Source of the DNA: Callorhinchus milii
Lineage: Eukaryota
Length of the DNA: 64,000 bases
Assembly: GCF_018977255.1 (NCBI RefSeq)
Contig: NW_024704742.1
Span: 29,328,001-29,392,000, forward strand
Reading direction: 5' to 3'
Every line of letters starts with the position of its first letter. The stretch's first letter is position 1. Of this stretch, positions 1 through 64,000 are shown piece by piece. The notes beneath the pieces were generated by a model, which was not told where the DNA came from, ran no database searches, and worked only from the letters and a program-made list of their open reading frames with translations. The position numbers and the translations under genes were made by a program.

Positions 1-1045
1 ACGTTGCTCACAAACTTAATTATACAAATCCTGCAAAAAGAACTTCACATTCATCTCTCCAAATAAAAGCAGTTTAATCCCGAGCTTCTATTTCAACTTA
101 ATCCTTCTTCGTGTTCCAAACACAGTTTTTTTTAATATATAAACGAGAATTCACTCAGCACCAGTAAAAGAAAAAAAAATACTGCGTGCACACAGTGTTA
201 TTTAAACAAATGCCGCCACTGCAGTTGATTGCAAAAGGCAGCATCCCCGGTTTTAAAAAGGCCCAGTGTCACCAGCGATTTCCTGCACACTAGTAACCAA
301 TTCCTATCCTCCACAGGTTCTTGGGCTCCCAGGACCCCAGGGTCAAATAGATCCAATCCTGTCACAGTTCTAATGACAAGCACGACTGGCCTGATTCGAT
401 CAGGCAAGTTTCACCACTTAAGGTTGATGAAGAAAAATATTCCTGGTTCAAAATGTTTTTTAAAAAAAAAGTGGCTTTCATTGCAAGATGAGGGCAGGTT
501 ACATTGCTCCCACCACAGCACTGCTACCTGCTTAACAAGCACCTTTTTCTTTGGGGTGGGGGGGGGGGGCGGGGAAGGAATTTTTTTACTTGCACTGACA
601 ATGGCATGAAGACACAGCGGGCTTTTTTAAGAAAAAATTGTGCAGTATTCATGCTACAAAACCAAATCATAAACGCTAGTTTAGTGTTTCCAGAAATTCT
701 TTAGTGTAGGTTCAAAAATGTAGTGAAACTCTTATGGTCCCTTATTGTTTGCGAATTGATGATGCTTTCCACCTGCATCTCAATTTCATTGACGTCTCTT
801 GTATTGGTTCCTATTTTGTTTGTTTTTCTTTTTTTTTGAAAAAAAGAGACTGTTTCTTTGTCAGCATTTGATGGCGTGGCTCAAACCCCGCCTTGAACCG
901 TTGGGACGGCAAAAAAAATAATTAAAAGGAAGAGTTCGTTGCCCGCTGAGAACGTTCCTTTTTTTAAAAAAAAGTCTTGCATACGACCAAAGTTTCTTCC
1001 TTTTTTTAAAAAAAACAAAACAAAATCAAGTTCTTTTTCAGCTGG
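1..1045 (-). other. ELF2: ELF2 3'UTR (probably continues beyond the window start)
   Basis: Lies downstream of the stop codon and is U/A-tract rich. No canonical minus-strand AATAAA found; ATTAAA variants near 73 and 131. Confidence 0.7.
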
Positions 1046-1682
1046 TTATTTTTCTCCCGTCACCGTCGATTCTGCCTCTGTTTTGGACGTCAAAGGAAGG
1101 GCAATGGCCGACGGCGTGTTGACGACAACCCAGCGAGTCAAAGTCTTGCTGCCCTCCACAATTCGCTCCACTTCCTTGATCACGGGCAGGTTGTGCAGCT
1201 CTGCCCCCACCTTCCCTCTCTGCCCTTGCTGCCTCATCTCCGGTCCTTTGATGACCGCTGTGATGACTTGAGGAGCACTTTGGCCTCCTGCCTGCTGGGC
1301 GGGCACTGCTAGCCTCATGACCGGCGTGCCCCCCGCCACCGACACGGGGGACAGAGCTTGAATGGCTGTCGCCGCCCCCACCACATTAATGCCGCCGGAC
1401 GTAGCCAGGCCTGCCTTTGTCTGTAAGTGGCACTGGGCTATCTGTGCCACGGGGATGGTGATGATTTTGGTGGGCTGCATCGCGATTTTGTCGCCATTCT
1501 CTGCCGTGCCGGCGGGCACCATGGTAGGAATAGTCTGGATGACCACCTTCGGGGTCGAGCCAGTGGTGTTTGTACTGGTTATTACCGTGGAAACAGGATT
1601 CAGCGTCTGGACGGCCATCGTTGAAAACTTCTGCCCCGAGGAGGTCATGACGACAGGCACTTGCATTGCCACCCGTAAGGTT
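1046..1682 (-). CDS. ELF2: ELF2 last coding exon (R TLRVAMQVPVVMTS...KTEAESTVTGEK*)
   Basis: Matches the ELF2 C-terminus (RVAMQVPVVMTS, PKVVIQTIPT, ENGDKI.MQP.KIITIP, PSAIALP..KTE...EK*). TAA at 1046-1048. The acceptor is a CAGCAGCAG triplet, so the exon could begin at 1682, 1685 or 1688. Confidence 0.95.
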
Positions 1683-3584
1683 CTGCTGCTGGCAGAGAAA
1701 ACAAAAATTGACAAATTAGCAATAATTACCCATTTCCCTTCAGGTTTCGAGTTCCACTTACTGTGAAGTCTCATTCTTTTCTGGAATGCATATAAGACAG
1801 GTGCTTAATGTCAGCCTGACTCAGTGGGTAACCCTCTTTTCTCTAAGGCAGAAGGTTGTCGGTATAAAATATGATAAACTGCTAATAGCTCGTCATTCCA
1901 AGGGAAAAGGGTTCAGTGACAAGTTATGCTGAGAGGCAAGTTAAACATGCGTATAAATACATAAATGCGTATGCAATATTTTGAGATGACTGGCCAATCC
2001 CGTTGCCGGATGGAGCCTGAATGCTGGTGGCCGGGGCTTTATTTTTTCTAGTTATATAATAATCCTTGCATTTGATATTGCACTTTTCACGTCTTCGAGA
2101 CGTCTCAAAGCACTTCACAGAATACACTGTAAAGTGAATTGACTATATTTGTGGGCGAAACGCGGCAGCCAATTGCACATAGCAATGCCCCACAAACAGT
2201 CGTGGATTGAGTGACCAAATTATTATTGTATTTTTTTTTCATTTCATCAGAATTCTTACAGTCCAGAGATGGGCTCTCCCATCAAACTGTAACAGTAACT
2301 GTCAAGTGTATAAATAGTTTCAGCAATTCAGAAAAAGATTCCTAGGATGAAAGATAATATGGCTGACAAAACAACTAACCAAATAACATTCTACTGTGCT
2401 TTGGAAGTCCGAAACTCAAATCCATGCGAAATATGGGAGACCTGTTGATTTTACAGTATATACCAATGGGAGTTCGGGAGTCCTAATGCCAAGCTAAAAT
2501 TCATCCTCAGGATGCATGCACAAAGACAAATTTGTTTATCTCTACCTCAAGCTGATCCTTATCCAGGATTCATGATTGCTCCACCCAATTCAGATAATTG
2601 TTAATAGTAGTTAATAGTTTCAGCCTTTAATATTTTATTAGTTTTCCCTTTGAGTCGAATTATGTCTTTTTTTTCTCTCTCATATTCGCTTTTAGTCAGG
2701 TGGCCTATTCGCTTTAGTCAAGAGTTCTGGAACGTTACCCTGCTTGAGAGGCGCTATACAAGTGCAAGTTGTTGTTGTGTGCAAAACCTAATTACCAAAT
2801 CATGATACAATGTCAATACCGGGATTTAATAATAATAATTGTTTAATTTGATATAGCGCCTTATCTATCATGTCGTCGAAAAGTCTCAAAGCACTTCACA
2901 GGAATCTTACTAAGCGTAATGACCGTATAAGTTTATAGACGGACGTAGATTGTAGATTTCTCCCTTCCCCAGCCCAGGAATCAGCTGCCAATTGTGGTGT
3001 CACAACTGTTGCCTTAGTGCCTTTGAACATGCATTACATTGCAATAATTCATACCATCAGCGCACTGCCCCCTTCACATGAGACATTAAGTTCAGGCTTA
3101 CAAAGAGCAGTGCCACTTAGAAAGGCTGCAGCTGAAATCACTGCCTGAGGCAACTTCAGAATGATATCTATGCTTCGTGATAATCGCAGCTACACTGATG
3201 GGAGTCGAGAATTCTTTACTTGGGACAAATAAGCTCCAATTAAAAGCTTTTAAAATCTGATCTACTGTTTCCTACCAGGTATTCAGGGTGCAGTAACTGG
3301 GTGCACATTGGTACTGTGATATGCACCTTCCCCATAAAGGGAAACTATGGCTCTATTTATTATAAAATATAGAGACACACATCCCTTTCGGGTGGTGAAA
3401 GTGTTAAAATGCTGGAATTATGTGGAAACAAGATAAACCGGATTTTGGAGCTCATGGAATTAGCTTTTTATTAAAAATGAAACCTAAACAAAGTGATAAC
3501 ATGCCATTATTTATCATCCTCACATCCTCCACACAATGTAGCATTTAAGTCCACCAAATTGTGGACTGCTGGAACTTTTATGAT

Positions 3585-3880
3585 AATAATAATCCTTGCG
3601 TTTGATATAGTGCCTTATCACGTCTTCGAGACGCCTCAAAGCGCTTCACAGAATAACAAAAGGAATTGACTGTATATTTTGTGGGCAAAACGTGGCAGCC
3701 AATTGCACTCAGCAATGTCCCACAAACAGTGACCAGTTTATTATTGAAGTGACCAGTTTATTATTTTTTTAAGAGGAATTATTACCCCCAGAAAAGTGAT
3801 CCACCAATCGACTAACAACCGAGTTCCTACTCACTGCTCGGTAAACAAGAGGCGTGTGGAGTAAGGAAACTTGATAGCAT
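3585..3880 (-). mobile_element. SINE, 5'-truncated. Further partial copies at about 2053-2230, 41913-42095, 48665-48792, 51495-51735, 59470-59668 and 61075-61190.
   Basis: Tail and Deu domain match the family. Confidence 0.8.
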
Positions 3881-5216
3881 TTAACCTTGAAGAAATCCCT
3901 GTGCTCCTCTGACATATCACTTGACCCTCCAGGTTAGACACACAAACGGAGTTAACTCCTCCCACAGGCAGTTTCCAGTTTGTTTACTGCAAGGCAATAA
4001 ACCTGGCAAGATTCACAGAACTACTTCATCTCCAAAGCTAAGCAGCTGCCACGTTCCACCATAAAAAGTGCCAAATTTAAAAACAATTCAGATCAAAGGC
4101 CACAGGTCCATTTGTTCTAAGATTTTTTTTAAAAAACATCGAGTTTTCATGAGTACGGGTCATGGCAAGTTGCCCGCGCAAATCTGTTGCAACACATAAT
4201 CCTGGGATTCCCTTCAAGAGGTTTCAAGGCTTCTACCTACGCAAAGCTTTACTTGAAATTGTTTAACTAGAGAGAACAGAGTATCCCAAACGTAGGAAAT
4301 CCTCCACACGTCAGTGCACAGTGTGCATGAATTTCTTTCCTCTTAGTTTTACAAACTGGGGGGTAAAATCTGCAATAAAGTGAGATTTCCTCGAGTTAAA
4401 TAGGGAACATTTAATGATCACCAGCAGGTGGCACTCCCTCTCCACTTAGGTAGAATTGTTCTCTTGCAGCCTCATCCGACACCATTTGTTTTTTATATTT
4501 TGATTTTTTTTAATAAATTGGTTTTTTAAATGCGTTTCGAGTTTCTGGGGCAACTTTAATGTTCCTTTTTTTTTGGTCAATGTTTCCTGGGCTCGATCAA
4601 GCAGGTAGTGCCCTCCTTCCCAAGCTCGGAAATAACTTTTAAAGAGATCGTCAGCTTAGGCCTAGCTTTGGCATGAATTCTTCTCCCCTCCTTTCCAGTG
4701 AGCTGGAAGAGAACAAATCATCTTACCCAGAGAAGCAAGTGCCATCTCGTGGTAGTTATCAAAACTTTTGTTATTTAGCCCAAGGAAGGCTGTAAAATTA
4801 CCAAAATTTTGCCCTTGGTTTTACCCGAGTCTAGAAACCAGATTATATAAATCAGGGCTTGTTGAAACAGGTCCTGATGAAGTTTCCTGAAGTGGCACAA
4901 AGGCAGGAGTGAGAAGGTGGAAGCTGGGTGACTAGGTGACTAGCATTCTGTTCACTTTCGTGCTAGTTAAAAACATTGTATATTACCAATGGCTGGGTTC
5001 CAACAAAAGTGGTAAAGCCTTAACTAGAACCATATCCCCAAATAACGTGTCACAAGCACTAGAAAAGGAGGGCCAACTGAGTCTTTCAGCCCAGTTAGGT
5101 TCCTGAGCTATCCCACTGCACCACACAAGTTCCTCAGCTTTAGGCTGGTGTTCAACAAACCTCTCGTAATTGCATAGTTATTTAATGTAATACCCATGTG
5201 CCTGGGATCTACTAAC

Positions 5217-5597
5217 CTGGGAACAGTTGTGGTTATGACTGGAAGGGACGTTGTAGTCATATGAGACAGGATTCCACCTTGACCAACCGGTGAGACCTTC
5301 ACTGTTGCCATTTTGCCCAGCTTCACAACACTTTGCTGAGCTCCGCTCCGAGGACTTCTCGAAGCCGCCGTCGTTGTCTTTACCAATATGGACGAGGAGA
5401 TGCTGTCTGCAGAGATGGGAGTTGTCGCTACTGGGCTGCCAATGGCAGCAGCCAGCATTTCTGATGGGTAGGGATCTTGGCTAGTAGGGTCCACTTTCTC
5501 TTCGTCAATGATGATCAAGTTTTTGGGCATCTCCTTGAACTGATAGACCAATCGCTGTCCCTCTACCTTGGCCAGAATCCCTCTTTGGTAGTAATAC
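5217..5597 (-). CDS. ELF2: ELF2 ETS domain exon 2 plus Ser/Thr-rich linker ([26 protein letters not shown]...ITTTVP)
   Basis: End of the ETS domain [20 protein letters not shown]. Acceptor ctag, donor AG|gttagt, 381 nt, phase 2 to 2. Confidence 0.95.
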
Positions 5598-7039
5598 CTA
5601 GCCAGAACAACACCAGAGTTGAAAGCCATTGTGACTACACAACACATTTAGTCCAGCCTATAAACCTCACAAGAGACATGGGTAGATGTTTCCATTATTA
5701 ATTCCCCAACTAGTTTACGTTAAAGTGGAAACAAAGCGCTGACATCTCTTTGGAACTAACGGGTATCCACAAGCTGAGTCTGCATTCAAACAAGCTCTTT
5801 GATTCACTCATAAAGCAGCACTGTGGAAGCTGCCTCAGAGCACATGGCTCAAATCTAATCAAGGGTTGTAAAGCAAAGTGTTGATAGAATCGCTTTATTA
5901 GGTACTTGACACTTCGATTTTGTTACCTTGACATTTAACCCATTTTATTACAACTGCTGTTTGTACAGAGAAAAGCAAATGTAATAAAAGCTATGTAAAA
6001 ATGTTCCATCTCCCAAAAGCAATAGGTGACTAGCTACCACCTGTATTGCACTGGCACTTGAATCTTTATACAGAAAAACATAGCTTGTCCCAATTTTTTT
6101 TCTCACCACTGGCTTACACCTCTCTACTTCTTGTACAGTCTCTTCTTGCTGAGCTGTGAGTTCATGGGTTCTTTGCCCTGTGGTGCTCTGCCCAAGTGGC
6201 TATTGTTCTTGTATGAACCTGGGCAGTGAGTGGCAACAGACCACTTGACTGGAGAGGGTGTTACAGCTGACATCAACCCACTGGCTGCCACTCACATAAA
6301 TACACACACATAAACGGAAACACGTACACACACGTAAACAAGCACATTCACAGACGTAAACACACACACACATAAACACATACACAACCAGTAGAGGGTG
6401 GTGTAGTAGGAGCAGGCAATTAAGGGAGTGTTCCACTCCCATTTAGTACTGACTGAAACCAGCAAACTCAGCAAGGATTTGAACCAACGAGCTCCTGGTC
6501 CACAAGCTGCAGCTCTATCTACCGCACCATCAAGGCTGCACCACTATATGAGTGGCAAGCACTGTTCATTCGGTGCTTACTTACCTTCAACAGTTATCTT
6601 TATTATAAAGTTTGTATCATTGCAGAATGCAATTTTACAATAGCAAGCAGGGCTCTCCTGATGGCTCATTAGGTTAATGCACTTTGTGTCCCAGTACAAA
6701 GTCATACACAGTACAAATGCCCAGCAAATGCACAGTTTCCCAGTCTTCCCGGAATTTGCATTCCTCGGCCGAAAGGCGGCAATAGGCAAGGGCTTGGGAT
6801 AGACTTGGACCTTAGTGTCCTTGGGATGGGGGAAATAGAAGGAAATTTGCATGGATTTACACTCCCGCTCAATAATGAACTCTGTTGGAAAGTGCGTCCA
6901 CACATGTTTATATAGCACAGGCAGGCATCACGCAAGAACAGCAACTGGACTTGATTGAAATGGAAGAAAAGTGAAGGCATACTGCGAGGGTTGGCCAATA
7001 ACAATCACAGCCAGGACTGGACTCAGTAGTAAACAACTA

Positions 7040-7228
7040 CAAACTACATTTATATTGCGCCTTTCACTTTGGGAGGCCGCCCCAAGGTGCTGGACAGTCA
7101 GGGATTTGCTCCCGAGCTGGGGATTGGGATTAGAGGTGGCGGAGTGCAGGGAGTGTAGGGGTAGGAGGGTGACCAACGGCACAGTCGAAGAGGAGGCTCT
7201 TGAGACCGACCTTCAAGGAGGCGCGAGG
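7040..7228 (-). mobile_element. L2 LINE 3' end fragment
   Basis: Matches the family 3' end (cccaaggtgctggacagtcagggatttg...gagctgggg). Confidence 0.75.
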
Positions 7229-7328
7229 TAAAGTTTAGAAGCAAGTGATTTCCAAACACAAAGCCGTAAGATTGAGATACTGATAAGAGCTACAGTTTCA
7301 TTTGTGAGGCTTCACATTGTGTGCTTTA

Positions 7329-7577
<249 letters not shown>

Positions 7578-8556
7578 TCATCAGCATTTAAAGTAAAGGG
7601 AAGCAAATGTCTGCCAACTTTTCCTCTTAGGCAAAGCAACACATGGCATTCCCAGTGGACAGGATCAAGTCCTATCCCCCTTCCCCCAACTTCAACTCCT
7701 GAGATCACTGGCTGCCACGTTTCACCCACAAATACAAAGTCACTCCACTTTATAGTATATCCTGTGAAGTGTTTTGAGACGTACTGACGACTTGATCAGG
7801 CGCTATATCAAATGCAAAGATTATGATTATTATTATCATCATTTCAGCCATGCTGCGGTGCGGAGGGTAAGCTATCATGGTACAACTATCACATATCCAC
7901 TAGTGGCTAGCCAAATTGCTCCAAAGGCTGAGATTGTGAGAGCAAGTTACCGAGGCACTACCTAGATTCCGGATTCATGAACACACGCTCGTATATCCAG
8001 GGCTTGGTATCTACCTTGATCGGTATGTAGAGAGTTAAGCAATTGCTGCTCAAGCTCAGCGCCTCCAACTTGTGAAGCCATTGTTCACTGCTTAGGGACG
8101 AGTAACTGAGCTGCGGTGATAGCAAAGTCCTTTTACATTTAATGCTGAGCTGTGCTGGTCACCAAGAAGCTCACAAGGAGTTCCTGGTACCTGCCACCCC
8201 CCCTCCCCCCCGAGGGAGGCTCAAACCTGAACTTGTCAGTAACCCCCAGAGGAAGATAAAAGAAGTCAAAACACTTTCTGGAGAGAAGGGGAGGAAAGGA
8301 AACTGGCGAGCAAGAAAATCAAACCAAAGGAAAGCTGCAGGACTGCACTGCGAGGATGTTTTAATGAGCAAATGTGGGTAAATTATTTATTCTATTTTAT
8401 TCAACAACAACAGTTTAAGCGTAACTACAGACAGTATCAGCATTTTTACCTCATACTTTATGACCACCAGGACAACAGTTTTGTCATCTCTGATTCCCCA
8501 ATGTGTTATTCCCTCTGGGGACCCAGTTTATTTAGTGCGAACACTGACTGCCTTAC

Positions 8557-8643
8557 CCTTCCCTTCTCTCGCCTTCTTTTTCACAGACAGGTCCGGCGCA
8601 CTGCTAGGCAACCCCGATTGCTGGTTCTTTGGTTTTCGACCAA
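8557..8643 (-). CDS. ELF2: ELF2 shared exon (basic, NLS-like), (V)GRKPKNQQSGLPSSAPDLSVKKKAREGK
   Basis: Translated by hand. Matches ELF2 VGRKPKTQQS...KKKPREGKG. Acceptor ttgcag, donor G|gtaagg, 87 nt, phase 1 to 1. Confidence 0.95.
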
Positions 8644-9120
8644 CTGCAAGAAACATTTCAAAGCTTATTTACTACAAGTCTCGCCTACACCGAAAGCACA
8701 AGGCAAAATAGGCACTTCTAATAATCCTTGCATTTGATATAGCGCCTTTCGCATCGGGAACATGTCTTAAAATGCTTCAGTGGGTTATATTGCAAAATAA
8801 TAATAATCTTTACTTTTGATACAGTGTCTTTCACTTTGGGAAGAGGTCGCAAAGCACTTCAGAGGATTTACTGTAAAGTGTATTTTGTAGGCAAATGCAG
8901 CAGCCACTGTTACACACAGCAATGTCCCAAAACACAGGCATGAAATGAATGACCAATTTCAATTGGGGATTGTTGGCCAGGACTTTGAGTAAAACTTGCT
9001 TCTCTTTTTGAATAGTGCCTTGGGATCTTAAACTGGCAAACAAGACCTCGGTTTAATATCTCATCTGAAGGACGGCACCTCCAACAAAAATGGCATATCC
9101 TCAATGATACATTGGAGTGT

Positions 9121-9440
9121 CAACAGCAACAACAAAATTACATCTGTAAAGCGCCTTTCACGTCGGGAGGACGTCCCAAGGCGCTGGACAGACAGAGTTT
9201 CCGGCCCGAGCTGGGGGTCGTGGTCGGGGAGGGTGGAGGGCAGGGGTGAAAGCAGTGAGATCGAAAGCACGGTCGAAGGAGGGTCTTGAAGTGAGTTTTG
9301 GAAGGTGGCGAGGGAGGGGGCAAGGCGGAGGGACTGCGAGATGGAGTTCCAGAGGGTGGGGGCAGAGTGGCAGAAGGCGCGACCGCCAATAGTGGGGCGA
9401 GCGAGGCGGGGCACGTGAAGCAGGCCAGAGCCCGCTGAGT
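9121..9440 (-). mobile_element. L2 LINE 3' fragment inserted into an older SINE
   Basis: PTIGGRAFCHSAPTLWNSI plus tail; flanked on both sides by parts of a Deu/Sac-type SINE (about 8800-9120 and 9440-9540). Confidence 0.8.
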
Positions 9441-10458
9441 GTCAGGCAACACTATGAGTTCCAAGACCCGACGTAGCACTTGAACTCACAACTTTCTGAC
9501 TCACAGGCAATAGTGCTACCAACCAAGCCAGCAGACACACCTTTGGCATTGCTTCAGTAAGTTCTGACTGGAATTTAGCTAAAGGGAGTCAGTGCCGAGG
9601 AATGGGAACACTTCTCTATTTGAGTTGCACAATCTCATTTACAGCCACTGCCAGGACCGGTACATCAAAGCTCTTTCTAGTCTACACAGAGTGACTCAAC
9701 TCCAACCTCAGATACTAAATTCAGATGAACTAGACTAAGGAGAATGTGGTCTACTGTGTAGAAATTCATAAGACGTCATTAAGATTGATTCCAGAGTCAT
9801 AAATAGAGAATGTTGCCAGTAATCATAAGTGTATCAGGGCGATCCGTGCATATGCTGACAATTACCAGAATAATTCCTTATTTATTTGTGACTTGTGTCA
9901 ACATGTAAGTTGTCCTGGGCTACAGTCTTGTGCCCAAAGTGGAAATGGGCTGAAACCATCCAACCTCATTGCACTTAGGATTTTCAAATGCAGGGAGAGG
10001 AAACATTCATCCACGAACGTTCCAGCTCCTTGAGACTTCCTCCCGACATGAGAGGCACTATACAAATGTAATTTTGTTGTTGTTGTTGTTGTGATGAATC
10101 CAAGGCCAGATTCAAAACAAGGTCCCTAAGGTGAAAGGTCAGAATTACATTAAAATCTTTCTGTACAAAAAGACACTATTCAGCCCATGTTTTTATAAAT
10201 CGACCATTGGTTTTACGAATCTCACTTTGCACCTCCTTCTTACCACAACCTTTGGTTTACTGCCGAGGTGTTTATCCAGGTCAGTTTTGAACGATGAGTT
10301 CTACCCCAATCCCCAACTTCCAAACGTTCGAGCAAAAAAAACTAAATCAGTCTTTCTAAGACACGGTTCATTCATGCCCTACAATAATAAAACCGCAAGA
10401 TAAGGAACATTTTGTGAGCTGGAAAATAAATAAGCAGCATGATAAAGTAACAGCACAC

Positions 10459-10632
10459 CTTTCTTTTTCTTGGCTGGCTCTGGGGCTTCCAGTATCGGAA
10501 GTGCAGGCGACGTGTCCATGGGCTCAGACTCTTCTGTCGATACTTCCACGACAGTCTCTGTGATGACGTCGGGCCTCATGGCAGCGTGAACGAACTCGGG
10601 GGTTGACACACACGGTGGAACAAACACCTGAA
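10459..10632 (-). CDS. ELF2: ELF2 shared exon, (V)QVFVPPCVSTPEFVHAAMRPDVITETVVEVSTEESEPMDTSPALPILEAPEPAKKKK
   Basis: Near identity to human ELF2 VFVPPCVSTPEFIHAAMRPDVITETVVEVSTEESEPMDTSP, which distinguishes ELF2 from ELF1/ELF4. Acceptor tgcag, donor G|gtgtgc, 174 nt, phase 1 to 1. Confidence 0.96.
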
Positions 10633-13512
10633 CTGCATTGAAGACGTGCGAAAAAATACCATCAACAAACTGCTCCTTCTGCTGCTGCTTTTACACTCAA
10701 AATTCATCAAAGGTCAAACCTAGAGCTTTTTTTCTACCTGTAGAACCTGAAACAATTCATCACGCCCAGCGGGTGAACAAAACGCCATTTGATATCCTGA
10801 CACGGTATTAATCTGCAATTTGTCCCTCTTACGTTTTCATCAACAGTAACGTGTTACGCTGACACGACCCAGCAGTGTTGCACAAATAAACTCTACAGGC
10901 ATGAATTTCCACCTGGTCTTCACATTAAAAGTATTGTCTTACTACTTACTCTGCAGAATTTCGGAAAAATCCTAAATTCAGTCTCAATTTGGAAACGACT
11001 TTAAATCGACATTGAACAAGAGGCAACATTTTAGGATTGCAATTTCAATCCCTTGTTGCAAGTGAGCGTATTTTGACTGAAATTCTTTTCATACAAAGGA
11101 GAGCAAAGATTCAGCTCTTGATCACTGAGTCAGTACGATTTGCAGTGTCAGTGGACGTCAAACTTGTCTGCATAGACAATATAGACCCTCAGGCATTTAA
11201 CTTAATGAAAGCCTGGCTTCATAAATGGAGAATCATATCTATCTTATAACTAAACTTTAAGAATCAATCCTACTTTATAACTAACTGTACATCCATAGTT
11301 GTAATCTAACATATTTTTATCTGGAAGGTTTTAATTTCATGCAATTGCTGGAATTTCCAATTATAAAGAGTGTGAAGAAAGGACGAATTTCTGCTGAATT
11401 TGAATTTCGGTTGAAATGCAATGTAGGAAAACAGAACAAAAATGATTGGATAGCAGAGGATTTACAATCTTTTTTCGAAAATATATTTTACGTAGAATTA
11501 TATGGCATGGAAACAGGCCATTTGGCCCAACTAGTGTTTATTCTCCACACCTCCCCACACTCTCTCTCCAGCTCTCTATTTGAAAGTATAATTTCACAAC
11601 TCTCTTCTACCCCTCTTTGGGCAGTCTCTTCTCCCTCATGTGGGCATCAAGTTCTCCCTCAACTACATTGATGCTTTTTGCTTCAACCACAGCTTGTCAC
11701 GGAGTTCCACATTCTCACCAACATCTGTGTGAAGTTCCTCCTAAACTTGCTATTAAATCTACTATTGCCTTAAATATATATAACATTTCTAATTTTGCAC
11801 AAAAACAGTGTGAAACTAGAATAGAATGGCTAAATGAAATTGGCGGGAGGGGGTAACATTCCAGAAGCATTTCTTCCCAACATTTGATTCAAGAAACTGT
11901 AGTGCAATCTTAATCTATGGTGCAATTTTAAGAACAGAGTGGTAACCCAGCACTTTGGGTAAGATGCACCAAACTGCACTAAGTAAGAATTATTAGCCTT
12001 AAATATACTTATTCTCTTTCAATTACTCTTTTTAAAAGAATTAATGTAAATGCACAACAGCACGACAAAATGTATAAATTTTATTTTTGTCAAGCATAAC
12101 AACCATTTGCTTTTACATAGCGCCTTCCACACAGGGTAGAGCCTCGAAGCACTTATAAGCATAAGGAGCTGTAGAACATTTGAGAATGCTACAAACAAAG
12201 CAACATACACAAGCTGGAATTTCACATTAGCTGCAACACTTGGCTGTTGCTTTTGCAGATTTGGCATTGCAACAGTGGCATTCCTGACGTACAAAACATT
12301 ATCAAACTGGAAGTCGCTGGTCTGCGTTACTTCAGTGACTTTTTGAGCCTCTCTTGGGAGACTATAATTTCACAACCAGAAATTACCCTGTATCTAAACA
12401 GTAGCCAGTTTGGAGAACTAAAATGCCACCCTTGATATAAAGTTGGGCACCATTTATCTCTTTACAAAATGGGCTTTTATAAAGAGAGGGGCTTGAGGTT
12501 CAGTGAAATGTATTTGCACACCAAGCTCTGGAAGCAAACCCTTTCAACAACACAGACACAGAAATGCTCCAATCCTCCCCACACAACACAGTGAAAACCA
12601 ACTGCAAGGCGGACAACCTACCATCATCGCGATTGATTTTTAGCTAAATGTAAAGGTTTAAATCTAATTAACTGGATCTATTTGCTGCTTCAATCAATCA
12701 ATCAATGAAAGAAACAAAACACAATTTCTGTGACGTTACTCGCAGAGCGAGAATATCAGCCACTGAAAAGTGACCCAAGATCCCCACTTCAACACACAAG
12801 TCGCCTGAGGAGCACTCTAACCACTAAGCCACAAGACTCCAGTAGTAAAAGCTGGAGATACACAAGGAATCCTTAGTAGCAGAAAGCAGGTTTGCCACTT
12901 TTTCTCTAGCTTTTCCAATTGCATACTCCATCGACTTGTCCCCCTTATCCAAAAGCTTTACCCCCACCTGCTGCAAGTGTGAAGCATCCTCCTGACCATG
13001 CAAGTTCATCGGATATTTCCCAAATGGTTCCAACACTCCAAAGTTCACGTTGTACAGATTTCCACACATCTCCGTGACAGCACAGACCTATGGATTTTTA
13101 GAATTACACTGCAAGCTTCCCAGGTTTGTGATCAATAATAATGTAACCTCTGTGCAGCATTCTGCAAATGTATTAAATGTCAAGCCAAGTTCAGGAGAAA
13201 CCCTTTGCCTTCACTCTGTGTTTGGGTTAAAAGACAACACTTAAGTACACAGATTTTGAGTGAAAATCCATTCATATTCACAAGACGGTAACAATTTACA
13301 AAGCTAAAGGTTCTGTTTCACATCAGGGAAAGACCAATACACACGTCAGTTAGAAATCTGCTTAATAATATAATAGCCATCATTATCATTATCAGAGAAA
13401 CCTGCTGAAGTAGGTGAAAGCTTAAAAAAAGTAAAGATTGGTTTAAACAAAAACTCTATTAAAAAAAGAATCAAATTTTCCCTTCAAAACTTGCCCAAAT
13501 AGGAATACGTAC

Positions 13513-13629
13513 CAGAGTTCTTGTCATCTCTCAGGATGGTCGGAGAATCCATATGAAGCAGTGCCTCAGCTGCCTCGATGGTCTTGTCTGTGCAGTGTAC
13601 GACATTGCTGCTGTGGACCGATGCTTCCA
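13513..13629 (-). CDS. ELF2: ELF2 shared exon, (V)EASVHSSNVVHCTDKTIEAAEALLHMDSPTILRDDKNS
   Basis: Conserved ELF motif DKTIEAAEALLHM. Acceptor ttcacag, donor G|gtacgt, 117 nt, phase 1 to 1. Confidence 0.96.
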
Positions 13630-16600
13630 CTGTGAAGTTAAGAGCAACAAACAATGAGCAAAGATCCTCCCTGAATTACACAACCTGTTATTTAGATGGA
13701 AATTGGCATTAAAAACCAACTTGGTTATTGTGACTGGTGAGACAATGAAATAGCAACTCCAAAAAGGATCATTCTGTAATCACTCTTGCTGTACAATCTA
13801 TGCTTGAAATATATACCGTATTTGTAAATGTGAATTAATACCACAGCTTGCACTTATTAAGCACCCTTCACGTAGGATAACCTCTAGGAGCTATTTACAA
13901 AGAAGGCATTGGACAGCATAATAATAATAACAATCCTTGCATTTAGTCTAGCACTTTATCACGTCGTTGAGATGTCTCAGCACTTCACAGCATATATTTT
14001 AAAGTGGATTGACTGTGTAAGTTGTGGATGAAACATGCATTTTTATGGGCAAGGAAGCAGAGAGACCACTGGTCACACAGAGAAAGTACGTCACCGGCAA
14101 TATCTTGCACGATCTGCTTTCTGAATATATGTAAGTCTGCCTCCAGCTCACTTGCAGCCAGACAACAAAAGGAAAGAAAACTCGACTTTCAGAGCAACTA
14201 ATCACGTTGAAACATTTCAAACCATTTCATAAAGCACAATCATCATGTGTAGTGATAGTGACTATTTTGTACAGGGGAAATGGAGCGCCCACATTATAGC
14301 CACGAACCCAACGGAACCAGCAATTAAGTGAATGACTAATTAATATGGAGGATTACGGCTAAGAGACCGAGAGAAACTGCCATGTCTTTTCAAATGTCCT
14401 GGAATTTGTATCCTTGACCTTGGTTTAAGTGTCATCCAAAAGATGGCACCTCGGACAATGTATCGTTCCCCAAACACTGCACAAAAATGTCAGCCTTAGA
14501 GTAGATTATGAGCTCAAAGTTCCTACGTTGGGCTTGAACCTACCAACCTTCTGACCCAGAGGCAAGAGTCTTACCAACTGAGTCAAGCTGATACCCAGGA
14601 GGTTGAGTTAGTGGATCTCAGTCAAAGGAGCAGTAGATTTGCTATATATTGCCCTCGTCATCTGAACTGGGGAGGTGAAAATCAACCACATTCCTCGCTA
14701 TCTAGTGCCCCATCTAGTAGAAAATCAGGACAAGATATCAATGAAGGCACAATTGGGTTTGACGATGATGATCCTCACAGTTCAATCGCCTGCCAACATC
14801 CAGGATCACACGTGATAAATGGCTTCTTACGAGCAGTACCAAAGAGAGTCTGGCTCCCGCCAGCACAAATTCAGCACCTCCTCAAGAGAAATAGCTTTCA
14901 AAGAATACGATGCACCTTTCCTTTTAAATAACCCAAATTAAAATATAGTGGTTCTCTAAGAAAGAGAAGTGGTTGAACCTCAAATCTTGTGCAACTTCCT
15001 TTTGAATGTAATTGGGAGTAATTCGGTTATATAACGGTTTGCAAGTATGCAACCCTTACATAAGGCTGCGGAGAAAAAAAAAACATTGAACAAACTTAAA
15101 AAGCCGCACGCTTTTTGGACCAATTGTAAAGCAGCATTTCACCGAATCTTTGCATAAACAGTGCATGTGAACAATCATTGATGTTTGGTCCCGTTTCCTG
15201 CCAAATCAGAATTGGACTAGATCCAGCGGTGACCACACCGCACTACACAGGAAACCACAATATTTCACACTTGGAACTGGAAGGTCCAAAAAGTACAGCT
15301 TCACCACAGTACTGCACAAGTCACATACTCCAAACAAAATAATTCAAGGGCGCAGCTGAACTGCTTCTCTCTGCCAGACTGTTACAGACAAACTGATGAT
15401 TTATTTGCTCTGGCTATTTTGATGCATATTAACCCAGCATCCAAACACAACACAAACCTTGCAAGATGAACTCACTATTGAAAAGGCAATTTAGATTTGA
15501 GACAAAAGGGTCCTGCGGAATCATGACAAATCTGAATGCCCACCCCTCCTGTAAACGTTTTAGCCGCATTTTCCTTCCACTGAGAATCGTCAACTCAGCT
15601 CAGCTGGTAGAACGCTCACTTCTGAGCCAGAAGGCTGTGGGTTCAAGCCCCAGCGAGGAATTTGAACTCAGAGTCCAGGCTGGCAGTCTAAAGTATTAGG
15701 GAAGTGTGTAATTGTCGGAGATGTCATCCTTTAGAAGACACATTCACTTAAGGTCCCACCTACCTTTTCAAGAGCATTAAATGTCCCATGATACAGTTTG
15801 AAAAAAGAAGCATATTTCTCCCAGAGCCCTGGCCAACAATCCTCCAGCTCAGTGGTAGCCAAACCATGGACTGCGAGCCAGAAGTGGCCAACAGGGCCAT
15901 TAAGAAGTGGCCCGCCGAACATTCGCACTAGTCGAGGTGAATCCATTTTAAATCAATGTTTTGTTTCGAAGTGTTTTTTCTTGATTTATGGCATAACATT
16001 TATGGCATAAATCAAGAAATATTCAATCAAAAAAATGTATTTTGTTGGCCGACCAAAAAGGTTGCTAGATGTTCCTCATCATCTTTAACCAAAGCTCATT
16101 TCTCTAGCAAACGAAATGCCTAATAAAAAAATTATACATATACAAGATGGATTTGTACATGTTTGTAAAAATTACTCTGAAGGGGTATTGAGGTATGTTA
16201 AAATTATAAAAAATGTTAACTCCTAAAAAGCAACTATCCAATTTGTGGTAATCCATGCAGGTCAGACCGTTCCTTTAAACTTCCAACACCCATGCGTACA
16301 CAGAGCTTACGTGCACAAATACATTTTAAAATGGATGCTCGGAGGAAGAAAATACACAAATTATAGTTGCTACACATACAGCCCTCATATCCAGTCTCCA
16401 TCCTGCTTCTCATCAAAGTGGCAGGAATGAAATGCAGAGTTTAATTGCTACATGTACACAAAATGTAAATTGCAGACACATCCAGCAGCTTCCCCAACTC
16501 CACTCTACCACCGAACCTAATATTTAACAAAAGATATACTATATTTACTATTTCAAAAATAGGAAGCATAGGAAAAGAGAAGAAAAATACTTTTACAATT

Positions 16601-16927
16601 AGGCTTTTTTACTTCATCTTGCACACAGAGGGAGAGGTGAAATTATAGTGTAAGCTGTAGCTTTAAAAAGAAACTGCCGAAAGAATAGCAAACAGACAGA
16701 ATAAGTAGATCAAACATGTCTCAAAAAACAAAATAATGATTCTTTCTTTCAACTGATCAAGAAATGATATTTGCCACATTTGTTTTCCAAATAATTGGAT
16801 GTAGCTGCATAAGGAGAAACTACAAATAATCAAAATTATTCCAAGTAATGCAAACCTACATACAAACTGTCACTCAGCCCTTACAAATTCACATTAATTT
16901 TCAAATATCTCCAATATTGGATATTAC

Positions 16928-17806
16928 CTGAGCCAGTAGAAAAGTGCAGAAATATTTGGGAGAGATTTTGCAGAACTCTTTACAAATCTGTAGATAATCG
17001 AGGAGAAATTTGTTAAATTTTGAGGGAAATTGCGGAGGGTGGTATTGAGATGCATTTTGCTGCTAACCTACAATTTTTCCTCTTTTCTCATTTTCAAAAA
17101 TGCTTCATGCTCAGGAATAAGCTCCTTCAGGTATGTATTACAAAGCTGTGATGGTGTTGTGATAGTCCCTCCCTGTTTCGTGTACTTGCATAGAAACTCT
17201 TGGAAGGCAGGAGCCTTTTCAAGCGGTTTGTCTGCTCTAGTCAAACAAAGTCCAATATGAATTCTTGCCTCTCCATAGGTGGTGCAGTGGCTCTAGAGAA
17301 GCAGGTTGTCAGAGCAACTTGTCTTTGAGGTCCAGATCTACCTAAAAAGGAAAAAATAAAAATGAATCTTCATGATCATTTGTCGCTAGAAATGTTCTGT
17401 CTATTTGATTTTGTTTGCTGTGGTTGTTTTATGTGCTTTTAAAATTCAATCAAAAAGGGAGATTAACTTTTGTAATCATATAAATTAAGATTTTCTTTCA
17501 AAATTAAAGTGAAAGCAAACAATGATACATTTTCATTTAATGTTATATATATCAAAAGTATTTTACCTTCTTTTATTTTCTTTATTGCCACTGCCTTGTG
17601 TTCACGTTTCCGCTTCCGCAAAAATTCACCGGACGTGCGATCGGAGCCGCTCCGGCCACGGTAGTGGCATCGAGCAAACAGCGCGAGGGGCCTGGGGCAC
17701 TGTGGAAAAGTTTGTACCCAAGGAAGCCGGTGTAGCGGGTTTGTAGCGGGCGGCGCCATTGTGGAGGAAAATGCGGTGGTTTGTCCGCACTTTTCTATTG
17801 GCCCAG
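16928..17806 (-). mobile_element. Internally deleted hAT DNA transposon with a CGGBP1-like transposase remnant (copy 1)
   Basis: TIRs CTGAGCCAGTAGAAAAGTGCAGA / TCCGCACTTTTCTATTGGCCCAG (20/23 match). Flanking 8-mers GATATTAC / GATATTAA (7/8, hAT-length TSD). Minus-strand translation QRQVALTTCFSRATAPPMERQEFILDFV, then after a frameshift ADKPLEKAPAFQEFLCKYTKQGGTITTPSQLCNTYL, resembles the CGGBP1 C-terminal half. Confidence 0.8.
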
Positions 17807-18129
17807 GATATTAACGGCCCATATCGCTAGCATTTTCATTTTCATCACAGGTGAGAGGTAGTTAGAAAGCAACTGAGAGAAAGAGAAATTGGTTCCTTAA
17901 GTCAAAGCAGCAAATGAGGGAGAGCCAAACTGTGGAGGTCTCCTGGATCAATTCTGGCAATATCCCTTGATACTCCTCTTCATCATGGCATTGCACCAGA
18001 GTTACACAAGGTATTCAAACTGCTTCAATTTTAACACAGCTTATGTGCAAGATGAGAAAACGATTCTTCTTGCAAAGAGTAATAAGAATCTGAAATGTAC
18101 TACAACATCACCCTTCATGCAATATAATA

Positions 18130-18501
18130 GTCCTGTAGTTTAGTGGTTAAAGCACTCGCCTTGCAAGCAAGCGACCTGGGTTCGATTCCCGACAGGGCGA
18201 AATATTGGGCAAGTGTCCTTACTGCACAGGCCTCTATTTACCTAGTAGTAATTAGGAACACAGTTGTTAGTCGATTGGCGAATCGCTTTTCCGTGAGTAA
18301 TAATTCCTTCNAAAAAAATAATAAATTGGTCACTTTAATTCACAACTGTTTGTGAACAGTGCTGTGCACAACTGCCTGCCATGTTTCGCCCACAAAGTAT
18401 ACAGTCAATTCACTTTACAGTACATTCTGTGAAGCAAGTTAGATGTCTCAAAGACGTGATAAGGCGCTATATGAAATGCAAGGATTATTATTATTATTAT
18501 T
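18130..18501 (+). mobile_element. Full-length SINE, same family, lying between the two hAT copies
   Basis: Head GTCCTGTAGTTTAGTGGTTAAAGCACTCGCC, B box GGTTCGATTCC, tail (TTA)n. Confidence 0.85.
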
Positions 18502-18707
18502 TACGCAGGTCAGCATCTCAGAGCACTTACCTTAGAAACCATAGATGAGGAATCAGATGAAGGATTTAAGATAGAGATAGATACCTGGGCAGTAAAAAGG
18601 ATCCAGAGAAAAGGCGGGATTTTAAAAAAAAGGTTGTATGTCTTTGGTTTCTACTCTTCCTAATTTTCTACACAGAGCGAACTGAATCCTTGCATTTGAT
18701 ATACTGC

Positions 18708-21316
18708 CTGGTCAATAGAAAAATGCGGCTACAACCCCCGTCTGTAACAAACTCGCCATAAATGTAGTTTCTGGCCCGCGGGCCGCTCACGCTGTTTACC
18801 TGATATCACTGTGGGTGGAACCACTCCGGACGCGCATGCACAGTGCGGCGCAAGAGACAAATGGGCTTCACTCGAAGGCCCCGCTGCTGTGATTGTCTGC
18901 GTGTCTCTACGTTAGTGTCTACGTCTGTCCTATATGTGTGTGTGTTTATGAATGTCTCTGTGTGAATGTGTGTCTCTGTCTGTGTATGTATGTATCTTTG
19001 TGTCTACGAGTGTGTATGTGTGTGGCTGTGAGTGTGTCTCACTCTCTGTGTCTCTTTGTGTGTCTCTGAGTGTGTGTCTCTGTGTGTCTGAGTGGGTGGG
19101 TGTGTATCTCTCAACAACAACTTGCACTTATATAGCGCCCTCCACGCAGGGTAGCGTCTAAGAGCGCTTAACAGTGGCGGAGCCTGCCTCCAAGTCGGGG
19201 GGGAAGTGGCTGTAAGCATGGTCAAAGAGGAAGGTCTTCAGGCGGGACTTGAAAAAGGGGAGAGAGGGTCAAGGCGGAGGGATTGAGGAAGAGAGTTCCA
19301 GAATTTTGGAGTGTAGTGGCTGAAAGTGTAACCTCTGATGGTGGAGTGGAGAGTGCAAGGAACAAGCAGGAGGCCGGTGCCAGTTCGAGCAGATGTGACA
19401 TGTGGTGGATTAGGAAGTGAGGAGGTCGGAGAGGTAGTGAGGTGTCAGGGAATTAATGGATTTAAACACAATAGTGAGTAACTTGAAGTCGATCCATTCA
19501 GCGATGGGGAGCCAGTGGAGCCTGGCCAGAACTGGTGAGATGTGGGTACGGAGTTTGGTCCGGGCCAGTATGCGGGCGGCAGAGTTTTGAATGAGTTGCA
19601 TCTTGTGAATGGTAGAGCTGGGAGACCGACCGGCAAAGAGTGCATTGGAGTAATCCAAGCGGGAGGTAATAAACGCATGCGCAAGGGTTTCAGCTGCATT
19701 TGGGATAAGGTACAGTCAGAGGTGGGCAATGTGGCGGAGGTGGAAGAAGGCGGTCCTAGTCAGGGACCCGATGGGGGGGGAGGAAGGACAGTTGGGGATC
19801 AAACCGGACGGCTAGATTGCACATTGATTTGGTGAATCTGAGGGAGAGCCCAGGGAGGTTGAGAAGTTTAGATCCGCAGGAGTGAAGACGTTGACGGGTG
19901 CCAAGGAGTATGGCTTCCATCTTGTCCATATTCAACTGCAGGAAATTTATACTCATCCAGGCCCTGATGTCTGTCAGACAAGCAGATAGAACATCGGTGG
20001 ACCTGGAGTCAATGCTGGAGGAGGCAAAGTAGATTTGTGCGTCATCTGCATACATGTGGAAGTTTACCCCATGTCTGCGGATGATATCGCCCAGAAAGAG
20101 TATATAGGTGAGGAAAAGAAGAGGCCAAGGATGGAGCCGGGGTCACCTGCAGGTGACCGGGCGGAGACGGAAGGAGAAACCATTTGCTGAGATGAAATGG
20201 AGGTGGTTGGTTAAGTAGGACTCGAACCATGCAAGTGCGGTCCCACTAAGGCGGATGAGGGAGGAGAGATGGTGGAGGAGGATGGCATGGTCGACTGTGT
20301 CAAACGCGGCAGAGATCCAGGAGAATGAGGCAGAAGGAGCCCTGGTCACAGATAGAGAGGACGTCATTTGTGACTTTGACAAGCGCCGTCTCTGTGCTGT
20401 GGACAGAGCAAAAACCAAACTGCAGGGGCTCGAGGAGGGAGTGGAGGGAGAGGTGTGACCAAGTTGAGCTGCAACATTGCGATCCAGGACTTTGTCAAGG
20501 AAGGGTAGGTTGGAAATGGTAGGGTGAGAAATTAGAGGGATCGAGGGTGGGTTTTTGAGGATGGGTGTGATAACAACTGTTTTCAAGGGGAGTGGAACAG
20601 AGCCTGAGGAGAGAGACTGATTGACTGTGTTGGCCAGCAGTGGCGAGAGGAGGGGGAGTTGACTGACCAGCAGCTGGGTGGGGAGGGGGTCAAGGCAACA
20701 GGTGGTGAACTTTATACAGGTGATCATGGTTGAGAGGGGGCAAAGGGGTGTAAGGAGGGAGGACGATGCAGTCAAGTGGATGTTTTCAATTTTCTGGGAC
20801 CTCTTTGCACTTGGCGCTTGATGTGACACACACAAATACACACACTCACAGACACAGAGACACCCACACACACTCAGAGACCCAGAGAGAGAGAGAGACA
20901 CACACACACACACACACACACATAGTCAAGAGACACAGACTCTCGGTGTCTGTGAGTACGTGTCTCTCTCTCGGTGTCTGTGAGTATGTGTGTCTCGCTC
21001 TGTGTCTCTGTGTGGTGTCGGCGCTGAGAGGCAGGAGGTGGTGAGCTCCTGTAGCCTCACTGGTGTCGTTCTCCCCCACAAAAAAATGGCAACCCAGTTT
21101 TTGCTAAAGAAGCAATTAATCTTTTTCTGCAAGAATCTAATATTTGTTATTTCCTTCTGTTTAGTTTTTATCAATAAAATTAAAAAATGTAAAATGTACC
21201 TCAATAGCACCAATCAATCCCTGCAAATTTTAGCAAAGCCCTCCGCAATTTCCTAAGAGATTGGCAAAACACTCTGCATTTTGGGCAAAAATGTCCGCAC
21301 TTTTCTATCAGCCCAG
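18708..21316 (+). mobile_element. Second related hAT element (copy 2, opposite orientation) with a C-terminal transposase remnant and nested LINE and microsatellites
   Basis: Ends (c)CTGGTCAATAGAAAAATGCGG and TGTCCGCACTTTTCTATCAGCCCAG match the copy 1 TIRs; shared subterminal GGAAATTGCGGAGGG. Plus-strand fragments VDVFNF / SLHLALDV / GVGAER..VVSS resemble the hAT C-terminal dimerisation region. The element interrupts a SINE. Confidence 0.7.
19112..20765 (-). mobile_element. 5'-truncated L2/CR1-clade LINE with decayed reverse transcriptase ORF2
   Basis: Frameshifted RT motifs [63 protein letters not shown]; 3' tail ending in (TTG)n at 19112. Confidence 0.9.
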
Positions 21317-21635
21317 CTTATCACATCTTCGAGACATTTCAAAGCACCTCACAGAATACACTGTAAAGTTAATTGACTGTATATTTTGTGGGCGAAAGGT
21401 GGCAGCCAATTCCACACAGCAGTGTCCCACAAACAGTCGTGGTTTGAGTGACCCAATTTTTTTTATTCATTTTGAAGGAATTATTACCCCTGGAAAAGCA
21501 ATAAACCAATTGACTAACAACTGAGTTCCTACTTACTGCAAGGTAAACAGAGACGCGTGGAGTAAGGAAACTTGCCCAACGTTTGGCCCTTCCCGGGAAT
21601 TGAACCCAGGTTCTCTCGCTTGTGCTACAGGACTC
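21317..21635 (-). mobile_element. SINE whose 3' tail (18685-18707) is separated from the body by hAT copy 2
   Basis: aatccttgcatttgatatactgc (18685-18707) plus cttatcacatcttcgagac (from 21317) reconstitutes the family consensus aatccttgcatttgatatagcgccttatcacgtcttcgagac. Confidence 0.8.
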
Positions 21636-23005
21636 CAAACAAATTACTATCATATTCAATATTCCAGAGATTCTCACTTTGCTTTGAACAGCCTAATACA
21701 CTTTCTATAATCAGATGGCAACAAGATTCTTTTTAGGAGTTCAATTTTGGCCAGCAAAGAATGTGATGACATTATTTTGATCAAAAGTAGATCTGCCAAG
21801 TGTTTTGTACCTGAATCGTGCCAGGATTGCAGAAAAAGGCATTAGATGTTATCTTAAAATATTGAGCACAAGCAAAAGGCATTAAACTAGCTGCAGATTA
21901 AAATAGGGCTGATGCTGTTTTTATTGACGATAGAAGGTCAAACTAGCTACAAAGCACTATAAATAGACGGTTGTGTAGTTTCAGATAAATCTGGGCTCAG
22001 TGCACGAAGGGTGAGGTTTTAGATTTCATTAACAACATTACATCAGAAGTGTTCTCCCTCTCAAACACACAGACGGACTGGACTCATGCTCTTATTGCAA
22101 TGCCACCTGTTGTAAGTCAAACACAACTTTCACCAAGGTAGTCACTCATGGTTGTTTCCATTTATGGAAATGTGCGAAGCCAAATCATCGGATGGAAACA
22201 GCCGCCCGAATGGATGTGCACAACCCGGGCACAGTCAGTATATCTCTTCCTTACTGAAGGGGAGAGCAGCCAATTCTAACTAAACATTAACCCGCGACAG
22301 GGAAGAAGGGGAGGGCTGAGTATTTCAAAGAGAAGAACGTATTTAAATACAAAACGTGGCTTTGCAGCTTGCCAGAACAGGATGTAGACAAACTTTTTTT
22401 TAAAAAAACTTTTCAATTGATACATATTAATCATACCAACACCACCAAAAAAAAGCTTGTTTTTAGGGAGGATGCCTTTTGTACCGAAAGTGAGCAAACA
22501 GACTACTAGAGATTTCCAATTGCAAATTTATAGTACGTCAATTTCAGCTCCCATTTCTCCGCATTTTTAGGAAAGTTGTAAAGTTAAAGTACACAGAAAT
22601 CTAAGACGTAAAGTAGTGGTCAGGTTGTGCAGGAGCCTTTCGTCTCGGGTCACAGTCCATAACTGAATTGAATGGGTAACTGCCTCAAAATAGGACCTGT
22701 GAAAAGTGTCCAAAAAGTTCATTTGATTGTCAAATACACACACTGGAACCCTGAACCGCAATAACATTGAATTCCATGCAAATGTCTCATTTCAGAGAAA
22801 ACAGAACTCCTTCAAACCATACAATTTTTCACAACCGGTTGTAAAATCAAATGCCACACTTTTCTGTTCTCAAAATGTATTAAGAACACATTAATAAAAT
22901 CTACTACTGTCGATTTTATACAGTGTTTTGGGACACCCTCCCGACGTGAAAGGCGCTTTATGCATGTAATTTTGTACTGTACTGTATTGATAGCTATAAT
23001 AAATA

Positions 23006-23315
23006 ACAATAATCCTTGCATTTGATACAGCACGTTTCACAATTTCAAGACATCTCAAAGCGCTTCACAGAATATACTGTAAAGTTAATTGACCGTGTAT
23101 TTGTGGGCAAAACCCGGCAGCCAATTGCGCACAGCAGTGTCCCACAAACAGTCGTGGAATGAGTGACCAAATTATTATTGTGGGTTTTTTTCTTGAGGGA
23201 TTATTATCAGGCGTGTGGATTAAGGAAATTTCCCAAGGTTTTGCTCTCCCGGGAATCAAACCCAAGTCTCTCACTTGCGAGGCGAGAGCTCTAACCACTG
23301 AGCTACAGGACTCCA
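23006..23315 (-). mobile_element. Full-length SINE, same family
   Basis: Reverse-complemented head at about 23255-23315 and tail at 23006. Confidence 0.85.
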
Positions 23316-24076
23316 CAAGCTGACAATCTCTTTGGATGTATTGTATATGGAACTCCTCCCAAGGATACCAATATACAGTCAATTCACTTCACAGTATATT
23401 CTGTGAAATGCTGAGATGTCTCCCAAGACGTGATAAGGCACTATGCCGAATGCAAGGATTATTATTATTATTATTTGCTTGGCTAAGAATCTCAGCAAAT
23501 GCATACCACATATTCACCAAAGAGGACATGTAACATTTATTACGACTTGCTGGCCAGTTGGGGACAATACAGCGAGATAAATAAATAAACACGTCAGTTG
23601 CACACAGCCTTAAGCCATTTTCGCTATGCACAAGGTGTACAGAAGACATAAAAACCGAGTAGTTTTTCTTCGACGTGTTTGCTTCCTCGGGTACGTTTTC
23701 CAAGCCCGTGCGTGCGATGGGTTTGGAAGCTCGATTTTAAAACCCTGACTTCGCGCGTACGGTACTTACTTGTACATTATACCCGTGGGACGTTAAGATT
23801 ACTTCTGCTCTGAACTAATCAGCTTCGTGGTTGTGCGCTTTTCTTTGTCTCGCTATGCACTTGACCTGGTAGGGAGGGAGGGAGGGAGGGAGGCCATCCG
23901 CTGACAGTCAGCAGCTGAAAACTCTTCAGGAAACCAAACCAAACCACTAAAATCGTACTGGAAGTGAACCATTCGCATTCAGAACAGAAACAATAGAGTG
24001 GCTGCAGCATCTCGATCCCTCTCACGGTCTTTGCTAAACCTACAATTGAACTTTATTTCATGATTGTTTTTTTTTT

Positions 24077-24351
24077 GGGGGGGGTGTGGGGGGGGGTGTG
24101 GGGGGGTGTGTGGGGGGGGGGGGGGGGGTGTTGGGGGGGGGGTGTGGGGGGGGGTGTGGGGGGGGGGGGGGGGTGTGGGTGGGGGGAGCAGACGGGCTGG
24201 GGAATGGGAATCCAGTTTAGCATTTTAATGTGGCCTCGTATCTCGCGTGAAGCGCAGTGCGCGACTCTGCACTGAACCGAAGAGGAGAGAGCAACCATCA
24301 GCAGGTCGGAGGATAGAGAGAGAGAGACAGAGAGAGAGAGAAAGAAAGAGA

Positions 24352-24397
<46 letters not shown>

Positions 24398-24400
24398 AAA
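24077..24400. repeat. G-tract array (GnTGT) at 24077-24186 followed by (GA)n/(GAAA)n microsatellite at about 24312-24400
   Basis: Directly visible. Confidence 0.95.
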
Positions 24401-25962
24401 GAGCAACTGCGGCCCCATTGCACTATTCCCGGGTGCAGCGGCGCTCGCTCCCCGGCTTCCCTCCCCAAAGCCATTCCACCGAGGGAGGGGGGGAGGGGGG
24501 GGGGGGAGCCCCGGGGTAAGCAGGAAGAAGCCTTTGTATCGCCTCCCCCTCCGCGTCTCCTCCCCCTTTCCTCCGCCGCCACCATTCCCGTTATTGCTGC
24601 GTCCCTTTCCCCCCCTCCCCCCTCCCCCCCCCCCCTCCCTCGCTGGTCAGCGGCAGCTCAGGACAGGCCATTCAACTTCCGTGTTTACAGCCCCTCCCCC
24701 TCCCCCTCCCGCTGCCGCTCGCGCTCTCCCCCCACACACACACACACAGACACACACAGAGCATTCCAACCCGGCCCGGGCTCGCGTTCCATTCTCGCTC
24801 TCTCCCCGTCCACCCCCCGCGGGGCTCGCGCGCGCTATCCGGACCGCGTTCCATCGCCCCTCTCCCCCCCCCCCCCTCCCCGGGACCTCACTCAGCCCCA
24901 GTCCCTGTCAATCACCCGCGCGCCGCTTCCGCCAACATCAAACCTGGCGCTGCTGCACGGCACCGGGGCAGTGCCGGGCCGGGCAGGGCAGTGCCAGGCA
25001 GGGCAGTGCCGGGCCGGGCAGGGCAGGGCAGTGCCGTGCAGTGCAGAGCCGCGCCGCTCCGCTCAGCGGAGGGAGGAATTTCTGACTCGAAACGCAAAGC
25101 CACAAGGGCAGGACTCGAGAGAGAGAGAGAGAGAGAGAGCTTTGGGACAGGGCGAGAGAGGAAGAAAAGAGGAGGAGGAGGGAGGAGGGAGGAGATGCTG
25201 AGGGGAGGAGTGGCAAAGAGAGAGTCCCACTACCAATTATTAATTCGTTCGAAATATATTGATACATATATATATATGTGGTTTTTGAACTTAAAAAAAA
25301 TGGGCGCGGTAGCGTTCTTTTATTTACGTGTGAAAAGACTGGGAGGGGGGGGTGTGGGGGGGGGCATTAACGTGCCAAGACGTATGGGAGGGAGGGGGGG
25401 GAGGGGGGAGGGGGGAGGACAAGAAGCCACCAGCGCACTTCCTGGTTCCGCAGCTATTAATGTAAAGTAACGGCGAGCGAAGCCTCACACAGTCACTCAC
25501 ACACACACACACAGAGCAGCAAATCAAACCACACCACACGCTGCCCCTCTCTCTCTCCCTCTCTCCCTCCTCTCTCTCTCTCACACACGGTACTCTGCAT
25601 ACAGTAGTTTCCTTTTATTTTGAAGCCAACCATCTTCAACGTGCAACGAAACACACAACTTGATTTCCTTCCTTCCTTTCTCTTTCCTCTCCTCCCCCCC
25701 ACACACACACACACACACAAAGCAGGAAGAGAGCCCCTCTCGCCATGCAGGTTGCCAACAAGGTGCTCACTTCCTGATCTCTCTTCCCCTTTCCCTTCTT
25801 TCCTTACAGTAACGGGACTGGAGCAGACAGTTGCATTCCCCACCTCCCGTCTCTCCACACGGCGGCGGGGGGGGGGTGGGGGCTGACTCTCTGGGGGCTG
25901 TGTGTGTGGTGGGGGGGGGGAGTGGGGGCTTCGCAAAAGTTTGTTGGTCTGGCGGGTTTTAC

Positions 25963-26020
25963 CGGCTTGGATGAGGAGGTCCAGTTGGTTTTTCCGACCC
26001 TCGTGAAGTGAAGTCGCCAT
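25963..26020 (-). CDS. ELF2: ELF2 isoform B (NERF-1 type) alternative first coding exon, MATSLHEGRKNQLDLLIQA
   Basis: Resembles human ELF2B N-terminus MATSLHEGPTNQLDLLIRA. Good Kozak context aagATGG, donor G|gtaaaa, 58 nt, phase 1 (compatible with exon 13513-13629), inside a CpG-rich region. Confidence 0.93.
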
Positions 26021-26189
26021 CTTTCTCCGCAAACGGCAGCAGCAGCAGCTTCCCAGAGAGGGGGGGGGGGGGGGGGAGAGCTGATCGTATCACTGCGCAC
26101 CCACAGGAAATCTTCACAACACAACGCACAGCGCCGTATCCGTCCGCAAAAGCCAACACTTGCACCGTGTGTGCACAGAGACCCGAGTT

Positions 26190-26757
26190 ACACACATACA
26201 CAGACACACATACACACACAGACATACACACACATACACACAGACATACACACACAGACATACACACAGACATACACACACAGACATACACACATACACA
26301 GACATACACATACACACACAGACATACACACACATACACACACACACAGACACACAGACATAAATACACACACACCCACACATACACACACACACATACA
26401 TACACACACATACACACATACATACACACACATACATACACACACACACAGACATACACACACATACACACAGACATAAATACACACACATACATACACA
26501 CACAGACACACACACATACACACAGACACACATACACACACATACACACAGACATACACACACACCAACACACATACATACACACCCACACACATATACA
26601 CACATACATACACACACACACCCACACACATACATACACACACCCACACGCATACATACACAGACATGCATACATACACACATACATACATACACACATA
26701 CACATACGCACACACAGGCAAACACATACATACATACAGACATGCATACACACACGC
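26190..26757. repeat. ~570 bp compound (CA)n/(CATA)/(CAGA) microsatellite
   Basis: Directly visible; it generates the HT/CV-repeat ORFs in the track. Confidence 0.97.
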
Positions 26758-28515
26758 ACTTTCACACAACTCCTCCATGTTTTTCATTCCCTTTCCTATA
26801 AAAAGCTCCACAATCGATCTGATCCCTTGTTTTTTTTTCCTTCCCTTCTCTCTCTCTCTCCCCTCCATCTCTCCTGACTGTAACATTAAACGGAGGAGAG
26901 AGGGGGTCGTTGCTTTGTCCTCTCTCTCTCCCTCTCTCTAATGCCCACAAGAAGATGCACTAAAAGAACAGATCCGACACCAGGAGTCAGACTCCGCGGT
27001 GCAAACAGAGGCGGAGAACACACAGCGCGCGGTTCAGATCTCCGGTTATCGGTGCGGGATCCCCTCCCACAGAAAGTCAGGGGTTCTGTTAACACCAACA
27101 GCCGCGCCTCCGCCTGGTCTGCAGATCAGATCGGATCGGATCGGATCGGGTGCGACGTCCACACGTTGCATTCGGTTTTGCAAAGTTCTCGAAATCGAAG
27201 CGGAGCAAAGACGCTTTTCCAGCTCACGCTGTGTGGGGACGACTAAGGCGACGAGAGAGAGAGAAAAAAAAAGACCCCAACAAATGCAGGAGCTCCAGGA
27301 GTCAACGGGAGTCCTGATATTTGCTGCAGCAACAACAACAACAACAACAACAACAACAAGATTCCATTTATAGAGAGCGCCTTTCAGGTCGGGAGGACGT
27401 CCCGAGGCGCTGAAACTCTCAGGCAATGCGCGGGTGCGGTCTGGATCACTTGAACCGCAGCAGAAGGTCTCACGTTACTCGCAGAAACTGGGATTTTGCA
27501 ACAACATCAAGCGAAAGGGGCTCAGGTCGGGAGTGGCACGAAACCTTCCCGAATGTTTGGTTCGATTCGAAGCATAAAACTAACGACTAAAAGACCCGAA
27601 GGCAGTTTCGTGGTTGGAATGAATGGCGAAGCGGGTCCCAATGCAAACACTTTGGACGGATCGCCAATTTAATTTAAAGGGGCTGTCGTCATTGTGTGAT
27701 GAACACGGCCTGGGATTGTAAAGCTGTCACCATGCCACCAACCAACGGGGCTGCACAAAAACATGTCCTTGCTTGCTTTATTTATTTACTTTCATTTATT
27801 TATTCATTTGACAATTACTTCGGCTTCTGTCGTCATTTCGGCCAACTCGGTGGCAAGTAACCCGATGCCTAATGCGGAAATAATAAAACGATTTTTTGGT
27901 CGTGTCTCAGGACATTAATATCCAGGAATCGCTTTTATCAGATTACCCGTGTTAATCAGAGCTTCCTCGCCGTGTGCACAGTAAGGGATACTGCACACTG
28001 GTAAGACACATCAGCATATAACGTGTAAGAGAGCAATGCCTAACACACACCATCGGGGAACAGAAGTTGACGCAAGACGATATCTTAATTTTCTTTCAAC
28101 ACAGCCATTCGTGCATATGTTTGCATAACGTCTATCCCGTTAGCCATTTAACCCAATAGTTATGCAGACGAGGCCATGTCTGGCCGTAATTGAAATTGGA
28201 TGATCAAAAGACTTGAAAGGATACTTCAAAACTGTCTTTTTGTTTAAAAAAAGTGCTCAAGTTCCATTTTCTTCTATTGAACCGCCCCACTCAAAACTCA
28301 ATTAGTACAGCTCAAGAGAACTGGGACTGGAGATTTTGCACAGGGAAGATTTTACAACATTCATGTTAGGAAATATACCACACAAAGGCACTATTTAAAA
28401 AAAACTGCAACCACAGAAAATGAGGGCAAGCAACCACTTGCAGTTATAATCTCAATGAGTTCTGAAAAAGGTATAAGTTGCTTAAACCTTGAGGTTGTGG
28501 TTTTCTGTGGTCATT

Positions 28516-28546
<31 letters not shown>

Positions 28547-30499
28547 ACTTAGACCACATCATTCACGTTCGGTCTTTACTTTGATTATGCCAAATAAGGA
28601 AAAAATAGAGGGAATTGCAAGGCAGGAAAGCACAGATTCAGGTTTGTGAAGGGCAAGTTTAGGACTGACGCCAGAAAGTATTTCTTTACAGAGAGTAATT
28701 AAAAGATAGAACAGGAATGATGGTACAGACTAGGAGTTCAGATTTTAATAAAGCATTTATATGAAATAATACCTGTATTTGATGTAGCACCTTATTCCAA
28801 TGGCAAAACGATTTAGCACTTCACAACATTCACCAACGTGTAGTGTACCTCGAGGTCAAACATAGCAGCCAATTTGCACACAGCAATGTTCCACAAAGAG
28901 GAATGAAGTGAATGACCAATTTTATCTGTAGAATTGTTAGCCAGGACACCAAGAAAATCTCCCTTCTCTTTTCAATTGGTGCCACAAAATCTTAAAAGTC
29001 TACCTGTAGAGGCAGATGGGAGACTTCGGTTTAACATCACCCCCAAATGCTGGCAGCTCCAAAAGTGCATTGCATTGGAGCATCAGTCAAACTATCACAA
29101 CTGTTTTACAGCAGAAACTAGTAATTCAACAAGGAAGTACAGCTGTTGATCGGTATAGGCCTGAAGAATGGTTACATGTCATTGAGTTCAGCACATGTAT
29201 CTAAAGTAATAATAATCCTTGCATTTGATATAGCATCCTTCCATGTCATTGAAACATCTCAAAGCGCTTCACAGAATATAGGTTGACTGTGTATTTTGTG
29301 GGCGAAATGCAGCATCCAAGTTTTGTGCACAGCAATGTCCCACAAACAGCCATCAGAGTGAGTGAACAATTTTACTTGGGGTCAGGACTGGGAGAAACTC
29401 CCTTCTCTTTTCAAATTGTGCCATGGCATCTTCAATTTCGACCTGAACAGGCAGAAGGGACCTTGTTTCAACATCTCCTCCGGCAATGCAACACACCCCA
29501 GTACTTCATTGGAGTGTCACCTTAGACTATATGTTCCAAGTCCCAACGTGAGACTTTGAACCCACAACCTTCTGACTTAGAGGCAGGACTGCCACCACTG
29601 AGCCACGCTAACATTTCACTGCTGTCTTTTTACGTACTTCCTGGATGTGAAAATACTGTGTTTGGTCAGTTGTCATGATCCAGATTTCCCAGAGTTCAAA
29701 CTAAAACTAGCCAATTCCACCTTCATCTAGATCTGTGTAGGAGTTGCTTACATAATATGTCAGAATATATCAGAATTGCAACAACAAGATTACATTTGTA
29801 TAGCGCCTTTCACATCGGGAGGACGTCCCAAGGCGCTGGACAGTGTACAGAATTTCAGACCCGAGCTGGGGTCGGGGGGGGGGGGGGGGGGGGGGGAGAA
29901 GGGAGGGGAGGGGAAGGGGGGTGACCGATGGCATGGTCGAAGCGGAGTTAGCTGAGTGGAGGGAGCGGGCGGGTTGGTAGGGGGTTAGGAGACACAACAG
30001 AAATTGTCAAACATACCTATCTGTTTAAATCAATTCTCTTGTGCTAAAAACAGGGATGAAATGGAAAATAAGTTTTCTACAACTTTGGAAATTTATGAAT
30101 GCGAGCACAAAATGATAATGCAGTAATGCCCCCCCCCCCGAGTCACCAAGCTGAATCTGGCAATTTAAGTCATTGTACATTTTCAACTGGGTTCTCCCTT
30201 TCAAAAGAACAACAAATTGATCTGTAATTCTCCAGTAACTTTGTGGTCAAACCTCAGATAACATCTTCGTTTCCACAAGTGAGTATTTAAACTACCACTA
30301 GGTTTATAGTCAGTAATGTACAGCACATACGATTAACAAGGACAACAACAACAAATTACATTTGTATAGCGCCTTTCACATCAGGAGGACTTCCTTTGTA
30401 TGAAGTAAGGATATTTGTTCACAGCTGTAGCGTGAACCACACGTTTGAAAAAAATACACATCACAGAGTTAACCCAGACCTCAACCTTTATGTGGAATA

Positions 30500-30864
30500 A
30501 TGTGGCTTTGTGGTAAAAGGGACTCGCCTCATAAGCAAGAGGACCTGGATTTGATTGCCGGCAGGTCAAAACGTTGGGCAAGTTTCCTTACTCCACACAC
30601 CTCTGTTCACCAAGCAGTAATTGAGAACTCAAGTGTTTATCGATTGCCGGATTGCGATTCCAGGGGTAATAATCCCTCCGAAAAAGAAGATTTCAAAAAA
30701 TAATAATTTGGTCACTCAATCCACGACAGTTTGTGCAACACTGCTGTGCGCAATTGGCTGCCTCATTTTGCCCACAAAATATAGTTAATTCACTTCACAG
30801 TATATTCTGAGACATCTAGAAGACGTGATGAGGCACTATATCAAATGCAAGGACTATTATTATT
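30500..30864 (+). mobile_element. SINE, same family
   Basis: Degenerate head, Deu domain, tail. Confidence 0.8.
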
Positions 30865-32978
30865 ACAGCCATTTTAAACCTCAATCCAAAAGGTTAAAGA
30901 TTTTACTGTAATTGAAATTCGTCCAACTTTACAACTGTCTCGAAAGGCAAATTAGACTAATCAATAGTTTCATATCTGAAGGGAGATGGCTGTCAGAACT
31001 GATTAACATTTGCTTATTGTTGTGGTCTAAGCCTATTGCTGCAATAACTAGGCCCCTCCAATGTTGTACATCAAGGAAATAAGATGGATGCATCCCCAGA
31101 GTGGCTCTATTTACTTTAATAGGTGATGTATTTGGGCACTGAGGTAGGACAGGATTGATCTTGCCTGGAATGGCCCACTCCAGTCAGATAAGCCTGTGAC
31201 CTACATTAGTATATGAAGAATGGCCAGTAGGTTACATACCAAAGATCCACACCCCAGCAAGAGTCACCACCACAGAACAGTATCGGAAAGGGGAGAAAAC
31301 TAGAGCAAATCTTCTACTCTTACCCCATCTGATCGTTTCCGTTATCCTTCCACAATCCTCCTTTTCCAGTTGTATTGCTGTTAGTCTTTCCACTGTGAGG
31401 CAGACTTGTTGCATCAGTTAAATTGACAAGTGTGCGCTACATTTTTCTCATATTTGCTTTGCTCCATTTCTTGGGTATTCTCATCCACTAGTCTTGATCC
31501 TTTGCAGTTTTCATTTTTATTTCCACTTTCTTTATGCCCCTTTCTCTGCTCCCACATTTATTCTTCTCTTTTCTCATTTTCCATTCTCAATATTTGCAGC
31601 TTCTACAACCAGCAGTTTGGCTAGCTTTGCCTGTTAACACCAAATTACATACAGTCTGATGTTCTTCATTACCCATACTTCTACACAAAATGCGGTCCAC
31701 ATTATTCCAGGGCACTGCTGGTGACAAGACAGCCGATGAGCCATTTTAGAAAAATGGCTCATCGGCAGGATTTGGAGGAGCAGACCATTTAGCTCTTGTT
31801 AACCCTTTTTTTTTGGTCACCCAGGTGTCTGACATACAGAAACCCATCACCATGTTTAAGAATATCCAAACCAAGCTGGGATTTCCATGCATCCCACCTA
31901 CACATGGAAATCCCAGATAGATTGTTGGGATGGAATACACACTCTCTCCCTGAAAGGATGCATCCTGCCTACCTAATTCTGGAAAGTATTTAGATGCAAG
32001 TTGCAAGAGCCAAGGTGGGGACCCCAGAGTGTGCGTTGTGGTACTGCTGGAGTACTAGCAAGCTAAAACCAAAGCTTGCCATTGATATCGTTGTCTGGTA
32101 AGCTTTCCCGTTGCTTGTCCAGTTAGGACCATGCTAGCGGTTAGGACTTTGGCATAGCAACTCTCAGGTATTAACTTGTCTTATTCAGCAGCACACTCAC
32201 CTCGAATTAGAAGGTTGTGGGTTAAAGCCCTACACTGGAACTTGAACTCATCGTCTTGGCTGACACTCCAGTGGAGCACCAGGGAAGCTCTACTATATCG
32301 CCAGCGGTGCCTTTGTTTGGATATGATATTAAGCTGAGGTCATGTCTGCCTGTATTTCAAGTAGATGCTAAAGACTACATGGAACTAAACAAAAGGCCAA
32401 AGGGATTTTTTCCTAAATTCCAGGCCATCAATCATCTAGATTAATTGGTCATTTGGTTCATGGCTGCTCAAATGTGCCAAAAGAGACAAAGCCACTTGAC
32501 ATCATTTATCTCTAAACCAGTGCGAGATGTTTTGACTTTTATAGGCGTGATATCAAACCCAAGGATTAACAGCAATTCATATCGAGAGGGGATCAGTGTT
32601 TGATGAGCATAAGACGGAAGAAGGCAATCAAATGCATACCCTTTCACCTAGAACAATTGGGTACTTGAGCTTAATGTACAGATTGGTTCCAGCGAGTGGC
32701 TAGTCACTAAGAGCTTGAAGTTGATGCAAGTGGAACATTCCAGCAGGATAATCCCATCAAATTATTTGATAGATTATTCCCTACAGACTGACAGCAGAGG
32801 GCGACGTAGTCCACAAATCATTGTGATGCCTTTTAGAAAAATGGGAAGTTTGGAGTCTTAAACTCAAATAAAAAATGAGGTTGAGGGGATCAACGATAAA
32901 ATCATGTAGTTCACCAAACCAGAACAGACAGGATAGCAAATGAAGAAGAGTTTTCCAGGACAACATCTTTAGATTGAT

Positions 32979-33199
32979 AAAAGGCACAGTATTGCAGATG
33001 ATGGAAATCTGGTATAAACACAGAAGTCGCTGGGAACACGCAGCGGGTCAGGCAGCATCCATGGAGAGAGGAAAATTAGTTAACATTTCAGGTCAATGAC
33101 TTTTCATCAAAAGGTGATTGATCTGAAACATTAACTCATTTTCCTCTCTCCATGGATGCTGCCTGACCTGTTGCGTGTTTCAGCGACTTCTGTGTTTAT
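32979..33199. mobile_element. Palindromic (hairpin) element of Penelope-like / MER6-like chondrichthyan type, flanked by a 14-bp direct repeat
   Basis: Arms of ~90 bp (about 33013-33104 and 33109-33200) are reverse complements; ATCTTTAGATTGAT at 32965-32978 and 33200-33213. Confidence 0.8.
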
Positions 33200-36100
33200 A
33201 TCTTTAGATTGATGGTTGTCGTTGGTTCCTTTTGTGAGAAGCAGATTTACAATAACAGCAACTTGCAATTATATAGGGTCCTTTAAGCAGGGTTGCTTCT
33301 TAGAATCCTGAAAAGATTTAGTTCCCAAACTAAAGGTCGAGGAAGAGGGTTGATGTGAAAATCAGTAAAATAGTGGAGTACTTACCCTGGGAATCCATAC
33401 TCTACTGAAAATATCTCCCCTCTCCCCCACGCAGTTGAAAATATTCTTGGGGGGGGGGCAGTGAGTAAACCTCAGTTAATGGATTGGTCCCCTTTAAGAC
33501 AAGTGACCCGTTGGCTTGAATGACAGGTCTATCGACTAATGTCGATTACTTTTAATGATGATGGTCAGGTAAGGATGCCCCGATGAGATGCCTCCAAATT
33601 GAAAATCAGCAGGCACCGTCGACAAGTTGGGAGGGGGCAAAATGGGGCCCATGGATACTGTGAGTTGGGGCTGCTCAGAGGATTGGTTGTGGTCCTCCAA
33701 TGGCTCAGGGCTTTTCCCTCCCCAGCTCCACTTAAAGAGGTGAGCTGTATATAGATTTGGGGGTGCTGAGCCCCTCTAGCCCTAGCCACCAATGCACATA
33801 TACATAATAAATTGGTGACCCAGAGAAGATCTTGTGACCAAATCCTATTATTATTTGCTTCTCCCGAAAGACAAACTTTGGCTTCACGCCTGGGTTCAGA
33901 CCTGATGTGATGTTGTGTAAGTCCCCTCAACTCTGCTGGAACAGTTGATTGGTTTGTATAAATATTTAGTCACAAGAGAAATATAAAAAAACATTTGGGG
34001 AAAAGCAGGGGAATGGGACTAAACTGAATACGCTTTTGAAGAGCCAGCATAGGCATAATCGGCCAAATAATTTCCTTGTGTACTGAAAATTTCTATATGT
34101 CTATGGTTAAAGGGAAGGTGTTGTAAGACACAGCATGAAATAATTAGTGGTTGAAAATGGTCTTCTGATATAGGTAGTTAAGCTCAGAGACATTACTTTG
34201 CATGAAGGATGCTAAGTTATTGTTATTCTTTGATGTAGCATTTTAAACCTAGATTGTACATAAACAATAATCTGAGAAAATTCAAACACATTTAATGAAA
34301 TTAAGCTAAACGGCCAAACAAATATGGGTGGTGGTGGCACAGGCGGAGAGAAGAGAGATGTGATTTGGATTAGAAACCCTCTCAATAAGTGAAATAGATT
34401 GTCATGAGACTATTAATTAAAATAGTCCTTGCATTTGTTATCGAAATTTCTCAAAGTGCTTTACAGAATTTACTTTTAATTTAATTTACAATTGTGCGCA
34501 ATTGGTTGCCATGTTTCACCCACAAAATGTACAGTCAATTCACTTTGCAGAATATTCTGTGAAGCTCTTTGAAATGTCTCAATGACTTGATAAGGAGCTA
34601 TATCAAATATAAGGATTTTTATTATTATTATTAGAGTGCAGTGACTATTTTTTCAGAAAATAAAGAATAATTGTTCTCTAACAGTAGAAGCATAGTTATT
34701 GGGCTCAGGAAGTAATTTCGCCTACCGATTATACACTTACCATACTTTACAGCAAATCCTATTCTTTGAGATGTCCTCCCGACATAAAAGGCGCTTTATC
34801 AAATACGATTATTATTTTTAAAAAGTCACACAGATTTTGGTCATTCTTTTTCCTTAAAGAGCCTTGGATTCACTCATCACACCCAGGATACATGGAGTGC
34901 AAATATAGAAGAGTGACAACAGTCTATGGAACAATACATCTAATTCCTTTTAATTGCTATTGAAACCTGTATGCAGCTCAAACAGTGTAAATGGTTGATT
35001 GCTGTCTATTTTGTCTCGCTTACAAGGCATACTAACTGTTAAATTAAAATCTTAACGACAGTTAAAATCCACAAATTTCAGGTTGTGTTTTCCATTTAAG
35101 GTTATTTTGGAAAAATCTGAGATCAGGCTTTAATCTTCAACAAGAAAGCCACAGCACTTGAGCAAGAGGCTCACTTGCTTCCGTTTTAATATAAATGCAA
35201 TTAAGGGACAAGTCTCAGCCGCTTACTCACCCGATCGATCAATCTAAAAAAATGTCTGGTAAATACGCTACAGTGTTACCCGCTATCCATAATAATTGAG
35301 ATCAGACTCACTGTGGATATCGAAATATGCAGATAATAGGTCATCATACGGATTGTAATAAAGAGTGAATTTAAACTTACCCTGTACAATAATGTGCTCT
35401 CTGCACAGCACTGCATTTTCTATGTACAGTACTGATCGTAAAATCAAATGCAGCCACAATGACATTGTCACTCACTCACTAACCTCTACCTAACAGAAAC
35501 ATGAGTAAGATACTTAAGCAAAATAAATGAGGCACAATAAAGTTGTGACTTTGAACTCAATCGAGCTGACACTCCAATGCACCAATGTGAGTAGAGTGCT
35601 GCATTCTTTGGATGAGACATTAAACCAACTGCACATCAGACTTCCGGCTGACCATGTCCCATCTGCCTGTTCAGGTGAACTTAAAGATCCCATGACGACA
35701 CTTCTCAAAAAGGGAAGAGTTTCTCCTGGTGTTGCCCAACCCCCAAATAAAACTGGTCTCTCATGTCATGGCTGATTGTGGGACCTTGCTGGGTGCAAAC
35801 TGGTTGCTGTATTCACCTACAAGATACACGGTCATTGCAGTAAATCACGTGAAATGCTTTGAGGCATCCTCTCTGCTATATCAAATGCAAAGTTTTTTTT
35901 TATTAGTTGGGGCGGCAGAAATTTTTGTCATTATTTCTGCGCATTGAATTGATTCTGCAACAGTTCCTATTGAAACTGTTATAATTTGAATTCATTTACC
36001 ACTGTTACATTTTAACACACAGAAGACCACATGGCACTGCTCTTTTCCTGGGATCACGACTCAAATTTGTTCCAAGGATCATATTTGAGCAAAAGGTTAC

Positions 36101-38799
36101 AATACATAAATTATAGATTATAGATTAAATGCAACAATTATCAATGAATTACCCTTTTTTTACTATGTGTGGTCACTGAAACAATTAAGCAGAGCACCAA
36201 ATTCATTGTGTGAAATCAGACAAAACGGAACAGCTTTTTTGGTCAGCCAGGAGTCTGATGTGCAGTTCCATTACCATGTCCGGAGTCTAACTTCTCACGC
36301 GGGGGGGAGGGGGGGCCGGGAAAGAAAGAAGAATACGGATTGATGCACGCCACACAAACTTTGTCTAAACCTAGAAAATACCAGAGCAAATCAGCAGAAG
36401 CTGACACTCACAATTTCAGGTGCTGGATCAGCTAAAACCACGTAGTTTATCCGTGCAAAGCATTGGTAAGCTTCCCGCTGTTTTTCCAGATAGAATCAGC
36501 CTACCTGTTAAACGTTCTTTTACAGGGCTATGAGGTACAGAGTCTAAAGAAACCAGTCTCCTAGTGACATGTCCACCCTCCCAAGCCCCATTGAGAAGCC
36601 AGGCAGAGAGTTCAATTGCCAACAGTATCTTGGAATACTTCAGATCTTGGGTACTCAATCAGCGAACCCACTACATAGTTGACTCATATCCACTCATCCT
36701 TTTGTCGGATGTGTCACCGTGAATACAGCCCAATCTTCAGAGAGACACCGCTCAACTTCCCCACCCTCTGAGGGTCAGTCACAGGTTGGTTACAGAGTGA
36801 GATGTAGAAAGAGACTAACAGGTAGTACTTTCTAACTTGTGTCAAGCTTTGTGTCAAGCAGTGATTTGGTGTTATTATCTAGCCAATGATGGTTGTCTCC
36901 ACTGATAAGAAGATTTTCCTTAAAGTTAGGCTACCATCTTTTGGTAACCATTTTATGCTGAAACATTGCTTTTGACCATCACCAATTCCTGAACAAGCAA
37001 CAAAGTGTTAGGCTGAAATGCACTGAATTTATCATAACAAAATGTAGAAATTGTGTAACATATATATCTTTACACTAATAAAACGACTAATAAAACAACT
37101 GCGCTTCAAGAAAGATCTCAATAACCAACTGATGTAGAGACATCATGTAGATTTATACCTCATCGGAAAGGTCTTGGAGCTGGGAGTGACATGGGCATAT
37201 TTGTTTTCAGGTATCTCCTATCGTTCATGAGTTATTTTCAGTTTTGCGTTGTAGTTACACCTGGTGGCCGCCGAGTCAAAATGGCGCTGTGGCATCGTGT
37301 GTCACAGAGCACATATGTATGTACGCATCGCAGTTACACCTGGTGGCCGCGTGGGCTGACCGTGGCGCTGTGGCATCCTGCGTCACACAGCACGCACATA
37401 GCCAAGCGGCGGGAACAAAATAAAGAACACAGGCAAAGCTAAGCTGCGGCAACAACAAAATAAATTACATTTTTAAAGCACCGAGTCCTCCCACTGAGTC
37501 CTCCCAAAAGTAATCCTCCCAAAAGAGTCCTCCCAGATGAATATAAAGATGAAATGTCAGTCTGTGTGTCAATCTACATTCCATATTGGATCCTTTGGTT
37601 GCAAGCGAAGCTTCAACAGGTACAGCTAGTACTGTAGCACCAGGGCAGCATGCAATTAGGAAGTCAATGTAAACCACAACAAACCACAAAATGCAAAGAA
37701 GATCATTGAAGAAATAAGGAAAAATTACTTTTTTAAAAAAAACACATGAATTTGTCAATGAATGTATATTGCCCAAATCCCATAATAAAACTGTGTGTAC
37801 TGTGCTGGGCCTAAGCTAGGGCATCAATATCTAAACACGGAACTGAAAGGGAAGTGCTCAATAGGGCACAATATGTACACAGTGAGCAAACGGGGTATGC
37901 AACTGGTTGCTCAAGTCTCTATGAAAAGGTCACGTTTAATTGGCTGTTTTAGCAGTCTGCAACTACAGTAATCACTCTCAAGAAGACAGGTGTGAAAGTC
38001 TGGTTGATCAAAGTCTTGATGAACAAGGGTTTTTAAGGAGTTTTTGTTTTAAATACTGTGATCTAGTTGTGATTGAGGTGTGACTATAATTGACCCAGGT
38101 ATCCACGGGGCAGGAAGGGGCAAAGAAAATCAGGAAGGAATCATGCGCCTGATCATTATCTAATGACCCCTGTGTGCATAAGTCAATATCAGTCATGGAC
38201 AGAATCAGAATTGGCTCTGATATCCTTCCTCATGACAAGCAGGCTGCCATCCTAACCCACACATACACTACATCATGCAGTGGAAAGTTGCTGATTCCCA
38301 TGGGATGGTACCTGTGTGAAATCATTACCTTGGTGCTCCAAAGAGATATGCCTGGTTCATCAACCAGGCTTCGAGAAGCAGTCATGTCCAAGTAGACAGA
38401 AACCCATCTGCCAATGCCCTGATGGACATGTACCTTTCTCCATGGCTATCATCTAGTTGAAGCCACCTGCACTCACCTGTCACAGAGTGGCCATAGGAGG
38501 ATGGTCCTGTCCCTCCATTCACCCACAGAATGGTGAACAACACAATGAGCTATGGTGGAGGAGTGGGCCGCGAAGGGAAGAAAATTCATAAGAAAAAAAA
38601 TATATTCAATAGGGCACAAATCTGAAATCTTTCATTTCACTCACAAATGTGCAATTGTACATTTTAATTCCTTACCAGCACAATAATAATGATAAATGTG
38701 GATCGTAATACAATCTTGGGAGACAGCTGGGGCAGAATTGAAATCCGGAGGATTTCATGAGCTTGTGAATATCATTTCATCCATTATTATGGCTCCTAC

Positions 38800-38965
38800 C
38801 TGTTTCTGACGAATCCGTCTCGATCTCTTGCTCTTCAGCAAAATCTTGCAACAAGTACGTTTCATCATCGTAAACCAGTACCTGTGCGGCATAGACCTGG
38901 TCGAGCCTGGCACTGGGAACTGGCTCAACAATCACCGCTGGGTAGTTTGCACTGCTCTCTGCCTC
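38800..38965 (-). CDS. ELF2: ELF2 isoform A second coding exon (acidic transactivation region), EAESSANYPAVIVEPVPSARLDQVYAAQVLVYDDETYLLQDFAEEQEIETDSSET
   Basis: Translated by hand (absent from the ORF track). Matches the ELF1/2/4 motif YPAVIVEPVPSARL..YAAQVLVYDDETY. Acceptor ttttcag, donor G|gtagga, 166 nt, phase 0 to 1. Confidence 0.95.
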
Positions 38966-39199
38966 CTGAAAAGCAAAATAGCACAGAATAAATGAAGATT
39001 AACAAGAATGCATCAGAGAAAGATGCTGCTTTAGCACAGTAGTGTATCACTTTGCATTTAAATTAAAGCAAAAAGGCAGAAATCCACTGATGAACTTGTG
39101 GATTCAACCCACAATCTGCATTTAGCCCTGAGCCATATAGACCCGGTTCAATTTCCAGTGTCTGCTGAGATAGCTGTTCTTAGCAGGGCACTATTAATA

Positions 39200-39517
39200 A
39201 TGATAATAGCATTTGACGTCTCAAAGCACTTCACAGGATATACTGTAAAGTGAATTGACTGTATATTTTGTGGGCAAAATGCAGCAGTCAATTGCGCACA
39301 GCGGTGTCCCATGAACAGTCGGGGATTGAGGAACCAAATTATTCTTATTGTTTATTTATTTTTCAGGGGATTATTCCCCTGAAAAAGCGATCTGCCAATC
39401 TGTAAACCGAGGCGTGTGGAGTAAAGAAACATGCCTAAGGTTTCATCCTGTCCAAGCATCGAACCCAGGTCCTCTCACTTGCGAGATGAGTGCTCTAACC
39501 ACAACACTACAGAACTC
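39200..39517 (-). mobile_element. SINE, same family
   Basis: Head at about 39455-39517, Deu domain, tail. Confidence 0.8.
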
Positions 39518-40444
39518 CACATTAGTTGCAAGGTGTGTGCTATAACCACTATGCCACAGAACTCCACATTAAATCAACATTAAAAATCAAACTTAGCCAC
39601 CGTGGGCTCGCCACACCGTGGGCTCGCTTAGAATTCACCAACACACACACCAACATATCTGATGCTACTGGCACTGGAGGGGATCAATGCATATTAACTG
39701 ATATTCAATAGTTAAAGTAAGACATGAAGCTGTCAAGATAATACAAACACCAGCACAATGAGTGGATTCATTCACCTCCTTACAACAGAACAAAATGCTC
39801 TCATTCACAGCTTCTGTATTATCACAGACATAGAGACTTTGTGGCTCGAGCTGAATATGGCTTATATCAGTGAATACTTCACTCTCTGACAAGATGCACG
39901 TTTGGTAAATTTCCAAACATTTTTCAGGCTAGAGCCCGTAGCATGGAGGAATTTGCTACGTCAAAAGAGTGTGTGTATGTGTAACCAACCAGTGCATGCA
40001 GATTTTGAAGTCTTTTCAGCATGATTATTGAATGTTTAAATATTCAATATAAAATAGTAATTGAGCAAAGAAAACCCTGCGTTGGACAAAAGAGGTGGAG
40101 ATGCTGAGAATTTACTATGTCAATATAATAATCTCTTCTGGCTATGAATCAAATTGGGATCTAGCTATAAATACACAGTCACTACACAGTAAATCCTGTG
40201 AAGCTCTTTGAGATGTTTTCTCAAGGCACTATCATAATTCCTATATTTTTGTAAAATAATAAATAATCCTTGCAATTGTGTCTTGGGGATTGTTGGCCAA
40301 GACACTGACAGAAACTCCCTTCTCTTTTAGAATAGTACTATAGGATATTTAACTTCCACCTGAACACGCAGATGGGACATCTGTTTAACAGCTCATCCAA
40401 AGTACGGCAACTCCAACAATGCAACAAACCCCCAGCACTGCACT

Positions 40445-41615
40445 CTATCCTCCTCCACCGTCTCTTCTCTCACTCTTCATAGTTCTGACCTTAAATGGTT
40501 CAGATCCAACTTCTCAAACCGTCTCCATTTTGTCTCTACAAACAGCTTTTCCTCCATCCCCCGTACCATCTTGTGCAACGTTCCTCAGGGCTCTGTCCTT
40601 GGTCCTCTCCTCTTCAACCTGTACATGCTGCCTCTTGGTGACATCATCCTCAGACATGGGATCAACTTCCAAATGTATGCAGATGACACCCAATCTATCT
40701 CTCTACCTCCACCCTTGACTCCAGGACAACTGCTGTCCTGACAGAATGTCTGTCAGACATCAAGTCCTGGATGAGAGCTAACTTTCTATAGTTGAACGTT
40801 AACAAGACCCTCCTGATTTGCTCCCGTCAGGGCCTGCACACCTCAGGCACTGGCAGCATCACCAGCCACAGATGCACACTCCACCTCACTGAGCCAGACA
40901 GGAACCTAGACGTCTTGTTTGACCCTCAACTGTCCTTTCTCCCCCACAGCCTTGCCTTCCCCCACCAACTCAACATCGCCCGGCTCCGCTATTGCCTCTC
41001 TTCTCGGGCCACCGAAACCCTTACCGAATCCCTCCACAACAACAAAATTACATTTGTATAGCTCTTTCACATCGGGAGAACGTGCCACCACAAGCTGCAG
41101 ACCATCAGAACTCGGCAGCTTGTGTCCTCTCCTGCACCAGGCTCTGTGACCCCATCACCCCCACCCTCGCCCACCTCCACTGGCTCCCTATCCTCCAGAG
41201 GATAGAGTTCATTATCCTCATCCTCGCCTTCAAGATCCTTCACGGCTTTGCCCCTACCTATCTCTGTGACCTGCTAACTAACCCCTTATCAACCTGTCTG
41301 CTCACTCAACTCAGCAGTCTTCGGCCTGCTACACATCCCCACCCGGACCACCCCTCGATCAGCGGTCAGGCCTTCAGCCTCTCCGCCCCCACCCTTTGGA
41401 ACTCCATCCCACATTCCCTTCACCTCTCTCCCTCCCTTGCCTCCTTCAATGCACGTCTCAAGATTTTCCTCTTCAACCGTGCCTTCGGCCACCCTCATAC
41501 CCTCCCTTACCCCAACCGCACCCCCCCCCCACCCGGGTCCAAATCCCTAACTGTCCAGTGCCTTGGGATGCCCCCCCGATGTGAAAGGCGCTATACAAAT
41601 GTAATTTTGTATTGT
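40445..41615 (+). mobile_element. L2/CR1 LINE 3' fragment (decayed RT), with a short antisense LINE tail inserted at about 41038-41080
   Basis: tatgcagatgac (YADD), QNSAACVL, ITPTLAHLHWLP; L2-type tail GTGAAAGGCGCTATACAAATGTAATTTTG. Confidence 0.85.
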
Positions 41616-43749
41616 ATAGTGTGTACTAACATGCTGAACCATAACCCAGCAAAACACAGAGCCACTGGAAACTGGCTCACTAACTTGACACAACCTCCAC
41701 ATTTAATGTTAGCTAACAATTAAAATACATGAAGATCAATCTGCCAACAACTCATTCTCAGGAGAAAACCAGGACAAGGTGATGAACAGGTAAGGAAAAG
41801 TGCTGTCAGCTACACACCATAACTCATTATTTAACCCAGTCAGAAGCTAACACTGGACCCGCTAAGTAGTCAAAAAGTGTACGTTGTACAGCTGAACTCG
41901 TAGCATGGACCTTAATAATAATAATAAATAATAATCCTTGGATTTGACAAAGCACCTTATCACGTCTTCGAGACGTATCAAAGCGCATCACAGAATATAC
42001 TGTAAAGTGAATTGACAATATATTTTGTGGGCGTAACACGGCAGCCAATTGCACACAGCAGTGTCCCACAAACAGTCGTGGATTGATTGACCAATTTTTG
42101 TTTAAGATTTGTCACATGTTCAGTCTCCAGTGGCATGTTCCCATTAGACTAACGGTCTTAAAAATGCAATCCTGTCTGCTAAAATCTAACGGTATGAAAT
42201 GGCTTGTTGGTTCAGTTACTTAGGATATAAATAATATTTCCCATATGTCAACATCAATAATGAATTCCGCACAATCTTGAAAAACATTTCTTCAGAAAAG
42301 GAGCAGCTAAAGCATAACATTCTTACAATGAATTACATAAAATAAGCATGTTTCCATAAACAAAGCATCAAGATAAATGATGTGTTTACAACTGCACAAG
42401 AGGGATACATCCTAAAGATACCCCAAGGATTAAAGGAACACATACTAGAGTCAAAGCCAGCCCAGAGTTAAAGGGACATCCACCAGTTTCATAACTTGGA
42501 CTACATTCTTGGGAGATAGAAACATTAAGGGATATAGCGAGAAAACAGGGAAATGAGAATAGGCCAGGTCTTGTTACTTAGTGCTAAGCAATGATCTGTG
42601 GCAGAGCCGTCTTAATGAACCAAATGACTTTCTCCTGTTCCTGACTACCCAGCCCATGTTAAAGAGATATCCCCCAGCTACCAGCCACTCAGTGTTAAAA
42701 GCAAAACATAGCTCCATGGTTCAGTATATTCCTATTAAATAATAATCATTATCTTTGATATACCACTTTTCATGACAGGAGGATTCCTCAAAGCCCTTCA
42801 CAAGATTTACTGTAAAGTGTAGTGTTTTGAGAGCGTATGTGGCAGCCAATTTGTGCACAGCAATGTCTCAAAAATAGCAACAAAGTGAATGACCATTTTC
42901 ATGTAAGGTAAATTATTTAGTTGGTCGCCCATCAAACTTAAGGCTCCTTTGGAGCAGAAATCTCTGATGTAAAATGCATTCTTTCTTATCAAAAATTTTT
43001 TTTAAACAAATCTCCTGCTTTCGGTCAAAAATCAGGATGGAGGATTTGAAACAATAATTGTTTTCACACAACCGAGCGATTCAAAACATGTCGCAAGATG
43101 ACATTCACCGAATGAGGCTCAGTATACTCATTTTGACACGTCAGCATCCTGACTGCTTTAAAGCACATCACTCATACATGTACCAACAACAAAACAACGT
43201 GTATTAATATAGCATCCTTCACGCGAGTAGCGTCTAGGAGTGCTTACCACGATGAATGCAGATGGGAGCCGCATTTCCGGTCACGGTGCAGCTGTAAATT
43301 TAGCAGAACAAAGGCCAAAACAAACTGATTAAGACGCTATATTAAAATACAAGGATCATTTTTAAACAGTCATAAAGACTGTGTTGTGAAAGGGAGTGGG
43401 GAAAGAAGGCCTGAAAAGTTTGAATTCCCATGTACTGTCCCATGTTCCACAGGTTGATAATTTTCTATTACGCACAAGGATTGCTGGATTTCTTTTTCGA
43501 AACAAGATTGCATGCATAACAGAGAAAATCACAATTGTGTACGTACAAAATAGGGGAGTTGGAGGGGTGGAGGCTCACGTGGAGTATAAACAGTCGCGAT
43601 TAGTTGCGCCGAACAGTTCATTTCCCTGCTGTAATGCTCTATGTAATTCTAAATGTTTATGGTACATTCTAACAGTTTAAAACAGAAATGAGTGTGTAGG
43701 ATTTGCAAAAGAAAAAAATAATAATTAAATATGATGCTCCTTGGCTGAC

Positions 43750-43827
43750 CTGCTGCTGTTGATTCTCCATTCCATTACTTGCAAAGTCAAACACCAGGCC
43801 TCCGCTATCCACCATCACTGATGTCAT
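43750..43827 (-). CDS. ELF2: ELF2 isoform A (NERF-2 type) first coding exon, MTSVMVDSGGLVFDFASNGMENQQQQ
   Basis: Resembles the human ELF2A N-terminus MTSAVVDSGGTILELSSNGVENQ. ATG at 43827, donor CAG|gtcagc at 43749, 78 nt, phase 0. Likely exon acceptor ttttacag at 44107-44108 gives ~279 nt of 5'UTR in this exon. Confidence 0.93.
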
Positions 43828-44186
43828 AGCACATTCCCTGGGGCCTCGAAAGGTGCTATGAACAAACCGCTCCCTCACACAGCAGTACGTTGCTGCCACA
43901 GTCTCCCAGCGCTGAACAGATCCTTTCTGCTCCAGGCACCTCGGGAACCATGCAGCACTTGACAGCTTCTTCAAGGAGCAAAGACAACGGTGCAGCACAG
44001 AGAGCGATCCCTCCGGAACGCACTTCCTCTACAGCTCACACCTTCCGAGTTCACAACACCAGGAAAACGACATTTCATCAAGTCTTCAGACAGAGTTTAG
44101 TGTTATCTGTAAAAGACACACAAAAAAATCATCCTACTGCTTATTGACTTTTTTTAAAAGGTCCACACATAAAGGGATGTAGCCGC

Positions 44187-44514
44187 AGAAGGGCAAAAGC
44201 TGGCTTGATCTTGAGTTTCGGTATGAATACAAACCCTGAAAGCGGGACCTCACAATCCTTCTGGCTTTTGGGGTTTTAAGCAGGAGATATCCGAAAAGCT
44301 ACCACAGAGATATCTGGATTTTAGCAGCCTGGTGTTCATAGTCAAGTGGCTTTTTGATCCTTCAATGTCAGCTCTTCCTATCTTTGTGACGTGTTTCCAT
44401 CATCCACCAAATATTGGATTGTTCACTCACTAACAGGGAACGGGAACTGGGTTTGGACTGTTACAAGACAGATTAGTTTTACCCACTGATGAATTGTTGC
44501 TGCAATAATAATCC
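44187..44514 (+). pseudogene. Decayed 28S (LSU) rRNA fragment, domain V/VI (peptidyl-transferase region)
   Basis: Colinear with conserved eukaryotic LSU sequence AGAAGGGCAAAAGC..CTTGATCTTGA, GAAAAG.TACCACAG, CTTTTTGATCCTTC.ATGTC.GCTCTTCCTATC, GGATTGTTCAC.CACTAA.AGGGAAC, TTAGTTTTACCC. Many substitutions, including CpG decay. Confidence 0.92.
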
Positions 44515-44669
44515 GGAATATTGAAACTATCTCACCTAGCTCAGATCTCTAAATTCATGAGTTCTTAATGCAACAACAATAATTTGACCTTCAATTGATT
44601 TTCACCTCACACAATCTGCACAGTGTAACAGTGGTGACATTTCATTAGTGGCTTACATTAAGCACTTGT

Positions 44670-44912
44670 GGCTATAAATTTCACCCAGGTCTAGATTTAC
44701 TCTATTTATGTCTTTTTTCGGAGCGCCCAGAAGGTATCAAATTGTTGAATTCAGTCCTAAGCCTAAAGTAAGTTGCCTGTAGTTCTTAAAAGAAACTTAA
44801 AGAAAACACAATTTAAATTTAAAGTTTTATTTTAAGTACACATTTGCTAAATTCTGGAAGTTCCAAAACTCTCAAAAGTGGAGTAAATCTAAACCCAGGT
44901 GGAATTCCCATG
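44670..44912. mobile_element. Putative MITE related to 59206-59430
   Basis: AAATTTCACCCAGGTCTAGATTTACTC is an imperfect reverse complement of GAGTAAATCTAAACCCAGGTGGAATTC. Confidence 0.5.
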
Positions 44913-45214
44913 CCCCAAATTAAGTTTATAAACAGTGCAACAAGAGGGCAGCAATGAGCAGAATCTCCATCCAATTTTGACAGTTCTATTGTTAGTCAAA
45001 CCGTTTTTATTGATACGCTTTGCTCTGCTTCCGCCCAACCATTTAAACTAACCTTCAGTAATGCCGAAACACAACTTCCATTCCATGCGTGAATCTGTAA
45101 CTCTCAAAATGAACCTGGAAGGAACCCAAGTCTCTTTTTAAACACAATTACAAATACATGCAATAACTGCCCTTAACAAAGAAACATGGTTACCAATCAA
45201 CTTCACTTACATCT

Positions 45215-45665
45215 CTCCCCCGCTCCCTAATCGAGTCCTTCCACTCCAGCTTCTGCCCTGCCCACGGCACAAAGACGGTGCTCGTCAAAGTCACAAATGA
45301 CTTCCTCTCACTCTGTGACCAGCGTTCCCTCTGCCTCCTTGTCCTCCTGGACCTGTGCTGGGTTCAGCACAATCGACCACCCCATCCTCCTCCACCACCT
45401 TTCCTCCCTCATTCATCTTAGTGGGATTGCATTCTCCTGGTTCAAGTACTACTTAACCAACCGCCATCATTTCATCTCCACAAATGTTTTTTCCTCCTGC
45501 CCCCGCCCAGTCACCTGCGCTGCACCCTGAGGCTCCTTTCTTGGCCCCCTTCTCTTCCTCATTTCCATGCTTCCTCTCAGTAATGTCAGCCACAGACACG
45601 GGGTCAACATGTATGCAGATAACACCCAAATCTACTTCTCCTCCTCCAGCTGCGACTCCAGGTCC
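45215..45665 (+). mobile_element. L2/CR1 LINE internal RT fragment
   Basis: Decayed RT motifs (VKVTND, FSTIDHPILLHHL, MYADN), similar to 19112-20765. Confidence 0.75.
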
Positions 45666-46789
45666 CCAATTTCACCAATAAAATATTCCAACAATCATGT
45701 CCAATTCTAGCAATGAAACATACAAAATAAACATATTCAAATCTTCAGAGGGGAGGAAGGACAGAATGGCTCTGTGACCTGGTCACTCCGGACAGTCAGT
45801 CTTTCAAAAAAAAACAATGCTTGCATTTAATGCAGCATATTTCATGCCAAGAGGACATCTCAAAACACTTCATAGGACTGACTGTGAAGTGTAGTCACAG
45901 TGTATCTGGCAGGCGAACGAAGCAGCCAATGCGTACAGCCATGAAGTGAATGACCAATTTTATTTGGGCAGCAAACACCACATCTTAAACCCTGATGCAG
46001 GCGTATTTAGGCACTGGTCTCCCATTCCAAACCTTTTTGTTGGGGAGGCCGTTTATCCCAATCCGAATCTCAGTCTCTCTGCAGCCGCAGAAACATCCCA
46101 AAGCCTTTGCTCACTGCTGTCTCACTCTGCATCTTTCCCCTTTGGGTTGCACTTCCCCTTTCAAAAACCACAGATATCTGTTCTTACGTATTTCCTCCCC
46201 TGCTCTGGGTCTCCTGCTGGCTTGCACAAGATGCCATTCCCTGGCCAAGAGGGGCGGGTAATCAGGCAAGCAGTGACGTCCCCGCCGACAGGGCTCTCTG
46301 AAGACAGCTGCAAGGAGTTGCACAAGAGCAGCTCAACATAACAGCCTCCAATTTGTTCTCTTTTCCAACTCCCCCTCCCTCCCTCCTGGGAAAATGACAA
46401 GCTCAAGCTTTCCTTTAGCAGCTTTCCCAGCTGGCCTCGGGAACACACAGTATAGAGAAGTGCCCAAAAGAGAGGCCATGTGCGTGCGTGTGTGTGTGGG
46501 GGGGGGGGGGGGGAGGCTGTCCCTATATGAATTAAAGCTTCACTTGTACTTTGAAATGAAGAAATAACCAAGATTAAAAATATTACGACGACTGATAAAA
46601 CCCTTAGATCTTTTGCTGTGGATTCAGAGTGTGGGATATAAACTCTGAAGTGAAAATAATGAAAACAGGCAACCTCGCCCTCAAAAAACAATCGTCAGGT
46701 AATCTCCAGAAACAACATTCCAGTCAGCGCCAAACAACATTTAATCACATAGCTCTTATTCCTGTTCAGCTGTTCTCCTGCTTCCGCAC

Positions 46790-47268
46790 CAAGCTACAAG
46801 AACCAAACATCCCCAGCCTCGCCCGGCACCACTGGTTCCCCATCCCCCAGAGGACAGCTTCAAAATCCTTGTCCTCACTTTCAAAGACCTTAAAGGCCTT
46901 GCTCCTCCCTACCTCTGTGAGCTGCTAACCCCATTCTGACCTGTCCACTCAGCAGACTCTGGCCTGCTCCATGCTCCACATTCCCCTCCCGGCCTGCCCC
47001 ACCATCGGAGGTCGGGTCTTCAGTCTTTCTGCCTCCACGCTTTGAAACTCCATCCCACAGTCCCTTCGCCTCGCCCCCTCCCTTGCCTCCTTCAAGGCCC
47101 GTCTCAAGACCATCCTCTTCGACCGTGCCTTTGATCACTCTCCTATCCCTACGTTCCATGTCCTCCACCACTCCTGAACCCAACCCAGGTCCAAATCCGT
47201 AACTATCCAGCGCCTTGGCATGTCCTCCCGACATGACAGGCACTATACACATGTAATCTGTTGTTGTT
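46790..47268 (+). mobile_element. L2 LINE 3' fragment
   Basis: SLARHHWFP and conserved 3' end ...gtcctcccgacatgacaggcactatacacatgtaatctgttgttgtt. Confidence 0.8.
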
Positions 47269-47559
47269 CATCTTGCCCCTATTTATACTACACAACTAGA
47301 ATTCAAATCAACTCAGTTTCCAATTGATGCGTTGAAAGTACAGCATAAACCAGGTTTAACGCGTGCAAGAAAAAGCATTATTCTGCATAACTTGGTTTTC
47401 TTCAGCGAGATCAAATTTGGAGAAAATTTTTTGAATCCTATCTCCTGTTCCAAATTTTTTCTCCTTTTGAGGTTCTGCCACATTAGGCTTAGGATATCTT
47501 ACAATTACAATTCAGTCTCCTTTCTAACTTCAGGGCAACTATTTCACCCGCATACACAC

Positions 47560-48160
47560 ATTCGTAACATCCAGGCTCGAATACGCAAACTCCCTGCTTG
47601 TCAGTCTCTCCAACTCCTTCCTTCATAGGCTGCAGATCATCCAGGACTCTGCAACCCGTGTCCTCTCCCGCACCAGGCTCTGTGACCCTATTACCCCCAT
47701 CCTCGCCTGACTCCACTGGCTTACCATCGCACAAGAGGATACAGTTCAAGATTCTGGCACTCACCTCCAAAGCTCCCTCCATGGTCTTGCTCCCCCCTAC
47801 TTCTGCGACCTCCTAACCCAATACCAACCTGCCCTCTCCCTACACTCAGCGGGCTCTGGCCTGCTTCACGCCCTCAGCCTCGCCCACCCCACCATTGGTG
47901 GGTAGGCCTTCAGCCACTCTGCCCCCAACCTCTGGAACTCCATCTCGCAGTTATTCCGTCTCACCCCCTCCCTTGCCTCCTTCAAGACCCATCTCAAGAC
48001 CCTCCTCTTCAACCGTGCCTTGGTCACCCTTCTTCCTCGCCTGTACTCCACCCTCTCCAATCCCAACCCCCAGCTCGGGTCTGAAACACTGACTGTCCAG
48101 CATCTTGAGACGTCCTCCCGACGTGAAAGGCACTATTCAAAGGTTTTGTTGTAGTTGTTC
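47560..48160 (+). mobile_element. L2 LINE 3' fragment
   Basis: Same family as 46790-47268; tail gacgtcctcccgacgtgaaaggcactat. Confidence 0.8.
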
Positions 48161-50239
48161 ACCCAGATCAATAATAATAAATAATAATAATAAACACCAC
48201 CCTTGAATTTGATTCAGCACCTATAATGTCAAATTGTCACAAAGAACTTTACAGGTTATTACTGTTTAAAAGATGTCAGCTGGTGACACTCTCATCTCTG
48301 AGTCTGAAGTCAAAGGAGGGCTTTGAAGGTGGGATTTGAGCTCACAGTCCAAGCTGACACTCCAGAGCAGAGCTCGGTTCTGCAGCAGCTTTCAGATGGG
48401 ATGTTAAAACTAGCCTGTTCAAGTAGATGTTAAAGATCCCACAACACTGTTCAAAAGAAGAATTTCCCCCATGTGTCCCTCACCAACAATCCTCCAACAA
48501 TTGGTTGCTATGTTTTTGTCTACAAATGCATAACTTCTGCATTGAAGTTAATTGTCCATGAGGTGCTTTGAGACACAACATTATAGGTGCTCAGGTGAAA
48601 GGATTATTATTGAAAACAGTCACTACACTTGATAAGTAGCTGTGAAGCACTTTATTATAAGAATTATAATAATCCTTGCAATTGATATAGTGCCTGATCA
48701 TGTCTTCAAGGTTTCAAAGAGCTTCACAGAATATACTGCAAACTGAATGGACTGTAAATTTTGTGAGCGAAACCCGGCAGCCAATTGCGCACTTTGAGAT
48801 GTTTTTAAGTGATAGAGCACTATAAAAATCCATTGTCTTTCTTAACAGATGACAATTTGAAATTAAGTTCTTATTCTTGATGCACATTAGCTGCGGCACC
48901 AGGGACATGCAATGAATGTGGCAAGGCTGGGAGTTTGCCAATGGAAAAGGAAGTGAGAAAGGGAGAGAGAGGCAGTTGGTTAGGAAGACACTCACCATTT
49001 CCCGACAGGTGGTTTCAAAGCATCATGTGGGGAAGGAAGCCTGGGAACAGATTGTCCGTCTTCTCGGGCATGTGGGGACCCAGCTGCGGGAACGATAATT
49101 AAACTGGGTCAGAAATGTTCATTCAGAGAAAATCATTTAAATAAAATGATTGCACTTGAAGCAACCTAGTCTGACCCTCAAACCACAGGCCGAGACAATA
49201 ACAGAGCAATCCCCAGGAAGGGAGTCACGAGCTCCATCACCTCCCTGTGATGGGAGGCTGCTTAAAAGCAGAAATTCATCCCCTGCTATTATCATCATCA
49301 ACCTTAATATTTTGCAAAGAAGCTTTTTTTTAAAAAAAAGTAATCAACTTGCAGATTGGGGTTTACTTCAACAAACATTCAGCTTCTGATTTCTGGACAA
49401 GGGACTCGAATCTCTTCACGGCGATGATGGGGAAACCACCAAGCAAGAAGTCTTGTGGGGGAGTTCAAGGGAGTTAAAGCACGACGAGAAGCCACAAAGC
49501 GAAGCGAATTTAGGAGAGAATTCCAGAGGCAGGGGGCATTGGTGGGGGGGTGGGGGGGGGGGGTGTGGGATGGAGTCCACACAGTGTCTGAAGGCTCTGT
49601 CATGCTGATGATAATACTATGGAAGGAATGAACCAGAGTAGGAAAAGCACAAAGTACAGGCAGGAGACTGGGAGCTCTGAGACGCAAGAGCAAGTTGTTG
49701 TTGCTGTTGTTGGGAGTGGAGGAGATTGAAGAGACAGAGAGGGGCAGCATGAAGCTGATGTTGGCACTGCCAACCCAATCTTAATACATTTATGAAACAC
49801 TCTAGTGCTAGATTTACAGCAGAGTACTGAGCGGTGGCCTGCCTGGGCACAGGAAGCATTAAAAAGCTAATTTCCTCCCCAATCCAAAGGCTGAAATGAA
49901 CTGCCACAAACACAGTGCTGACAGTTAACTGTGGAACAAAAGTTAAAACAAACTTTAGTTCAATATCTTATCAGTATTTACAGCAGACTGGATGAAGCAG
50001 TGAGTTAGCACACTGGTCTTTCAGCTCTAGGGCCTGAGTTCAAATCCAGCTCAGACAGATGAAATTAAGAGTGTCTGTATGCAGACAGTGAGTTCCTAAA
50101 GTGGAAAGGAGAAACCTGTCCCCATTTCAGCATTTTTTGGGGGTCGGCCAGGTTTCTGATACACGTGGAAACCCTTCATCACGCTTAAGAGTATCCAAAC
50201 CAAGTTGAGAATTCCATGCATCCCACCTACACATGGAAC

Positions 50240-50650
50240 AGAACAGCAACAACAAAATTACATCTGTATAGAGCCTTTCACATCAGGAGGACATCCCAAG
50301 GCAGTGTTTCAGACCCAAGCTGGGGGTTGGGATTGGGCAGGGGGGAGGGCGGGGGGAGGGCAGGGAAGCAGGGTGATCGAAAGAACAGTTGAAGAGGAGG
50401 GTTTTGAGATGGATCTTGAAGGAGGCAAGGGAGGGGACGAGGCAGAGGGACTGCGGGATGGAGTTCCAGAGGGTAGGGGCAGAGTGGCAGAAGACCCGCC
50501 CGCCAATGGTGGGGCGGAGGACGTGAAGCAGGCCAGAACCCGCTGAGCGGAGGGAGCGGGCAGGATGGTAGATTGTTAATAGGTCGCAGAGGTAGGGGGG
50601 AACAATGCCATGCAGGGCTTTGAAGGTGAGGACTGGGATCTTTAACTGAG
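50240..50650 (-). mobile_element. L2 LINE 3' fragment
   Basis: Family tail aacaacaaaattacatctgtatagagcctttcacatcaggaggacatcccaagg and upstream body. Confidence 0.8.
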
Positions 50651-51857
50651 TCTAACCAGCTAAGCCACATAGTTAGGCAAGGTGAGTTTCTAAAGAGCAA
50701 AGGATGAAACTACCCGCAGTTCCCATCTCTGAGTGACAGCAATGCAAGCACTCACTCCCTGGAGGAATGCATCCTTGCTTAAATAATTTCGGAAAGCATT
50801 AAGCGCAGGTTAGCAAGAGCCAAGGCTTGGGGACCCCAGAACTGTGCTTTGGGGTACTGTTGGTGTCTAACCAGCTAGACCACATAGTTAGACAAGGTGA
50901 GTCTCTAAAGAGCAAAGCATGAAACTACCCCCAGTTCAGCATCTCACAGCAATCTCACTCCAAGTGACCACAGGTAGGCTGGTGGAGGGAATGGAAAATG
51001 CCAGAATATAAGGAGCAAGAATGGGGGAGAAAGGAAAGGGATTCCTCTTCTGAGCCTTGGATAAGGCACTTTGTTGAGCAGAGGGGAGCTTTTCTCTGCA
51101 CCTAACCATCCAATAGTTGATACCACAACCTGCTTGCATTGCTGACACTGGATGCCCAAAATGGAAAAGGTGTTCTATTCCACCAACATTTATTGAATTC
51201 ACTTTATTGAAAAGAAAATTCACCAACAAAAGAAATAACTAAAAGAAAGAAAGAAAAATAATCCAAGAGACTTTCTGTTTCAACTTGGTTTTGCAAAGCT
51301 GGCGTGCCAGTGAAATTCTTTGTTGCATTCCTTTTGTTGGTGATGTATGGCTGTTGATATCCTCAGCGTGTGGGAACGGGTTCGTTTTCTGAAGACGTGC
51401 CCGAAGCCCCAGCCCTCTTTAAAGTGGATTATGGCTTTGCTTGCTCTGCCTCACTGCTCTAGGTAATAAATAATCCCTTCCATAAAATAAATAAAATAAT
51501 AATAATTTGGGTACTCAATCCACGACTGTTGGCGGATCGCTTTCCCAGGGTTAGTAATTCTTAGTAATAAATTGGTCACTTAATGCACGACTGTTTGAGG
51601 GACACCGCTGCGCGAATTGGCTGCCACGTTTCGCCTACAAAATAAAGTCACTTTACAGTATATTCTATGAAGCACTTTGACACATCTCGAAGACGTGATA
51701 AGGCACTATATCAAATGGAAGGATTATTATTATTATGAGGGGGGAGAAGAGAAGAAATGGTTTCATCAACAGAAGCCCTGTTGCGAAAGCAGTTTCGTTT
51801 CTGACTTTTGTGCCATGCTTGTTTGCCATTTGTACATTTAAAAATGTATTTATATGG

Positions 51858-52283
51858 TAGTCTGGCTCATTGGTAGCACTTTCGCCCCCAAGTCAGAACT
51901 TATAAACACATGTCTCATGTTAGGACTTTGACCTCACAATCTTGGGCTGACACTCCAGTGCAGTACTCGGGTGCGCTGCATTGTTTGAGGTGCCATTCTT
52001 TGGAAGAGACATTAAACTGAGGACCCGTCTGTCTGTACAGGCGGACGTTAAAAACCTCACAGCACTATTTGAAAAGGGAAGGGAGTTTTTCTTGGTATCT
52101 TGGCCAACAATCCCCTAGATAAAACTGGTCATTCACTTCACAGCTATTTGTGGGACATTGCTGTGCACACGTTGGCTGTCACGTTCGCCTACAAAAAATA
52201 CACTTTACAGCAAATCCAGTGAAAGGCTTTGAAACATCTCAATGACATAAGTCACTATATAAATGCAAGGGTTATTATTATTA
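51858..52283 (+). mobile_element. Older Deu-domain SINE (SacSINE1-like). Related copies at about 15590-15845, 28760-29090, 29207-29610, 32180-32560, 35500-35900 and 40270-40445.
   Basis: Head ggtagcactttcgcc..agtcagaa, body gctgacactccagtgcagtact...gagacattaaactgagg, Deu domain, L2-like tail. Confidence 0.7.
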
Positions 52284-52899
52284 GCATCATGCAGGTCAAT
52301 TTGTTTTTTTTTAAAAAACAAAGGTTATTTTCGCAGCTCCCAGGCTAAGAAGTGCGCTTCCAAATCTCTGCCAATGGCGAAAAGTAAATTAGGCAAATTC
52401 CAGGCACCAGTAATTCTCAGGCTACTTGAGAATCGCTTCTATTTAAATCAATACTCAAGTACTGAAGTACTGTAGTTAGTAAGCTAAATACAGCTTAAAT
52501 GCAAGTGTCTACAATCATGTGCAATGGAGCGCGATGGTTTATTATTAATAATCCTCATGTTTGGATCTCGTGCCTTTCATGTCAGGAGGTCGTCCCAAAG
52601 TGCTTCACAGAACATACAGTAGTGACTGTGTTTTAACTTTTTAAAAAGGTGTTTAACAAAACGCAATAAAGCCAAATAACAGCCTCAGTTGCAAGTCATT
52701 CTCAATACAGATCCAAGGAAACAAAATCAGTCGAGTCTGAATTATCATGAAACAGTGCACATTGTATTGTGTATTTGTACATAAGGGAGAATAGCAGAGC
52801 ATCAGCAAAGAGACACTATTACGTTATTAGGATTCCAACTGTTTACTTCTACAGAGCAGCTTAAAATAAAATAAAAACAAGTGATACTAATGCACACTT

Positions 52900-53385
52900 T
52901 TTCTAACGTTCTCCTTGCAAACTCCATAAACCAACTCATGCAAAACTCCACCTCTGCATCACCCACAAATTCCGTATGCCCATCACCCCAGTTCTCGCCA
53001 AGCTCCACTGGCTCCCTGTCTCTAAGTGTATCCATATCAAGATCCTCACCCTTACCTACAAATCCATTCAAATCCTAGCAGCTCCCTACCATAACAACAA
53101 AAAATTACATTTGTATAGCGCCTTTCACGTCAGGAGGACATCCCAAGGCACTGGACCGTCAGGGATTTGGAGCTGGCAGTGGGGTTGGGATCAGGAATGG
53201 TGGAGGGCAGGAGGGTAGGAGGGTGACCGAAGGCAGGTCGAAGAGGAGGTCTTGAGACGCGCCTTGAAGAAGGCAACGGAGGGGGGGAGGCGAAGGGACT
53301 GTGGGATGGAGTTCCAAAGGGTGGCGGAGTGAGGCTGAAGGTCTGATCCCCAGGGTGGGGCAGGCCAGAGCCTGCTGAGCGGATG
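52900..53385. mobile_element. L2 fragment (plus strand, about 52900-53090) followed by an antisense L2 3' end (about 53094-53385)
   Basis: ITPVLAKLHWLP on the plus strand; family tail on the minus strand. Confidence 0.75.
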
Positions 53386-54399
53386 GAGTGGACTGATCTC
53401 TCTGATCTCCTCCTACCTCAGTTCTCTGCTCACCCCCTCCAATTGGCTTGCTCGAGCTTGCTGCGCTTCTCCCCCACCCTCTCCACTTTTGTAATTCTAC
53501 AACCTCTGAACTCCCTTCCCCCTCAGTCTTGCCCCTTCTCTATTAGTCTTTAAAACTTGCCTCTGTGGCAGTGCCTATGGTCACCATCTCCCTCCTCAGG
53601 GCCCACCCTAGTCATTGTACAGTGCTCCGAAATTGTATTCTGCATGAAGGGTGCTGCATGAATGCAAGTTGTTGTTGTTTCATGTAAAAACAGCCCAAGA
53701 AACATTAAAACAGACAAATGTGGTTGGGATTGCACAAAATGTACAGCACAAAATTTGACCAGAACAAATGAATGAGATCTGGCAACCAATAAGTGGGATA
53801 CTGTAAATGTGAGACAGTGCTGATAAGCGCTGGGAGATTTTGGAGACATTGCACTCCTAATCTTATCAATAAAAAGGCGCATCAGCACCTATTATTTTAG
53901 AACTGAAATGTATTCCATTGTACTTGTGCCAAACCACTGGGCCGCAAGATAAGAGAAGTGTACAGGAAAGAACAACCACTCCCCTCCCTCCATATATCGT
54001 GAAAACAGACTACTTGGAAAATGCCTGCCCTGCAGCAAGTGAACGCTTTCAGAGCAACGAATCATTTAAACTCCCGAACCTGTTCAACTTGAGAAGAGTT
54101 AAAATGGAGAAAAAAAAATTTAATAAATTAATTTCTGATTTACATTGTCTGTATCATGTGCCTTGTAAGCTACAGTATTTAGCAAATGTGACGGAGAGTT
54201 AATTAAGCCCGCTTCAAAGTAGGACGCAGCAGTTTAATGCTATGAAGTTTAGTGCAGTGCCTTTAGGCCCACTTGCCTCATTTGTCTCTCTCCAATTTAA
54301 TCAACCTTCACAAAGATGAACAGCTGAAGCCCTGTTAATTATATAAAGAAATCTGTACCATTATCAAATCACAAAGTAGGAGCCCTTTCTTTTTATTTA

Positions 54400-54740
54400 G
54401 CCGGGGGGTCCGACACAATGTGGAAACCCATCACCATGCTTAAGACTATCCAAACTGACAGAGAGTTCCGCATATGTATTCCATCTACATACAGAAACTT
54501 CCCTGTCTGGAATGGAATGCACACTCTCCCTCTGGAGGGACTCACTCTGCTTACCTAATTCAAGAGAGTTTTAGGTGCAGGTTGGCAACAGCCAAGGCTT
54601 GGGGGCCCCAGATCGTATGTTGGGGTATTGCTGGAGTTCAATCAATTAAAAACACAACACTTGACATTACGAGCATTGCGCTTGTAAGCTTCCTGCTGCT
54701 CGTCCAGTTAGGACAACCCCTACCTGACTTGCAGGGTTAA
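54400..54740 (+). repeat. Unclassified interspersed repeat; other copies at about 31815-32150, 50140-50240 plus 50740-50880, and 63670-63850
   Basis: Shared blocks GGAAACCC.TCA.CA.GCTTAAGA.TATCCAAAC and CCTGCTTACCTAATTC..GA.AG..TTAG..GCAGGTTGGCAAGAGCCAAGGCTTGGGGACCCCAGA. Confidence 0.7.
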
Positions 54741-56289
54741 CGGGAGATGAGTGGTAAGATTCTCTGCCTCCAGTGTCTGGTGAGCCCCTCCAAGTCCGAC
54801 CAATGAGCCAGGAAGGCTGCTCTGTCATCAGCAGTGAATTACTGAATTACTGATCTTTGTTATTTCAAGAGCTGCTTCATGAGAGGTGGGTTGATGAGCA
54901 ACATCTCTTTGGAACTGAGCTTGGCTATGAAATGTCGGAATCAAGTCAACCCTCTATGGTGGTCTTGGCAGTCCAGTTCCTGAGCCAAACAGGTCCCAAG
55001 TCACTGCTCGGGTAGGACGTATTGTAATGATCAGAAACTACAGGACAACACCATTATAAGGCAGCAGTTGGGGTCCATAGCATTCCAACCCACCTTATCG
55101 GGACCCGATCAAGAGTGGCTGCCAGACAGCACTTCTGCATCGTGACATCACCAATTATATGACCAAATCACGAAGCATGTACACAAAGAGCCATCTGGCT
55201 CAGTCAGCACCCATCACGCTTCAACTGGCTGTGATGCACTTTGAATCCCGTTGTTGTCAATGACAGGTTTTGAAGCTCAACGACAGATTTAGAGTCAGGA
55301 CTTTGGATTTGTTGGCAAGAAAACGCTGGGGTTCACAACAGGGGGGGGGGCAGTCACACTCGTAAGCGAACCAGAGTTATAATGAAGGATATTAACAGAG
55401 TTCTACTGCATTTCCACTGGTCAATGAGTTGGTAACTAGATGGCATAAAGGTAAGTGTATTTTGCCCATAAAATACACACAGGCACACCACTTTACAGTA
55501 CATCCTGTGAAGCACTTTGAAATGTCAAGACAACATGATAAATCGCTATATCAAATGCCAGAATTATTATTATTATTATTATATTAAGATCAACACCAAT
55601 ATAAAAATAAGGACATAAGAGAATGCTTTCTGACACAGGATATATCAGGATATTGAATGTCAAATACTGTATATAAAAAGAATGATTGAAGCAGTTGCAA
55701 AATAGCTTTAAAAAGGACTGGACAAATATTTACAAAAGAAAAATATAGAAAGGAAAATGGCACGGAAGTGAAACTGACTGAACGCGTGCTCTCAGAGAGC
55801 TGGTACAATGGGTTGAATGTCCTCTTTGTGTAAGACTGTAGGTTTCTAGTAGAGATGATGCAAATCCTAACACGGAACTGTAAGGATAGAATGACAATGG
55901 CGACTGAACAGCACATAGTGGGGAGTGGTCTGAGTTATTTATCAACCCTACTCTACACCTGAAACCAGACAATGTGTATTCCTGTGCTTCATTCCTGTTC
56001 CCAGATCTACATCAAAGATATCTGGATAGCTGCCCACCAGCACCTGTATTGGGGAAGCAAAATAAGGGCCAAAAGGGAACAATAGGTTCAGCTGTTATTG
56101 CAAAGTTTCAAAAGCCAACACATGGAGCTTCTGAACTAGAGATGGCTCATCAGCGAGGCAACTGAGGCACTGCCTCACCTATATCTCACAGCAAAACCTG
56201 CGAGACCAGCAGGGGATCTTAACAGATTGAGAATAGTGGGTCTGCCTAGCGTGCGGGAAAGCGGGCCCGGCATGTATATATACAATACA

Positions 56290-56600
56290 AAGGCACTGGA
56301 CAGTCAGGAATTTGGACCCGAGCTGGGGGTCGGGATTGGGGAGGGTGAAGGGCAGGGAGGGTCGGAGGGTGGCCGAAGACTCAGTTGAAGAGGAGGGTTT
56401 TGAGACGCGCCTTGAAGGAGGCAAGGGAAGGAGCAAAGGAATTGTGGGATGGAGTTCCTTAGGATGGGGGCAGAAAGGCTGAAGGCGTAGCCTCCAATGG
56501 TGGAGTGGGCCGAGCGAGGGACCTGGAGCAGGCCAGAGCCTGCTGAGTGGAGGGAGCGGACGGGTTGTTATGGGGTCAACAGGTCACAGAGGTAGGGGTG
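56290..56600 (-). mobile_element. L2 LINE 3' fragment
   Basis: Same family 3' region. Confidence 0.75.
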
Positions 56601-57436
56601 GAATGAGGTCCGATGTGGAGGAACTAGTGAGCTAGTGAGGCTGGGTGAAATTGAGAAAGTGTGACCGGCCAGCATCGACTGAAGACCTTGTGCATTCCTG
56701 AAGCGCCCGGTGCTATGGGAACAATGTACTTGATAAGGCAAACTCATAGATTGCCTCACCTGCCAAAAAAGGCAGCAGCCAACACTGTTCCGAACTATTT
56801 CAGACGAAAAAAAGCTTTGGAACAGCACCGCTCTTTTGGAATATGTTGTACATTAATCACATACTAGTATGTGGATGGGAAACAAGTCATTTTAATAGAG
56901 ATTTGTTTCACAATTCAAGAGTCATCCATCTCCCTCCCAACCAGGCCCTCTCTGTATTATCTTTGTACTTTCAGCCAGTCATCTACTGCAGAGAATCTGA
57001 AGTAAATCAAAACGGTGGTTTCATTGCTTGAGCCATGCCAAACAAGCAGCAAAAGATGGCATAAATGTACAATGAGAGAAAGATATCACACTGATGTGAA
57101 ACGTAAAAGGAACTCACTTTTTATGGCGCTTTTTATGACGTGCTCACGTCAAAAATAACACAAGCCATTTGCATTTATATAGCGCTTTACAGGATAGGAT
57201 AACATCTAGCATCTCAAAAGATAGCAACAATAGATGTTGTATACAAACACAACAGCCATTTACACCAGTCACATCCTGTTGACATGAGGTGAATGACCAA
57301 TTAATCTGGAAGGGGGTTGCTCACCAGGAGAAACTCCATTCTGTTTTCAATAGTCTCATGGGATCTTCAACATCCATCTGAGGAGCAGGCAGATGAGATC
57401 TTAGGCTCAACTGAAGAATGGCACTTCCGACAATGT

Positions 57437-57755
57437 GGAGTCCTGTAGCTCAGTGGTTAGAGCACTCGCTTTGCAAGCGAGAGACCTGAGTTCAATTCCA
57501 GACAGAGGGCGAAACCTTGGGCAAGTTTCCTTACTCCACACGCCTAATAATAATCCCTCCAAAACCCAAAACAATAATAAATTGGTCATTTTCAATCTAC
57601 GACTGTTTGTGGGACATTGCTGTGCGCAATTGGCTGCCGCGTTCGCCCACAAATATACAGTCAATTCACTTTACAGTGTGTTCTGTGAAGCGCTTTGGGA
57701 CGTCCTCCTGACGTGAAAAGCGCTATATCAAATGCAAGATTATTATTATTATTAT
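57437..57755 (+). mobile_element. Full-length tRNA-head, Deu-domain SINE (SINE2-1_CM-like), representative copy
   Basis: Head GTCCTGTAGCTCAGTGGTTAGAGCACTCGC with A box and B box (GTTCAATTCC); central TGTGGGACATTGCTGTGCGCAATTGGCTGCC; L2-like tail; (TTA)n. Confidence 0.85.
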
Positions 57756-57946
57756 AATACAGCCCTCACCCACGACTACACTGACCCAAAACTGTGATCT
57801 CAAATCCCGATTTGGGCTTGAATTGACAACCTTCTGACCCAGAGACCAGAGTGCTACCAACTAAGCCACAGTCACACACAAATGAACTACACACTGATGT
57901 CACATCAGTGAAGTTTTCATGCACATCATCAGTGATCATCAACATT

Positions 57947-58338
57947 GGAATCCTGTAGCTTAGTGGTTAGAGCACTCGCCTTGCAAGTGAGAGGACCCGA
58001 GTTCAATTCTCTGGCGGTGCAAAACCTTAGACAAGTATCCTTACTCCATAAGCCTCTGTTTACCTAGCAGTAAGTAGGAACCCGGTTGTTAGTTGATTGC
58101 GGACCAATTTTTCAGGGTAATAATTCCATCAATTTTTAAAAAAAAAAATAATAATTTGGTCACTCAATCCACGACTGTTTGTGGGATGTTGCTTTGAGCA
58201 ATTGGCTGCCACATTTCGCCCACAAATATACAGTCAATTCACTTTACAGTGTGTTCTGTGAAGCGCTTTGGGATGTCCTCTGACTGAACGTCTCAAAGAT
58301 GTGAAAAGGTGCTATATCAAATACAAAATTATTATTAT
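57947..58338 (+). mobile_element. Full-length SINE, same family
   Basis: Head, Deu domain and tail as in 57437-57755. Confidence 0.85.
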
Positions 58339-58669
58339 CTTCATCAAATGAATCTGTAGCCTGTATAAAATGTTTTGCCTGCTTTGTGCCCAACATCGAT
58401 CAATGTGTTTCTAGGTATTGTGGCCAGTCAGCTTTGTGCTCTTCAGCTGACATTAACACCACCTTCTCTTTCTTCTCCTTCCCCCCCCACCGCAATTACT
58501 TCAGAGGAGATAATGTAACCAAACACAGGGTAGATTGTTGGAGGGCGATATCATTAAAAAGCACAAAAGTTACTGCAGTCAACTCACTCTAACTTGTATT
58601 TATAAAACAATGCTGCTTCTCTGGAGATAACAGTTCAGCTGTTTTCACAGCGCGCTACTTGCACAAGAA

Positions 58670-59130
58670 GAAATTACATTTGTATAGCGCTTTTCACATG
58701 TGGAGGGCATCTCAAGGTACAGTCAAGGATTTGGATCTGAGCTGAGCATTGGGATCAGGAGAAGTGGAGGGCAGGGAGGGTCGGGGTAGGAGGGTGACCG
58801 AAAGTGGGGTCGAAGAGGAGGGTCTTGAGACGAGCCTTAAAATAAGCAAGGAAAGAAGCAAGGCAAAGGGACTGTGGGATGGAGTTTCAAAGGGTGGAGG
58901 CAAAAAGGCTGATGGCCTGATTGCCGATGGTGGGACTGCCGGGCAGGCAGGGGATGTGAAGCAGGCCAGAGTCCACAGAGCAGAGGGAGCGGACAGACCA
59001 GTAAGGGTTAGCAGACCACAGAGCTGGGGAGGAGCAAGGCTGTGAAGGGCTTTGAAAGCACGGGCGAGGATTTTGAACTCTATCCTCTGGGGGGTGGGGA
59101 GCCAGGCGAGGGTGGGGGTGATGGGGTCAG
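58670..59130 (-). mobile_element. L2 LINE 3' fragment
   Basis: DPITPTLAWLP..QRIEFKILA plus family tail. Confidence 0.8.
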
Positions 59131-59205
59131 ATAACTCCTCAGGCATTACAAACTGAACGCTTTCCACAGTGACAAACAAAGCAAAACACAAAATCAAACT
59201 CTATT

Positions 59206-59430
59206 GGGGTGAAAATTCCACCTGAGCAAAGATTTACCCAATTTGTGTAGCATTTTACTGCATCCCAGAATTTGTAAAATTATTGAATTAAGTCTGAACT
59301 TTGATGTCGTGTTCAAAAAGAAACTTTTAAACCGGCTTCAAAATTGAGGCCAAGTTTAAGAATTTGCAAAATTCTGAACACTCCAAAACACAACATAAAT
59401 AAGACTAAATGAAGGTGGAATTTCTCCCCC
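59206..59430. mobile_element. Putative MITE with GGGGTGAAAATTCCACCT / AGGTGGAATTTCTCCCCC termini
   Basis: Terminal inverted repeat 15/18 around a noncoding AT-rich interior. Confidence 0.5.
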
Positions 59431-62400
59431 CACATGCTGCAATCTCCTCGACATAGAAAATAATCTTAATAATAACCAATTTTCTTGGGGGGGGGGGGTG
59501 GAGATTATTACCCCCAGAAAATGATTGGCAATTGACTAACAAGCGGGTTCCAACTTACAGAGCCGTGCAGAGTAAGGAAACTTGTCCAAGGTTTTGTCCC
59601 GGCCGGAAATCAAACCCGGGTCCTCTCACTTACGAGGCAAGCGCAATAAACAATACTCTACAGGACTCTACAGATCTCCTTGCAATTAATTTTTTTGTGT
59701 GCCCTATTATTGTCCTTAACCTACCTGCGGGAAGTATTCTTCAGACTCTGTAGGGTAATAAAACATATCCAGCGCAGGGCGGAAATATACGCTCTAGACT
59801 GGGAAAGAAATAGCTGTGCTCGGGTGCGAAGTCCAACCTTCTTGTGCCACTGCCTAGTCAGGGAAGGGGAGATTAGACAAACCGGTCATTCCAACCTGCC
59901 GAAGCTGTCAGACTAGGATCGGTTGCTCTATTGCTCAGCAAGACATAAGTAGTTTCCACCGTGGTCAATAGGTCTGTCACTCAAGTCTTTGTACAGATTG
60001 TGAACTCCACACACCCCCCCCCACCACCCACACCATCACCGCTCTACAAACCCCACCCTCTCAACAGCTAGGCTCCGACCGCAATTCTTCCATTGATCTG
60101 TCACTTCAACCTCACTCGGGGCCTGCAGTAAGCCACACCAGAACGTCACATTTTAAAAAGGCAACCAGCACAGTTCTACACAGAGTACTGATTTAGAAAT
60201 GATCTCAGCACTCTACTTACACAGTCAGACTCCAGTGCAGCAATTCCACAGAGACCTCTCCAGGACTTGGAACAAACACTGCACTGGCTCCTTATAGAGA
60301 AACAAATCAGTACCGCACCGTTTCTGCAGTCTGTGCTCGTGGCAAACACACAGCACTGGATGGGCCCCACAGTCCTGCCCTTAAAATAGGTACAATTCAA
60401 ACTAAGGCAATATTATTCCAGACCAGCAATAGAAATATTACATTACATCGCCCACAGATGTTTCACATCCTCCTGAACTGATCCCAAGTTACTATGCTGT
60501 GCTGTTAAAAGCTGGGAAAATGTCAAAGCACAAACATCTTACTAACTAGTCAATTACCTGTTCTCCCAGAGGGAGACTTGACAAGTACAAGCAGCAAACA
60601 TGAGCCCCTTACCACCGCTTTGCATTACTAACACTGGTTACTCCTTCAATCTCCGTTCGCCTACCTCAGGATTAATACAACACTACTGAAGAGATTAATT
60701 GTACAACAAACATGAGCTAAACCATGTGATGCAAACACAAATGCAGGGCACTTCTGATCATTCAGTCCGAGAATCCACTGAGCTACTTGCTGGAGTAAAG
60801 CCTCCAGAGTACCACAACATAATCAGATGGTTCATTTAACAACAACTTCCATTTGGAGAGACTTTTACACAAAAGAATGCCTCAAAGCTACTTGAGAAAT
60901 GTAGCAGTGGATACAGAGAAGGTAAATGAAATAAGAGATTCAAAGATGTTGACTGAAGGCACGGTTGAAGAGAAATGGTTTAAAGGAGGTTTTTGAAGGA
61001 GTGGAGAGAGGCGGCAAAGCTAAGTGATTCAGGAAGAGGACAAGGGCTTTGGTGGTTAAAAACTCAGGGAGTAATAAAATAATAATCCTTGCATTTGATA
61101 TAGCGCCTTATCATATCCTTGAGACGTCTCGAAGCGCTTCACAAAATATATTGTAAAGTGGATTGACTGTGTATTTTGTGGGCGAAACATGGAATGATTG
61201 ACGAGGGAGTAGAGGGAGGAGGAGCAAGCAATAAGCTGGAGTCAGAAAAGCGGCGAGTGGGGGGTGGAGGGGAAAGGAACAGTGCACTAGAGGCAATCAC
61301 ATGGTTATGGTGGGATGAGACTGTGGAAGGATTTTGAGTCTGGGTCAAGGATCGTGAACTAAATCCTCTGAAAGCAATGGAGCGGCAAGGATGGGAGCAG
61401 TGAATGCAGGGCTTTGTGGGATCGGGATCTGAACCTGCAGAGATCTGAATCAGATGAACTTTCTGTGGAGCAGATCACCGGAGAAATCTAATGAGGTGCC
61501 AAAAGCACGGGTGACAATTTCAACAAGAGTGGGACGAGGTAAGGCACGAATGGGCACATTCCAGCTTGACAATGGACCACATGTAGAATTTGAAACAGTT
61601 AAAATTGTGAAACAAAACCAGTCTTCACTGATTTATGGTTTAAAAGGAAAGNAAAAAAAAGGTGTACTTTTGTCTTGAGCCGTGCACGGAAAATGGGAGA
61701 TACTCAGAACGGGTATACACTGCTGGAGGCCTTACGCTTTGGAGATGCTTTAGATTTAAAACAAAAATAAGGAGCACAAGGAAAAACACTCTTAACCATG
61801 GTGGTGGGCATCTTAGCATATAGTCCAAACAGCATGGTGAGACTTGGAGGAAGGTGCCAGCCACCCTCATGTGTGTGGAGTAAAAAGAGGCAAATGTGTT
61901 GGCTCATCAATGCAGAGGGAAAACTACTCAATTAAATGATAATATTTGCAGTTGATATAACTCCTTACACGTCCAGGAGACATCTCAAAGTACTTCACAG
62001 GATTTACTATAAATGTAGCAATGGTGTGTTTTGTAGGCGATCAAGGCAGCCAATTTGCACCAGTAACGCCCCACAAATGGCCATGAAGTAAATGACCACT
62101 TTTATCTGGGGGAATGTTAGCCAAGCCATCGGGAAAAACTCTTTGGGAAAATATAACAAGGCTGAATTCACCCTATCAGTTTGTACTGTTCAAATATAGA
62201 ATCAGGGGTACAAACACACAACTATGACCTTGACTGTAAATCCAGGATACTGTTTTGAATTTGGCTCGGTGCAGTCAGAAAAGAGTCGTTGAACAGTGAC
62301 CTTAAAGAATAATTATTTCTGATCAACGGGAACAATTGCTGACTTTCTGATCACTGTGCAGCCAAACAGAGTTTGTCCAAATTGAAAAACTCAATCTTTA

Positions 62401-63343
62401 GGCAAACGACCAGCCACAAGCGTTCCTGTCTCAACGGGCAACGTACTTTGATTTCAGCCAACGTGAAAATAATTGAACGCAGCTCAGATGTGTAAAAAAA
62501 ATCCACAAGTTAATGAAATTCTATTTGTAACTAAGTAAAACATTTCCCTTATTCTAAAGGATGCGGTGTGTGCAGAAATTTAACCCCATCCTGACTTGTC
62601 ATACTCAAGCACCAGGGCAGCCACATTCCAACTGTATGACATTAGAGATTCTTCCAGGGTTACTGCACCTGTACTTCCAGCCGTGTTGTGAATTACAGAA
62701 AGGCCCACTTCATACCAGCAATTAATCATTACAAGTCTATGGCGTGGAAGACTAGAGGTCAATTCAACCGTTTTATCTGTATTTCACATTATGAAGGGGA
62801 GGGGGAGGGGAGGGGAAGTGTCTCAGAATCCAAACCATAATTCAGCAGTTCTGGCTATGTGTTAGAGGAAACTGAAACTTCACACAGATTAGCAACAGTC
62901 TCTTGGGTGGTACTTATTGAAAACTTTTTGGATATCTAGTGACACTACATTGCAGGGCTTTCCACAATTAAACCGGGATGTTACGTCCTCAAAAATGCCT
63001 ATAAGGTTGGTCAGACCAGATCTAACCCTTCTGAAATCGCCATGTATTAGATTATTTTCTTACAGGCAATCTTCAATTTAATTACTAATGTGCGACTCCA
63101 TTTGTTTTTTTTTGTGAAGTAGGTTGAGTTTTCCGAAGTTGATGCTGAGGTTGGGTGAAGCTACCAAGATGGAGTAGAGTGAGAGGCCCTCTCCTGATTA
63201 TATTATCTGGAATACCTGGTAGTGACACCGGGTTCCTGAAATGAAAAGTTGTTCAATTCACCAGAGACTGTGTTGCCTGGTGGTCGTTGTTGTTGTTGTT
63301 GTTGTTGTTGTTATAGAAATGTTGATGTTGTTATACAAAACAC

Positions 63344-63652
63344 GTCCTGTAGCTCAGTGATTAGAGCACTCGCCTCATAAGCGAGAGTCCTGGGTTCAAT
63401 TCCCAGCAGGGGGAAACCGTGGGCAAGTTTCCTTACTCCACACGCCTGATAATAATCCCTCAAGAAACAAAACAATAAACTGGTCACTTCAATCCATGAC
63501 TGCTTGTGGGACACTGCTGTGCGCAATTGGCTGCCACTTTTCACCCACAAATATACATTCAATTCACTTTACAATATATTCTGTGAAGCGCTTTGTGACA
63601 TCTAGAAGACACGAAAAGCGCTATATCAAATGCAAGGATTATTATTATTATT
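63344..63652 (+). mobile_element. Full-length SINE, same family
   Basis: Head, Deu domain and tail. Confidence 0.85.
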
Positions 63653-63865
63653 AATTGGAAAAATAAACCACTCAATGCACCCATCTGGAAATCCCAGAGA
63701 TACCGATTGTTGGAACAGAATGTGCACTCTCTCCCTGGATGGACGTGTCCTGCTTACCTAATTCAGGAAAGTATTAGCCACAGGGTTGGCAAGAGCCAAG
63801 GCTTAGAAACCCCAGAGTGTGAGTCGGGGTACTGCTGGAGGTTAACCAGCAGTATTCAGGGCAGA

Positions 63866-63897
<32 letters not shown>

Positions 63898-64000
63898 GAG
63901 CAAGAAATGGCCACTTAACTTTAAGGGAACGAGTTAGACCCCAACCAAACATGTCCCACCCATGTTTCCCTTCCCTCCTCCTTCTGCTGCTCTCAGTAAC

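Follow-up and report, generated by a model that had tools for sequence, protein, structure and literature searches.

Positions 16928–17806 of the window, the 64,000-nt stretch of the Callorhinchus milii genome analysed here (contig NW_024704742.1, 29,328,001–29,392,000), very probably represent a dead, non-autonomous copy of an old hAT transposon family whose transposase began with a CGGBP1-like head, and which had the structure and history outlined here. The ancestral element is likely to have been ∼2.7–2.9 kb in length and bounded by terminal inverted repeats (TIRs) of 20–23 bp (CTGGGCCAATAGAAAAGTGC), its 5′ subterminal DNA being GC-rich and its 3′ subterminal DNA carrying oriented CCGCA repeats. 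Its transposase gene would have consisted of two coding exons separated by a 225-nt intron and, judging from homologues of 575–594 aa, would have encoded a protein of ∼590 aa. Exon 1 is predicted to have encoded a C2H2 zinc finger (C-x2-C-x14-H-x5-H). The product of exon 2 would have comprised a helical DNA-binding domain followed by a DUF659/RNase-H-type core (DETTD..., ...VATDNASYM..., CIAHLLNL) and, at its C terminus, the hAT dimerisation domain. What amniotes retained as CGGBP1 corresponds to the zinc finger plus the helical domain. By analogy with established hAT biology, the element may have moved by cut-and-paste with an 8-bp staggered cut of the target, the N-terminal CGGBP-like domain binding the CGG-containing subterminal repeats, and internally deleted copies, mobile only in trans, would have arisen through faulty gap repair.

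The TIR at 16928–16950 (CTGAGCCAGTAGAAAAGTGCAGA) pairs at 20 of 23 positions with the reverse complement of 17784–17806, and a scan of 16500–18300 for inverted repeats returned a single pair, with arms at 16927–16950 and 17784–17807 (24 nt, 88% complementary). The coding strand of the element is the minus strand, such that 16928–16950 is the 3′ end, carrying the family 3′-end signature ...GCAGAAATATTTG, and 17784–17806 is the 5′ end, which reads CTGGGCCAATAGAAAAGTGCGGA on the minus strand and is an exact match to the family 20-nt core. Immediately outside the TIRs, GATATTAC (16920–16927) and GATATTAA (17807–17814) agree at 7/8 positions and constitute the left and right copies of a target site duplication (TSD), the left copy being in agreement with the family target consensus GYYATRAS. 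Duplications of 8 bp are characteristic of hAT transposons, the ends of which usually follow the consensus YARNG with A as the second base, whereas the second base of the TIR in this family is T (CTGGG...).

These ends delimit a dispersed family. Allowing up to two mismatches, the 20-nt TIR core was matched 797 times on the plus strand and 751 times on the minus strand of the 991-Mb genome (1,548 matches), compared with 0 on either strand genome-wide for the reversed-sequence control. Across 31 TIR pairs, the flanking 8-mers are identical (8/8) in eight, agree at 7/8 in 10 and at 6/8 in four, so that 18 of the 31 reach at least 7/8; when 8-mers located 10 bp further out were compared as a control, one pair in 31 reached 6/8 or better. 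The flanks of the other nine pairs match at ≤5/8, possibly as a consequence of decay, mispaired ends or rearrangement. hAT transposons prefer target sites of the nTnnnnAn type. In the 36 flanks of the 18 pairs with TSDs of at least 7/8, position 2 is T in 19 and C in 12, position 7 is A in 28 and G in 8, and the central AT (positions 4–5) is found in 36 and 34 flanks, respectively; the family follows the hAT preference, with the central AT in addition. The TIRs and near-identical flanks described in the first-pass annotation are present where they were placed, the dispersed TIR-bounded family with 8-bp TSDs that it had suggested looking for exists, and its assignment of the element to the hAT superfamily agrees with the TSDs, with the GYYATRAS target and with the dimerisation domain and DUF659-type core of the longer copies described below. 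TIR-like ends at 18708 and 21316 were also considered as a possible second element, which was rejected as a single intact insertion, the flanks being mismatched (TATACTGC vs. CTTATCAC) and the interval devoid of transposase similarity.

In similarity-biased samples of limited size, BLAST of the window element against the genome gave at least 75 matches (from 40 of 176 candidates scored), and the copy-derived protein model P0003 gave at least 71 (147 candidates scored), many of them with stops. All of the matching genomic copies examined lie inside the same TIR-bounded element. Identity to other subfamilies is 85–89% in the core and ∼71% at the termini (BLAST), and other copies match element positions 1–685 and 700–879 with ∼430 extra bases between. 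Elements of 2.6–2.9 kb carry the same TIRs, and the TSDs of two of these (L032 and L056) are both 8/8. Measured against a consensus of the 29 copies nearest to it, again a limited sample biased toward similar sequences, the window copy has diverged by 0.049 substitutions per site, at the low end of the range found for those copies (0.048–0.106).

On the minus strand, the 5′ TIR is followed by the 5′ subterminal region (17607–17783), in which GC content (0.60) and CpG density (9.5 per 100 nt) are high compared with the interior (0.33 and 0.7), and which includes GCGG/CCGC motifs (e.g., CCGCTACAAAC twice); it is non-coding, though open in the window. A deletion of ∼400 bp, with its junction at 17604–17610 (window ...GCGGAAGCGGAAA/CGTGAACACAAGG in the alignment of copies), joins this region to the tail of coding exon 1 (17567–17606, ...EHKAVAIKKIKE-G). 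The remainder of exon 1, which contains the ATG and the C2H2 zinc finger and reads M.KRFCKSREEAKGQ..PSDRIVLYPDDLYEEGGQLFCHVCCHTIDHVRKYTIDEHMKSRKHCERKAAAIKKK in other copies, has been deleted. There follows a putative GT-AG intron of 225 nt (17342–17566, GTAAAA...TTTTTAG), with the donor AAG/GTAAAA (G at 17566) and the acceptor TTTTTAG/GT (G at 17342), and then the remnant of coding exon 2 (17097–17341), comprising a linker and the helical DNA-binding domain (...EFILDFV / LTRADKPLEKAPAFQEFLCKYTKQGGTITTPSQLCNTYLKELIPEHEAFLK). The exon 2 remnant is broken at ∼17247/17248 by a 7-bp deletion, evident as a gap relative to seven other copies, and in translation the window reads ...RKRKREHKAVAIKKIKEG (ORF 17463–17810, minus strand), then GRSGPQRQVALTTCFSRATAPPMERQEFILDFV followed by a stop, then ...LTRADKPLEKAPAFQEFLCKYTKQGGTITTPSQLCNTYLKELIPEHEAFLK (ORF 17068–17292, minus strand). 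The junction of a second, large internal deletion, which removed ∼1.6 kb of the transposase body, is found at 17090–17100 within a short TTTTTGAA/TTTTTAAAAA-like microhomology; in the alignment of copies the window reads ...GCATTTTTGAA/AATGAGAAAAG and longer copies go on ...GAAGAAACATGTTGAGGACACGGATGTGTACTTGTTCCTGGATGAAACC..., while the internal-deletion breakpoints of other copies differ from those of the window copy. The 3′ subterminal non-coding region (16951–17096) is alignable with other copies at their 3′ ends and retains one CCGCA motif (GCGG on the plus strand, 17032–17035).

The predicted intron is supported by homologous proteins that are collinear across it, in which the matches to exon 1 and exon 2 adjoin, whereas the corresponding DNA segments are separated by ∼230 bp and read in different frames. 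Its boundaries are also conserved in aligned copies, with GT in five of the seven covering the donor and AG in seven of eight. Contigs from four public runs, none recorded as RNA, were compared with copy L091 and contained no joint across the predicted intron; the joints that were seen link repeat ends and derive from other copies. Both splice sites and the intron had been quoted correctly in the first-pass annotation, as had the single frameshift, and its description of the copy as a non-autonomous fossil is upheld by the two internal deletions, the frameshift and the result that none of 130 scored genome candidates contains an intact transposase. Two parts of the reading frame that it proposed must be withdrawn, however. 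Only 17567–17606 of the supposed exon 1 is coding; what lies upstream (MAPP...SGEFLRKRK) belongs to the GC-rich 5′ subterminal DNA, which the ∼400-bp deletion has brought up against the exon tail. The tail ...MRKEEKL is 3′ non-coding DNA located behind the second deletion. The MAPP... stretch serves as a caution that an open frame in a deleted element may be translated non-coding DNA. With the ATG, zinc finger, catalytic core and dimerisation domain lost, and with a frameshift in what is left, the window copy can no longer encode a functional product.

Longer copies (2.6–2.9 kb) carry the gene of a decayed hAT transposase, in which a C2H2 zinc finger and a helical DNA-binding domain precede a probable DUF659-type core and, at the C terminus, the hAT dimerisation domain. 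Dimer_Tnp_hAT (PF05699) was detected in L019:3042–3224 (23.0 bits vs. a cut-off of 21.4, E 6.9e-5), and a 224-aa ORF of L008 matched DUF659 at 23.6 bits, below the cut-off of 34.7; in the homologues P0022, P0027, and P0029 both families score above cut-off, with 44–48 bits for Dimer_Tnp_hAT. Residues 97–559 of the sea-urchin protein P0027 (594 aa) align to L008 (30% over 473 aa, E 4e-44) and residues 538–587 to L019. The motifs LFLDETTD, VATDNASYM, CIAHLLNL, and VERLFS are legible in long copies and allow catalytic residues to be assigned tentatively. In L008 and L019, a single gene runs in one orientation from the N-terminal domain through the DETTD/DNASYM core into the hAT dimerisation domain, a domain that the window copy has lost by deletion. 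Scoring all 130 candidates gave 108 protein matches, none of them an intact transposase and with a longest open frame of 270 aa; the autonomous full-length partner that the first reading had suggested looking for was not among these candidates. Two stop-free but distant matches (34–35% identity) lie on small contigs.

Subterminal CCGC and GCGG motifs are unevenly distributed between strands. The last 200 nt at the 3′ end of 24 elements contain 34 CCGC vs. 1 GCGG, in the form of strand-oriented CCGCA repeats, and the counts at the 5′ end are 66 GCGG vs. 40 CCGC. These motifs are candidate transposase binding sites, a reading strengthened by the oriented nature of the 3′ CCGCA repeat.

Likeness to CGGBP1 is seen with proteins modelled from other copies. 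A phmmer search with P0003 of 1.84 billion representatives gave 206 matches at E ≤ 1e-3, the 15th best of which (P0015, E 2.7e-14) represents a 90% cluster that contains mammalian CGGBP1. In BLASTP comparisons, shrew CGGBP1 (P0168) matched P0003 (39% over 137 aa, pairwise E 3e-24), exon 1 of L015 (E 2e-10), and, in the helical half only, the window ORF (20/47 identities, 43% over 47 aa, pairwise E 3e-9), thereby reproducing with a mammalian sequence the similarity proposed in the first-pass annotation. A tblastn search with P0008 also matched the window (48% over 71 aa, E 7e-12), and one copy-derived model is titled “LOW QUALITY PROTEIN: CGG triplet repeat-binding...” at NCBI. Across 67 homologues, the zinc ligands and one proline of the DNA-binding domain (C27, C30, H45, H51, and P94) hardly vary. 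The key residues of CGGBP-type proteins have been defined as the four ligands of the finger (two Cys, two His), a Leu at −2 and two prolines in the Hermes-like domain (PMC8097297), and these are present in family copies, which read QLFCHVCCHTIDHVRKYTIDEHMKSRKH and ADIPLEKA...GGTIP; in the window copy, the finger has been deleted, the first proline is kept (KPLEKA) and the second is altered (GGTIT).

Other searches were less informative. Pfam revealed no relevant family in the three window ORFs, the copy-derived N-terminal models P0003–P0005 or P0034, and CGGBP1 has been noted to be invisible to Pfam (PMC8097297). Word-indexed protein searches with exon 1 of L015 (3 of 10 candidates), P0003 (5 of 17) and the sturgeon protein P0034 (3 of 50) returned Callorhinchus or sturgeon sequences only and no amniote CGGBP1, and a sequence search of the PDB gave no related chain (best E 0.51). 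A predicted model of P0003 (pLDDT 89, pTM 0.55) had no Foldseek match at E ≤ 0.001, the best rows being U1/SF3A-type zinc fingers, with the ZBED1 BED domain at E 6.7; VIA-align returned U1/matrin-type zinc fingers (Z 5.1–5.8) and generic helix-turn-helix domains (Z 4–5). Hermes was absent from both lists, and the BED finger was without a confident match.

In a tree of 91 rows, built on 142 usable columns and with weak deep forks (67), a coelacanth protein of 634 aa (P0049) and a protein from tuatara share a group with amniote CGGBP1 (SH-aLRT 97). The five Callorhinchus models fall together in a separate clade (99), adjoining unnamed sequences and a teleost clade (91). The proposal of the first-pass annotation that the element belongs to the lineage that gave rise to CGGBP1 is hence acceptable in a broad sense only; as a statement of closest kinship it is opposed, if weakly, by the grouping of amniote CGGBP1 with the coelacanth hAT protein. 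One or more short copy-derived ORFs, with the zinc finger and helical domain and ending like CGGBP1, might have been domesticated independently into a host CGG-binding factor, in parallel with amniote CGGBP1 and the 62 coelacanth CGGBPs. We consider this unlikely; it is suggested by two hints, namely the short gene models placed on copies in Ensembl/UniProt and NCBI (P0001–P0006), and a contig, from a run guessed to be RNA, whose agreement with the genome breaks off precisely at an exon-2 acceptor, that of another copy (L091 position 601). If true, it would mean that CGGBP-type hATs had also colonised cartilaginous fishes and yielded a further host CGG-binding factor there. It is a little less likely again that the family is sister to, or a direct descendant of, the hAT lineage domesticated as amniote CGGBP1. 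The rank of the amniote cluster among the P0003 matches, the 39% identity and the shared zinc-ligand spacing are in its favour; however, the tree, with its 142 columns, counts weakly against it, and many independent CGGBP domestications have been argued for (PMC8097297).

The element is probably located in an intron of an ETS-family gene, in the sense orientation. An Ets-domain exon at 5108–5647 on the minus strand, a GC-rich island at 24–26 kb of the window and the intact acceptor and donor of the copy could all be taken to indicate that the host has put it to use within this same-strand gene, for instance as a cryptic exon or as a regulatory element in an intron, and exapted hAT19 fragments have been reported in tetrapods (Frith 2022, PMC9004415); such re-use is nonetheless very unlikely, the divergence of the copy (0.049) giving no clear sign of constraint. 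More improbable still is descent from a domesticated CGGBP-like gene of the host, the segment then being a pseudogene or gene fragment with incidental inverted repeats. This might be suggested by the same gene models and L091 contig, but the coding remnant sits exactly between TIRs flanked by an 8-bp TSD, the copies examined are all TIR-bounded, numerous and in many cases interrupted by stops, and the window copy is without the ATG and zinc finger. A domesticated gene would be expected in a single or few copies with an intact frame and no transposon ends; the sequence found here is bounded by TIRs and TSD, multi-copy, frameshifted, and truncated. Capture of a CGGBP-like gene fragment by a non-hAT or unrelated TIR element (a transduplicate) is equally improbable, for although the window copy is without a catalytic domain and its termini are less similar to other subfamilies than its core, the 2.6–2.9-kb elements share the TIRs and perfect TSDs, L008 and L019 hold the N-terminus, core, and dimerisation domain in one gene, and the lower terminal identity is consistent with the high CpG content there.

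Read as a decayed hAT copy, the segment belongs to a family that is an ordinary addition to the published CGGBP-type hAT transposons, and its significance beyond annotation is small. A branch of hATs of the CGGBP type, recorded before in coelacanth, crocodile, teleosts, lamprey, insects, and fungi, was once active in a chimaera genome, and the family there can be described cleanly by its TIR, its GYYATRAS target, a gene of two exons and the oriented CCGCA repeats of its subterminal DNA. The short “CGGBP1-like” and “uncharacterized” proteins annotated in C. milii are models on decayed transposon copies.

CGGBP-type (hAT-19) transposons such as hAT-19_Crp and hAT-13_LCh, and their link to CGGBP, have been described previously (Yellan, Yang & Hughes 2021, PMC8097297). 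In common with these, the window family has a hAT transposase in which an N-terminal zinc finger and helical DNA-binding domain (described as Hermes-like in the published transposons) match CGGBP1, CGG/CGC-containing subterminal motifs, many truncated intron-containing derivatives, and a patchy taxonomic distribution. It differs in originating from a chimaera, its hAT19 class being assigned here provisionally, by homology to CGGBP-type proteins. Chimaera is not mentioned in the main text and one supplement file of that study, nor is the family mentioned in the literature searched, mostly at the level of title listings. The Latimeria chalumnae protein LOC102354807 (P0049) likewise combines an N-terminus resembling CGGBP1 with a body similar to hAT transposases (DUF659 E 0.0033, below cut-off), but is far closer to amniote CGGBP1 (97) and has an open 634-aa frame, compared with ≤270 aa in the window family. 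In Hermes, the N-terminal region binds DNA, a large insertion interrupts the RNase-H-like core, the C-terminal region mediates dimerisation, and TSDs are 8 bp long; a similar architecture would be expected of the transposase of the window family, although the PDB sequence search and both fold searches failed to recover Hermes. In Ac/Ds of maize and similar hAT pairs, non-autonomous copies are internal-deletion derivatives that have independent breakpoints and keep the TIRs and subterminal repeats on which mobilisation in trans depends, and the copies of the window family likewise have independent deletion breakpoints with TIRs and subterminal repeats retained; they differ from Ac/Ds in TIR sequence and target consensus and in the absence of a surviving autonomous partner among the 130 candidates. 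Amniote CGGBP1 (P0168, Sorex araneus, 167 aa) and the family have in common their zinc-ligand spacing (C-x2-C-x14-H-x5-H), a Leu at position −2 relative to the first Cys, a collinear domain order, and IPLEKA...FL...GG.IP...QL..YL. In amniotes, however, the host has one such gene, which stops after the DNA-binding unit, whereas in the window family the same unit is the head of a decayed, multi-copy transposase bounded by TIRs and TSDs.

The window, eukaryotic DNA corresponding to G000:C1:29328001-29392000 of a 991-Mb assembly, contains at 16928-17806 an 879-bp unit whose terminal inverted repeats (TIRs), CTGAGCCAGTAGAAAAGTGCAGA and CTGGGCCAATAGAAAAGTGCGGA (the latter read from the opposite strand), match at 20 of 23 positions and are flanked by the 8-bp sequences GATATTAC and GATATTAA. 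These bounds are those proposed in a first-pass annotation, and a repeat search of 16500-18300 detected a single inverted pair (24 nt, 88% complementary). The minus-strand reading frames quoted there were likewise found as written; so were the two splice sites, whose G residues lie at 17566 (donor) and 17342 (acceptor), and the 225 nt that they span.

The TIRs delimit a large, dispersed family. A 20-nt TIR core with up to two mismatches occurs 797 + 751 times in the genome, against 0 + 0 for a reversed control, and 90 fetched loci yielded 31 left/right end pairs spaced 362-2,911 bp apart. The 8-bp flanks of these pairs are identical in eight, match at 7/8 positions in 10 and at 6/8 in four, and are worse in nine, whereas for control 8-mers displaced outward by 10 bp a 6/8 match occurs in just one of the 31; a family with 8-bp target-site duplications (TSDs), which the annotation had proposed as a check, is thus evident in 18 of 31 pairs at 7/8 or better. 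The consensus of the duplicated target is G-Y-Y-A-T-R-A-S. Size classes of copies are the products of different internal deletions, the most complete being elements of 2.6-2.9 kb, including those at loci L032 and L056, which have perfect TSDs.

The transposase gene can be reconstructed from copies at other loci. Exon 1 is present where the 5′ part has been kept (e.g., L015, L010, and L004) and reads M.KRFCKSREEAKGQ...PSDRIVLYPDDLYEEGGQLFCHVCCHTIDHVRKYTIDEHMKSRKHCERKAAAIKKK; it is followed by a conserved GT...AG intron and by exon 2, which in the long copies L008 and L019 contains, in order, GGSGPQRQLALTTCFSRATASSMERKEFILDFVRCLTRADIPLEKAPAFQEFLCKYTKQGGTIPTPSQLRNTYLKELIPEHEAFLKKHVEDTDVYLFLDETTDSSG..., ...KVLAVATDNASYMIKAFN..., ...CIAHLLNL... 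and ...YIWLPVSTADVERLFSVYSDLLKDNRQSLTEENIKSLLMLKFNQH. The last of these pieces matches the hAT dimerisation domain (Pfam, 23.0 bits; cut-off 21.4), and the core has a DUF659 match below cut-off. Full-length proteins of other taxa, in which both DUF659 and Dimer_Tnp_hAT score above cut-off, are collinear with the decayed copies: residues 97-559 of a 594-aa sea urchin protein (P0027) align with L008 (30% over 473 aa, E 4e-44), residues 538-587 with L019 and residues 13-68 with exon 1 of L015. Together with the 8-bp TSDs, these matches bear out the original hAT assignment. Exon-1 and exon-2 matches that adjoin in proteins (e.g., residues 32-78 and 80-131 of homologue P0023) are separated by ∼230 bp in the DNA and fall in different frames there, the evidence for reading the 225-nt interval as an intron; in an eight-copy alignment the donor GT is retained in five of the seven copies that cover it and the acceptor AG in seven of eight. 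The intron first proposed is supported. At the copy L091 on G000:C3, the match of a 158-nt contig to exon 2 begins exactly at the predicted acceptor (601-603), after 35 unrelated letters; its run of origin is presumed to be RNA. A contig of another run begins at that base too, which weakly hints at use of this acceptor in a chimeric transcript. Copies including L010 and L015 also share a conserved ∼60-nt interval 5′ of the ATG, CG|GTAAGTGC...ACATTTTCAG|GAAAT (alignment columns ∼609-675), which looks like a small 5′-UTR intron and is missing from the window copy.

Alignment with seven other copies indicates what the window copy has kept. On the coding (minus) strand it comprises the 5′ TIR; ∼175 bp of GC- and CpG-rich 5′ subterminal DNA; a first deletion of ∼400 bp (junction ...GCGGAAGCGGAAA|CGTGAACACAAGG near 17606/17607); the 3′-terminal 40 nt of exon 1, followed by the intron; ∼245 nt of exon 2, interrupted near 17247/17248 by the loss of 7 bp; a second, larger deletion (∼1.6 kb; junction in TTTTTGAA/TTTTTAAAAA microhomology near 17090-17100); and the 3′ subterminal region with the 3′ TIR. 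The start codon and the entire zinc finger are therefore absent. It follows from this make-up that the open frame read 5′ of ...EHKAVAIKKIKE in the first-pass annotation (YPGPIEKCGQ...MAPPATNPLHRLPW...SGEFLRKRK) is translated non-coding DNA, and that the ...MRKEEKL tail is 3′ non-coding DNA behind the second deletion. The element has 75 matches in its own genome (40 of 176 candidates scored), among which there is no second end-to-end match, and the double-deleted form therefore did not amplify. Breakpoints differ from copy to copy, as expected of Ac/Ds-like hAT deletion derivatives.

Queried with the 224-aa ORF of L008 (the longest open stretch), the genome gave 108 matches, the majority with stops and the longest surrounding open frame being 270 aa; no autonomous full-length partner, which had been suggested as a target for searching, was found among the 130 candidates, all of which were scored. 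Stop-free matches to the transposase core at 34-35% identity on two small contigs (G000:C429:5110-5721 and G000:C400:63074-63691; open frames of 261-263 aa) could stem from a host gene or from another hAT family that may be better preserved. In a biased sample of 30 copies, made up of the window copy and its 29 most similar counterparts, K2P distances to the majority consensus over a shared 523-bp core are 0.048-0.106 (mean 0.070), the window copy lying at 0.049.

The likeness to CGGBP1 proposed in the first-pass annotation holds against database protein sequences. A phmmer search of 1.84 billion representatives with P0003, a 147-aa UniProt gene model on one copy, gave 206 matches at E ≤ 1e-3 and 37 at E ≤ 1e-10, including P0015 (E 2.7e-14, 44% identity), whose 90% cluster includes CGGBP1 of shrew, yak, possum, woodchuck, and baboon. 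By BLASTP, shrew CGGBP1 (P0168) matches P0003 (39% over 137 aa, E 3e-24), exon 1 of L015 (35% over 62 aa, E 2e-10) and the window ORF 17068-17292 on the minus strand (43% over 47 aa, E 3e-9). Residues C27, C30, H45, H51, and P94 are near-invariant across 67 homologues, and NCBI has named one copy-derived model 'LOW QUALITY PROTEIN: CGG triplet repeat-binding...'. P0003 yields a confident AlphaFold model (pLDDT 89). The matches from fold searches with it were limited to zinc fingers of the U1/matrin type (Z 5.1-5.8) and helix-turn-helix domains of a generic kind (Z 4-5), without a confident match to Hermes or a BED finger.

In 24 elements exceeding 700 bp, GC content over the first 200 nt at the 5′ end is 0.56, with 5.7 CpG and 1.8 CCGC/GCGG per 100 nt, versus 0.41, 1.8, and 0.5 in the interior, and part of the 5′ excess of CCGC/GCGG could be due to composition alone. 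The strand bias of the 3′ end is more telling: over 24 elements, the last 200 nt contain CCGC 34 times in all (31 as CCGCA) versus GCGG once, and CTGCA 32 times versus TGCAG three times, the CTGCA excess being the expected remnant of CCGCA after CpG decay. At the 5′ end GCGG outnumbers CCGC (66 versus 40), recurrent motifs being TTGCGG/ATCGCGGAA/GTGCGGAAA and CCGCTACAAAC. This layout is what recognition of oriented subterminal repeats with CGG by the transposase's CGGBP-like head would predict; motif matches in subterminal regions have been reported for four hAT-encoded CGGBPs (Yellan et al., PMC8097297). The 5′ subterminal region of L003:1501-3126 has a ∼40-bp unit (GGGGCCCCGCTACACACCTGTACTGTACACACCGTGTGCT-like, containing the CCGCTACA motif) in ∼7 tandem repeats.

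Within the window, the fossil probably lies in sense orientation inside an intron of an ETS-family gene of putative structure. An exon at 5108-5647 (minus strand) encodes the C-terminal part of an Ets domain (sub-threshold Pfam Ets match, E 1.1e-4), the minus-strand stretch 1046-1804 is grouped with this exon, and a GC-rich island (24000-26000, GC 0.60) lies ∼19 kb upstream on the same strand. Other interspersed repeats occur nearby. Two adjoining open frames at 19756-20925 (minus) contain a LINE-type reverse-transcriptase fragment, whose RVT_1 match (E 1.8e-6) narrowly misses the cut-off. At 18708-18730 there is a TIR-like end (CTGGTCAATAGAAAAATGCGG), and at 21097-21316 a fragment that ends ...CCGCACTTTTCTATCAGCCCAG and shares 65-74% identity with the 3′ subterminal region and TIR of the family. 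The two are probably remnants of one or two related, older elements; their 8-bp flanks mismatch and no transposase similarity was found between them. A long imperfect (TG/CA)-rich microsatellite at 25900-26950 gives artefactual 150-300-aa ORFs (CVCV.../HTHT...) in several frames. Dozens of sites, including 18346-18500, 2058-2221, 57579-57759, and 63477-63654, match the flanks of unrelated loci at 70-85% identity and are abundant short interspersed repeats of the C. milii genome.

The CGGBP1 domain model matches 29 of 824 RepeatMasker hATs, chiefly hAT-19 (13/16), CGGBPs have been domesticated independently dozens of times, and the bound motifs correspond to the elements' own subterminal regions (PMC8097297). 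Of two further sources, one adds fossils of hAT19 in the ancestors of amniotes (PMC9004415), and the other describes hATs as present in all vertebrate lineages and elephant shark as DNA-transposon-poor (PMC4350176). No mention of the window's family was found in the papers searched, including PMC8097297; it may well be catalogued in Repbase or Dfam. From domain-spanning P0003 matches ranked 1-100 and six named cluster members, lower-ranked matches being excluded, the N-terminal unit was put through a quick maximum-likelihood analysis (91 rows, 142 columns; SH-aLRT support only), in whose tree many deep forks are unresolved. The five Callorhinchus models form one clade (99); its neighbours are two unnamed sequences and a clade of teleosts (tuna, whitefish, and salmon; 91). 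CGGBP1 of mammals and rattlesnake clusters (97) with coelacanth P0049 (634 aa, LOC102354807) and a tuatara CGGBP1-named protein, and sturgeon, mormyrid, and further coelacanth sequences lie near this amniote group. From these groupings the family is best placed as a cousin inside the CGGBP-type hAT group rather than the closest relative of the domesticated lineage. Its proposed kinship with the lineage that gave rise to CGGBP1 thus holds only broadly, amniote CGGBP1 itself grouping with coelacanth P0049.

The initial observation is therefore confirmed and its interpretation, with these corrections, supported: the element is an ordinary, if well-preserved, relic of a transposon type already known. 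Compared with hAT elements generally, the family's target agrees with their preference, nTnnnnAn, with an extra central AT, and its ends depart from the usual YARNG consensus solely in a T at the second base (CTGGG). Compared with CGGBP1, the family has the zinc-ligand spacing, the Leu two residues ahead of the first Cys, and both prolines highlighted by Yellan et al. (PMC8097297).

Follow-up and report, generated by a model that had tools for sequence, protein, structure and literature searches.

Genomic setting of the two elements

The window analysed here, i.e. the whole 64-kb stretch of Callorhinchus milii DNA, harbours a minus-strand gene resembling ELF2 (5100-39000). Its ETS exons lie at ~5.6 and 7.4 kb, with other exons at ~10.5, 13.6 and 38.9 kb; the best match of the ETS exon is ELF2 (E 2.5e-42). 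An alternative first exon at ~26.0 kb lies beside GC-rich DNA and is surrounded by tandem arrays of the G-rich, AGAA, GGGCA and CA types (24077-26768). One intron, 13630-25960 on the minus strand with an approximate upper limit, holds two related transposon copies. The exons that flank it, at ~13513-13629, 26.0 kb and 38.9 kb, were placed using short motifs. Positions 15977-16019 form an imperfect palindrome of 43 bp, in which a 14-bp unit is repeated in tandem.

Copy 1 (16928-17806, minus strand) is 879 bp long. Copy 2 (18708-21316, plus strand) is a non-autonomous element of 2609 bp with terminal inverted repeats at both ends; it has no detectable coding sequence, splits a SINE that its joined flanks rebuild, and contains a LINE, without which its length is 896 bp. 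Its strand was assigned from the homology of its ends to those of copy 1. A separate tRNA-derived SINE lies between the copies (18129-18500, plus strand). The head of the latter is tRNA-like (Rfam tRNA, 50 bits at 18129-18200), and many copies of this SINE are present in the window.

Copy 1 and the CGGBP/hAT-19 lineage

Copy 1 is an internally deleted element of the CGGBP/hAT-19 type. A frameshifted exon at 17071-17341 (minus strand) codes for an N-terminal DNA-binding region with 79% identity to two C. milii proteins, and it adjoins a GT-AG intron (17342-17566) whose splice sites were read from the sequence. The copy was detected by a full-length HMM of its relatives with an iE of 9.5e-13. 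As the preliminary description had proposed, what copy 1 keeps of its hAT transposase is thus the N-terminal region, and we regard this piece as a genuine one of the CGGBP/hAT-19 type on the strength of these similarities. The element is bordered by an 8-bp target-site duplication, GATATTAC on the left (16920-16927) and GATATTAA on the right (17807-17814), identical at 7/8 positions (chance 0.0007). The terminal repeat can be extended by one base (CCTG...CAGG), which would yield a perfect 6-bp duplication as an alternative to the 7/8 one. An imperfect palindrome (16899-16926) lies in the left flank beside the target site.

A search with one of the C. milii proteins returned 206 relatives at E <= 0.001, 150 of which were listed. 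Full-length relatives join a CGGBP-type N-terminal region to hAT catalytic domains, and one was named CGGBP1-like by its source. Pfam was run on 22 of 152 proteins: 10 of these 22 passed the Dimer_Tnp_hAT cut-off, and most match DUF659. A profile of 12 relatives also matches the transposase of Hermes, a distant lineage (E 2e-12). None of 446 candidates proved to be a longer relative of a mid-region fragment from C. milii.

The CGGBP-type domain has been tied to hAT-19 elements (Yellan, Yang and Hughes 2021, PMC8097297), and Frith 2022 (PMC9004415) agrees. Copy 1 resembles the CGGBP-like hAT transposons, mainly of the Repbase hAT-19 subclass (hAT-19_Crp, hAT-13_LCh), in that it encodes a CGGBP-type N-terminal region, which is invisible to Pfam as reported for those elements (PMC8097297), and in that its relatives carry DUF659 and Dimer_Tnp_hAT. 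Copy 2, unlike these transposons, has no detectable coding sequence, and its link to them is the homology of its ends to those of copy 1. Our literature search found no published termini or duplication length for hAT-19 and, among the papers listed, no description of a CGGBP/hAT-19 family in C. milii, although chimaera hAT-19 families may figure in Table S1 of PMC8097297.

Copy 2 shares its ends with copy 1

A terminal-repeat pattern allowing up to three mismatches matched three ends in the window, at 16928 (plus strand), 17786-17806 (minus strand) and 21296-21316 (minus strand), and none in 100 shuffles. At 18708 lies the fourth end, the 5' repeat of copy 2 (18708-18728), which has the same sequence type but is one base shorter than the other three. 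Both ends of copy 2 thus carry the short, 22-bp terminal inverted repeats of copy 1. All four ends read CTG...CAG (16928-16930, 17804-17806, 18708-18710 and 21314-21316), and GCGG/CCGC words are present in the subterminal regions of both copies, a further point in common with the CGGBP-like hAT transposons.

The homology extends beyond the repeats. The 3' subterminal region of copy 2 with its 3' terminal inverted repeat (21191-21316) is 68% identical to the 3' end of copy 1 (90/133 alignment columns), and a 5' subterminal block (18774-18833), which the preliminary description had missed, is identical at 44/63 columns; neither alignment score was reached by any of 500 shuffles. The interiors of the two copies do not align, the score obtained being reached by 52/500 shuffles. 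Since the copies align both at the 3' end and in the 5' block, their divergent orientation is fixed. They are separated by 901 bp and span 4389 bp in all. The preliminary description had reported a second element of copy 1's terminal-repeat type in opposite orientation some 900 bp away, and this stands; both 3' motifs that it quoted are found in the two copies. It had considered that an alignment limited to ~20 bp at the termini would speak against its reading, but blocks of 133 and 63 columns align. One of its motifs, GGAAATTGCGGAGGG, is at different positions of copies 1 and 2 in the collinear alignment, which points to a repeated subterminal unit. Thus, these comparisons support copy 2 being a second element of copy 1's lineage, placed head-to-head with it and with homologous ends. 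An AATAAA motif at 21173-21178 (plus strand) may be a polyadenylation signal of the parent element.

We searched for further copies of the copy 2 subfamily and found none in the 64-kb window or in viral or metagenome contigs; the exact terminal-repeat patterns likewise had no matches in either set of contigs. Among 24 sequencing runs listed, three contained half of the words or more, and none of those listed was an RNA run.

Insertion of copy 2 into a SINE and the missing duplication

Copy 2 interrupts a tRNA-derived SINE on the minus strand. The body of the SINE (21317-21622) follows copy 2 and is 79% identical over 307 columns to positions 18164-18463 of the SINE between the copies, and its 3' end (18685-18707) forms the left flank. 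When the flanks were joined, 21 of 24 SINE matches spanned the junction, all of them at most 1 nt from collinear. Copy 2 is thus a single insertion, younger than the SINE. Two fused half-elements can be ruled out, as removal of the whole span restores the SINE.

No 8-bp target-site duplication was found around copy 2, its flanks reading TATACTGC on the left and CTTATCAC on the right. Neither this absence nor the interrupted SINE was part of the preliminary description. The 8 bases on the right (21317-21324, plus strand) are a candidate target site with no second copy on the left flank. The patterns nTnnnnAn and GTnnnnAC are those of Hermes and hobo targets (PMC10368747, PMC3276498). For this one site, CTTATCAC fits nTnnnnAn, as do 8% of the 8-mers of the window, and three of the four positions of GTnnnnAC (4.5%); the 8-mer of the left flank fits one of the four.

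Two models account for the junctions. In the first, CTTATCAC was duplicated and one gap of 9 nt explains both anomalies, the absent duplicate and the short 5' repeat (alignment score 56). In the second there was no duplication, and a 1-nt gap suffices, with a plain alignment score of 60, slightly above that of the deletion model. We favour the former, in which the left duplicate would have been lost together with a base of the 5' repeat through one 9-nt deletion. Our reasons are the duplication around copy 1 and the agreement of the right 8-mer with nTnnnnAn and with three positions in four of GTnnnnAC, as against one in four for the left 8-mer. Such a deletion could have been ordinary decay or the repair of a one-ended cut.

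Taken at face value, the second model would mean that integration is blunt in the copy 2 subfamily, of the CGGBP/hAT-19 type and with CTG...CAG ends, and produces no target-site duplication; the split SINE would be the footprint of this process. All 21 spanning matches recover the SINE across the joined flanks without an 8-nt surplus, and nothing more than a slip of 1 nt within a run of G is needed. Nevertheless, we consider blunt integration quite improbable: it rests on one site, copy 1 shares these ends and yet is flanked by a duplication (7/8), and the right 8-mer fits the hAT target pattern (3/4) whereas the left one does not (1/4). Furthermore, hobo produced 8-bp duplications at 1196/1198 sites (PMC3276498), and blunt integration would be unlike the hAT elements described there and in PMC10368747. 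If the missing duplication were a family trait, it would suggest that strand transfer by this hAT-type enzyme follows a different geometry.

A LINE best explains the first putative C-terminal block

According to the preliminary description, copy 2 keeps the C-terminal part of the transposase in two blocks, the first of which reads VDVFNF/SLHLALDV. This region belongs to a 5'-truncated LINE of 1713 bp inserted in copy 2 (19112-20824, minus strand), with a reverse-transcriptase remnant and a short CAA tail. Its RVT_1 match (E 1.7e-6, 28.3 bits) is just under the Pfam cut-off of 29.6. The insert presumably belongs to the L2/CR1 group, and its reverse-transcriptase frame and short-repeat 3' tail are as expected of such a LINE. 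Relatives of the frame were identified in 339 of 596 candidate metagenome stretches, and 80 were kept; the contigs concerned (L001-L080) presumably represent eukaryotic DNA in those samples. None of 22 candidates in viral contigs was a relative of the frame, and no solved relative of it was found. Further LINE copies are present in the window, none of which reaches the region of 20776.

The VDVFNF peptide is the antisense of KIENIH in the LINE frame (20776-20793, minus strand). It belongs to the same stop-free frame as the motifs on the reverse-transcriptase side, and this frame (20143-20925, minus strand) encloses positions 20776-20824. Thirty of the 80 long LINE frames extend far enough upstream for comparison, representing 26 distinct sequences. 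A K[IV]..[IL] motif precedes the C.LDP.PT motif in 10 of these 26 and F..KI..I in 5. When the peptide SQKIENIHLTA, which contains the antisense of VDVFNF, was placed ungapped on this LINE motif block, only 10 of 5000 background pieces scored as high. By contrast, as a D..FW...LA..LA motif, the sense reading VDVFNF/SLHLALDV was equalled on the two hAT blocks by 670/3000 and 2153/3000 background pieces, and this candidate was rejected. Against the complete LINE HMM, the 30-residue upstream piece alone fell short of significance (E 0.09), and matching the antisense of VDVFNF to the LINE motif requires a deletion of ~15 residues in the frame; indeed, the KI..I and C.LDP motifs of the frame (20740-20800, minus strand) are ~15 residues closer together than in its relatives. 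The block is best read as LINE rather than as a hAT C-terminus. The quoted letters are present in the DNA, but VDVFNF, SLHLALDV and GVGAER..FFCKN are in three different plus-strand frames.

Low-complexity DNA surrounds the LINE. A degenerate TG/TC microsatellite (18930-19110) lies on one side, and a CA block followed by a TG block (20825-21010) on the other, so that the order along the plus strand is TG, LINE, CA (20825-20925) and TG (20940-21010). Segment 20843-20911 recurs at 20946-21014 as an inverted repeat (77%). This strand switch could reflect a small inversion at the insertion of the LINE or low-complexity chance.

The second putative C-terminal block

The second block is the GVGAER..FFCKN stretch (21014-21136, plus strand). 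We found no significant similarity between this stretch and hAT C-termini, and no hAT transposase sequence with a C-terminal dimerisation region and catalytic Glu in copy 2. None of its 15 ORFs has a hAT match in Pfam. With 150 proteins as tblastn queries, the best E-value for copy 2 was 0.004, on the opposite strand, as against 2e-28 for copy 1, and of the 80 matches in the region of copy 2, the best 30 included none from a C-terminus to 21014-21136. An HMM of the C-termini of 12 relatives ranked the claimed frame 405 and 1122 of 1822. A frameshift-tolerant profile gave a score of 13.3, reached by 43/300 shuffles and 60/318 window tiles, and with 17 C-termini and three gap settings 103, 24 and 36 of 250 tiles scored at least as high as the stretch. 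The best of these tests corresponds to p of about 0.1, with a C-terminal profile that includes no known chondrichthyan C-terminus. A word-indexed search gave no candidate for the copy 2 peptide and the Atlas no usable match, both of which are weak negatives; in a search of viral contigs with a single hAT protein, none of eight candidates was confirmed.

The preliminary description had named a missing Dimer_Tnp_hAT match as an outcome that would count against its claim, and this was the result both with Pfam and with lineage-specific profiles. Thus, the proposal that copy 2 keeps the complementary C-terminus is not supported, the stretch being no better than background against Pfam and the C-termini of relatives, and neither is the notion that the two copies together outline the parent transposase, as copy 2 has no detectable piece of it.

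A related possibility is that 21014-21136 represents the heavily decayed last ~40 codons of the transposase, from the catalytic Glu to the stop, the first block still being LINE. The stretch occupies the place expected of a C-terminus, as AATAAA and then the 3' subterminal block come shortly after it; its V.AER resembles the VDAERSFS motif of the relatives, and with the best gap setting its score was reached by 24 of 250 tiles. We nevertheless regard this possibility as unlikely. No test was significant, and the ER motif block and the last-15 block were reached by 378/3000 and 726/3000 background pieces, respectively. The spacing between Glu and Asn is 36 residues vs 31 in the relatives, which calls for several indels although the decay of the copy is no more than ~9%. 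The latter limit comes from the interrupted SINE, which equals the family majority at 130/143 sites (~9% off) and thereby caps the decay since the insertion of copy 2 near 9%. In simulations at 10% decay, all 66 remnants outscored the observed stretch, but the power of the test drops with age, as 17% and 42% of simulated remnants scored equally low at 20% and 30% decay, respectively. The master element of copy 2 could have decayed before copy 2 inserted.

Relationship between the two copies

The preliminary description suggested that the divergent pair might reflect local hopping, or that the outer repeats might define a 4.4-kb composite unit. These are the only two such elements in 64 kb, 901 bp apart, and closely linked inverted Ds pairs arise by short-range transposition (PMC3429523). 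However, the ends of our copies are only 68-70% identical and their interiors are unrelated, and copy 1 has its own target-site duplication. This ~30% divergence of the ends, with no interior alignment, is set against an interrupted SINE that is only ~9% from its family majority, which makes a local hop unlikely. The copies are most likely derived from different subfamilies, given their distance and unrelated interiors.

As for a composite, the outer 8-mers share 5/8 letters, but the right one was discarded as part of a composite duplication since it belongs to the interrupted SINE. A composite (macro)transposon would have one 5' and one 3' outer end and a shared outer duplication; here both outer ends are 3' ends, and no such duplication was found. 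Right-end/right-end Hermes had no activity (PMC10368747), and macrotransposons come from same-orientation pairs (PMC3429523). Furthermore, the right outer flank continues a pre-existing SINE whose tail lies inside the span, and thus a 4.4-kb unit did not insert here. Taken together, it is highly improbable that one element hopped locally to give the pair, or that the pair once moved as a composite. The closeness of the two copies, with none else in the window, may reflect chance or a favoured region and is not accounted for by independent insertion alone.

Comparison with Ds, Hermes and hobo

Ds-type non-autonomous hAT elements and hAT MITEs are short, with terminal repeats, distinct left and right subterminal regions and no transposase. 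Copy 2 is similar to the Ds elements of the Ac/Ds system in its short length, terminal repeats, distinct subterminal regions and lack of transposase. It also has a close inverted neighbour, as Ds elements do (PMC3429523), but Ds local-hop pairs are identical copies, whereas copies 1 and 2 are ~30% diverged. Copy 2 further differs from Ds in having no 8-bp duplication. As regards Hermes and hobo, the target 8-mers of copies 1 and 2 each match three of the four positions of GTnnnnAC, but the ends of both copies read CTG...CAG, whereas most hAT elements start with CAG or TAG. Copy 2 has the terminal repeats of a hAT relative but neither a duplication nor coding sequence, so we infer that it is hAT-like through copy 1 and do not count it as a verified hAT insertion.

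A proposed history of the locus

Copy 2 probably belongs to a sister subfamily of the CGGBP/hAT-19-type transposon represented by copy 1. As a Ds-like element without genes it would have been mobilised in trans, and its insertion would have been independent of that of copy 1. The SINE was present first, as the rebuilt junction shows. An element of ~0.9 kb then inserted in a single event, presumably at CTTATCAC and through a transposase from elsewhere that binds the shared terminal and subterminal sequences, and the 8 bases of CTTATCAC would have been duplicated. A later 9-nt deletion would have taken the left duplicate with one base of the 5' repeat. The 5'-truncated LINE, on the opposite strand, would have entered the internal microsatellite; its nesting is apparent from the sequence, and its timing is probably later. 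Both elements would since have decayed in the ELF2-like intron.

Vertebrate introns commonly hold decayed non-autonomous elements in which retroelements are nested, and copies 1 and 2 are ordinary transposon relics in an intron of the ELF2-like gene. The link between hAT-19 and CGGBP1 has already been published (PMC8097297). The two copies are of no use for outlining the parent transposase, full-length relatives of which are already in protein collections. Nevertheless, the locus gives a clean relative order of a SINE, then a DNA transposon and, most likely, then a LINE. It also indicates that at least two end-related subfamilies were once active in the C. milii genome.
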